The notes under the pieces: generated by a model
The model's input: the letters and a program-made list of their open reading frames with translations, nothing else
What the model was told of the DNA's origin: nothing
Database searches by the model: none
Shown here: one piece after another, positions 1-64,000 of the stretch
Numbering within the stretch: the stretch's first letter is position 1
How the letters are laid out: the number at the start of each line of letters is the position of its first letter
Translations under genes and position numbers: made by a program
Assembly: GCF_006345805.1 (NCBI RefSeq)
Contig: NC_043006.1
Coordinates: 84,630,001-84,694,000 of the forward strand
Length of the DNA: 64,000 bases
Direction of reading: 5' to 3'
From: Octopus sinensis
Lineage: Eukaryota

Positions 1-144
1 CGTGAGGGCTGGACAATAACAACAACAACAAAATGTATTTAATACGACCGATTTTCTCTAGAATTAGGAACCAGGCGTTGTTTGCGTGAGTATGGCACAG
101 GCATTGTGAAATAGCAGCAACATGTCGGGAAGAAGAGTTTCCAC

Positions 145-480
145 TTAGATTTTAATACAGGATCTTTCGTAAACCTCAATCTCTGGTGCTGGGGTCGGGG
201 GTGTGGTGGGGGACTTTGATATTGCTGACATCTCTTCTCTTTTACCTGCTGCAATACAATGAAGGCTGTTGTTGTTGATGTTGGTGGTGATGGTGGTGGT
301 GTTTGAGATAGTAGTGGTGATGGTGGTGGCAATGGTTGTAGTGGTGGTGGTGTTCATGGTTTTGGTGGTCGTGGCGTTGTTTACCTCCGGCGTCTGCCCA
401 AACCAAACAATTCTTTTCTTTTTGCAGCCATTTCTCCGTTCTGTTTTTTCATTTAAAATTTTTTTATTATTTTCAGCCAT
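145..480 (-). CDS. Possible terminal coding exon of an unknown host gene (Thr/Asn-rich, KKKRIVWF motif)
   Basis: 111-codon ORF in non-transposon sequence. A possible AG acceptor lies just upstream (ctcaaag/gcaatATG) and ATTAAA plus a GT-rich tract lie downstream. No recognisable domain, and part of the ORF is a (CAC/CAA) low-complexity tract. Confidence 0.25.
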   Translation of the reverse strand: MAENNKKILNEKTERRNGCKKKRIVWFGQTPEVNNATTTKTMNTTTTTTIATTITTTISNTTTITTNINNNSLHCIAAGKREEMSAISKSPTTPPTPAPEIEVYERSCIKI

Positions 481-634
481 ATTGCCTTTGAGATATAACG
501 AAGATTCGATTCATATCGAAGTCAATTTTAATATTGGATTTACAAGGGCCCAAATCAGTGGTTCCCAACAGAAGTTAATTTGATAGTTGGAGGTCCATGT
601 ACGATTGCTTTGAGATCTATCTGCCATCCGTTCA

Positions 635-778
635 GGCGTAGCTGTGTGGTAAGAAGATTGCTTCCCAACCACATGGTTCCACGTTCAGTCCCATAGCGTA
701 GGATCATCGGCAAGTGTGTTCTACTATAGGCTCAGGACGACCAAAGCCTTGTGAGTGGATTTGGTAGAAAGAAGCCCG

Positions 779-780
<2 letters not shown>
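635..780 (+). mobile_element. SINE family A, 5' fragment (tRNA-like head)
   Basis: Matches the head of the full copy at 44651 (gctgtgtggtaag...gttcagtccc...ggcaagtgt...gtgagtggatttggtag). Confidence 0.8.
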
Positions 781-818
<38 letters not shown>

Positions 819-1038
819 GTGTGTGCGTGTGTGTGTGCGTGCGTGTGTGTGTCAATAAGACCCCAATGTGTCAAGTAATGCTGAGTAAGTGCTATGGGAA
901 GTTCATCTCCAAGTTCGGTGATTATGCGAATGAGGATACAATATCCCTGCATATCTCACATCTATTTTCATTCCTCCACTTCACTCTCTATTTCATATCT
1001 TAACTAGAATAACTATTGTTTAACCATTTTCTCACGCC

Positions 1039-1086
1039 GTCTCCGATGAAGGAATATATAAAATATCCCGGAAACAGCTGTAAGGC
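1039..1086 (+). ncRNA. Hammerhead-like motif with variant core (CCGAUGA)
   Basis: gtct-CCGATGA-a-ggaatat..atatccc-g-GAAAC-agct-GTA-aggc: stem I, stem II and a palindromic stem III. Confidence 0.5.
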
Positions 1087-1111
1087 TTATTTATAAATGT
1101 TCTGAAACGAC

Positions 1112-1255
1112 CTAGGTCATTTTATCGAAAATGTTTGGCGAGCCGCTAAGTTATTTTATCGATCATGTTTGGCGAATCGCTAAGTCATTTTATAGATCTC
1201 GTGTGGCGAAACGCTAGGTCATTTTATCGACCTCGTTTGGCGAACCGCTAAGTCA
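1112..1255 (+). repeat. 34-bp minisatellite, about 4.2 copies, SINE-derived
   Basis: Units ctaggtcattttatcg..tgtttggcgaaccg resemble the SINE A segment cttattctatcggtctcttttgccgaaccgctaagtt. No spacers between units. Confidence 0.8.
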
Positions 1256-1392
1256 GCCGACGATTCTCAGCATCCACATTTTGGTCTCAATAAGACCCCA
1301 AGGTGTCAGGTAATGCTGAGTAAGTGCTATGCTAAGCTCCAGGATCGGTGATTACCTTAGGAATGAGAATCCAGGTTTGAAATTTCCCCAAG

Positions 1393-1436
1393 ACACCTGA
1401 TGAAAGCTGAAGGGTATATCAACAGAAACGTTGTGT
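1393..1436 (+). ncRNA. Minimal type-I hammerhead ribozyme motif (PLE-type)
   Basis: acac-CTGATGA-aagctga..tcaaca-GAAAC-GTT-gtgt: stem I acac/gtgt, loopless palindromic stem III, stem II partly mismatched. Confidence 0.6.
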
Positions 1437-1711
1437 TAACAACAAACAAGATGAGGACAAATATCCGTCGAATGTAAATATTATAAATAATGTACATAAT
1501 TCCTCATCTCTTAAATATAGAACTGTATAACTTAAATTGGTGCTTACGTAAAATAATGCAATGAATAATAAATTTCAAAAGAAAATCATTTATTACTTTA
1601 AAATATAATTAAAGAAACCAAATTTCACATTTGTATGCTTCCTCCTCACATAGCCACCCTGTCATTTATTTCCTCTAGTCGGTTTTTACGATCCTTTGTC
1701 TTGCGTGCGCA

Positions 1712-1764
<53 letters not shown>

Positions 1765-1784
1765 CGCCAAGCTTAGTAGGTAAA

Positions 1785-1997
1785 GGGTGTTGAAAAGTTC
1801 CTGGATTTGGGCAAAAGAAAATACAGGAGGATCAGTTAATTATGATTTTATTCAACATAATCGCATCTCAGATCCACTTATTTATTGCAGCCGTCATTCA
1901 GTTTTTCTAAGCCTTTTCAAAGAACACGGAAGGTAGGGCCTCCAGCCTGGCCCTTCGCGACACCTTTAAAGCCAGGAACTTTTCAGCAGACCGTCAT
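1785..1997. mobile_element. Tc1/mariner-type MITE
   Basis: TIRs ggtgttgaaaagttcctgg / ccaggaacttttcagcagacc. A second copy is at 16694-16897. Confidence 0.75.
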
Positions 1998-2072
1998 ATG
2001 TGTACCCTTCCTGCACCTCTACACACACCACTTTCTCGCACTCTTTCCTCTCTCTTTCCTCTCTCTCTCTCG

Positions 2073-2120
<48 letters not shown>

Positions 2121-2135
2121 TATATATATATATAA

Positions 2136-2345
2136 GCGCAGGAGTGGCTGTGTGGTAAAATGCTTGCTTTCCAACCGCATGGTTCCGGGTTCAGTCCCAC
2201 TGCATGGCACCATGGGCAAGTGTCTTCTACTATAGCTTCGGGCCGACCAAAGGCTTATGAGTGGATTTGTTAGATGGAAACTGAAAGAAGCTCGTCCTAC
2301 CTGTATGCTTGTATTTGTGTGTCTGTGCTTATCCCCCTACCATCG
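2136..2345 (+). mobile_element. SINE family A, partial
   Basis: gcgcaggagtggctgtgtggtaa head with an internal B-box-like gttcagtccc. Confidence 0.85.
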
Positions 2346-2347
2346 CT

Positions 2348-2431
<84 letters not shown>

Positions 2432-2571
2432 ATATATATATATAAGAGAGAGAGAGACAGACAGACAGATAGATTGATGGATATTGTGTGACTATATTTA
2501 CATAATATATACACACACACATAGATATATATATATATACACATATACATACATAAATACATACGCACGCA

Positions 2572-2611
<40 letters not shown>

Positions 2612-2621
2612 TATATATATG

Positions 2622-2664
<43 letters not shown>

Positions 2665-2995
2665 TGAGAGAGAGAGAGGGAGATTTATGGTATGTGTGTG
2701 GTTCAAAACAAGTTGCCGTCGCCGCATGACCTCAGTGACATGTTTAGTGATAAGAAACATCTCAACCGAATGTAAAATAATGTGATCACCACATTCTCAG
2801 AGCAGAGACAAAGATTGATTCTCTAGCGCAAGACATTGACATCTCACACATAAAGAAACAAGCGAAATAAGTTGTATTCAACCATTTCCAAAGGAAAATC
2901 CAGACATTTTATAGCTTTGTGTATAAATAGAAAAAGAAATGATAATCGTTATCGTCTGTCTTATTTTCTTTGTAATTATTACTATCTATGAAAAG

Positions 2996-3972
2996 TGGCG
3001 GGCTGGCTGAATCGTTACAGCGCTTGGCTAGATGCTTAACGGCATTTCGTCCGTCTTTACGTTCAGAGTTCAAATTCCGCCGAGGTCGACTTTGCCTTTC
3101 ATCCCATTCAGGCATGTAATCGATTTACTCTCTCGTCAAAATTTCAGACCTTGTGTCAGTTAGTGGACAGGATTATTGCTATCTATCAGAGACGGCGAGC
3201 TGACAAAATCTTTAGCACGCAGAACAAAATGCTTAACGGCATTTCGTCCGTCTTTACGTTCTGAGTTCAAATTCCGCCGAGGTCGACTTTGCCTTTCATC
3301 CTTTCGGGGTCGATTAAATAAGTACCAGTTACGCACTGGAGTCGATGTAATCGACTTAATCCGTTTGTCTGTCCTTGTTTGTCGTCTCAGTGTTTAGCCC
3401 CCTGTGGGTAGTAAAGAAACTCACAACGTGAAGACGGACGAAATACCGCCAAGCATTTTGTCCTCCGTCCGAACAGCTCAGCCAGCTCACCGCCTTATCT
3501 ATAGATAATGGATTAAAATTTTGACACGAGTCTAGCAACTTTGGGGAAGAGGGTAAGTCGATTACTTCGGCCCTAGTGCTCAACTGGTATTTATTTTATC
3601 GATCCCGAAAAGACGAAAAGGAAAGTCGACCTCAGCAAAATTTGAACTCACGATGTAAAGACGGACGAAATGCCGCTAAGCATTTTATCTGGCATGCAAA
3701 CGATTCTTCCAGTTTTCTGCCTTGCCTTATCTATAGATAATAAAAGTTTTGAAGACGGCGAGCTGGCAGAAGCGTTAGCGCACCGGGCGAAATGCTTAGC
3801 AGTATTTTGTCTGCCGTTACGTTCTGAGTTCAAATTCCGCCGAAGTTGACTTTGCCTTTCGGGGTCGATAAATTAAGTACCCGTTACGCACTGGGGTCGA
3901 TGTAATCGACTTAATCCGTTTGTCTGTCCTTGTTTGTCCCGTCTGTGTTGAGCTCCTTGTGGGCAATAAAGA
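2996..3972. mobile_element. Cluster of SINE family B copies (mixed orientation)
   Basis: Repeated ggcgagctggcagaa..gttcaaattcc..gcctttcatcctttcggggtcgataaattaagtaccag at ~2996 (+), ~3192 (+), ~3420-3730 (-) and 3754-3972 (+). Confidence 0.85.
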
Positions 3973-4289
3973 TATATATATATATATATACTAGCAGAGA
4001 TACCCGGCGTTGCCCGTGTTACATACAATTGAAGAATTAGACTTTTCTGTTATATTTTCTCTAATGAACTGGAATATCTATGTTTCGAATTTCATCAAAA
4101 TTGCAAATGAGGGTCATTTCCCTCTTTACAGACCCCCAAAAAATTGTAATCGTGCCACATATATCCCATATTACTGATTTTTATGCGCATATTCCAAAAT
4201 TCCAGTTTTATTGAACCTGTTAAAAAGATTTTACTCCTGAAAAATGAATGTCATAGAGCTCTAAAATGTGAGAGTTAAGGCCCTTGTTG

Positions 4290-4898
4290 GGGGTGGGCAT
4301 CTTAATATCAACCACAGAAGTTGAATTGTGGAGAATCTTTTTTACTTGGGTCTTATATCTATTGTTTGAATTTCTTTGAAATGTTCACAGTGTTTGTAAA
4401 AGAGAGCAAAGCTACAGGAAACAAAAGACGAATGATCACAATAAGCAGTCAGCTACAGTGCCCTAGACGTTACCACTCCCAATGTAGGATTCCTCACCAT
4501 CCAGGTGACAGGCATAGCAGTAGGATGCATTACGAATCTATAGCAATTGGAAGGGCGTGACCCAACTGAAATAAACATTAACAACTGTGTGACGTGAGGG
4601 CTAAGGAGAAATGAAAGTTGGAGTTTGCCAAATGACCACCGGTAGCGGTTAGCGGTGGACAGTCGACCCAACGTCGCTGAGAGCGAGCTCGGGCGCCGTA
4701 GCGTCGACTGTGGGCCGGTAGCGGTGGACAGTCGACCAACGTCGCGCAGAGCGTTGCCCATAACACTCCATGGACTCTAAGTAAGGCATGTGCAAAATTG
4801 AATGAAATGGTTGTGTGTAGTTCTCAAGTTTTAGGGATTCACACAAGCAGACAGACACACATTCTCAGTGTTATTATAAAGATATATGTATGTATGTA

Positions 4899-4967
<69 letters not shown>

Positions 4968-5643
4968 ATATAATATATGCACATACATACATGGATCTCT
5001 AAAATTTGGGGGTGGGCGTCTTAATGTCAACCAGAGAAGTTGAATTGTTGAGAATCTTTTTTACTCGGGTCTTATATCTGTTGTTTGAATTTCTTTGAAA
5101 TAGGAAATATATGTTCACTGGGTTTGTAAAAGAGAGCAAAGCTACAGGAAACCAAAAGACGAATGATCACAATAAGCAGTCAGCTACAGTGCCCTAGACG
5201 TTACCACTCCGAATGTAGTATTCGTCATCATCCAGGTGACAGGCACAGCAGTAAGATGCATTACGAATCTATAGCAATTGGAAGGACGTGACCCAACTGA
5301 AATAAACATTAACAACTGTGTGACGTGAGGGCTAAGGAGAAATGAAAGTTGGAGTTTGCAAATGACCACCGGTAGCGGTAGCGGTGGACAGTCGACCCAA
5401 CGTCGCTGAGTGCGAGCTCTGGGCGCCGTAGCGTCGACTGTGGGCCGGTAGCGGTGGACAGTCGACCCAACGTCGCGCAGAGCGTTGCCCATAACACTCC
5501 ATGGACTCTAAGTAAGGCATGTGCAAAATTTGAATGAAATTGGTTGTGTAGTTCTCAAGTTTTAGGGATTCACACAAGCAGACAGACACACATTCTCAGT
5601 GTTATATATATAGATATATGTATGTATGTATGTATATTTATAT

Positions 5644-5689
<46 letters not shown>

Positions 5690-6087
5690 TATATATGCAC
5701 ATACATACATGGATCTCTAAAATTTGGGGGTGGGCGTCTTAATGTCAACCAGAGAAGTTGAATTGTTGAGAATCTTTTTTACTCGGGTCTTATATCTGTT
5801 GTTGAATTTCTTTGAAATAGGAAAATATGTTCACTGTGTTTGTAAAAGAGAGCAAAGCTACAGGAAACAAAAAGACGAATGATCACAATAAGCAGTCAGC
5901 TACAGTGCCCTAGACGTTACCACTCCGAATGTAGTATTCGTCATCATCCAGGTGACAGGCACAGCAGTAAGATGCATTACGAATCTATAGCAATTGGAAG
6001 GGCGTGACCCAACTGAAATAAACATTTACAACTGTGTGACGTGAGGGCTAAGGAGAAATGAAAGTTGCAGTTTGCAAATGACCACTA
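4290..6087. repeat. ~718-bp tandem repeat (2.5 copies)
   Basis: gtgggc(a/g)tcttaat(a/g)tcaacc recurs at ~4293, ~5011 and ~5730, with near-identical downstream sequence. Confidence 0.9.
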
Positions 6088-7179
6088 TACTGATATGTAA
6101 CTGGACAGAATAAATTTACAATCTATAAATGTCTTTGAATAACCAGTCACTCATCTGGGAAGGCCTTGAAATTAATGTTACCATGTGGGGACTATGTGTG
6201 ACCGAGTGATAATAAAAAGACTGAAAGTAGATCTGCAATCAAATAACTTTACTCAACACTTTGCAACTGAATCAGTGGAGGCAAAGATGCCTCTCATTTA
6301 CTTGACAAGTTATGCACCACATTGCAGAAATCATAATCTAAGTGTATGTCAAAGCAAACTCTTACATTGTTGTACCATTGAATTACAAATAATGCGCATC
6401 TCCTATGCTCGGATGACCCCACAGCTTCCAAGAGTACAACTATTCGTCTTTGCTTAGATATAATGACAAAATTATGGGTGTTAAGTCCCCATGGTGGGTT
6501 CTTTATAACTTGTAAGAAGATGAAATTTTATAAATATTACTTTATTTGTATCTAATATCTATGGTTAAAATTTCATCAACAGCAAAAATATATGCATGGT
6601 TATGGGGGTTGTGGCCCTTATGCATAGAATATAATTTCCAAATTTCGTAAAGATCCATTCAGTACTTTTGACTTAGTTTTGGGTCATAAAAGAAATGTCT
6701 AAAATTTGGGAGTTTTAGAATCCCCATGTGAAGTTGAAACTTTGAGAATACTTATTGATATGGTTGAAATTTCATCATCATCGAAAATTTATGAATTTCC
6801 TTGGGGGTTCCTTTAAGCCATCTGAAATTCAAACCAAACATATTGCATTATACCCGCCCTTATTCATTGAATCTAAGTTTTAAATACCATAAGGATCCAT
6901 TCAGTAATTTTGGTCCATGACGTATGAAACACAGCATTACCCTTCTCCCTATGCTTGGATTTTGTGTTCCAAATTTCATTATGATCGGTGCAACAATTTT
7001 CGAATGTATAAGTAATACACGAACACATAAATACATTGTCTTTGATATAATAAATATGAATGTACACATATACATACATGTATATTATATATATATATAT
7101 ATATATGCGTACGTGCGTGTGTGTGTGTATTATATATATATACATATGTATATACATATATAAATACACACACACAAAG

Positions 7180-7434
7180 ATAAATTGATAGATACAACTG
7201 AGTGGGCAAACAAAAATATGAGACACAGCGTAGTGGGTTTTTTTATGTTGATAAGCCTGGTACTTATTCTATTAGTTTCTTCTTTTTGAAACCAGTAAGT
7301 TATGGGGATGTAAATAAACGAAGAGCAGTTGTGAAGCAGTGATGAGAGTGAAACACAGAAACAAAGTCACACACATACACTTAAATATATACATACATAT
7401 ATATACGATTGATTTCTTTAAGTTTCTGTCTACG

Positions 7435-7481
<47 letters not shown>

Positions 7482-7501
7482 AGTATGTATGTGTGTGTAT
7501 G

Positions 7502-7539
<38 letters not shown>

Positions 7540-7925
7540 ACACACACACCCACAAAGATAGATTGTGCGGGCAAACAAAAATATGAGATACTGCCTAGTG
7601 TTTCTTTTTATTTTGATAAGCCTAGTACTTATTCTATCAGTTTCTTCTTGTGAAACCAGTAAGTTATGGGGATGTAAATAAACGAACACCAGTTGTGAGG
7701 TAGTGATTTGGGAGAAACACAAAGACACACACACAGACTTACATATATACATATATATACGACTGATTTCTTTCAGTTTCTGTCTACAAAATCCACTGAC
7801 AAGGCTTTGGTTGGTCTGAGGCTATAGCAGAAGACACATGCCAAGTCACGACACAGTGGGACTGAACTGAGGACCATGTGTTTTGGGAACGAAGTTTGTT
7901 ACCACACAGCTACACCTGCACCTGT
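7180..7925 (-). mobile_element. Degenerate SINE family A fragments, locally duplicated
   Basis: tacttattctat..taagttatggggatgtaaa occurs twice (~7260 and ~7625). The reverse head ..ccacacagctacacctgcacc is at ~7920. Confidence 0.7.
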
Positions 7926-9429
7926 GTGTGTGTATGTGTGTATGGGTGTATATATGTATGCATGTATATATGTGAATATATATGTATACATCTATATATA
8001 CATATACACATCTACTCATATACATGTAAACATATACATCTTTATGTATAGAAATAAATATATATATATACAGCTATACACACATACACAGCTATACACA
8101 CATATACATAGGTGCAGGTGTGGCTGTGTGGTAACAAACTTCGTTCCAAAACACATGGTTCTGGGTTTAAATTTAAATTTAAAATAATAAGGGCGAGAAA
8201 TTGAATATTAATTTGATTGATATGAATTGTAAACCAGTGGTGTAGCATACAAGACCATAGCGGATCTTCTTCTAGCAAAGTGGATGTCCACTGTTAATGG
8301 TTCATCCCTCTTATATAACAGTTTGACTTTAATAGTTTCAGTATTAAAGTGAAAGTATCTGACATTACAATAGAGAGATGTTTTTGTTTCACTTTTAACA
8401 CGTAATACTGAAATAGTGGAGAAGATATATTGTTGTAGGCTCGTCCTAGGCAAGAAGTTAGAAGTTTTTTTGCCCATGGCACTACATGGACCCTAAGTAA
8501 GGCATGTGTAAAGTTTGAATGAAATTGGTTGTGTAGTTCTCAAGTTTTAGGGAAACACACAGACAGACAGACAGACACACATTCTCAGTTATATATATAT
8601 ATGTGTATATATATATATATACACATACAGTGTGTGTTTGTCTGATTCTATTGTAGACAGTGGAATAAAATCCATTACAGATACTTATAGATTATTCAAC
8701 CGATTCAGTTGCAGAAAACAAGACTCCGTTGTATATGACTTAACTGACTCCATAGTAGCTATCACTACTATTTCATCTATCGTCTTCTGATGGACGGTAG
8801 ATGATGTGATTTGAACTTGTAACACTAGAGAGAAAGAGACAGTCAGTTGAAATTAAATATAGCGAATCACTTTCGTCGCACTCTCAAAAATTGCCTACCA
8901 ATTCTTCGTTTTCTCTATTGGTCATTGGATATTGATTAAATTATTAATCATTATTCGTTAAGCTTTAAGCGTTGTAAAACATCTGCTATTTTAAGATTCA
9001 CAGGGGGAGCTTTGACTGGAAAATCTCATTCAAGATAACATGGTAATTATAGGTTGGTCGATGTATTTGTCACACAGAAGAGACGATGCACACAAAACAC
9101 ATGATTATGTATGTGTGTGTGTATGTATGTATGGATGGATGGATGCATGTATTTATGTATGTATGCATGCATGTATTGCAGTATATATATGTATGCATGT
9201 ACGCATACATACGTATATATATATATATACATATATACGTATGTATGTATATACGTATGTACGCATACATGTATGTATGGATGTATATATGTATGTGTGC
9301 GTATGTATATATATACGTATGTACGCATGCATGTTTGTATGAATGTATATATGTATGTGTATGTATGCATGCATGCATGCATGTATGTAGTATGTAGTAT
9401 GTATGTATGTATGTATGTATGTATGTATG

Positions 9430-9460
<31 letters not shown>

Positions 9461-9981
9461 GCAACAATTGCAAAAGCGACTACAATAGAATCGAGAGCAA
9501 CAACACCAACAACAGCAATTGCAACAATACTACCACCGTCACCACCACCACTACCACCACCACCACTACCATCATCAACAACAACAATAGCAAAAACGGA
9601 AACATCAACAACGGAAATCAAAGCAACAACAACAACAACATGGACAAAAATTGTTTATGATACAAATTTGACATCCTGATTTCGACGCCATTTTGTCTTT
9701 ATATATGAGTTGCTTTACGACTTGTCTACATTAGATTCTGCGATATTGTGGTGCTTCTGACAGGCTATTAAAATCTTAATTACTAGTTACTACTAATTAT
9801 TAGTTCTTGGTTATTAGTAGATTCTAATTCAATTTAATCGATTTTAATATTAAAGCTGTTAACTATATCTCATATCCGAAAACAAAACCGCTCCCCGACT
9901 CTCTGAAGTTAAGGGGATTATATGGAAGTAGAATCAGTGTACACACACACACACCTAGACACACACACACAAACACACCTA

Positions 9982-10058
<77 letters not shown>

Positions 10059-10829
10059 GTATATGTGTGTGTATATATGTATATATATAATTTTAATAGT
10101 TTTATAGCAACAAACACATGCACTCATGCACAAGCAGGTACACACACAAACACAAACGCGCGCGCGCGCGCACACACACACACACGCACACACACGCACA
10201 CATATATAGATAAGCATAGTAAAAGAATAAAATAATAAACAACACAAACAAAGACATGTGTATGTATGTGTGTGTGTATATGCATGTTTACACACGCTAA
10301 TATATATATACGTATATATGCATACACGCAGACGCACACACACACATACACGTGTAGTAAACAGACGAAAGAATGAAGATTGTGTACTACATATCTAAGA
10401 CATGTATACACATATATACACATGTGTGCGTGTATCTATATTTGCATGTGTGTATATATGTATCTACAGTTATACATACATACCTACCTACAGGCCGACC
10501 TGCCTACATACATACATACATACATACATACATACATACATACATACATACATACATACATACATACATTCGCACACATGACCACATCTCCGTGCGTGAG
10601 TTTCAAGAGCCTGCATGGTATGAGAAAGAATAAACGAAAGACAGAGTACACGCCTGTATATGAAATGCAATCTAATGAATTGCCTAATTAAAAGATAATG
10701 GCGCCTCCAAGATGATTTTAATATATTCAATAATAAAAATTGATATCTCACACGACCTTCTCTTCTAGATGATGATGAAATTCTTGCCCTAGGTTTCAAG
10801 ACATTTTACAATTCCTAACCATTAATCAC

Positions 10830-10902
<73 letters not shown>

Positions 10903-10929
10903 TAATCAGTTTTTTTCGTCTTTAAATGG

Positions 10930-11520
10930 CGACTAAATTATTATCTCGTTAATAAGAAACGATTCTTAAATAGTTTTATTTCGTTTATGATGACTTTAGC
11001 CAGTTTGGTTGGGCAGGGTGGAGTAGAAGAGATTTTAACCAGTATCAGCTTTATGAGGCTGAGCCCGCAATCGATTTTCGATTATTGTAACGTTTGTGGC
11101 TTTATAGTATCGCCAATGATAATTAGTAAAGATCTATCACTGTTTCTATTTAGATCTTATTTTTAGAGTTGTGGTTTAGAAATCGTTTTAGAGCATATTC
11201 AAATATTCAAATATTTCGTGTAATTTGAGTTTGAGGTAAAAAGAAATATATATATATATATATATAACCAGAAAAGTCCATGTATAATACGCTATCAAGT
11301 ATAAGACGCATTTTGACTTTTAATACCATGCAACACAGTGTTATATAACTGTTACAAACGTAGATAATCTGAAATAAACCTTTTCTTTCGTCTCTAATCT
11401 TTTGTAGCTAATAAACGGTAGTATTCGTCCTATATTTCTGGACGGCCATATTAGCTTGGCGATAACTATTATTATCCGGTACCGCTGCTGTTGTCTCCTT
11501 TAGGAAGACTTAGAAATATT
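10930..11520 (-). mobile_element. Possible highly decayed Penelope-like fragment
   Basis: Minus-strand translation gives F.NH..KI.NRN..IGDTIK-like remnants resembling the PLE RT-EN linker. Many stops and frameshifts. Confidence 0.3.
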
Positions 11521-11528
11521 AAAATTTC

Positions 11529-11572
<44 letters not shown>

Positions 11573-11579
11573 TTGTTTC

Positions 11580-12050
11580 AAATTTTTGCACAAGATACCA
11601 ATTTTAAAGTGGGGTGTGTAGTCGATTACATTGACCGCAAAACCTGACTGGTACTTATTTTATCGACCCCAAAAAGATGAAAGGCAAAGTCGACATCGGT
11701 GAGACTTGAACTGAGAATGTAAAGAGCTGGAAGAAATGCCGCGAGGAATTTATCGGGCGCGATGAAAATTCTCCTAGTTTAACGCCTTAATAACAACTAG
11801 CAGAATAACAACAACAACAATAATAATAATAATAATCCTTTGTACTGGAGACACAAGGCCTCAAATTTGGCGGGAGGGGACTAGTCGATTACATCGACCG
11901 CAGTTTTTCACTCGTACTTAACTTATCGGCCCTGAAAGGATGAAAGGCAAACTCGACCTCAGCGGAATTTGAACTCAGAACGTAACAACGGACGAAATAC
12001 CCCTAAGCATTTCGTCCAGCATGCTAACGATTCTGCCAGCTCGTCGCCAT
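11580..12050 (-). mobile_element. Two SINE family B copies
   Basis: Reverse complement of the SINE B core (gatgaaaggcaaagtcgac..gaatttgaactcag) appears twice. Confidence 0.8.
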
Positions 12051-12909
12051 AATAATAATAATAACAATGATCTGAAAATGCATTATTGTATTTTTCTTAC
12101 ATTCGGTGGAGAAACTTTGCTGGTTTAGTTTAAATATCTTTAATAAAAACTTTTACCAAACATAGTTTTTCATTTAATTATAAAAAGTAAAAAGCTAGTA
12201 TCTCACTATGAAAATACGCATGGCTACTAAAAAATTCTAAGGTAAATTTTAAAATTTAGTAGATAATTCTGTCAAAGGCGATACCATACAAAGTTGAAAT
12301 ATAACCATGCCAACTTTGCACATAAGAAAAGTATGAAATACTATTTTGTAATGAACAATTACTAAATACAAATTCAAAACTCATTTCCTATTTGCAGGAA
12401 ACTCATGGATCATTTCGATATCTTAAACCCATAGACTTCCCGAATGTTTCAACCTGTGTAACTAGATATAATTGGTATCATCTTCTGAGATCCAAAAGTT
12501 TTTCTTTTAATCTGTTTCTTTAAACAAATATAACAGACAAGTAGCGTTCCGTTATTTTTTGTTTGCCATTAGTGACCTATACTCAAAGTATTAATTAAAC
12601 AGCAAAGAAATATACTTATGGTATATACTAACTGCACGCTCTTCCCCCCTTTTGTCAACCCTTTACCATTTCCCAGTTTATTTATTTAAGTTTTCTTTTA
12701 ATGTTTAAAACTTATTTCAATAATTTCTCTGTTGCCCTTTCATGATTCATTACTTTATAATTTATAAGTTTCGACCTTTTAAAAGTTATTTAAAGATACA
12801 ATGGGTCATGACACGTAATGGTGGAAGGCTAGTTTGTTTGCTTCAGTTCTAGTTTCATATGAAAAAGATTACAATTCTGAAAGCAATTTTTTCAATAATT
12901 TCATATATG

Positions 12910-13270
12910 CTATTTGGTTAAGAAGCTCGCTTAGCAGCTGCGTGGTTTTGAGTTCAGTCCTACCGTGTGGCACCTTGGGCAAGTGTCTTCTACTAAAGCC
13001 CCGAGTCGACCTCGTCAGTGGATTTGGTAGATGGACTGTGCGTGTGTGTGTCTCTCCCTCTATTTCTTTGTTTGGCCCGCCCCATCGATTAACAATCTAT
13101 GTTGGTTCGTCTAGGTCCTGTAACTTAGCGGTTCCGCTAAAGAAATCGATAGAAAAAGTACCAGTCTCAAAAAATAGATACAGGAGTCGATTTATTCGAG
13201 TAAAAACCCACGAAACTGGTAACCCAGCATGGCCGCACTCCAGTGAATGAAACGTAAAAGATAAAAGACA
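12910..13270 (+). mobile_element. Degenerate SINE family A
   Basis: ggcaccttgggcaagtgtcttctac..taacttagcggttc..ccagcatggccgca. Confidence 0.75.
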
Positions 13271-14246
13271 TTTTAAAAATGCGGAACGCTTTCCTTTCCC
13301 ATGAGGTAGGGGGCCACCAATTTGAAATTTTGTCCACTTTTCTTTTCCCCTAGAATACTGAACAGTTTATGTCTCGCACAAAAAAGAAGCCAGGCCTCAA
13401 ATGCCTATTGTACGAAATCGTAGTTAAGCAAACATATAAATATGTCTGGCAAAATTATTCATCTTTCAACATATTACTAGTATTTGCATTGAGATAACAA
13501 ATTGATAATCGATATTAAAAGGGAGAAAAACAAACGTTAGTATCAACAATTCACTGAAGTATCTCTTTCTACGTACGACATTTAGATTGGTTAAAGGGAG
13601 GCGGTGGTAAGGGAAATATAAACATGTACACGAAAAGGGAAGGATACGGGCAGAAGAATACAAGAGGGGAAATAGAAAGTGTCTGTATTAAGTGTACGTG
13701 AGTGAACGTGCGTGTGTATATGAGTTTCTCTTCCTCTCTCTGTGCTCGCCCCTCTCACTTCTTCTCTCTTCTTCTTTCTTTCCCCGCATTTCCCCTGTCT
13801 CTCTCTCCGATTGTTTGATTTTCTTCTTAAATTAAGCCACGAGAAAACACTTGTTGGTTACCATCGGTTTCAACAGTTTCTAGGTAAAGCCAGCGATGCT
13901 GAAGCTTCGTGAACTTGCGAATATCTCAGCGGACACCGGATCATTACGACGCCAGGAACAAACAGACAATTCTCTATGCATTTATGTATGTATGTATGTG
14001 TGTATGTATGTATGTGTGTATGTATGTATGTGTGTATGTATGTGTGTATGTATGTATGTATGTATGTATGTATGTATGCATGCATTTATGTATGCATATG
14101 TGTGTATGTATATATGTATCAATCTAGCTGTCTCGTTCCCTCTAGTTAGCTGTGTTTCCATCTGTCTTTCTATCTATCTCTCCCTCTAGCTGTCTATCTA
14201 TATGTCTATTTACCTATTTACCTATCTATTTATCTATCTATCTATC

Positions 14247-14617
14247 GTGGAGGCGCAATGGCCCAGTGGTTAGGGCAGCGGATTCGAGGTCGTAGAATCG
14301 CGGTTTCGATTCCCAGACCGAGTGTTGTGAGTGTTTATTGAGCGGAAACATCTAAAGCTCCACAAGGCTCCGGTAAGGGGTGATGCTGTACTCTTTCACT
14401 ACCGTTTTCTCTCACTCTTTCTTCCTGTTTCTAATGTACTTGTATTTCAAAGGTCCAGCCTTGTCACACTTTTTGTCACACTGAATCTCCCCGAGAACTA
14501 CGTTAAGGGTACACGTGTCTGTAGAATACTCAGCCATTTGCACGTTAATTTCACGAGTAAGCTGTTCCGTTGATTGGATCAACTGGAACCATCGTGGTCG
14601 TAACCGACGGAGTGCCA
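14247..14617 (+). mobile_element. SINE family C (tRNA head, RTE-like 3' tail)
   Basis: gtggaggcgcaatggcccagtggttagggc..ggtttcgattccc head; ends ccatcgtggtcgtaaccgacggagtgcca. Related copies at 24037 (-) and 46246 (+). Confidence 0.85.
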
Positions 14618-14978
14618 CGTCGTATCTATCTATCTATTTGTCTGTCTGTCTGTCATGGTTGTTATTATCGTTATTATTATTATTATTATTTGGAGGAGGA
14701 GGAGGAGGAGGAGGAGGAAGAGGAGGAGGAGGAGGAAATAAGTTTTGGTATATTAGTATTCAGAGTAGAACGGTAAAGAGAAAAAAAAACAGAAACTCAT
14801 GATTACGTTTCTTGATTATTAAACCTATGTTTAGTTACAGCGGTGATTTCTTGTTAAGTTTTAAATGGCTTGGTGATGTTTTAATAAGGATTAAGCGAGG
14901 GCCAGGAACTGGTAGCATAGTGTTGAGTACACGATGATAACTGATGAAAAAAATCTGAGATGCTCGCCTGACATATCT

Positions 14979-15019
14979 GCTACTGATGATACTCAAATAC
15001 GTAGAAATCTAGATTTACC
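14979..15019 (+). ncRNA. Hammerhead-like motif
   Basis: gcta-CTGATGA-tac..gta-GAAA-tctagaTT-tacc. Stem III is the palindrome ATCTAGAT; stems I and II are short. Confidence 0.4.
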
Positions 15020-15227
15020 AATTACATTGCCGCTGTTGGTCACTTTTCGTCCGCTATTGTTATTCTTCTGCGCATTTTATCACTATATGTCTCAACGAAA
15101 TGCTTTCTCGAGATAAATACTGCAGTTGTGTGGTTTTCTACAGTATATCTACGTTAAGTAAGATATACATAATGCAATTAAGTATCAATCTGTAAAGTTA
15201 CACAAATGTCACACAGTTGTTATCAGG

Positions 15228-15985
15228 TGCAGGGGTGGCTGTGTGGTAAGAAGAAGGCGGCGAGCGGGTAGAAACGTTAGCACGCCGAGCGAAATGCTTA
15301 GCGGTATTTCGTCTGCCGTTACGTTCTGAGTTCAAATTCCGCCGAGGTCAACTTTGCCTTTCATCCTTTCGGGGTTGATTAAATAAGTACCAGTTACGCA
15401 CTGGGGTCGATATAATCGACATAATCTGTTTGTCTGTTCTTGTTTGTCCCCTCTGTGTGTAGCCCCTTGTGGTCAGTAAAGAAATAAGAAGTTTACATCC
15501 CAACCACACTCTTCCGGGTTCAGTTCCACTGTTTGGATCCTTGGGTAACTGTCTTCTATTATACCTTGATCCCATCAAAACTTTGCGAGTAGATTTGGTA
15601 GACAGAAACTGAAAGAAACTCCTCGAGCATACATACATGCATACATACATATATACATACATCTATCTATATTATCTGCCTGTCTGTCTGTCTGTCTATC
15701 TGAATGTATGTATGTATGTATGTATGTATGTATGTATGTATGTATGTATGTATGTGTATGTGTGTTTTCTTTGTGTCTGTGTTTGTCCACCACTATCACT
15801 TGATAACTGGTGTTGATGTGTTTACGCGCCCGTAACTTAGCGGTCGGCGAAAGAGACCGATAGAATAAGCACCAGATTGAAAACAATAATAAGTACTGGA
15901 CTAAAACTCTTCGCTAGACTAAAACTCTTCAGGGCGGTGCTCCAGCTTGGCCGCAGCCTAATGACTAAAACCGGTAAAAGATAAC
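15228..15985 (+). mobile_element. SINE A interrupted by a nested SINE B (15254-15484)
   Basis: The SINE A head breaks after gtgtggtaagaag and resumes at 15492. Direct repeat taagaag at 15247-15253 and 15485-15491. Confidence 0.8.
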
Positions 15986-16693
15986 AGATTCAAGTTTTCT
16001 ACAAATGCCGATAAAAGTTGTAGACAGTGAGGTTACTCTGTTAACTAACGACTAAAAAAAACGCTAACGAAGGAAATATTGAACAAAATAACATAATCTG
16101 TGTCAGATGTTATCACCGTTCTTCGGTATTACATAAGTTTATTTATTAGAACACTATTGTAATAAAGGATGTATACAACATCCTTTATAATTGTACTATA
16201 ATTTATAAAGGATGTTGTAAAAAATATACACTCGAGAGGAAATTCCTTAAATATGTAAATAAAATACGTGATTAAATCACATAGATTATAAGACTGATAC
16301 GGAATGGCGGAAACAGGTGCTGTATTTGTATTTATATTGCCCAGTTTCTATCGCAAATTCACCTTTTGTTTTGTTGACTGAGTTGCTCATTAAAATGGAC
16401 GAAAGTTAACGTTGATAATCTTTCTTTTATTTTGGTTACTATTTTCCGCGTCTTGGTTCATTGTATCCTGTCTAACGATCTAAAAATCTGACCACCAGAT
16501 TCACATTCTTTTATTTATATGGAAGGAAATTGTCTATTAGTCACAAGTTGATCCAACTACAGCAGAGAACTGGTATTCCTTAATCGACACTCAAAAAACT
16601 GAAAGGTTAAGGCGACCTCGGTGGAATTCGAACTCAGAGTGCAAAATCTGGAACCAATCAGTCAGACGTTCTAACGATTTTGCAATACTGTCT

Positions 16694-16897
16694 GCGGGGG
16701 TGCTGAACAGTTTCTGGCTTTGGGTAAAAGAAAATACTGTAGTATCAGTTAATTATGTTTTGTTTTCAACATATTCCCCTCTCAGCAGTCTTACTGTAGC
16801 AGTCCTTCAGTTTTTCTAAGCCCGGTAAAAAATCTAGGAAGGGTGGGTCTCCAGCCAGGCCATTCGCGATACCCTTAAAGCCAGGAACTTTTCAGCA
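16694..16897. mobile_element. Tc1/mariner-type MITE (second copy)
   Basis: TIRs gggtgctgaacagtttctggctt / aagccaggaacttttcagca; the interior is homologous to 1785-1997. Confidence 0.75.
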
Positions 16898-17362
16898 TAT
16901 AGTTACACAGGGCAGTTGCGGGATTGGATTGAGCTAGGGCTCACAGGTTAAGAAATCTAATGCTAATCTACCTACTCTCTGACTTATAGTCCATAGATAA
17001 TAATATAAGCTCCATTACACTGCTTCGTTTTGGGGTGGGGTGGGGGTACAATGGTGTTAATACCCCAGTGTTGGGGTAAAATAGCACCGAAAATAGTTGC
17101 AGTCATCTAAACAAGAGTAAGTGTATTTCAAATAACTTTACCTTAAAGGTACCGACCCAGCAGTTCAGTCTAAGGCAATGCCTCTCAATGTAAGCAAAAC
17201 CATACTCTAATGGACGGTAGAAATTGTTTAATGGTTACAGGGGTAGATGAAAGAGGTAAGACAGCATATTTTAATTGCCCTAATTATCAAAAATATTTTC
17301 AATTTTTTGTTATTCTGTCTGTGGCTCAAGGTAAGCGAGCTGGCAGAATATCGATAGAATGA

Positions 17363-17850
17363 AGGCGGCGAGCTGGCAGAAACGTTAGCACGCCAGGCGA
17401 AGTGCTTAGCGGTATTTCGTCTGCCGCTACGTTCTGAGTTCAAATTCCGCCGAGGTCGATTTTGCCTTTTATCCTTTCGGGGTCGATAAATTAAGTACCA
17501 GTTACGGACTGGGGTCGATGTAATCGACTTAATCCCTTTGTCTGTCCTTGTTTGTCCTCTCTGTGTTTAGCCCCTTGTGGGTAGTAAAGAAATAGGTATT
17601 TCGTCTGCCGTTACGTTCTGAGTTCAAATTCCGCCGAGGTCAACTTTGCCTTTCATCCTTTCGGGGTCGTTTAAATAAGTACCAGTTACGCACTGGGGTC
17701 GATATAATCGGCTTAATCCGTATATCTGTCCTTGTTTGTCCCCTCTGAAGTTTAGCCCCTTGTGGGTAGTAAAGAAATAGAAATAGGTATTTCGTCTGCC
17801 GCTACGTTCTGAGTTCAAATTCCGCCGAGGTCAACTTTGCCTTTCATCTT
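17363..17850 (+). mobile_element. SINE B with two tandem 5'-truncated re-starts
   Basis: Full copy 17363-17593, then ggtatttcgtctgccg restarts at ~17594 and ~17786. Confidence 0.85.
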
Positions 17851-18362
17851 TACCATAAAGTTTGTGGTCATCCATGAATAACAAATGATTGATATTTTGT
17901 TGGCGGCTTTTGAATACATACCCAGCCTTTGCTTTCCTCAGAATCAGTGTTAGTGGTATCAAGCATAGTACAAAGATCAGTGGGGACAGGCAGTCCCCTT
18001 GGAAGATGCCTCTCTTGATTTCTATTGTCCCTAAACTTCTTCCATATGCTGTCAGTTCCGTCTTCCACTTCGCCACACTTTTCCAAGCAATCGCTCAACA
18101 TTCGATGCGACACCAAATAGGTTCATACACTCCATAATCCAAGAATGTCGGATCATATCGTACGCCTTACGACAGCCGATCCATGACATGGCTAAGTTAC
18201 TTTTCCTCTTCTTGCAGTCTCTAAGTACAGTTTTGTTTATCGGGAGTTGATCCTTGGTACCTCTGCACTTACACTTGCAACCCTTCTGCTCATATAGCAG
18301 GACTCCATTATTTTCCAGATGTTCGTACATTGACTCTGTGAGTATTCCAGTCAATAATTTCT
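17845..18362 (-). pseudogene. RT fragment of an RLE-type (R4/Dong-like) non-LTR retrotransposon
   Basis: Frameshifted ORFs give EQKGC..GTKDQL..KAYD, GIFQGDCLSPLIF and INHLLFMDD. Confidence 0.85.
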
Positions 18363-18420
18363 TTCACTTCGCTAACTGAAATGACCAGTTCTGCCTGTTT
18401 TGGACAGACTACTGCTTGTT

Positions 18421-19208
<788 letters not shown>

Positions 19209-19209
19209 T

Positions 19210-19661
19210 GAGTGAGGGAGCAGTGCATGCCATCAAAATGACACTGGGGTAAAATATACGAAGTCCAGTATACCCATCATGACTACATGTCTGATAAGGG
19301 CACACCAGGCACATGCATCACATGTGCGCGACATGGTGATCTCGTATCAAGATAAACAGCGCATGACCTTGCAGGAGAGGCCCAATTAGAATTTTCTTTA
19401 GGGTAGGTAACCCATCACCTTCAAAAGGTCTCTGAATAAGGTTTGTTCAAGGATGATGAGCGAAACGTCAATTTTTCCAGAGGTGAATAATTCAAACCTC
19501 AAAGAATTCATCTCAACACATGGCTATGACCATCCCCCACTAATTCTGCTCGTGATCAGAGATACACTTATCGTCAGCCACCAAGGGACATTCTCAACTG
19601 GTTAAGGTCTAACAACTAACAAGCAAATCTGTGGTATTGAGCAGAATATCTGCTGTAGCCC
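19210..19661 (-). mobile_element. Second, truncated copy of the TAA-associated repeat
   Basis: gagtgagggagcagtgcatgccatcaaa..gcagaatatctgctgtagccc aligns with 18553-19010. Confidence 0.75.
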
Positions 19662-19689
19662 ATTATTATTGTTGCTGTTGCTGCTGTGC

Positions 19690-20060
19690 TGTTGAGCGCT
19701 GTTGAGCGAACGGTCTTCGTCCCAGAGCTCGCAAGTTTGGAGAAGTCCGAAACGTATTCCTTTGCTATTCGTAAGACAAACCAGGTCACCCCCTGACACC
19801 GAGAGCATCGACGGATGGATGAATGCGTGTCCAGGCTCAGCGGTTGCGTAGGAAGTCGGGGACAAGAAACTGGAAGAAAGGGTGAGAGAAAGTTGGAGCG
19901 AAAGAGTACAACAGGGGTCGTCACTACCCCCTACTGGAGCCTCGTGGAGCTTTAGGAGTTTTCGCTCAATAAACACATACAACGCCCGGTCTGGGAATCG
20001 AAACTGCGATCCTCCGACCGCGAGTCCGCTGCCCTAACCACTGGGCCATTGCGCCTCCAC
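19690..20060 (-). mobile_element. SINE with family-C head but a different 3' half
   Basis: The first ~190 nt match SINE C; the sequence then diverges and ends gctcaacagcgctcaacagc. Confidence 0.75.
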
Positions 20061-20493
20061 TGTTGTTACTGCTGCTGCTGCTGCTGCTGCTGCCACTGCT
20101 GTTGTTGTTGTTGAGGATGATGATGTTTTGGACCAGATCTAAATAAACATCCTGAATGATGTTCCGTTCCTTTACAAACTGAATCGCCCTCGCACGTCGT
20201 AAATATAATGGTTAGTAATTGCTAGAAAGACACCAACGCCTACATACTTGAACTGTTTTTCCACAGCGAAATCGAGATGTCTTTAGACAATCAGTCAGAC
20301 AGTCAAGCAGCCAGACAGACAAACATGTAGGCGTGCAGTAAGGGAGGAAGAGAGAGGCATGAAGAGATGGGTAAATTGGTAGGTGAATACGTGAAGCTGT
20401 AAAAATCATTTTCTATTTCGATATTTATATTTTCTCGCTTTTGAGAACGTGTATTATGAATACAGAAGTAATGAGAAAATAGACATATATATA

Positions 20494-20562
<69 letters not shown>

Positions 20563-20784
20563 GTGTGTCTATCTATTTACATATATATATGTGTGTGTAT
20601 ATATGTATATATATATATATGTATACATCTATGTATATACGTATATATATACACGTATATATATATATGTACATAGATAAACACACACATATATATATAC
20701 CTATAGACACATACCTATATATATATATATATATATATACACATACATATGTATATAAATACATACCTATATGTCTCAATAAAT

Positions 20785-20823
<39 letters not shown>

Positions 20824-20977
20824 CATACATATATATACACACACACACTGTCATACACACACTCACACACACACACATATATATACAGAGGGAGATAGAC
20901 AGAGACAGAGAGGAGGGAGGGAGAGATAGAGAGACTGACAGACACAGACAAACAGACAGACAGACAGACAGATAGAC

Positions 20978-21085
<108 letters not shown>

Positions 21086-21261
21086 GGGTAGGTAGGTAGG
21101 TAAACAGATAGACTGCCAGATAGACAGAGAAACGGAAAGTATATTGAATCGGCAAACATGTAAGCAAAGTAATTAAAAACCTGTAGCTTCGAAATACAAT
21201 AGACTGAATGGATGGAAAAACGTACACTGGCAAAATTCCTAGAAACCTATGTGCACATATA

Positions 21262-21294
<33 letters not shown>

Positions 21295-21631
21295 CTATAT
21301 ATATATGTGGTGTGTGTGTGTGTGGTGTGTGTGTGTGTGTGTGTGGTGTGTGTGTGTGTGTGTATATATACATATTTACATATATATATATATTATATAT
21401 ATTAATATATATAACATATGTATATATATATATACATACATATATATATATATAACATATATATATACATATATATACATATATATGCACATATATTCAT
21501 ATATGCATATATATATACATATATATACATACATATATATATATACATAATATACATACATATACATACATATACATACATATACATATATACTTATATA
21601 CATGCATATATATATATATATATATATAAAT

Positions 21632-21678
<47 letters not shown>

Positions 21679-22569
21679 CATACATATAATATATCATATA
21701 TATTTACATACATATATGTGTATGTGTATATATAATATATATATGTATATCTGTATGTATATATGTATGTATGTATGCATGCATGTATGTATGTTGCATG
21801 TATGTATGTATGTATGTGTGTGTGCATGTATACACACGTAAATATACTTAAATAATACCATCGCAGCTAAACAAATAAATATATAATGAAATAATGAAAT
21901 AACGAAGCGTTGCATGTTTATTGCATTCAGCTCGGCTATTCAGTTCTTCGGCCATATTGATTAGTGGTTTTGTTTACGATGTTGGAAAGACATTACACAA
22001 GAAATACTTTGATTAACTCCGGACGAGAATGTAATGAACAAATATCAAATTACCGATATTAAATGGCAGGAGAAAAATAAATATATATAATAGAATGAAA
22101 GGTGTTAGAATCTTTTACTCTTTTTTTATGGATATTTGTTAGTTTTTGGTAATTTCTTTCTTTTTTATTGCGAACGTGGATTATAAATGAGTATAGAATT
22201 AATGAGAAGAACAATAATGTATATTGATAAATATATATGTGTATATATTTACATGTATGTATATATGCACATATTATGTGTGTGCGTTTGTGTCTATACG
22301 TACGTTTGCAATGTATGTATGTATTTTCACTTACTTATTTCAATCATTAGATTGCACCTATGCTGGGGCAATGCCTTGACGGGTTTCAGTTGAGCAGACT
22401 GATCTCAGTACATATTTTCTTAAAGTCTGGTATTTATTCAATTTGTCGCTTTTACCTAACCGCTAAGTTACGAGAGGGGAACAAACACAGACACAAAGAC
22501 AAGCAAGCGTATATAGCGCGACGACACTTTGGCAGTCAGACAACTGAGAGGGCCAGGCTGATTTCCACC

Positions 22570-23570
22570 TAACTAGGACTGACTCTTTAACTGTTTCTTT
22601 AAACCTCAAGACTTATTCTTTGAACCCTCCCATAAGTCCAACGAAAATATAAAATATATTAATAAGCATCCTTCCAACCCGGATATTATATTTAAGAACT
22701 TAATTCCTAACATTAGCCATAGAATCACATGCTTTTCTTCAGTTAGAGAAATATTTGAAAAGGCATCCCTATATTATATAAAGGATAGTGGTTTTACAGA
22801 TAAAATCTTTTATAACCCCTTCGACCATCTAGTAAGAATAGGTCCTGCAATATTTTATGGTTTGCCTCGCCCTTTTTCTTAAATGTTAGGATAATTAGAG
22901 GTAAAAGATCCAAACTCTTATTAAAGAATCACTTTCCCAGCAACCATAGTTGTAGTAAGATATTTAATAGGCAAATAATCGAAATATTTCTGTCCTCCTA
23001 ATGTCAAGACCTATATCAATAAGCAATTGATGATTCGGACTAGTCCTAGGTGAGCATGCAGAGATAACTCTAAATTTCCTCTTGATATCTCCTCCGTTGT
23101 TTATGAGGCACAGGTAATGACAAACGATGGTACAGGCCGGACAGATATCAAACGCTAAATGGGAGTCAGGGAGGGGAAGTTTAAATCTAGATACGATAAC
23201 CATCCTTCTATCATTAGGCACCTTGAGAAGAGATATACAACAATCCCCTTGGCATTAATCTGGAAAACTAAGAATGCGAACATCAACCATGTCTTCAAAT
23301 GAAAGACCCTTTATATTAAAGGGACAAAATGTTTCGTGTGCTCGCTTGAAAACTACCTCGTTTAAAGAACCTAAATCTCCAGAGACTGTATAAATACTAA
23401 AAGCGAGATTTTTTCATCATGTCTGCAGTTTACAAAGTACATCTTAGCAGATTTAAAGATAAACCATCGGACAGATCATGACTCATTCAAGTGTTGGTTT
23501 ATGACATTTTGAACAATCGTAAAAGACTGCCTATATTTGTTGTGTGTTAATTATATCCCCAAAATACGCA
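22570..23570 (+). mobile_element. Decayed Penelope-like element (RT thumb, linker and GIY-YIG remnants)
   Basis: Translates HKSNENIKYINKHPSNPDIIFKNLIPNISHRITCFSS..FEKAS..KDSGF, then KNHFPSNH..KIFNR. Homologous to the PLE at 61884-63190. Confidence 0.7.
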
Positions 23571-23806
23571 TGACCATTCAAACATTGGTTATATCTAACG
23601 CAGTTACTACAGCGTCATAGTGACTTGAAAATGGCAAGATTAGCTTCATAGTTCGACAAGGACAACCTGTGTAACTGAAATTCACAAGACTTTTCTGTGT
23701 TTCTAATTTATAATACACACCTACACACACACACACACAACACACACACACACACACACACACACCACACACACACACACACGCACTCATGCATCACAAA
23801 TATGGA

Positions 23807-23889
23807 GGCTACATATGTTTCCTGGCTAGCAGAACCTCGGAAGTAATAATTACTCAACGAGGGGTACTCCACTAGCCATTCATCAGGCC
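23807..23889 (-). ncRNA. Hammerhead ribozyme motif with 58-nt stem II
   Basis: ggc-CTGATGA-a-tggctag..cctcg..cgagg..ctagcca-g-GAAAC-atat-GTA-gcc. Confidence 0.65.
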
Positions 23890-24036
23890 GAAGATACCCC
23901 AGTTATATGAAGGTCACATTGCCGTTAGGGAATCCCAAGTTAACCCGTCGAAGATTCAATTTATATGGTACCTTCGGTCTAGAAGCATTCATGATGAATG
24001 TGAGAACTTTACAGTTTCAAACAAACTACGAGGAGT

Positions 24037-24423
24037 GGATGGAAGCACTCCGTCGGTTACGACGATGAGGGTTCCGGTTGATCCGAATCAACGGAACAGC
24101 CTGCTCGTGAAATTAACGTGTAAGTGGCTGAACACTCCACAGACACGTGTACCCTTAACATAGTTCTCGGGGATATTCAGCGTGACACAGAGAGTGACAA
24201 GGCCGGCCCCTTGAAATACAGGTACAACAGAAACAGGAAGTAAGAGTGAGAAAAAGTTGTGGTGAAAGAGTACAGCAGGGATCACCACCATCCCCTGTCG
24301 GAGCCTCGTGGAGCTTTTAGGTGTTTTCGCTCAATAAACACTCACAACGCCCGGTCTGGGAATCGAAACCTCGATCCTATGACCTCGAGTCCGCTGCCCT
24401 AACAACTGGGCCGTTGCGCCTCC
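24037..24423 (-). mobile_element. SINE family C with 12-bp TSD
   Basis: TSD actacgaggagt at 24025-24036 and 24424-24435. An empty-site homologue lies at ~26460-26545. Confidence 0.9.
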
Positions 24424-24533
24424 ACTACGAGGAGTAGATACGAAAACATAAAAAGAATTTAAATTATATATCTGGAGAGTTAACTTCGGACTCCTTAACG
24501 ACAGTGTAACTTTAATACAACTAAGGTATTTTC

Positions 24534-24616
24534 GCCCTGATGAGCAGTCAGCGGATTGCCCCTCGTTCAATAGTTATTACTTCCGAGGATCTTCCAGCTA
24601 GGAAACATATGTAGCC
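24534..24616 (+). ncRNA. Hammerhead motif (decayed partner arm)
   Basis: CTGATGA at 24537, a 58-nt stem II with cctcg/cgagg, and GAAACATATGTA at 24602. Stem I is weakened. Confidence 0.5.
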
Positions 24617-24859
24617 TGGATATTTACCCACTCCATCCCATCAATTCGAATTGTTATTCACGTTCATAGCAACCCTAGTTGCTAACAGTGAACTATAGAA
24701 AAACCTATTTTCGGCTTATCGATCTTCGTTATAGGAAAAGCCTACAACCTTCTACACCAATAAACTATTATTGTTCCTGAAAGTTGTTTTTAATACCTAT
24801 CACGGACTGCCAGAAGCTTACTAACTTCCTACACCAAGATCTTTGGATCTTACAATTAC

Positions 24860-24890
<31 letters not shown>

Positions 24891-25055
24891 TGTATGTATG
24901 TATGTATGTATGTATGTATGTATGTATGTACGTACGTACGTACGTACGTACGTATGTATGTATGTATGTATGTATGTATGTATGTATGTGTGCGTACGTG
25001 CGCGTGTGTCTGTGTGCGTGTTTGTGTTGATAGACAGATAGGCAGGTGTTTCTCT

Positions 25056-25127
<72 letters not shown>

Positions 25128-25599
25128 CATGTGTATACATATATTGTGCGTGCATTTAGTGTATGTGTGGCGTGTGTGGTATTGAGTACGTGTGTGCATG
25201 TTCAAGCGCGTGGGTTTGTGTCAGTATGAAAAAGAAGGCATACCTATAAGCAATACCCCCTCCACACACACAAAACAAAACAAAACAAAAACTAGCTTAT
25301 CAATAAAAGTAGTTTGGTGACCTTGAAACGTCGATATAATTGTCTTTAGACAGCTTATGTCATTGATCTCTTATATCCTTACAAAACAACATCCTTAGTA
25401 AAGAGTCGATCGAGCGGAAGGCAATGCCTACCTGCTACTTATTTTGAATCGATTTCAGGAGAATGAAAAGTAAAATCGAACGAATAAGCCACAAAATATT
25501 ATTGGTACTTATTTTACCGACACGGGTACATACCGGATGATAAAAGGCAAATTCGATCTTGAACTGATAAAGAAGCCATTATATGTGTATCAAAGTTTC

Positions 25600-26158
25600 T
25601 ACAGACAAGAGCTAATCTCCCTCAAATTACATCCCAGTTTCTGCTGGATTAGAGCTAACCAGGGGTTAGATGAAACTAAATACTGTGATGTATTTTTAAA
25701 AATGCTAAAGGTCGCTCGATCTTCTAGAAAGAGAAATTAAATCTCTTTTAAATCATACCCCTCTGTCCGCCGGATTAGAGTTAATCTGGGACTAGACGAA
25801 ATTAAATAGAGTAATGTATTAAAAGAAGGTTTAAATGTCGCTCGGTCTGCGAAAAACATGAAATAAATCTCCGTCAATGTCCCACTTTCTGCCGAATCAA
25901 GGCTCATTTGAAGTTGCAACAGTTAAAGACGAAACTAAACACTAAGGTATTAAAAGAAAGTTAAAGAATGCTCGACCTGCAAGAGACAGTAGTCAAATCT
26001 CCCTCAAATTGCATCTCAATGATAGCTGGATTAGAGCCAATCTGGGACTTAACAGAGATAACAACCAAATCTCCCTCAAAATACGTGCCAGCGTAATCTG
26101 GATCAGCGCTGATACGAACCTAGACAGCAGTAAGGTACGAAACTAAATATTAAGGTAT
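25600..26158 (+). repeat. Degenerate ~125-bp tandem array
   Basis: Recurring aaatctccctcaaa..ctggattagag..gacgaaactaaa..gtattaaaagaa..gctcg, about 5 units. Confidence 0.7.
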
Positions 26159-26229
26159 ATACATACGCATGCTACATACATACATACATACATACATACA
26201 TACATACATGCATACATACATACATACAT

Positions 26230-26262
<33 letters not shown>

Positions 26263-26588
26263 TACATGCTAAAATAAAGACTTAAACAGCAAACAAGATT
26301 GACCAAAACAATTAGAACACTTGATTGGTGACATATAAATCGAATGATTAAAATCAAATTCAAGCGGCAACCTCTACACGAATTACAATGACATTACCTT
26401 TTATAAAGAGAAAGCAACATACTCCAACATTACTTCGTCCTGAAAGCGAGACCGTGATGGTTTAGAAACATTCTTGATGGATTTGAGAACTTTACAGTTT
26501 CAAGCAATCTACGAGGAGCAGATAAGAAAATATAAAAAATAAGATATAAAATATATTTCGTTGACAGTCGTATACTCTTTAGTCTATT

Positions 26589-26806
26589 TTTTTTACTTGT
26601 TTCAGTCATTTGACTGGCCATGCTGGAGCATCACCTTTAGTCGAGCAAATCGACCCCAGGACTTATTTTTTGTACGCCTAGTACTTATTCTATCGGTCTC
26701 TTTTGCCGAACCGCTAAGTTACGGGGACGTAAACACACTAGCATCGGTTGTCAAGCAATGTTGGGGGGACAAACACAGACACACAAACATATACACATAC
26801 ACATAC

Positions 26807-26857
<51 letters not shown>

Positions 26858-27018
26858 ACGGGCTTCTTTCAGTTTCCGTCTACCAAATACACTCACAAAG
26901 CTTTGGTCGGCCCGAGGCTATAGTAGAAGATACTTACACAAGGTGCCACGCAGTGGGACTGAACCCGGAACCGTGTGGCTGGTTAGCAAGCTACTTACCA
27001 CACAGCCACTCCTACGCC
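26589..27018 (-). mobile_element. SINE family A, full length
   Basis: Reverse complement of 44651-45125, including the internal microsatellite. Confidence 0.9.
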
Positions 27019-27242
27019 TATATACAATACTTCAAACATTCCCTCCTCTCTCTCTCTCACTCTCTGTCTCTCATTCTCTCTCGCTCTCTCGAATATACAT
27101 ACATATACATGTACATCTACAAGCGTATATACATGTGTGTATAAACGTACATACATATATACATACACGAATATTACGGTGGACTCTCTTGTCGTAAATG
27201 ACAGATTAGGGTTCACCAACTTCTTGCTAAACAATCTGCATA

Positions 27243-27448
27243 CATTCGTGGTCAAAAGTTTGGAACATAGGTCTGAAAATTAGAATTGTTTATATTTAAT
27301 GCCCGAAGTTATATTTGATATATAACTGACGATGGGATCAGTTGTTAGGTCAGAGTATCTCTACGTTGTATATATTCGAATTTAATTATATTTGGACATA
27401 ACAATTAAAAAATTTTTTTTTAATGTTCCAAACTTTTAGTCACAAATG
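27243..27448. mobile_element. Tc1-type MITE
   Basis: TA|cattcgtggtcaaaagtttggaaca ... tgttccaaacttttagtcacaaatg: ~25-bp TIRs. Confidence 0.75.
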
Positions 27449-27717
27449 TTTATAGTGATGATCAGATGTCTGCTCTGTTCATTAGCTCAATCGTTCCCTC
27501 CAGACACCTGTACAGGTGAACGGTGTGCTACACGTCAGATATCGAGGTGATCATAGAGCAGTGTGAATCGAACTGTTTTGCTGAAAGAAAAAAAAAGAAA
27601 TAAACAAATGTATCGCCCAATCCGCGAATCGAAATCACGATCCTAACTAGATTAGAGCAACACCATAACTACCAACCCACGCCGCTCCACGAGCATACTT
27701 ACAGGCATTTAACCAAT

Positions 27718-27761
<44 letters not shown>

Positions 27762-27802
27762 TATACATATATATATATATATACATATAATATATATATA
27801 TA

Positions 27803-27849
<47 letters not shown>

Positions 27850-28567
27850 ATATATGTGTATATATATACATATATAATACCCACTCACTCATATACACGC
27901 ACGCAGACAGACACACTTATGTAAAGTTTATATATACACTCGTATATATATAAACATATATATATGTATATATGACGTAGAACTCATGTAAATATAGATG
28001 TATGTTGGTTCTTAACAGCAGACAGTAAAGATAAGGTTCATTGATTAAGTTGCACTCGTTAACTTAAGCTAATTAAATACAAGCCGTGGTGGTATTCAAT
28101 AGATAAAGATCGGTTTCATTCCTTTCCTCTTTGTCTCCCAACCCACCGTTCCTTTATAGTGTTTGCATCACAACCTCTACCCCACCCTCCCTCTCTCACT
28201 CTCTCTCTCTTTCCGCTTCGTTAATCCACAGATAAAATATTATATATATATAAATATATGTGTACGTATGTATGCATATGTATAGATGTATGTATATATA
28301 TATATATAAATATATATATATATATGTACATATCCCACCTTCTGTCTTACACTCCATCTGCCTATTTCACCACCACACTTCTCTTACTGCGGTGCACTCA
28401 GATATATAAGTAACTTTGATCCTCATCAATATCTATTTGTACTAAAGTACTCAGTCCAATACAAGTGTGTCTGCATTTGTATGTTTATGTCTATGTATAT
28501 ATATACATACATATGTATATATGTATATACATACATATATAATACATACACACACACACACACACAC

Positions 28568-28630
<63 letters not shown>

Positions 28631-29246
28631 TGTACATTCGTACGTACGTATGTATGCATTTACTATACATGTATGTGTGCGTAAGTGTATTTATATAATA
28701 CTGTATTATAGATCCATTTCAGCCGATTTTACCAGTCGGTTTCGTACAGAGAGTTTGTGAAAGCCCAACTCCCGGCACTGACCAGAATACCTGATATGAA
28801 GCGTATGGCCCTATCTTTATATCCTTTCGTCTTCTACACTATATATTTATATCCCACTCTTCTTACATGAGGTGGGATTAGGTTTTCCCCAAAAAATCTG
28901 GTGAAAGAAACCGATTGGTATAATCGACTGAAATAGATCTCTAGTGCTGTATTGTATAAATATTTACATCTCCTCTCTTTTGACAGATATACGATTGCAT
29001 GTTTTTCTATCTGACACATGGATCTTTAGACTAATATACATATATACATACATGTATGTGTCTGTGTGAGCGCGCGTGTGTGCTTATGCATAAGTATATC
29101 TATTTATGTTTGCCTATGTATATATATTGTTGTGTTTAGGAATGGTCTTTTTGCCAGTTTAGCCAATAAAAACACACGCACTATATATTTGGTGTTACTT
29201 TGCTTCAGCGTTATTTATTTTTTACATTAATCTTAATCTTATTTCG

Positions 29247-29288
29247 GCCAGAGTTCTTTCATCACACTTCTGTGACCTCATCAGTGGT
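29247..29288 (-). ncRNA. Minimal type-I hammerhead ribozyme motif
   Basis: cca-CTGATGA-g-gtcac-agaagt-gtgat-GAAA-gaa-CTC-tgg. Confidence 0.6.
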
Positions 29289-29497
29289 TCTTTGTTTTTT
29301 TCTTTCATATTTGTGTGTCTCTCCTTACTAACGGTCAGCCATTTTGTCTATGAATATATAAATATTTATATTTTATTATATATTATGTATCTATGAATAT
29401 CTGACTCTGTCAATCTCTTTCGCCCACCCTCTCTCCTTCCTTCTCTCTCTCTCGCTCTCGCTGTATATATATAACAACTAATGGATAACGTTTCAAC

Positions 29498-29578
29498 CTA
29501 CTACAGCTGTTTCCAATGAGTTTTTAACTGATTAATGGAGAAATTACATTATTGGAATAAGCCGTTTTCATCAGGTGA
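29498..29578 (-). ncRNA. Hammerhead-like motif with long, poorly paired stem II
   Basis: cac-CTGATGA-(54 nt, ccaat/attgg)-GAAAC-agct-GTA-gt. Confidence 0.4.
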
Positions 29579-29938
29579 ATACATGAATCACAACATTTAA
29601 ATACATTCAACATCCAACAGTTGTTTCATGATTCTATGACCAGTACTGCTCTTCAAATTTAAAACACCAAAAGGGAAATAAATGAAACAGAAGGATGTTA
29701 CAATTTCTGCGTTTGAACGACTGGCTGCAACAGATGGGGAACGTAAGACGTGAACTTGCATTCGTAGAGAGGATATAGAAGAAGAGAGAAAATTTGTGAA
29801 AGAGGGAGGAGAAAAGAGAAATGAAAAGTGGAAGAGAGTGCGTACAAGTGAGATAGAGGCCCCGAAAGGTTTCATGTCTGAATTTAAAACGCTGCTGCTT
29901 CCGTTTATTTGAGTGACGCCATCTTGGATTGTTACATA

Positions 29939-29977
<39 letters not shown>

Positions 29978-30325
29978 ATAGATATATGCGTGCGTGTGTG
30001 TGAGTGTGTGTGTGTGTGTATTTGTGGCATTTTGTTTCTACGGTCTCTCGCGCTCTCTCTACTTTATATGTAAGTGTCAGTGTGTGTGTATGTAAATAGA
30101 TAGGTATACACACACACACACACACACACACACATATGTATATATACATATAAAAACAAAAGTACAGACATATAACCATGCATATGTACATATACACGTA
30201 TGTATAAATATACATATATATGAATATGCATGAACATACTTTTATATACCATGTATGTATATATGTATATGTACATATATGTATATATACACACATATAC
30301 ATAGATATATCATATGTTATATATG

Positions 30326-30358
<33 letters not shown>

Positions 30359-31229
30359 ATATATAATATATACATACGCAGACACATATATGTATATATG
30401 TATGTGTGAATATATGTACATACACACACACATACGCACACACATATATATATTTCTATATATATATGTGTGTGTATGTATTATGTATACATATACACAC
30501 TCTACTCACTATCTCCACTTGCGGTTCGTTAAGCAACGCCTACGTCGATATTATTTAACATCGTCTGCTTACCCCATCCACAATCAAGCATTCTCCCTAT
30601 TACTGTCTGTAAGCATATGATATGATATAAATTTTCTTCTTTCTCTCCTTTATATTTACAGATCATTGTTCTCTTCGTCTTCGTGGTGTTGGGTTGCTTT
30701 AATTACTTCAGAGCTAATCCTAATCCCAATCCATCAATCAGTCATTTTTTTTTGTTTTTCTTTTTTTGCTTTCTGTCCAGGACTGAACAAAAAAAAAATA
30801 TATATTTGACACTCAGCAAACCATTTATATTTATCACTGACACCAGTCATATGTAACTCGGTAATTTTCGCCATTTTATATATGCTGTGTGTAGGTTTGT
30901 GTATATATGTATGCATGTAAATGTGTCTATGTGTGTATATACATACATATGTATATGTATGTTTGTATATGTATCTATGTATATATATATATATATAAAT
31001 CTGTATATACCAATATCTATCTATATATATATATATATATATATGTGGGTGTGTGGGTGTGGGTGGGTGTGGGTGTGTATGTATGTATATATATATATAT
31101 AAACAGAAAATGGAGATAACCTCTAACTTAACCATACCTATTTGTATATATGTATATGTATATATATATACATACATACATACATATATAATATACATAT
31201 ATGTATTCATATGTATGTGTGTGCATAAT

Positions 31230-31274
<45 letters not shown>

Positions 31275-31739
31275 GCCCACACACGCTCACACACATATAC
31301 ATGCAATTAATGTACGCACATATAAGCATACACATATATTAATGTAGGCGAAAGAAAGACTACGATTAATCAATAATAAACACAGGCTGATATAGTTTAT
31401 TTAAACCGGAATACTTAAAAAGAAATTGTCATTGAGTTTCACACTGCCGATCTTCGGGCGATTACGAAAAGTGAAACATTAAGCTTCTTATATAAAGAGT
31501 ACACAGAAAATATTAGCCTTGTGTTAACCTATCAGTTAACCTATTATGTTGAGGACTGATAGGTAAACACAAGGTTACAAAGGAATAGTATTGGTTGACA
31601 GTGTAATAAGTGTATGTCAAATGTTATGAGTTGGAGAGGCGTGTGACTTTGTGACAAGTACCATGTTTTTACTAATTGTTTTAAGTGCTCCTGTAGTCAC
31701 GAACAGACACAGTCAAACACTCACACACACACACACACA

Positions 31740-32051
31740 CTTTCTCTCTCTCTCTCTTTCTTTCTCTCTCTCTTTCTCTATTCTCTCTCTCTTTCTCTAT
31801 TCTCTCTCTCTTTCTCTATTCTCTCTCTCTTTCTCTATTCTCTCTCTCTTTCTCTATTCTCTCTCTTTTTCTCTCTCTCTTCTTTCTCTCTTTCTCTATT
31901 CTCTCTCTCTTTCTCTATTCTCTCTCTTTTTCCCTCTCTCTTCTTTCTCTCTTTCTCTCTCTTCTCTCTCTCTCTTTCTCTTCTCTCTTTCTCTCTCTCT
32001 TTCTCTTTCTATCACTCTCTCTTTCTCTTTCTATCACTCTCTGTTTCTCTC

Positions 32052-32083
<32 letters not shown>

Positions 32084-32085
32084 TC
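31740..32085 (+). repeat. (CT)n-derived polypyrimidine tract with higher-order ctttctctatt units
   Basis: Seen directly in the sequence. Confidence 0.85.
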
Positions 32086-32593
32086 TTCTTTTTCTCTTTG
32101 ACCTTCAACCCTTGACCTAGCAGAAAATACTTTTTCCTTCTTTTTCCGTTTAAATTATTTAAAGTGTTACTTCCTTTATATCAAAGTGTTTCATAGGTTC
32201 TGTTGAGCACTTTGTTATAAAGAAGATCAATAAATATATTCATTCACAAAGAAATCTACTTGATTTAGCCATTTCAAATTTGTCCAGTACTTATTCTATC
32301 AATTGTCGAACCGCTAAGTTGGGGGACATAAATAAACACAAAACAAACACGCGCATGCACACATATACATATAAATGTGTGTGTGTGTATGTTGTGTGTG
32401 TGTGTGTGTGTGTGTGTGCGTGCGTGCGCGCTATCACAGTTTCTCTCTATCACATTAACTAACCAGATTTTGGTCGATCCATGCCATCGGAGAAAATACT
32501 TAAACAAAGAGCAGCGCAGTTGGATTGAACTCGAAAACACATTGTTGCATAGCGAGCTTCTTAACCACGCCTTTGCACACGCACACACACACG

Positions 32594-32624
<31 letters not shown>

Positions 32625-32684
32625 GCATATGTATATGTGTGTGATTTGTATGTATATATATCTATGTATATACATGTATATATG

Positions 32685-32751
<67 letters not shown>

Positions 32752-32752
<1 letters not shown>

Positions 32753-33061
32753 TGCTGACCTGAGACCCCCTTCGGTCATGAATGACCATGGGATTGCACC
32801 TAGAAAGTTACCCTCCCAGGCACAAGTCCAGGCAAGTTTGTTTATGGAAGACCAGCAGTCGTCCATGCATACCGGCCTCCCTCTCCACAGGAATGGCAAA
32901 GATACCAATACAGCTTGGCACCTGTGACGTCGCAACTCATTTCTACAGCTGAGGGAACTGGAGCAACGTGAAATAAAGTGTCTTGCACAAGAACACAACA
33001 CCCAGCCCGGTCCGGATTCGAACTCACAACTTCCCGATCGTAAGTTCGATGCTCTAACCAT
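32752..33061 (-). mobile_element. SINE family D (tRNA-like head, tgtgttcttgtgcaagacactt core)
   Basis: Minus strand reads tggttagagc..gagttcgaatcc (A/B box-like), followed by a conserved-core-like segment. Confidence 0.7.
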
Positions 33062-35904
33062 ATATATCCATTATTATGTATGGATATATGTATATATATA
33101 TAAATATATATGTATGTATGTATACATACACACACACATATATATATATATATATATTATAAATATATGTGTATATGTGTATATATGTGTATATATATAT
33201 ATATAAATATATGTGTATATATATAAATATATGTGTATCTGCCACATTCTCTCTCTCTCTTTCTTACATTTCTATCTCTTTCATTTCTTACATTTCTATC
33301 TCTTTCTTACATTTTTATACCTTATCTGTCTCTCCATCCACCAGACCCTCTATTTCCGCTCTCACTCTCCCCTCCTCTCTCTCTCTTTCCTCCCCCTCTC
33401 TCTCTCTGCCATCGTTTCTCTTTCTGCATCTCTCTCTCAGATCAACCTTCTCACATCTCACCCCCTTCCCAGTTCCTCAACTTCACTCATTCTCTCTTGT
33501 ATCTATATACCGCCCTCCTTCTCTCTCTCTCTCTCTGTTACTCCCCCTCCCTCTCTCTGCCTCTTTTCTCTACGCTCCGTCACAGGTCAAACCCCTTTTG
33601 CTCTTCCCCTTCTGTCCCCTTATTTCTTTCTCTACACTACCCTCCCTGTCCCTTTACTACACTCTCTTGCACCTCTGTCGCGCCCCCTCTTTCACTCTCC
33701 CCCCTTTTTTCTTCCTACCTTTCCTCTCCCTGCTCCCTCTAATGCTCACCCCCCTTGTCTCTTTTTTCCTCTTTCTGTCTCCTTCCTCCACACCTCCCTC
33801 TCTGTCCCTTTACTTCACTCCCGGGTACCTCTATCCCGCCCTCTCTCTCTCTCTCCCTCTCCATTTTATCTCTCCGTCTTTCTTCTTCCTGCTCCCCCTA
33901 GGGTCCATCCTCTTGTCTCTCTTTTCCACCCTGTCCCTTTACTTTCTTTCTACTACACCTCTATCCCGCTCACTCTCCCCCTGCTGACCTGCCATTCTTT
34001 CTCTTTTTTCCCTCTTTATTTTCTCTTTTTCTCTTTTTTCTCTCTTCTCTCAAGACAATGCCCTCGTCTCTCTCTCTATCCCCCCTGGCTTTTCTCCTTT
34101 CTCCTCTCCCTCTCCGGTCAACCATCTTATCTTTCCTTCTCTCTCTGTTCCTATATTTCACTTTCACTATATCTCAGACGAAAATGTCAAGAAACTGGTC
34201 TGCGAGAGAGGTGCAATTGTTCGTCCGCGCTTGGAGGATTGCTTAGGACGACTCGCCGAACAATATCATTACAGCGGCGCTGAAGAGCAATGATTTTTCA
34301 AGAACCACTGCCCAGATAGAGCGAAAGAAAAGAACGAGAATTTATCCGTTCATACGCTCTAATCAGGCAACATGTAGACACCCTGGACATCATCCTAGGA
34401 GGTGACGGCACCAGGGAAGGCCAAAGGATGAAGGAGAAAAACATAAGAAACCAACGAAAAACCAAACCGAGAAACCTAGAACACAGGGAAAAAAATGACA
34501 CATGTCCAGCTCACAACACCACAACTGAAGACCAAAGAGGTGCGATGGCCGCAAGAAAGAAAAGCACCTAAAATTGATGGGAGGAAAACAGGAGGAAAAG
34601 GCGACAAAATCAAAGCAAAAAGAAACCTGTCCAGAGAAAACAAAAGGACCCCAGCAAGAACTATAAGGGCCAAGAAAGAAAACATCTGCAAATTCTACCT
34701 GAAGGGGGAGTGCTGGTGACGGCGTCGAAGGTGCGAACTGTCGCTTTGCACATCAGAGGCACTACCAAACCGCACGGACGCGAGACGGGGTCCCTCCCTT
34801 GGGGAGACAAACAGAAAAAGGAAAAAGAAAAATATAAAAGAAGGAAAAAAAGCGCACCTGACCACTCCTGAAAGACGATATGCGGATGTGATGCGCGTAA
34901 CCCAGCTTCATCCAGATGTGAGAAGGCAGCAGCTGAACAGCAATCTTTTTTGTGCATGGCACAAAAAATTGTTCAGCAGCTGACCTGGTACAAGCACAAA
35001 GCTGGAACTACACCACATAATGCCACCACCAACAGATGCAAGATGGCCACCACAGGACACCAACACCCAACACACACCACAAAAAATATTTCTACTGTAC
35101 GTAGGAGGGCTGCTGCGCGGAAACTGTAAAAGAAAATCTCATTCCTGAGAGACCTTGTGACATGCAATCAAGCTATATGGCATGGGACTCACAGAACGCA
35201 TCTTGAACCCGATATAGGTGATGCAGAAACATAACATGCCGCATATGCAGTCATATGCACAGATAGAAAAGGGAGGAGCATGGTGGAGTTGCAATGTACA
35301 TCCAGATGACCTCACGCCCAGGTCTGTTGTCATATTCAAACTCAGTGTGTGAAACTCAAATTGTACACATAAGACAACTGAATATCGTCATATGCACTAC
35401 ATATCGCCTACCAGATGCCCCAAATCACTCAGGCATGTTTGAAGATGCCTAACAAAATAGGAGAAGTCCTCCCCAACCTTGAACAACACAACAGTGTATT
35501 CTCATGGGGACTTTAACCTCCCCAATGTGGAATGGCCTGGGGGGGGGCAGATGCTCCCAGGGATGACACATCATCAGCAGGCGCAGGGTAGAGTCCCTGC
35601 TCCATCTCACAAATGCCTCTTTCATGGAGCAAATAGTTCTGCAACCAACAAGGGCAGATAATATACTGGATCTCTGCTTCACAAACAATATGGTATTATC
35701 CATAATGTTAATGTGATGCCGACCATGATCTCGGATCACAACATAATAGAGCGTTATGTATGGAACAAAAGCCCCCGTGACACACCAGCCTATACGAAGC
35801 ATCCACCATCTCGCCAACTTAAACTTTCATAAAGCAAACTGGAAGTTGATTGAGAAAGAGATCCTCAAACATGGCCTAAATGTCTCTCCACACCGGACAT
35901 AAAC

Positions 35905-37023
35905 ATGAAACACAAACACTTCATGTCCATAATACAAGTCATATGTGACAAATATGTCCCAGTGTGCAGGGCCAGCACACACAAAAACAAAAACAGGATC
36001 TCTAGAGAAAGGAAGATTCTTATGGGACAACGGACAAGGATTGCGAACCGCCTGAGCAAACACACCAAAAGTGGTGAGAAGTCTCGGCTCGAGAGAATGC
36101 TAATGGAAATTGAGAAAAGTCTGCATCAGTCCCATGAAAAGGAGAGAGCAGATAAAGAATTTTGGGTAATAGAAAATATAAAATCAAACCCTAAAGCTTT
36201 CTTTAAGTTTGCCAAAGAGACAGCCACAGTGCACCAGAGAATAGGACCTCTCTTCCAAAAAGATGGCTCTCTCACAGGAAATCCCACGAGGATAAGTGAA
36301 ATACTGAACGAACAATTCCAAAGTGTGTTCACTACACCTCTAGGACACAGGCAAGTAAACAACCCAGAAGAATTCTTTGCCACTTTACCTGCGGCCAAAG
36401 AGGCAAAAATTGAGTACATCAACATCGAAGATGATGATATCACACTAGCCATAGATGAGATTGGCACAAACTCAGCTGCTGGACCTGATGGATTCCCAGC
36501 GATCCTTCTCAAATCGTGCAAACGAGCCCTTGCAAAACCGCTACAGCTTCTTTTTCAGAGCTTTCTTGCAAGTGGTAAGCTCCCAGTCAAATTGAAAGGG
36601 GGTTTAATATGCCCTATCCATAAGGGAGGTAGCAGAGCAGATGCTAAAAATTATAGGCCTATCTCTCTGACCTCACACATCAGCAAAGTCATGGAACGAA
36701 TAGTCCGTAAGAAACTAATCATGTTCCTTGAAGAAAATGACTTGCTGGCTGACACCCAGCATGGATTTCGACCAGGTAGAAGCTGCCTAACACAGCTCCT
36801 GCAACACTATGACTGGGTGTTGAAACAGCTACTAAATGGCTCAAATGTGGATGTAATATATCTCGACTTTGCAAAAGCCTTTGATAAGGTCGACCATGGT
36901 ATGTTCTGTCACAAACTGCGTGGTCTCGGCATAGGCGGAAAACTTGGAGAGTGGCTGCACAACTTCCTAAAAGACAGAAAGCAGGCAGTTGTGAGCAATG
37001 GAGCCACCTCCAAGGAAACATAA
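35905..37023 (+). pseudogene. LINE ORF2 reverse transcriptase (N-part; disrupted)
   Basis: AAGPDG, NYRPISLTS..K.MERI, QHGFRPGRSC, YLDFAKAFDKVDH. A stop precedes SGVPQG, and YADD follows at ~37105. Confidence 0.92.
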
Positions 37024-37096
37024 ATAGCAAGCGGTGTCCCACAGGGCACTGTCTTGGCCCTTTCAGACATGCCTTCAGTTGCTACGATGACCACCC

Positions 37097-37879
37097 TTGC
37101 TAGCTATGCAGATGACACAAAAGTCTCCCACGCAATATAAAACCCTGAAAATATTGCGCATCTGCAACAGGAGTTGGACACAATATGCATTGGGCATTGA
37201 CATGAGCAATGATGCATCTTTCCAAGTGCATATTGCTAATCTGGTGATAAAATGCAGACGGCTAGCTGGATGGATTCTCCGAACTTTCAGAACAAGAGAG
37301 AAGGAGACACTGATGGTCCTATGGAAAACATTCGTCCTCAGCCGCTTGGACTACTGCTCCCAACTGTGGTCACCACACAATATAAAACTAACAGCAGAAC
37401 TCGAAGCAATTCAGAGTAGCTACACAAAGAAAATCGTCTCAATGCAAAATATCAGCTACTGGGAAAGACTGAAGGTATTAAACCTCTTCTCCCTAGAGCG
37501 GAGGCGGGAGAGATATGCGGTGATATACATCTGGAAAATCCTGGAGGGTCTTGTCCCAAACTTTGGCATTCAAAGTTACCCCATCCGCAGAACGGGCCGC
37601 CACTGCCTGGTGCCAAGGATTCCAACATCACCATCAAAATACAGGTCCAGATACTGCAACAGCTTGGGTTTCAGGGGACCACAGCTCTTTAACATCCTCC
37701 CTAAATGCCTGAGAGACTTACATGGTGTGGATGTGGGTTTCTTTAAAACTAAACTGGATCTCTTCTTGTCGGGAGTCCCAGATGAACCTACCTCACGACA
37801 GGAGACACAGATGCGGGCAGCAGCATCGAACTCCCTTGTTGATCAAATGCCACGTATCAGAGGTGGATTCACAAATTAG
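37097..37879 (+). pseudogene. LINE ORF2 C-terminal part
   Basis: SRLDYCSQLWSP, Y.ERLK.LNLFSLERRRER, GPQLFNILP. Confidence 0.9.
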
Positions 37880-37993
37880 TGTAGCTCATTCAGCGGTGGT
37901 GCCCCAGCATGGCCGCGGCCCTCGGGCTAAAACATTTTAAAGGATTTAAGGATATATATATATTCATGCACATATTTTATATATATGTACATA

Positions 37994-38027
<34 letters not shown>

Positions 38028-38077
38028 TGCGTGTGTTTTTTATTGGCTAAACTGGCAATATGACCATTCCGAAATAT

Positions 38078-38144
<67 letters not shown>

Positions 38145-38442
38145 ATATATATAGACATGTGCATATATTATATATATGTATATATACATATATATAGATA
38201 TAAATATGTACATATATATATTTTAGTTTTGTAAAGGTGGAAGAATATATGAATATATGTATCTATTTGATAATCGAGTGTGGATCTTAATTATGTTCCT
38301 CTAGTTTCCGCTTGCATTGACTCCGTTCAAATTAAGAAGTGAAATATAGCTCACTCGGAGCACAACTCCAGTCTGTAAATTTTGCGAGTAAAGGTAACAA
38401 TAGCAATCTCAAAATAAAGCTGTGTATTTTATGTATGTATAT

Positions 38443-38997
38443 GTCTTCGGAAGATCCTCAACATCAGCTGGAAAGACAGAAGAACTAACGATAGCGTGCT
38501 ACAAGAAGCAAAAATGACCAGCATCGAAGCCTATGTCATCAAAGGCCAACTAAGATGGAGCGGCCACGTGGTTAGAATGACTGACGAACGACTTCCCAAA
38601 CAGATCTTCTACTCCCAACTCAAAGACGGCAAGCGTACAAAAGGAGGCCAGAAGAAACGCTACAAGGACTCCCTGAAATCGAACCTCAAAAAGTGTGACA
38701 TTGACTTCACCAACTGGGAGGAAACGGCAAAAAACAGACCACTCTGGAAAACCACCATCCATGAGGGAACGGCGAATTTCGAGTCGAAAAGGTCTGCAGA
38801 GCTGGAGGAGAAAAGACGACGACGGAAGGAGCGCCAACAACAACCACGTGCGACTCTCCCTTCCGGCACTAGATGTCCGCACTGTGACCGATCTTTCCGA
38901 GCAAGAATTGGTCTAATCAGTCACCTGCGGACTCACCAATAAATTTGCGCGAAGACCATCATCCTCGACCTTGAGGGATTGCCATAGTAGTAGTAGT
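38443..38997 (+). mobile_element. RTE-clade LINE 3' fragment
   Basis: QLRWSGHVVRM..RLPKQIFY..GGQKKRYKD and a C-terminal CPHC..SHLRTH zinc finger; short 3' UTR stem-loop and (TAG)n tail. Confidence 0.9.
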
Positions 38998-39273
38998 ATA
39001 TGTATATATATGATATATGATAGATCGTTAGCCACTACACACATTTTTTTCTCTCCTTGTTTTTTTCTGTGTCCCTTCCTGTAGAAGAACGTAGGCTCGA
39101 AACATAAACGACTTTTTCTATTCCTGAGCATTATACTAATATATCTGTTTATTTTGTACCCCACCTGTCTTTGTTTTTTGTTTTCTCTCTCTCTATATAT
39201 ATATATATAAATAAATAAATATATATACGTATATATATACACATATATATATACAAACACACACACACACACA

Positions 39274-39308
<35 letters not shown>

Positions 39309-39389
39309 GATCAATAAATGGTGGGGTTGTGTTGACCGCACGTGGAGAAATGATAAGTAAGGAAAAATTTTTTTTTAAAAAACTCTTGA

Positions 39390-39850
39390 CAAATGCCAAA
39401 CTTCACACACCACATCCACCCCCAACAGTAAAAAAATGTGCACGCTCAACTGTGGTACCTGCCCCTTTCTACTTGAAGCTCTTGAATTTACCTTCAAACA
39501 AGGTACGAAGTTTAAAATCAAGACTAACTTCCGTTCCTCCGAGAACCTTATCTACGTTCTCACATGCGCTGGTTGCCAACATTAATTATGTTGACAAACG
39601 AGTCTCCCGTTACGTAAACGAGTAACGGTGCTTAAAGAAACAAATAAATCTCCCGGAATACCGACAAATTCCACTGAGTGACCCCTTAGACTCATGTGCT
39701 AAAGACTTAAACCCCAAATTCTATATATTCCTCTCTACCAATGTAAAAGACGGGATCACCACACAGGAGAGAATTAAAGGAGGAAATCTCTTTATTGAAA
39801 AATTCCAAAAAACACAACTTAATATGCAAACTCCTCGTTGATCAAAATTC
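39390..39850 (+). mobile_element. Penelope-like GIY-YIG endonuclease remnant
   Basis: NLIYVLTCAGC..QTSLPLRKRV..EYRQIPLS..FIEKF..QLN, with stops and frameshifts. Confidence 0.7.
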
Positions 39851-40460
39851 CTTTCTACCTCACTCTTCATGGATGGACTAACACAAATATATAAAGATAC
39901 CATGCATTCATCACTTCAAGCTAAAACTTATATTCTTTAAATATCATTTTTACTATTGTTGTTATTACTATCATTTTTATTATAAATGATATGACAATTT
40001 GAAATAAATGCAATTGTCTATGCAGATTTATATTATTAGAAAATAATATAATAAAGTGTAAAATCTGAAAGTTAAGTTAACAAGCAATTATATAAAAAAA
40101 GATAATGCAAATGAAGCTAAATAATTTTGGGTTTTATGAAGAACTCAAAAGAGTGTCTCCCCTTACTCACAACACAGGAACTGAAGAAACAGGACCACAA
40201 TTACTACTACTTCCTGTCCTGCAACATGCTGAATTTAACAACAAACACATCACATGCTCTTAATCCCTTTGGATTCTTAACACCTCAAGGTAATTTTTTG
40301 GTAAAACAACCATAAAACTCAAGATACACAACGAAACTACAATGTATCGGAGAACTTATTTTTTAATTTTTGTACATTTTATCATTATTCTTTTACAAAA
40401 AACAATGCATTTTCTTTTTTCCCCTTTCTAATTTTAAAAAAAACTTCTTAAAACATAAAT

Positions 40461-40499
40461 ATTCTTGACAAGTCATACAATGACGAAAACCGGTTGAAT
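40461..40499 (+). ncRNA. Hammerhead-like motif with variant core (UUGACAA)
   Basis: attc-TTGACAA-gtcat.atgac-GAAAA-ccggTT-gaat, ~600 bp downstream of the PLE remnant. Confidence 0.45.
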
Positions 40500-41084
40500 A
40501 AATATATATTTATATATTTATCATTTTCTCATTTTATTAAAATTTTCTTTCATTTGAGCATTCTGCATTTTAAAAAAAATTTTCCTTACTTATATATATA
40601 TATATATATATATATATCTATATATGTATGCATGTATACTATATGTATGTACGTATGTATGTAAGTATGTATGTATACACACACAAACAGACACACACAC
40701 ATATACATATATCATTCCCTCGTCGGCTACGCGTGACAAACTTGCAGGAGCTTTTACTTTGCCACTGGCAGTTAGAACTGATTTCAAACCAACAAAGATG
40801 TGCCTACGGACAAGAAGCATTGCAGAACCTGCATTTGTTACTTCTATCAAAAACAAATGAAGTTCCTCGAGAGAATTCTGTTGTTTTGAAATAATTGTTT
40901 GTTTACTTGAAATTCAACAATAAACATTCTAAACATATGTTTTTCTTCTACTCAGTTGCTCCTTCTACTACATACACTGTACCACAGTAACTTAGGGAGC
41001 CTCTCTGTATTCATTTGACCTGCTAGAAAGAGAAACGAAATCTCAATCTACTCATACCGCTCTTGTCTTAATACAGGAAATACG

Positions 41085-41148
41085 CTTTAGATTATGACGT
41101 TTAGGGTTCCTTATCTTCATCACTCACACACACGCACACACACACTCA

Positions 41149-41235
<87 letters not shown>

Positions 41236-41290
41236 GTGTGTGTGTGTGTGAGTGATGACTGTAAGTAACCCAAAACGTCATAATCTAAAG
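41085..41290. repeat. Inverted repeat enclosing CA/TA microsatellites
   Basis: ctttagattatgacgtttt.gggtt..tcatcactcacacac is mirrored at 41240-41290. Confidence 0.8.
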
Positions 41291-41503
41291 TGTCATAATC
41301 TAAATGAAACACGTGTCGATATTCTACCAAATATATACGTTTTATTTATTATTTGCACATTACTTAATCATTGTTTATGTCTTATCTATATATTTAATAT
41401 TTTCTATAATATGTAATTTTTCTGAATGGTATAATTTAATTTTTCATTATTTAATTGATAAAAGTGTTTTTTTTAATTTATATATATATATAATTTATAT
41501 ATA

Positions 41504-41587
<84 letters not shown>

Positions 41588-41655
41588 TTTGTGAAATTCG
41601 ATTTAGCATTTCTAAATTGAATTTTTCCCTGTAAGTTTGGAATAATATTCCCTCA

Positions 41656-41712
<57 letters not shown>

Positions 41713-41751
41713 CATTATTATTATTATTATCATCATATTATTTTATTATCA

Positions 41752-41817
<66 letters not shown>

Positions 41818-42145
41818 CATACATACACATACATATAATATATATACTGTATGTGTGCGTGTGTGTGAGTGAGCGTGGGAAGGAAAAAATAGGGATGAAA
41901 CCATTTTCTATTATAGTTTTTGCGTGCGTTTCACCATTAAGGCTGTTTGAAGGCCTGCAATTGGTGTTCCAAGTGTATTAAGATCAGTAACAGTACGGAA
42001 TCGTAAAATATATTTGCCAACTAAATGTGGCGGTCCTATAGAGGACAGTGTTACTGTTGTTTTTAGCAGCCTGTGTCTGATTAGTATTTGCGACGGGTGT
42101 CATCGCTCCCATAGTCTATGTAAATAAACGAATAATAAAATTAAC

Positions 42146-42460
42146 AACAGGAGGACGTGCACAAGGAATGTATTAACTTGACGCTCGGTAAAAAGAGGGT
42201 GTTTGACGTTTCGTGCCTAGCTCTTAGTTGGAAAGGGAAAAGTCCAGCACATGTGTAGTTACATTGCCCCTCCCTCTCCCTCTCTGTATGTGACCGCGTG
42301 TGTATCGTTGACGATTTTCTTTCTCCGTCTTCTCTTCTTTGGACTTTTTCTATATTTCTGACGAAGAGCTCCGCTCAAAACCTGAAATCCTCTTATTTTT
42401 CCTTCCTTTCCTGGGCGTCCAATAACACTGAACTTATTCCACGTCCTCGCGTTGTTGTAT
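42146..42460. mobile_element. Inverted pair of PLE-like terminal repeats with decayed hammerheads
   Basis: Both arms resemble 63235-63400. CTGACGAagagctccgctc is at 42358 (+) and gaaacgtcaaac at ~42201-42212 (-). Confidence 0.6.
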
Positions 42461-42523
42461 TTTCTTGCTTGTTCATGTTTGGATTAACTATATGTGTGTA
42501 TATATATACACACACACATACAG

Positions 42524-43078
42524 ACAAGATGTATCTCCAAAACTGACATAATTTGAAATGTGAATATCTGAGTTACTGCATGTCCAGGGCAAACAAAATT
42601 ACATAGGCTTCATGTTGAACAATAAAAGATTTATTTATCAAAGTTCGAAGAAAATTTTCAGAGAAATGTAGATTTTGTAACTGGTTTCATAAACCTTCAG
42701 AAATGTTCAATATGCGCACCTCCTGTTACGCGACACGTGCCAAGTCGGTAGTCCAGCTCCAGCTCCAACCAAACATGCTGTATCATGTCTTGTGTAACAT
42801 TCTCCAGCACCTCAGTAATTTTCTGTTTGAGTTTCTCTAGGCATTTAGGAAGGGCAGGGATATAGAACAGTCCTTTCACATAGCTCCATAGAAAAAAATC
42901 ACAAGGTGTCAAGTCTGATGAATTTGGTGGGGATTTCAGCAGCACATTGTCATTATCACTGGCATGCCCGATCCAAACTTAGTTTTTACACATTTTATTA
43001 AAATTTGAGATCAATTGAGCGAGATTTAGCTATGTCATTAGATTACGAAATGATGTCAATTTGGAGGAGAGATCCTGT
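42524..43078 (-). mobile_element. Internally deleted Tc1/mariner transposon
   Basis: ORF 42697-42945 PPNSSDLTPCDFFLWSYVK..GGAHIEH. Imperfect TIRs acaagatgtatctccaaaactgacat / atgtcaatttggaggagagatcctgt. Confidence 0.8.
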
Positions 43079-43091
43079 GTATGTGTGTATT

Positions 43092-43472
43092 CAATTATAA
43101 CTGACGGTCAGGAGAGCACCTACGTTGCTAGAAATAAGTGTTAAACAACCCTTAGACTTAAACAACCCGTATAGCCGCTTTGGTTATTTAATAATTGTCT
43201 CATTACCATTTTGCTGAATCAGCCACTGATTCCTAAGGTAAATACTATACACTGACAGTAAGGATTTATCCAAACCATCCAGCGACAGAGTAGTCACTAC
43301 TGGTATGCTTTAATTTTAAGCGAAACTAGACTAGTGTAGTAATTTCGTTCGTTGTGGGGTGGTTATCTCCCCTGTCAGTGTATGGTACGTGCTTCCTTGC
43401 GGCTCTAAGGGTTGTTTAACTCTTATTTCTCGCAATGTAGGTGCCACCCTGTACCATCAGTTAGTGATAATT
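43092..43472. repeat. Palindromic repeat element
   Basis: taactgacgg..gcacctac.ttgc.agaaataag.gttaaacaacccttaga is mirrored at 43400-43470. Confidence 0.7.
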
Positions 43473-43517
43473 AAATTTCCCCTTTTTGGTTTTGTATTGC
43501 GTATAGCCGCCTTCTTA

Positions 43518-43575
<58 letters not shown>

Positions 43576-43993
43576 ATATATATGTATGTATGTATATGTA
43601 TATGTATGTATGTATGTTATGTATGTATGTATGATATGTATGTATGTAAGAACATAGATGGGGGTTAAAATTTACGACAACTGCTTCGGTAAAATTTCAT
43701 TGATGTATTTATTATTCATAGATTACATCACAGCATATACATATAGTGTAAATTACCGAATTATTCCGCATCTCTTTCGTTCTGTCTGCCTTTTCTGAGA
43801 AGGAATTGAAGAAATCAAAAATGCCGGAAGCTGATTATTCTCTACTACGAAACCGACAATTAGCAAAACATAATTCCGTCTGTTTTTATAATTACTGAGC
43901 TGTTAAGACATAATAACAAACTACATGTTAATGAAGAAAGCCAGAAAATATAACAGAAGGTCGCCATGATAGAAGTAGAGAAGACTAAGGAAC

Positions 43994-44046
<53 letters not shown>

Positions 44047-44384
44047 CAAAGGAAACAGGAGGAGAAGAAGAAGAAGAAGAAGAAGAGAAGAAGAAGAAGA
44101 AGAAGAAGAAGAAGAAGAGAAGAAGAAGAAGAAGAAGAAGAAGTGTGCAAGTATGAATGGATGTGCGTTAGATATTAAATTATGTAGGTACATGTGTGCT
44201 TCTAACACAGTCACAAGGTTAGATATTTTAAAGAAGGAGTTTGTCGGTTAAATCGGCTCAGGAAAAAAAAGGGTAATGCTGTCCTCACTGGGGTTTGAAC
44301 TCAGGATATAATAAGTCAGAAGAAATACTGCAAAACATTTCATCCGATACTCAACCAATTCTGCCTTTATTAACTCATAATCAT

Positions 44385-44595
44385 CCTTTCTATTACAGGC
44401 ACAAGGAAATTTGTGGGGAGGGGGATAGTCGATTACATCGACCCCAGTACTCAACTGGTATTGAATTTATCGAATCCGAAAGGACGAAAGGCAAAATCGA
44501 CCTCGGCGGAATTTGAACTCATAACGTAAAGACGGACGAAATGCCGCTAAGCATTATTTTCCGACATGCTAATGATTCTGCCAGCTCGCTGCCTT
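44385..44595 (-). mobile_element. SINE family B
   Basis: Reverse-complement SINE B core and head. Confidence 0.8.
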
Positions 44596-44650
44596 GATGA
44601 ACTCATAATAATAGTTTGATTTATAGCATATACTAATTTTTCATGTACAA

Positions 44651-44823
44651 GGCGCAGGAGTGGCTGTGTGGTAAGTAGCTTGCTTACCAACCACATGGTT
44701 CCGGGTTCAGTCCCACTACGCGACATCTTGGGCAAGTGTCTTCTACTATAGCCTCGGGCCGACCAAAACCTTGTGAGTGAATTTGGTAGACGGAAACTGA
44801 AAGAAGCCCGTCGTATATATATG

Positions 44824-44893
<70 letters not shown>

Positions 44894-45125
44894 GTGTGTA
44901 TATATATCTGTGTGTGTGTTGTTGTGTCTGTGTTTGTCCCCCCAACATTGCTTGACAACCGATGATGATGTGTTTACGTCCCCGTAACTTAGCGGTTCGG
45001 CAAAAGAAACCGATAGAATGAGTACTAGGCTTACAAAGAATAAGTCCTGGAGTTGATTTGGTCGGCTAAAGGCGGTGCTCCAGCATGGCCGCAGTCTAAT
45101 GACTGAAACAAGTAAAAGAGTAAAG
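44651..45125 (+). mobile_element. SINE family A, full length (tRNA head, internal microsatellite, LINE-like tail)
   Basis: ggcgcaggagtggctgtgtggtaag..ggttcagtccc head; tail ggcggtgctccagcatggccgcagtc..gactgaaaca. Confidence 0.92.
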
Positions 45126-45145
45126 GTTGTACATCAGTCTAGAGT

Positions 45146-45437
45146 TCATGGCTTAGTGGTTAAGGTGTTGCAATCGCGATCGGGAGATCGTGGTTTCAGT
45201 TCCTGGACCAGGTGGTGCGTTGTGTTCTTGAGCAAAACACTTCATCTCACCTTGCTTTGCGATCACTTCGACACCTGACGAGTGGTACTCCGTGCACTTG
45301 TTCAGACAACGTCGATTTGATGGAGGGAGTGAGCTGATGTACAGGACACAAATATGATCACTATAAACAAATCATTCGTGCAGGTTGTTCAGTAAGAATT
45401 TGCAGATCCGCCTTCCTCGGACTACGAGAGGCATACC
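45146..45437 (+). mobile_element. tRNA-headed SINE (D-like core, RTE-like tail)
   Basis: tggcttagtggttaagg head, tgtgttcttgagcaaaacactt core, ttcctcg..gagaggcatacca end. A related head is at 48137-48420. Confidence 0.6.
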
Positions 45438-45757
45438 ATCATTATCATTATCGTTGTATATCCACTTCGAGGAGTACAGTGAAGTCTGTTGTTCACTGAC
45501 GAGCGCAGAATAACACCAAAATATTTCAGAATTATTTCCACTGCTTGTCGGGGAAACGAAAAAGTAATCAGTACATTAGTTATTGACTAATATCGATTTT
45601 TAAAATGGTTTTCATTTTTTTTTTGTTTTGCTTAGTTTTTCTTTACTTCATATTTATTTCTAATTAACAATCTAATACTCTCTGCATTAAATATATTAAC
45701 ACAAACTCGCGTTCACTAACTTTATTTATTCATTAGCATCTTTAATATAGTTTAATT

Positions 45758-46563
45758 CGTTTCTACTCTAGGCACAAGGCCCGAAATTTGTGGGGAGGGG
45801 ACAAGTCGATTAGATCGACCCCAAGATGCAACTGGTACTTAATTTATCGACCCCGAAAGGATGAAAGGTAAAGTCGACCTCGGCGGAATTTGAACTCAGA
45901 ACGTAACGGCAGACGAAATACTGCTAAGCATTTCGCTCGGCATGCTAACGTTTCTGCCAGCTCGCCGCCTATAACATCTTTAATATATATTTCTTACTGC
46001 CCACAAGGGGCTAAACACAGAGGGGACAAACAAGGACAGACACACGGATTAAGCCGATTACATCGACCCCAGTGCGTAACCGATTCTTAATTTATCGACC
46101 CCGAAAGGATGAAAGGCAAAGTCGACCTCGGCGGGATTTGAACTCACAACGTAACGGCAGACGAAATACTGCTAAGCATTTCCCCCGGCGTGCTAACGTT
46201 TCTGTCTGCTCGCCGCCTATAGCATCTTTAATATAGTTTAATTCGTGGAGGCGTGTGGCTTAGTGTATGCGGTTCACTGTCGTAAGATCGTGAATTCGAT
46301 TCACAGCGGCAAGTTGTACCCCTCAGCAAGATATTTTATTTTTCGTTGCACAATTCTACTCAGCTGGCAGAAATGAGTAGCACCCATATTTTAAAGGACC
46401 GGCCTTGTCACATTCCGTGTCACACTGAATCTCCCTGAGAACAACGTTAAGGTTATATGTGTGTCTGTGGAGTACTCGGCCACGTGCGCATTAATTTCAC
46501 GAGCAGGCTGTTCTGTTAATCCGATCGACTAGAACTTTCGACGTCGTAACAAACGGAGCGCCA
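45758..46563. mobile_element. Two SINE B copies (-) followed by a degenerate SINE C-like copy (+)
   Basis: SINE B at 45758-45969 and 45990-46217 with duplicated flank catctttaatat; SINE C-like copy at 46246-46563. Confidence 0.8.
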
Positions 46564-46792
46564 GTTTTTTTGTTTTTCTTCTTTTAAAACGAGAAAAAAT
46601 ATCTCAATTCATGAAGAAACATAATCTCTATTCCTCTTCACCATTCCTCTTTGTCAGTAGTGGTAGTTACATATTCATTTCTGAGACTTCTGCTACATTT
46701 CAAAATACCATTTTCATCGGTTCTGTCACCAATGTATTATTGTATTCATATACGTTTCGCCATCATCACTCCATCTCTCTCTCTCTCTCTCT

Positions 46793-46851
<59 letters not shown>

Positions 46852-47160
46852 GGTATCATCCATTTTGTTATTGCTGTTGTTGCTGTTATGGGGACGGTGT
46901 TGTTGTTGTTGTTGTGGTGGTGGTGGTGATTTTCTTGCTGCTGTTGTCGTTGTAGGTTCTTTTTTTGTCATTGCTATCATTAGCAACAGAGGATGTAGAA
47001 TTGGCCTAGCTTTTATCACGTACAGACAGACATTATACACTAACTCTTTGCGACATTTTACCATTAGCAACAGCTTTCATACCATACACACACACACAAA
47101 CACACGCACACACACACACACGCACACACACACACACCACACACACACACGCGCGCACAC

Positions 47161-47192
<32 letters not shown>

Positions 47193-47198
47193 CACGCA

Positions 47199-47235
<37 letters not shown>

Positions 47236-47257
47236 GCACGCACACACACACACGCAC

Positions 47258-47310
<53 letters not shown>

Positions 47311-47449
47311 CACACACACACACACACACGCACATATATATATATATATAATGAAACATGAAGAGAAAGGGTTTAATAGCGGAAAGTTCGGATCTTTGAA
47401 AGAACAGGGAAAGTGTTGTATTCGAAATGTAATCGGAAGGAAAAAGTGT

Positions 47450-47820
47450 GGGGAGGAAGAGGAGGAGAAAGTGGAGGGAGAAGAAAGCAGAGGAGGGAGG
47501 GACGGAGAAGGGAGGAAAAGGAAGTGAAAGTGGATGGAGGGAGAGGGAGGAAGAGGAGGTGAAATCGGATGGAGGAGAGAAAGAGAAAGTGGGAGGGGAG
47601 GAGGGGACGAGAGGAAGAGGGAGAAGGAGGAGGAAGAGGGGTGGAGGAAGTGGTGTGGAGGAGGAGGAGGAGGAGGTGGTGGGGGAAGAGGAGGAGGAGG
47701 CGGAGGAGGAGGTGGTGGGGGAAGAGGAGGAGGCGGGGAGAAGAGAGAGAAGAGGACATGGAAAAAACAGTTAAATGATCAAGCGCAGATGGCGACGAAT
47801 GGATGTCAAACAAAAGAGGA

Positions 47821-47859
<39 letters not shown>

Positions 47860-47980
47860 GGAGAAAAGGAGGGAGGGAGAGAGAAAAAGAAAACGAGAGG
47901 GAGAGAGAACGGTAGGAAGGAAGAGAAAGAGAAAGAGAAAACGAGAGAGAGGAGAAGAGAAAGATAGAGAGAAAATATAG
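47450..47980 (+). repeat. Polypurine (GGA/GA) tract
   Basis: Seen directly in the sequence. Confidence 0.85.
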
Positions 47981-48438
47981 GTGACGAAAGACCGATCGTT
48001 AAATAGGAGCACGTGAAAAGAAATTATCACCAGGCTCTATTTTTATCGATCAGCTGGTAGTATTCTCTCTCTCCTCCTCCTCCTCTTTCTCTCTCTGCGC
48101 ATGTGCATATGTGTATGCATAAGTGTGTGTGAAGGATCGTGGCCTAGTGGTTAGGATGTTGTATTCACGGTCGCAAGATAGTGCTTTCGACTCTCACATC
48201 GGCGATACGTTGTGTTCAAGAGCATAACACTACTTCCACGTTTCACTTTGCTCCAGTCCATTCACCTGCAAATGGGTCACCCTGCGACGAACTGGCGTTC
48301 CGTTCAACGGAAGCGTTGACCTGCATGCCTAGCCAACGGGGTGGCATCGGACGAAAGCTACACCAATGCAAGGAAACGCATCATGACCAGCGAGGTATAG
48401 CAACATATGATATCTGATCTGTACAGTGATATATATAT

Positions 48439-48910
<472 letters not shown>

Positions 48911-49149
48911 CTTACCACACAGCCATTCCTATATATATATTGTTTGTTTGTTTTCCACCTGCCTTCGTCTTTTGTCTATTTTCATAAAGCTTCCCGTTAT
49001 ATATATGTATCACTGTAGGCGATGCTCCAGTATGGCCGCAGTCAAATGACTGAAACAAGCAAAAGAGAGAGTATATATAATATATATATATATATATATA
49101 CTACTGAAATCGCGTCTACTCTCTTCATTGACCACAACCTTCGTATTTC

Positions 49150-49962
49150 CCACTTCAAATCATGGTTGCTTATTTTTCCTTCACCTTTCACATTGATCTG
49201 GGGCATGCTATGTCGATTACCATACATGTTCTTTCTTTTTTATTCATCACAACAATGTCCAGTTTTCGATGTCTGCTCGAGTGATCGCACTAGCTCATTG
49301 CACCCCTAGGATTTTGCAGTTCTCATTTTCGATAATTCCTTCTGGAGTTTGCTCATACCAGGTCTTTGCTCTTTGTAGGCCGTGATTTCTACAGAGCTCC
49401 CAGTGGATCATTCTTTCCACAATGTCATGGCGTTTTTTGTATTCGCGTTGTGCCAATTTCGGGCATTCGCTAACGATGTGCCATACCATTTCACTCCTCT
49501 CGCCACACATTCTGCATTTGTCGCTATCAGCAGTGTTGTCTATTCTGCATTTCACATAATTGGTCCTTAACGCTTGTTCCTGAGCTACGCATATGAGTGC
49601 TTCTGTCTCTATTTTCAGATCACACCTCCTCACCCATAGCCACCGATCCTCTGTATCTGCCTTCGCGTTCATATCTCATGCAAACTGACCGTACATTTTC
49701 TTTTCCTTCCAAGATTTTTCTTTCTTTTCGTTCATTTCTTGTTTAAATTTTTCTTTCTTTATACAATTTTCAGTGTATTTCAACAGTGGATCCACGGCAT
49801 TTTATGTAAAACCCTAAGCTGTTTTCTTCTGCTTCGATACAGTCCTCCCACCCTTTTCTCTGGACAAGTACAGCCTATTGGTGTCACTCAGAGTGGAAGG
49901 ATCTGTGTACGGTCAACATTTTTCTGGTCTTGGTATCCATTTTCTTCACTTCTCCCTTTTGC
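49150..49962 (-). pseudogene. R4/Dong-like LINE fragment (post-RT region, CCHC, start of RLE)
   Basis: MDTKTRK..RLYL.REKGGR; ETEALI..QEQAL..KCRMC..HIVSECPKLA..RHD. The 5' truncation abuts (TAA)n. Confidence 0.85.
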
Positions 49963-50035
49963 CATTATTATTATTATTATTGTTGCTGCTGTTGTTGTTG
50001 TTATTATTATTATTATTATTATATTATTATTATGA

Positions 50036-50460
50036 AGGCAGCGAGCTAGCAAAACCCTTCGGACAGAAGACAACATGCTTAGCGGCATTTTGTCCGTTTT
50101 TACGTTCTGAGTTCAAATTTTGTCGAGGCCGACTTTGCCTTCTATCCTCTTGGGGTCGATGACATAAACTGGGGTCGATTTAATTGATTAGTCCTCTCCC
50201 CCAAATTTCAGGCCTTGTGCCTATAGTAGAATGGATTATATCATGAAGGCAGCATGTTGGCAAGACCTTTCGGACGGAGGACAAAATGCTTAGCGGTATT
50301 TCGTCTGTTTTTACGTTCTGAGTTCAAATTCCGCCGAGTCGATTTTGCTTTCATCCTTTCGTGTTCGATGAAAGGAGTACCAGTTGCATATTGGGGACGA
50401 TATAATCGACTAGCCTCTCCACCGAAATTTCAGGCCTTATACCTATTGTAGAAAGGCTTA
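50036..50460 (+). mobile_element. Two tandem SINE B copies (short-tail variant)
   Basis: Cores at ~50105 and ~50315; tails aaatttcaggcctt..tagaa.ggattatt. Confidence 0.8.
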
Positions 50461-50534
50461 TTATTAACTTAAAGTTTCTCGGGCTTCTAACCCGAGTCAG
50501 AGGACCACGAAACTTTAAGTCTCATTTAGCCGAA

Positions 50535-51321
50535 TCAATCAAACATGCAATTTCTACTAAATGTGTTGAGTGCCCTTTTCTCTTGAACAATATTTACTTT
50601 TATCGTGAGCAATTTTTCATTTCGTTTTAGCTTACGTACAAGTGTTCCATTTCGTTTTACGGCAATTTTTTGTTTCAGTCCCTCAGCCGCATTCGAACAT
50701 TCGACTGAACCGACTATACTTCCACACAAAACACTTATGGGCGTATTCCATACTTTGAATGAATTGAGTGAACTGTATATCTTTGCCTTATTCGTTTGAT
50801 CTCGAAATGTTATATTACATAAGAATTCACCGAAAAAATATAATCCTTTTTTTTTTCGTAACACTATGTACTACCTTATTCGATTTAATTAATTTCGGCT
50901 TACCGATATATTTCCACGTTTTTTTAATTTATAATGGCAATGTCACTACCAGTGTCCAATTACATTTTAACACTTGTATTTCTGATTTTCCCCTGTACGA
51001 ATTTCCTCATCGATATATTACCAATTTCTTCCAATGACGTACTGTTTAGTCTTTTAACTCCACGTAAATTGGTTTATCCTCGTCGAGTTTATTAATTCCT
51101 TATGAGTTTATTAAATCCTCTTCGCCACTGTTATATCGATGATATGTTGGATTGTTACACCGCCCACTGCGGTATACAGTATACTTAGTAAAACCAGTAA
51201 AGGCACGACTATCTCTGACCGCCTACCACGTAGTCCGGTACTTCACGTACTTCTCTTATAGTGACGAGGTTATTCCATTCGTCGCGTGGGAGGGGTGTAC
51301 CATTATTACTAATTCTCTACA
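50535..51321 (-). mobile_element. Gypsy LTR retrotransposon remnant: LTR, PBS and aspartic protease
   Basis: Minus strand TGT(51321)..ACA(51129), then TGGCGAAGAGG (PBS-like), then LDTGSDIAII..TWKYIGKPKL..GEFLCNITF. Confidence 0.75.
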
Positions 51322-51444
51322 ATAGTAGATATGTATGTGTGTATGTGTATGTGTATGTATGTATGTATATATATATATATATATGTATATATGGAAAAAA
51401 AGTCAAGGTAGAAAATGATAAAATAATTTTATAAAAAACATTTT

Positions 51445-51478
51445 AGTACCGGTTTCAGTCATTGTGACTTTTTCAACT
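51445..51478 (-). ncRNA. Hammerhead-like motif with variant core (UUGAAAA)
   Basis: ag-TTGAAAA-agtca-caa-tgact-GAAAC-cg-GTA-ct. Confidence 0.4.
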
Positions 51479-51634
51479 GTAACAATTAAACAATGAAATT
51501 TAGAAAAATTAAAAGAAAAGTTTTTTTTTAAGAATATTTGTATAGTGTTCAAATACAAGTAGCGTTTTCCTTGTTTCTGCCTGTTTCTGTCTCTCTTGTT
51601 TACTCTTGTGAGTTCGAGGTCGTTGTGAATTCTT

Positions 51635-51672
<38 letters not shown>

Positions 51673-51739
51673 AAACTTTTGTATGTATATATATATGTAT
51701 ATATATATTTGTGTGTGTGTGTGCGTGTGTAAGCGTATA

Positions 51740-51780
<41 letters not shown>

Positions 51781-51802
51781 CACACACTTACACACGCACA
51801 CG

Positions 51803-51914
<112 letters not shown>

Positions 51915-52629
51915 GTATATATACATGCATATATATATATTTGTGTGTGTGTGTGTGATTTAACGCTTGTGCTTGCAGACCCCTCCGCCACCGCTTGAGA
52001 ACACGTGTTTATTTACGTCTCCGTAACTTAGCGGTGTGGCAAAAGAAACCGACAGTATCAATTTAATAACAATAAAAAAAGAAAAGATTGGCGGGGGGGC
52101 TATTTGTCCCACTAAAGCACTTTACTGCGGTACGCCCAGAATGGACGCAGTCTAACAACTGAAACAAGTAAAATATAGCATTGAAATATCGCCATTGTGT
52201 CATGAAGTCAAAAAGATTAAAAGTGCTGCGTTTGAACAGAAGCTTCGGGAAACGATAGATTAAAGATTTATTTATATCTTGGTTGTGTGCGGAGAAATAA
52301 ATCAATGTTCATATGATCATATGAACGAAACTACGAAACTAATGTTAATGGGAAGACAGGAAGTTATATGAAAATAATGTAGAGCGGAAGTTATCTTTAG
52401 TGAGAAACAATTTAGCAGAATTAGTTCAATCTTGTTGAAATAGGTCAGATGTAAAGAGCAATTAGAAAAGCAGAACTATGCAACAACAAGAAGCTGGTGC
52501 GACAGAATAAGCACACCGAAGACGATGTCGTCAATGAATAAGGCAAGTTTTGTAATAATAGTAATGATAATAGTAACAATAACAACAATTATAATAATAG
52601 TAACAATAACAATAATTATAATAATAATA

Positions 52630-52817
52630 ATCCTTTCTACTAAAGGCATAAGGCTTGAAATATGACTCCCAGTGTTTCACTGGTACTTAATTTATCGACC
52701 CCGAAAGGATGAAAGGCAAAGTTGACTTCGGCGGAATTTGAACTCAGAACATGAAGATGAACGAAACGCTGCTAAACATTTCGCCCGGCGTGCTAACGAT
52801 TCTGCCAGCTCACCGCC
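52630..52817 (-). mobile_element. SINE family B
   Basis: Reverse-complement core. Confidence 0.8.
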
Positions 52818-52828
52818 GCAAAATAATA

Positions 52829-52878
<50 letters not shown>

Positions 52879-52893
52879 TAATAATAATAATAA

Positions 52894-53170
52894 CCAGGCA
52901 TGGCTCCCGTGGCTTCTGATCTTAACTGATTGGAAGTGTTATCATGTACATTGTTTTGTCTTGGTATAAAATATGGGCTACAGCAAATATTCTGCTCAAT
53001 ACCACAGATTTGCTTGTCAGTTGTTTGACCTTAACCAGTTGAGCATGTCCCTTAGTGGCTGACGATATGTGCATCTCTGATCACGAGCAGACGTAGTGGG
53101 GGAGCATCATAGCCATGTGTTGAGAGGGATTCTTTGGGGTTTGAATAATTAACCTCTGGAAACATGGGTG
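52894..53170 (+). mobile_element. Third copy of the TAA-associated repeat
   Basis: Reverse complement of 18815-19093, preceded by (TAA)n. Confidence 0.75.
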
Positions 53171-53174
53171 TTGT

Positions 53175-53680
53175 TGTTTTTTTTATTATACCTAATGTTC
53201 CTACTATGATAGGAATTGTTTCTGTTTTTAGGCCCCACATTCGCGTTACCACTACTTCCAGATCTTTGTAATTTGAAAGTTTCTTGGTTTTTTTCTTTTT
53301 TACAGAAACATTATCACCTGTTGCTATTGATACATCGATTAGAAAGCATTTTTTTCAGAGTGATCTCTGCTAAATATATCTAGCCTATTAGCCTTGATTT
53401 CTCTATGTGCATTAGCATATCCCAGAGTATGGTTGCTTTCTCGTTTTCTGTGACCTTTTCTGGTGTGTGCCTATACCATCTTTTTTCTGTTGTTATTCCA
53501 TAATGTTGGCATAGCTTCCAATGTATGTAGGTTCCAACTCTGTCGTGTCTGTGAATATATTCCTTCTTAGCCAGGACTGGGCAGCCAGAGATAATATGAT
53601 TTATTGTTTCTTCTCCATCTCCACATATTCTGCAGTTACTTGTATTTCTTTTCATTGCATGTTTTAGGTGACTTCTGATG
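53175..53680 (-). pseudogene. R4/Dong-like LINE CCHC-RLE fragment
   Basis: CRICG..ETINHIISGC..RHD and KYKDL..VTRMW. Near-identical to 56400-56950. Confidence 0.85.
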
Positions 53681-53687
53681 GGAAATT

Positions 53688-55428
53688 ATTAGTTAGTTAG
53701 TTAGTTAGTTAATTTTTTGGCTCAAAAAACAAAAAGCAAGGCTATGTAGGGGGGGCATGGAGTTATGTACAGGGTGGTGTTCATGTAAAGACTTCAGGCC
53801 ACTTGTGGTCAAGGGAGGCTTTGAACCGAGCGGTCGTCGGCATCTTCACCATCTCGTCCGGCAGCTTATTCCACGGATCCGCAACCCGGACGGAGAAAGC
53901 CCCTCTCCTTCGATTGAGATGAAATCGTCGCAGATAGAGCTTTTCGGAATGACCCCGCAGCCGACGCTCTGGAGCAGGAATGAAGAACAGCTCTTTCGAG
54001 AGGTTACACTTTCCGTTTATGATGTTGTGAGCAAGAATGAGATCACCACGGCGTCGTCGTTTTTCTAGAGAATAAAGGTCGAGCGTCTTCAGCCTTTCTT
54101 CATAAGACAAATTCTTGAGACCAAGAACCATGCGGGTAGCCAGCTTCTGGACTCTATCGAGATGCTGTATGTCTTTGAGGAGATAAGGAGAAGAGGCTTG
54201 AATCCCGTACTCCAATATGGGTCTCACCAGCGTGACATAGAGCGGTAGGAATATGGCTGCTGTGAGCATTCCGAATGACCGTCGAATCAAGAACAGAACT
54301 CCGCGTGCTCTGTTGGCAGCATGGACGCACTGGACCGAAGGCGAAAAGGAGGAATCCACCAAAATACCCAGGTCCTTTACCTGATCGGTCCTCTCCAGCA
54401 GCAGACGACCCGGCTCGAAATCAAGTTGAGTTGCAGGAGAAGAGCCAACAAGCAGATGACAGCACTTTGACACGTTCAGACACAGGTCCCATTCGTTAGA
54501 CCATCTCCAAATTTGGAGGAGGCATCGACGAAGATCCTCTATATCTCCGCGAGGAGCGACCAGTTTGACATCATCAGCAAATAGAAGTGTGTGTTGCGTG
54601 AGGTCGTCGGGCAAGTCATTTATGAAGATTAAGAACAATAAGGGCCCAAGCACTGAACCTTGAGGTACGCCACTGCTCGCACTGGAGACGTCGGACCGCG
54701 AACCATTAACTTGGACTTGGAAGGAGCGATCTGAGAGGAAGGCACCAACCCATCGTACAATATCCGGATGGAAACTATATGCTTGAAGCTTGACAAGTAA
54801 TAGGCGGTGGTTTACCGAATCAAAAGCTTTGGCAAAGCCCAATATAACGATGTCAACAGCATCACTATAATCGAGGATGCGCGTCACCAATTCTTCCATT
54901 ACCAGTAAGTTGGTCAAGCATGATCTCTTCGGCACGAAGCCGTGTTGGGAATCAGAGATAGAGGCTGTGTTTTGGAGGTGGAGCATCATACTTTTCTTAA
55001 GGATGGTTTCGAACATCTTGCTGATTATTGATGTAAGGGAAACTGGTCGGTAGTTAAGCGGGTCTTCGCAGCTCCCTTTCTTGAAAATTGGACAGATTAT
55101 CGCCATTCTCCAGTTCGCAGGTATAACATCCGTCGCCAATGACATTGAATAGACGCGTTAAGGGCTCGCAGATAACCGGAGCCAACGCTTTGATAACCCG
55201 TGGGTGTATGCTGTCAGGGCCGTGACCCTTGTTGACATCGAGGCCTTGAATAACGCGTTCGACTTCGTCCCGCGTGATGACCAATCGAAGCATTGGAGGT
55301 ATCGATCTATCAAATGAAGGGGGTTCACGACCATCATCTTGTTTGAAAATAGTTGAAAAAGCCTCGGCAAATAATTGACTCTGTTGATAAGGGTCCTCAA
55401 TCGATACGCCTGTTGAGTCTACCAACGT
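53688..55428 (-). mobile_element. 5'-truncated CR1/L2-group LINE with (TAAC)n tail
   Basis: ORF 53781-55145: NYRPVSLTS, QHGF, AKAFD, SGVPQGSVLGP, LFADD, RPILEYG, SLEKRRRRGDL. The GPD motif is in the frameshifted ORF 55054-55425. Confidence 0.92.
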
Positions 55429-55437
55429 TGCAATTTG

Positions 55438-55492
<55 letters not shown>

Positions 55493-55494
<2 letters not shown>

Positions 55495-56170
55495 TGTTTG
55501 ACTTTTGCTTTACATTTGCACAAGTTGGCTCCAAGTCTCACCCAGAGACCTCAAGAAATAACAAGTTGGAAGTTCATGTTGGTGTTATGCCTAGGGTGCC
55601 ATATATTTGGTTTTGTACTTAGTGTTGTACTAGTGAATGCCTAAAGAATCATACGAAAATTATGTTTGTTTTAAAACTTGAGATTACATAGAAAGTATTT
55701 TGCGTAGGATATGAGCAGTTCCCATGAGCACTATCTTTTGAATTTCTGCCATTTTGGGGTTTCCTAGTATCTGAGTTAGGTAGCAATCAGCCCCTTTTGC
55801 TATCATTCCCAGGGCACCTATGACAACAGGTATTGTTTTAGTCTTCAGGTTCCACATTTTGCTGATTTCTATTTCCAGATCTTTATATTTGCTCAGTTTC
55901 TGGTAGATCTTGACAGATACGTTTATATCGATTGGGACAGTCATATCAATGAGGAGGCATGTTTTTTGTCTGAAGTCTTTTACTATGATGTCTGGCCTAT
56001 TCGCGTCTATCTTTCTGTCAGTTTGAATGATGAAGTTCCAGAGGAGTGAGATATGGTCATTTTCAAGCACTGGAGGTGGTTTGTGTTCCCACCAGTTTTT
56101 ATCATGGGGCAAGTCCAGGTTTTTGCAAATTACCCAGTGAATATATTGTGCAGCTCTATCATGCCTATTG
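55493..56170 (-). mobile_element. R4/Dong-like LINE 3' fragment (RLE endonuclease), flanked by (TAA)n
   Basis: ANRPDIIV..LIDMTVP..KLSKYKDL..PVVIGALG..GTAHILR. Confidence 0.88.
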
Positions 56171-56172
56171 AC

Positions 56173-56235
<63 letters not shown>

Positions 56236-56239
<4 letters not shown>

Positions 56240-57945
56240 TAGTTTTATTTTTATAGCGTGCTTTCACTTCACTACCGGGCGCAGCTCTGTGTGCCTTGGG
56301 TATGTGCTGTGATTTGTTGTGATGCTCTGATGGTTATTGTATGGAAGTGTTCTGCGTAGGATGTGTGCAGTGCCTAGTAGTGCAATTTTCTGTATGTTAT
56401 ATGTGTTTGTAAGTCCTGGTGTTTTTGTTATGTATTTGTCTGAATATTTTTTTATCATGCCTAATGCACCTACTATGATAGAAATTGTTTCTGTTTTCAG
56501 GTTCCACATTCTAGTTACCTCTATTTCCAGGTCTTTGTATTTTGAGAGTTTCTCCATTTCTTTTAGAGACACGTTGTCATCTGCCGGTATTGATACATCA
56601 ATTAGAAAGCATTTTTTTTCTTCATGATCTCTGACAACTATGTCTGGTCTGTTGGCCTTAATTTCTCTATCTGTGTGTATCGGCATATCCCAGAGTATGG
56701 TTGCTTTCTCGTTTTCTGTGACCTTTTCTGGTGTGTGCCTATACCATCTTTTTTCTGTTGTTATTCCATAATGTTGGCATAGCTTCCAATGTATGTAGGT
56801 TCCAACTCTGTCATGTCTGTGAATATATTCCTTCTTAGCCAGGACTGGGCAGCTAGAGATAATATGATTTATTGTTTCTTGTCCATCTCCACATATTCTG
56901 CAGTTACTTGTAATATTTCTTTTCATTACATGTTTTTGGTAATTTCTGGTGGGGAGGCTTTGGTCTTGTGCTGCAATTAAAAATCCCTCTGTTTCTGCTT
57001 TGAGTCCTGAGCTTCTCAACCATTGCTGGGATTTTTCTTTGTCTATTTCTTTTGCGTTTAGTTTAGTGCAGTATTTACCATGAAGGGGTTTTTCTTGCCA
57101 TCGTTTTATCATGGCTCGTTGCTGTTCTATTTTTAGTTTGGATTTCATTTGTTTTATAGCTTTTGTTTTCTTCATCATCTTCTTCTTCTTTGTGTTTATT
57201 AGGTGGTATGGTTTCTTGTTTGTATTTGTCAGCTTCCTTAAATACTGAGAACAGTTTTTTGTTTTGCTCGTGTTTTGCTGCTATCTGGATCAGTTTTCCT
57301 TCCTTCTGAAGTAGGTATTTTTGCAGTCCTATGGTGGTTATTTTATAGTAGTTTTCCAGCTGTATAAGGCCTCTACCACCTTCTATACGTTGTATATATA
57401 GTCTTTCTATGTCAGATTTTGGGTGATGCATCCTAGATCCTGTTAGTATTTTTCTTGTTTTCCTATCTATTTTGGACAGTTCATTTCGTGTCCAGTTAAG
57501 GATATTGTAGCTGTAACTTATAACTGGGACAGCTAAAGTGTTGATACCTATTATCTTTTTTTTAGCATTGAGCTCTGTTTTTAGTATTGATCTAACTCGT
57601 CTATAATATTCTTTTTTTATTTTCTCTTTCATTTGTGTGTGTTGTGTCTTATCTAGTTCATGGATTCCTAAGTATTTGTAAGTTTGGCTTTGGTCTAATT
57701 CTTTTATTTCATTGGTTTTATCTAGTGTGATGTTGTTACTCTTAACTAGTTTTCCTCTTTTCATGGTTACTTTGGCGCATTTTCTAATCCAATTTCATAT
57801 CTATTTCTTTGGTAAATCCATGAACTGTCTTTAATAGTGTTTCCAGCTGTTTGTCATTTGCAGCGTATAGTTTTAGGTCATCCATATATAAAAGGTGGCT
57901 GATCGTTTTGCCGTAACATTTATATATCCGCATCCATTCTATTCT
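56236..57945 (-). mobile_element. R4/Dong-like LINE, 5'-truncated, flanked by (TAA)n
   Basis: SHLLYMDDLKLYA (~57865-57900), YKYLG, GGRGL, CCHC finger, NRPDIV..IDVSIP..KYKDL. Confidence 0.92.
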
Positions 57946-57987
57946 TATTATTATTATTATTATTTATTATTATTATTATTATTATTA

Positions 57988-58020
<33 letters not shown>

Positions 58021-58052
58021 TATTATTATTATATTATTATTATTATTATTAT

Positions 58053-59318
58053 TCAGTAGTTTTATTTTTTATAGCGTGCTTTCACTTCACTACCGGGCGC
58101 AGCTCTGTGTGCCTTGGGTATGTGCTGTGATTTGTTGTGATGCTCTGATGGTTATTGTATGGAAAGTGTTCTGCATAGGATGTGTGCAGTGCCTAGTAGT
58201 GCAATTTTCTGTATGTTATATGTGTTTGTAAGTCCTGGTGTTTTTGTTATGTATTTGTCTGAATATTTTCTTATCATGCCTAATGCACCTGCTATGATAG
58301 GAATTGTTTCTGTTTTTAGATTCCACATTCTGGTTACCTCCATTTCCAGGTCTTTGTATTTTGAAAGTTTCTCCATTTCTTTTAGAGACACGTTGTCATC
58401 TGCCGGTATTGATACATTAATTAGAAAGCATTTTTTTCTTCATGATCTCTGACAACTATATCTGGTCTGTTGGCCTTAATTTCTCTATCTGTGTGTATCG
58501 GCATATCCCAAAGTATGGTTGCTTTCTCGTTTTCTGTGACCTTTTCTGGTGTGTGCCTATACCATCTTTTTTCTGTTGTTATTTCATAATGTTGGCATAG
58601 CTTCCAGTGTATGTAGGTTCCAACTCTGTCATGTCTGTGAATATATTCCTTCTTAGCCAGGACTGGGCAGCCAGAGATAATATGATTTATTGTTTCTTGT
58701 CCATCTCCACATATTCTGCAGTTACTTGATATATTTCTTTTCATTACATGTTTTTGGTAATTTCTGGTGGGGAGGCTTTGATCTTGTGCTGCAATTAAAA
58801 ATCCCTCTGTCTCTGCTTTGAGTCCTGAGCTTCTCAACTATTGCTGGGATTTTTCTTTGTCTATTTCTTTTGCATTTAGTTTAGTCCAGTATTTACCGTG
58901 AAGGGGTTTTTCTTGCCGTCGTTTTATCATGGTTCTTTGCTGTTCTAGTTTTAGTTTGGATTTCAGTTGTTTTGTAGCTTTTGTTGTTTCTTCATCTTCT
59001 TCTTCTTCTTTATATTTGTTAGGTGGTATGATTTCTTGTTTGTATTTGTCAGCTTCCTTAAATACTGAGAACAGTTTTTTGTTTTGCTCGTGTTTTGCTG
59101 CTATTTGTATCAGTTTTCTTTCCTTCTGAAGTAGATATTTTTGCAGTTCTATGGTGGTTATTTTATAGTAGTTTTCCAGCTGTATAAGGCCTCTACCACC
59201 TCCTATACGTTGTATATATAGTCTTTCTATGTCAGATTTTGGGTGATGCATCCAAGACCCTGTCATTATTTTTCTTGTTTTCCTATCTATTTTGGTCAGT
59301 TCATTTAGTGTCCAGTTA
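58053..59318 (-). mobile_element. Second copy of the same R4/Dong-like LINE
   Basis: Same 3' end (..aaaactactg|aataat) and very similar ORF fragments as the 56236 copy, with a different 5' truncation. Confidence 0.92.
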
Positions 59319-59556
59319 TATTATTATTATTATTATTATTATTGATTATTATTATTATTATTTACTGTTAATCTGCATGTTTGTTACAGTCACTTGCTGA
59401 GACACGTACACCGTCCTAGGGCAGGTGAAAGATAAGAGATGTTACAGTATAACTGAAAGGTTGGGGAGGGGAAGTGGCAAGGGCAGTAGCAAAATATCTT
59501 CAGGTAATACAATACAAACATTTAAATTGATAGGGTTTTTCTAAGGACGTGGGCAA

Positions 59557-60052
59557 TGGATTTGATAGACGGAAACTGAGAGAAGCCCGTCGCATATATA
59601 TGTATATATGTACGTATTAATGTGTGTATGCCTGTGTTTGTCCCCCTTCATAACGGACAGTGGTGTGTTTATGTCCCCGTATTTTAGCGGTTTGGCAAAA
59701 GAGACCGATAGAATAAGTACTAGGCTTACAAAGAATAAGTCCTGGATTCGATTTTTTCGACTAAAGACCATTACGGTGGTGCTCCAGCATGGCCGCAGTC
59801 AAATAACTGAAACATGTCAAACAATAAAAGAATATATACTCTCTTACTCTCTTTTACTTGTTTCAGTCATTTGACTGCGGCCATGCTGGAGCACCGCCTT
59901 TAGTCGAGCAAATCGACCCCAGGACTTATTCTTTGGAAGCCTAGTACTTATTCTATCGGTCACTTTTGCCGAACCGCTAAGTTACGGGGACGTAAACACA
60001 CCAGCATCGGTTGTCAAGCGATGTTGGGGGACAAACACAAACACAAACATAT

Positions 60053-60090
<38 letters not shown>

Positions 60091-60217
60091 TATACATATA
60101 TACGACGGGTTTCTTTCAGTTTTCATCTACCAAATCCACTCACAAGGCTTTGGTCGGCCCGAAGCTATAGTAGAAGACACTTGCCCAAGGTGCAGTGGGA
60201 ATGAACCTGGAACCATG
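59557..60217. mobile_element. Tail-to-tail inverted pair of SINE A copies
   Basis: + copy ~59557-59830 and - copy ~59840-60217. Confidence 0.85.
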
Positions 60218-60831
60218 TATGTATATATATATATATATGCATTCATCCATACATACATACATTTATACATACATATATCCATACATATTTTTCCTTTACA
60301 CATTCACACACACTGGCATACACACAGACATATTCACTCGAGTAAACTCAGAATCTGTGATACAGTGAACTTCTACGAACGATATAGACGTGTTCGTATT
60401 CACGGTTGAATGGTTCTAGGTGCACACAGGCATTGCAAATATATACAAGTGCTTCTATGCAGAATATACAGCTTTCCTATAAGGTTATCGAGTCTACGGA
60501 AATATCGATCGATAGCAAGTAAAAAATCAGGCCTAACATCAATACAGTTCGAATGTTCATCTGAAGGCATCGATATCTTGCGCAATTGAGTTCATTGATT
60601 TTCTCCGCTGTTTCCTAATATATTTTTTTTAATGCATACGGACGCGGTGATTACACATTTTCATACGCGTATGTCTCTTACATGCTTCTTCACTGGCGTA
60701 CATTTTCTATCGTCCTTTTGCCAATGTGCATGCATGCTGGTTCACTTGAAACACGCGCACTCACACACGCACACTCACATACGCACAAATGTACGTACTC
60801 ACACACATAAACATAAGTATATAATGCAAAT

Positions 60832-60885
<54 letters not shown>

Positions 60886-60998
60886 TATATGTAAATAAAT
60901 ATATATATATATATATAATCTATATATATATATAAATAATACATATATATACATATATATATATAATATATAATACATATATAATATATATAATATAT

Positions 60999-61038
<40 letters not shown>

Positions 61039-61240
61039 AGTAGTTGAATGAATTATCTTATTAAGGATAATTCGAGAGATAACCGATACCTGGGTAGCAA
61101 TTAACATCAGAAAGAACACGGTTAAGCTACGTCCCTAGGGCATAGACTACGTGTCTTCGTGCGGAAATTTGTATGTTTATTTTAAAATTATAAGTATATG
61201 AAAGAATGGAGTTGAACGACTAGTTAACAAATATCCTTTA

Positions 61241-61323
61241 TTCTCGACATATGTTTCGAAGGCTGCATATTCCTAATTCCGAAGGAATAAGGAGTACATT
61301 ATGCAGATTTCTCATCAGGAAAA
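61241..61323 (-). ncRNA. Type-I hammerhead ribozyme, canonical core, 54-nt stem II
   Basis: ttttc-CTGATGA-gaa..ctgcata..tcct.attcc-ttc-ggaat.agga.tatgcag..ttc-GAAAC-atat-GTC-gagaa. Confidence 0.8.
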
Positions 61324-61883
61324 TCAAGGAACTTATGTCGACATCAAAATGCACAAAAACTTTTAGCTGACCGCTCTCAAGGAGCCCATGGCGATAATGA
61401 GTGTCTCTTTATAAGGAGTGACGTCAGAGTGGCTGAATGTAGAAGAATCTAGAAGGTTCTAAAGGTTCAAGGGTTCAAACGAAGTAGGAGGGGGGAGGCA
61501 TAAGAATAGTAAGTTGAGAGAGTGCAGGTCAAAAGAATGGTGGGTTTAAATGATTTCTGTTGTGAATGAGTGCCTGTGTGTATGACTGTATATAACTGTC
61601 TTAATGTGTGTATGTGTGTGTCTGAATGCGTGATTGTGTTTAAGGATGGGTAGATGTCAGAAAACTGACAGCTGTGAGGTGAGAGGTCTGTGTCTGTGTG
61701 TTCGATTATGTTTACTGTAGAGAAAGGAAAGTAGATAGCGAAAGGGAGAAAGAATCGGGCGAGGTGAGAGGCAACGCAAGAATGGATAGTAGTAATTGGG
61801 AATATAAGAAAATCTTTTTGACTGTTGGGGTGAAATATAGCAAAAATTGTTTTTGGAAATCGAGGGGTTATCTATATTAGTCA

Positions 61884-62840
61884 CTATTTATATGAGTGAA
61901 AGGTGTGTCTTTTCCAGTGTAAACACCTGTAGGATCTTTCGACGATTGTGTTTATTAAAGAGACTTTGGCGAACAAAATATGAAAAAGTTCGGAATTACA
62001 GATGCCACAAAATTTTCTGCCTTTATCAAACGGGAAGGACACCGACAAAATGGACCATTCGAGCTTGAACGTAGTGTTATTGTTCTTCAGACGCCAGACT
62101 AATTTGCTTAGCCCCGTGCTGTGTTGCTTTCTCTTATCTCTGAAAGTGGAATAATGGTTGGAGATCCTTTGGGCTAATTTAGAAGAGGTTGCGCCAATGT
62201 AGAAGTAGACATCGGTTCCAGAAGAGATTTTGCATTGGTAAGTGGTGTTTCTAATTTTGGAATTTTGGGATAAGAACTTTAATCTGTTGGGGTTGGTTTC
62301 CGATACTAAGACAGAGTTTTTATTGTTGTGATAGGTGTAAAAATTGTTGCTGGCTTTGGCCACGATACTATTCATCTTATTATCATTACTATTAGTTGTA
62401 ATATCGTCGGCAAATTCCCTGGCTATAGGAATGCTGCGATTGTTATCATCAATAATATAACTGTTATTAAGAATGCTGGTACTATTACCACCACTGTTAA
62501 TAATCTGGCTAATGTTATTATCATTATTACTATTGCTAACGCTAATGCTGCTATGAATGTTGCTAATATCCATACTACTTCTATTATTATTATTATTGTA
62601 TGTTACGTTGGAATGGGTAAGGGCGGTGTCGCTACTCATGGGTGATGAGACCCTATTTAGCAGCTTATTATTGTGGGAAGCTATTATCTGCAAAAGATTT
62701 TTAGTATTTGAGAATGCTATTCTTACTTTATGCGAATTTATAGTGGAGTAGTATTTAGAATTCCTAGGAAAATTCTTAGCAACGGCTTCACGGAATTGTA
62801 AAGGGAGATTAGACCTGATTTGTCTCCCGAAAGAAATCAC
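61884..62840 (-). pseudogene. PLE linker and GIY-YIG endonuclease ORF with Asn/Ser-rich insertion
   Basis: KNFPRNSKYYSTINSHKVRIAFSNTKNL..HN; TYQC..FYIGATS..RISNHYSTF..TGLSKLVW..WSIL..CGICNSE..CLH. Confidence 0.85.
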
Positions 62841-63300
62841 AAACCAGATATAGTTTTTTTTGTTCTTGGAATGGCTGAGAGTGTTGACATTTACATTAAA
62901 GGGTATATTTCTGTGTTGTAGAATGGGTTTTGGTTTACGCTGGCCTCCCCTGGTCCGTAAATTATTATTGTAAAATATATTTGTGTCGGCGTTGCTAGAG
63001 CTGAAATCACTATTTATGTTATTTATATTATTATTAGAAGTTATCTTATCTTGATGGGCAGATATTAGTTTAGGATGGGCCGGATCGATATATGATACCT
63101 TATCCCTATAACCGGCCTTTTACAAGGCGGCATTATAAAATTCTGCTTTCTGTTTAAAAATGTCAACATTTGCTGATAACTTTGATAGTCAAATATATAT
63201 AAAGTTAATCCAAACAAGAAAGCACAAAAAAACATAACTACGCGAGGACGTGGAACAAATATAGTATTATTGGACGCTCAGGAAAGAGGGAAGAAGGAGG

Positions 63301-63335
63301 GTTTAACGTTTCGAGCGGAGCTCTTCGTCGGAAAC
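63301..63335 (-). ncRNA. Minimal hammerhead motif (CCGACGA core) in a PLE-like terminal repeat
   Basis: gttt-CCGACGA-a-gagc-tcc-gctc-GAAAC-GTT-aaac. Confidence 0.6.
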
Positions 63336-63396
63336 ATAGGAGAAGGAAAGATCCAGAGAAGGGAAGACAGAGGAAAAAATCGCCAACGGTACACAC

Positions 63397-63439
<43 letters not shown>

Positions 63440-63507
63440 TTTTATTTATGCATTGGTTTATGTCTATCACTGTTTGAGTTGCATAATAGTGGTTTTATCT
63501 CTAATTC

Positions 63508-63571
<64 letters not shown>

Positions 63572-63576
63572 TATAT

Positions 63577-63630
<54 letters not shown>

Positions 63631-63767
63631 GGCGTAGGAGTGGCTGTGTGGTAAGTAGCTGGCTTACGAACCACGTGGTTCCGGGTTCAGTCCCACTTCT
63701 ACTATAGCCTCTGGCCGACCAAAGCCTTTATGAGTGGATTTGATAGACGGAAACTGAAAGAAGTCCG

Positions 63768-63799
<32 letters not shown>

Positions 63800-64000
63800 T
63801 GTATGTATGTATGTGCGTGTGTATGTGTGTATACGTATGTGTGTCTGTGTTTGTCCCCCCAACATCGCTTGACAACCGATGCTGGTGTGTTTACGTCCCG
63901 TAACTTATCGGTTCGGCAAAACAGACCGATAGAATAAGTACTAGGCTTCCAGACAATAAGTCCTGGGGTCGACTTGCTCGACTAAAGGCGGTGCTCCAGC
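63631..64000 (+). mobile_element. SINE family A (runs off window end)
   Basis: Matches the copy at 44651. Confidence 0.9.

What the first reader, a model, noticed from the sequence alone, without database searches (positions are those of the whole stretch)
23797..24625. Back-to-back element with a long-arm hammerhead on each strand
Seen: after removing a SINE C (12-bp TSD), a ~430-bp element remains with diverged inverted arms. Each arm ends in CUGAUGA-(58 nt)-GAAACAUAUGUA, pointing outward. The left ribozyme has a well-paired stem II (UGGCUAG/CUAGCCA, CCUCG/CGAGG, AGUAA/UUACU). The central spacer recurs uninterrupted at ~26460-26545, so the centre is multicopy. Known: PLE insertions often carry inverted terminal repeats. 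Inference: a non-autonomous PLE-derived family in which transcripts of either strand self-cleave. The cores are retained while the arms have diverged, which hints at selection.
Basis: partly seen in the sequence, partly recalled or inferred. Interest (0 to 1): 0.75.

Follow-up and report, generated by a model that had tools for sequence, protein, structure and literature searches.

The report
Decayed head-to-head Penelope retrotransposon insertion
This is an ordinary, old insertion of a Penelope-type jumping gene in which two copies of its ribozyme-bearing end repeat landed back to back, as they do at 31 of 76 sister sites checked; it is not a separate two-ribozyme element, and the ribozyme cores are no better kept than the DNA beside them.

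Summary
The anatomy is real: inverted arms 23798-23966 / 24457-24625 (77%), each with CUGAUGA-58 nt-GAAACAUAUGUA, and a SINE with a 12-bp TSD. The arm is the pseudo-LTR of an abundant, old, protein-coding Penelope-like element with Hydra-clade motifs (RWK, DKT, CxCX5C linker, C-terminal GIY-YIG). The right copy runs on to 24860, the one-sided 'tail' typical of such insertions. Back-to-back pairs occur at 31 of 76 other loci, each with its own junction; none has this centre. The centre is a fragment of an unrelated repeat, likely copied from 2.4 kb away (85% identical; a 21-mer occurs only at these two places). The arms differ by 24%, like any two family copies (22%). Core positions mutate at the flank rate (96 observed against 103 expected; 23 against 20 in an independent set). 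The right stem II is broken. Opposite-strand hammerhead pairs from PLEs are in print (PMC4209133), and this scan noted two-armed PLE insertions elsewhere in this genome. Residual interest: a long 58-nt stem II that closes with G·G instead of G10.1-C11.1 in the family majority.

The parts
23798..23966 (-). Left arm: pseudo-LTR copy of the Hydra-type PLE (consensus positions 1-169), short 3' end, abutting a (CA)n tract
23810..23886 (-). Left type I hammerhead motif: CUGAUGA at 23886, 58-nt stem II (0 of 21 pairs broken, closing A·G), GAAAC at 23821, palindromic ACAUAUGU stem III, predicted cut after 23810
23967..23975 (.). Short junction filler between left arm and centre
23976..24036 (+). Centre, 5' part: fragment of an unrelated old minimal-hammerhead repeat (family B), likely copied from 26459 onward; includes first TSD copy 24025-24036
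24037..24423 (.). Younger high-copy SINE-like insert, flanked by 12-bp TSD ACTACGAGGAGT (24025-24036, 24424-24435)
24424..24457 (+). Second TSD copy and 3' part of the centre
24458..24860 (+). Right copy: pseudo-LTR plus about 235-bp tail (consensus 1-402), ending at a (TATG)n tract
24537..24613 (+). Right hammerhead motif: core intact, stem II with 5 of 21 pairs broken, closing G·G, predicted cut after 24613
26393..26558 (+). Decayed family-B repeat copy with its upstream context; likely donor of the centre (75 of 88 identical)

Best explanation
The stretch 23798-24860 is a decayed insertion of a protein-coding Penelope-like retrotransposon with Hydra-clade motifs, made of two copies of its hammerhead-bearing end repeat joined head to head, likely in a single insertion event. 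Likely mechanism: the element's GIY-YIG endonuclease cut microsatellite DNA, and its reverse transcriptase primed cDNA from both target ends, starting inside the RNA at the family's two preferred sites (about 190 and about 402 on the consensus); both cDNAs ran to the RNA 5' end at an initiator-like TCATT and were joined. About 90 bp of nearby DNA was likely copied into the junction by a template switch, at insertion or in later repair of the palindrome centre. A SINE then inserted into the filler. Since then both arms have drifted neutrally. The hammerhead is an inherited part of the end repeat, predicted to need a dimer or protein to cut; two outward-facing copies are a by-product of the inversion. 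Shown: family identity, coding linkage, variable junctions, two 3' ends, neutral decay, local twin of the centre. Inferred: priming order, start site, template switch.
For: Arm sequence continues upstream in longer copies through a 3' UTR into GIY-YIG and RT remnants; L096 is a near-full-length copy with inverted pLTR, tail, RT, EN and 3' pLTR. Motifs RWK, DKT, CxCX5C, CxxC and CxH match the Hydra clade text. Back-to-back pairs at 12 of 29, 12 of 24 and 7 of 23 other loci with junction gaps mostly -9 to +45 nt and variable breakpoints; usually one long and one short end. 3' ends cluster at 180-199 and 390-402; 5' ends at -7..+3 in 9 of 39 arms found by the 3' query, p 5e-5. Left-right difference 41 of 168 against a between-locus median of 21.7%. 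Core changes 96 of 930 (expected 103.0); 70 of 557 (67.0) in arms found by non-ribozyme queries; 23 of 194 (19.6) in a third set. Centre 75 of 88 identical to the 26459 copy, at most 65 of 88 to 14 other family-B loci; 21-mer with up to 1 mismatch at 2 places in 2.7 Gb. A young PLE family in the same window shows the same layout at birth: 11 of 18 loci back to back. Literature: inverted 5'-truncated copy and one-sided tail (PMC8557442; PMC3846280); dual hammerheads 100-700 bp apart on opposite strands (PMC4209133); two internal RT starts, both strands extended, ribozyme not needed for insertion in vitro (PMC11167929).
Against: The left arm is the only one of 76 arms with 0 of 21 stem II pairs broken and carries one A-U to G-C double change; but 0.87 such arms are expected among 76 by chance and its ribozyme-versus-flank test gives p 0.15. 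Double changes across copies are slightly above shuffles (32 against 24.1, 18 of 500), 12 of them at one CpG pair. A filler of about 100 nt is unusual: most junctions are direct. Centre and donor differ by 15%, less than the 22-24% between arms (p 0.07 and 0.02), so the filler may be younger than the arms. No TSD is visible at the outer ends (microsatellite flanks), so two separate insertions are not excluded. Pfam did not recognise this family's own decayed ORF pieces; GIY-YIG was hit only in a relative, below the curated cut-off. No tree was built.
Confidence: 0.87

Rival explanations
1. One reading: a non-autonomous PLE-derived family with fixed asymmetric arms and a shared centre, whose transcripts self-cleave on either strand, with cores kept by selection.
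For: Both cores are letter-perfect; left stem II is fully paired; arms differ by 23-24%.
Against: Centre found at no other arm locus among L002-L110 and 23 further loci; 28 of 74 other arms also have intact cores, so both intact has chance about 0.14; core rate equals flank rate; right stem II broken; in a read-through RNA 126-128 of 169 arm bases pair with the other arm, which would mask both folds.
Confidence: 0.03
2. Same parts, different history: the centre was host DNA already in place, or a later independent insertion of family B into the AT-rich junction, and the arms came from one or two PLE events.
For: The centre ends where most family-B copies fade out; PLEs tend to insert into or next to PLE copies (PMC6765202); centre-donor distance is lower than arm-arm distance.
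Against: Family-B copies elsewhere are only 60-74% alike to the centre while the neighbour 2.4 kb away is 85%, and the 21-mer is unique to the two, which points to local copying, not independent transposition; AT-rich likeness between donor end and pLTR start offers microhomology.
Confidence: 0.07
3. The left copy alone has been kept as a working ribozyme or hairpin by the host.
For: 0 of 21 pairs broken, one compensatory change, 4 changes in 83 ribozyme bases against 6 in 54 flank bases.
Confidence: 0.03

Closest known systems
Hydra-clade C-terminal EN+ Penelope-like elements (Craig et al. 2021, PMC8557442; passages and section 11 read)
   Same: RT then C-terminal GIY-YIG; RWK, DKT, CxCX5C linker, CxxC and CxH around E and N; hammerhead in the pLTR; microsatellite targets; inverted 5'-truncated copy with a tail at one end.
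   Different: Tail here is about 210 nt between the two 3' ends, not 30-40 bp; stem II is 58 nt; family majority has G·G at 10.1/11.1. The paper's supplementary files with Hydra ribozymes were not read and may already show such long stems.
Minimal and variant PLE hammerheads (Cervera and De la Pena 2014, PMC4209133; parts 1-2 of 4 read)
   Same: Type I, short stem I, palindromic stem III implying dimer cleavage; dual motifs 100-700 bp apart on opposite strands; mostly in truncated copies.
   Different: Helix II there is 6-8 bp with a conserved G10.1-C11.1; here about 21 bp with internal loops and no 10.1-11.1 pair in most copies.
Adineta vaga Penelope insertions (Arkhipova et al. 2013, PMC3846280; passages read)
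   Same: Head-to-head inverted pLTRs most frequent; optional tail on one; Inr-like motif in the pLTR; host DNA captured between pLTRs.
   Different: Penelope/Poseidon clade; captured spacers described there are longer or not traced to a neighbour.
PAc Poseidon of Anolis (Frangieh et al. 2024, PMC11167929; passages and second half of main text read)
   Same: Two internal RT start sites define the tail; both target strands are cut and extended; ribozyme dispensable for insertion in vitro.
   Different: Other clade; its ORF starts inside the ribozyme, here the coding remnants begin beyond the tail (L096).
Metazoan non-LTR retrozymes (bioRxiv 10.64898/2026.07.22.740005, part 1 of 5 read; PMC7229834, search listing only)
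   Same: Non-coding, type I hammerhead, PLE-related.
   Different: Retrozymes are head-to-tail tandem units; this is head to head and the repeat is attached to a coding element.

Membership tests
EN+ Penelope-like element (Hydra clade) | RT followed by C-terminal GIY-YIG endonuclease upstream of the pLTR | tested here: met
   tblastn of a relative's RT and EN onto copies that carry the arm; EN motifs in L094, L095; relative's EN hits Pfam GIY-YIG at E 8e-4, under the cut-off; homologues include 'Reverse transcriptase domain' proteins. The window's own insertion has no coding part.
EN+ Penelope-like element (Hydra clade) | RWK and DKT motifs in the RT N-terminal region | tested here: met
   RQIRWKAF and ADKTDN in L096, one copy only; definition
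EN+ Penelope-like element (Hydra clade) | [quoted passage not shown] | tested here: met
   L094, L096, L097, L095
EN+ Penelope-like element (Hydra clade) | Placement in the Hydra clade by RT phylogeny | not tested
   No reference PLE set at hand; assignment rests on motifs
EN+ Penelope-like element (Hydra clade) | pLTR with hammerhead; inverted 5'-truncated copy; tail at one end; microsatellite target | tested here: met
Neptune clade PLE | CX2-5CxxC linker rather than CxCX5C | tested here: not met
   Linker is CxCX5C; definitions. My first working label (Neptune) was dropped.
Type I hammerhead ribozyme | Core CUGANGA / GAAA / NUH | tested here: met
   Both arms
Type I hammerhead ribozyme | Stem II closed by G10.1-C11.1 | tested here: not met
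   A·G left, G·G right; G·G in 60 of 86 family arms; G-C or G-U in 5 of 7 sister-family copies
Type I hammerhead ribozyme | Stems I-III form around the core | tested here: inconclusive
   Majority sequence and left arm fold stem II and a weak stem I; stem III only as a dimer; right arm misfolds. No Rfam hit. Covariation weak.
Type I hammerhead ribozyme | Self-cleavage | not testable with these tools
   Needs an in vitro assay
Fixed non-autonomous family (MITE-like or retrozyme) | Further copies of the whole arm-centre-arm unit, or head-to-tail units | tested here: not met
   searches score only the best 40 candidates each

The most novel reading that the evidence does not exclude
Octopod Hydra-type PLEs carry a distinct long-arm hammerhead class (about 58-nt stem II, palindromic ACAUAUGU stem III), and one abundant lineage spread with G·G in place of the near-invariant G10.1-C11.1 pair: either a new active natural core variant or in vivo evidence that a PLE can amplify with a crippled ribozyme; this locus in addition records twin internal priming plus a jump onto DNA 2.4 kb away.
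Probability: 0.3. Interest if true: 0.4.

Novelty: new member of a known kind. Interest (0 to 1): 0.16.

Why it matters
As a locus it matters little: it is a neutral fossil of a known insertion type. It is a useful caution that opposite-strand hammerheads in animal DNA arise routinely from PLE inversion and are no sign of a viroid-like or selected element. The family offers a small natural experiment on whether PLE ribozymes need to cut: a G·G lineage, a G-C sister lineage and a young intact lineage in one genome.

Tried and rejected
Rfam scans found no hammerhead; the long stem II lies outside the models. Pfam on five decayed ORF pieces gave nothing relevant; a homologue search with the EN piece for longer proteins found none among 34 candidates, weak evidence. 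Atlas look-up could not be run. Neptune assignment rejected. RNAalifold on 80 arms (80 of the 86 family arms) predicts no common structure. Footprint of in vivo cleavage: no cluster of 5' ends at the predicted cut (position 157) in 13 junctions inspected or 23 further loci, where one starts at 158 and one at 160; low power. RNA: 4 runs held as contigs (3 only guessed to be RNA) cover the SINE but not 23898-24005 or 24438-24581; contigs show no strand and a hole proves nothing. DNA contigs of 4 runs showed no SINE-free joint among the rows listed (154 joints not shown). Strict hammerhead pattern search downstream of 32 EN loci found the motif only in L106; a profile search then found a sister family. 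Lunse et al. on PLE hammerhead variants could not be read, so G·G closing pairs or long stems may be described there. Paper searches; none of the listings showed an octopus PLE hammerhead study, and subscription papers and supplements were not seen.

Full report
Observation. The arms are there: 23798-23966 and 24457-24625, 169 nt, 77% complementary. Each has CUGAUGA, 58 nt, then GAAACAUAUGUA, pointing outward. The SINE-like insert 24037-24423 has an exact 12-bp TSD, leaving 430 bp. The left stem II pairs as described. Rfam has no match. The genome is 2.72 Gb; named homologues of a related ORF come from octopods, so the host is likely an octopod (inference).

The arm is the end repeat of a coding PLE. 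The right arm finds 788 candidates, 40 scored, at 75-83%. Upstream, longer copies continue through about 800 bp of UTR into a GIY-YIG-type endonuclease and RT remnants. L096 is near full length: inverted pLTR, tail, RT, EN, UTR, pLTR. Its motifs RWK, DKT, CxCX5C, CxxC and CxH are those that define the Hydra clade (PMC8557442 section 11). I first called it Neptune and dropped that. Pfam missed the family's own decayed pieces; no tree was built.

Back-to-back pairs are routine and variable. After dropping duplicates, pairs occur at 12 of 29 loci (arm query), 12 of 24 (3' query, 5 duplicates dropped) and 7 of 23 (third query, 7 duplicates dropped). Breakpoints differ from locus to locus and most junctions are direct. 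Usually one copy ends near consensus 190 and the other near 402, the one-sided tail of PLE insertions; the window fits this (left 167, right 402). L012, L021 and L068 also have both arms starting near position 0, with other junctions. 5' ends cluster at an initiator-like TCATT (9 of 39, p 5e-5); a start site is inferred, a self-cutting site of the endonuclease is an alternative. A young, unrelated PLE in the same window (61020-63120, minus; 99-100% copies) shows 11 of 18 loci back to back with gaps of -10 to +2, so the layout exists at birth.

The centre is not part of the element. It hits only itself, 26459 and one distant locus, and none of the other arm loci. It belongs to an older repeat whose majority reads as a minimal hammerhead behind a TATA box. 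It is 75 of 88 identical to the neighbour at 26459, which keeps the upstream context, and at most 65 of 88 to 14 other loci; a 21-mer with one mismatch allowed occurs only at these two places. Local copying by template switch is the likely origin; its timing is open, since 15% is less than the arm-arm distance.

No sign of selection. Each arm is 13% from the majority (family median 10.7%); they differ at 41 of 168 sites (between-locus median 21.7%) and share one non-consensus base. Eleven core positions: 96 changes in 930 against 103.0 expected from base-matched flanks; 70 in 557 against 67.0 in arms found without a ribozyme query; 23 in 194 against 19.6 in the third set. 28 of 74 other arms have intact cores. 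Against my reading: the left arm is the only one of 76 with no broken stem II pair and has one compensatory change, but 0.87 are expected by chance and Fisher p is 0.15; double changes across 80 arms are mildly above shuffles (32 against 24.1), over a third from one CpG pair, and RNAalifold finds no common structure. The right arm has 5 of 21 pairs broken and misfolds. A read-through RNA would pair the arms with each other.

The ribozyme itself. The family majority folds a long stem II, a weak stem I and a palindromic stem III that implies dimer cleavage (PMC4209133). Position 10.1/11.1 is G·G in 60 of 86 arms, G-C or G-U in 5 of 7 sister-family copies, and G-C in the young family. The core is kept between lineages apart from N7, so the motif was likely functional in master elements; whether the G·G form cuts is untested. 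PAc inserts in vitro without ribozyme activity.

Known. Dual hammerheads 100-700 bp apart on opposite strands, inverted pLTRs, one-sided tails and captured host DNA are all in print. Earlier notes of this scan describe two-armed PLE insertions with two fixed ends in other families of this genome; none matched this sequence. Verdict: new member of a known kind, interest 0.16.

Noticed in passing
window 61020-63120, minus strand: Young 5'-truncated PLE (411-aa thumb plus EN frame at 63119-61887) with an intact long-stem-II hammerhead at 61318-61246, canonical G10.1-C11.1, same ACAUAUGU stem III; 1827 candidates, best copies 99-100% alike, 11 of 18 loci back to back. Best candidate for a cleavage assay.
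   Followed up: partly
window 26393-26558; L125: Old repeat family whose majority reads as a minimal hammerhead behind TATAAA; L125 holds a tandem array of about 90-bp units of it, retrozyme-like but with decayed cores.
   Followed up: partly
L108, L109, L110, L128, L130, L133, L134, L136: Sister PLE family with the same end repeat layout, CUGAAGA core and G10.1-C11.1 retained.
   Followed up: partly
window 23798-23966 and 24458-24626: Changes in both arms lean to A>G on the minus strand (about 12 against 5 the other way) while the unpaired tail is even (4 and 4), and CpGs are little decayed. Weak; could be transcription asymmetry or editing of a hairpin RNA, not tested.
   Followed up: no
L096 (oriented 520-2133): A 538-aa C2H2 zinc-finger frame ends about 440 bp before the inverted pLTR of a near-full-length PLE.
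   Followed up: no
window 25614-26158: Four diverged copies of a 51-nt repeat and a paired 34-nt repeat, unidentified.
   Followed up: no
L137 (2454-5006, minus): Related PLE with a 547-aa RT frame and a 303-aa EN frame separated by one stop; 67 homologues including octopod proteins.
   Followed up: partly
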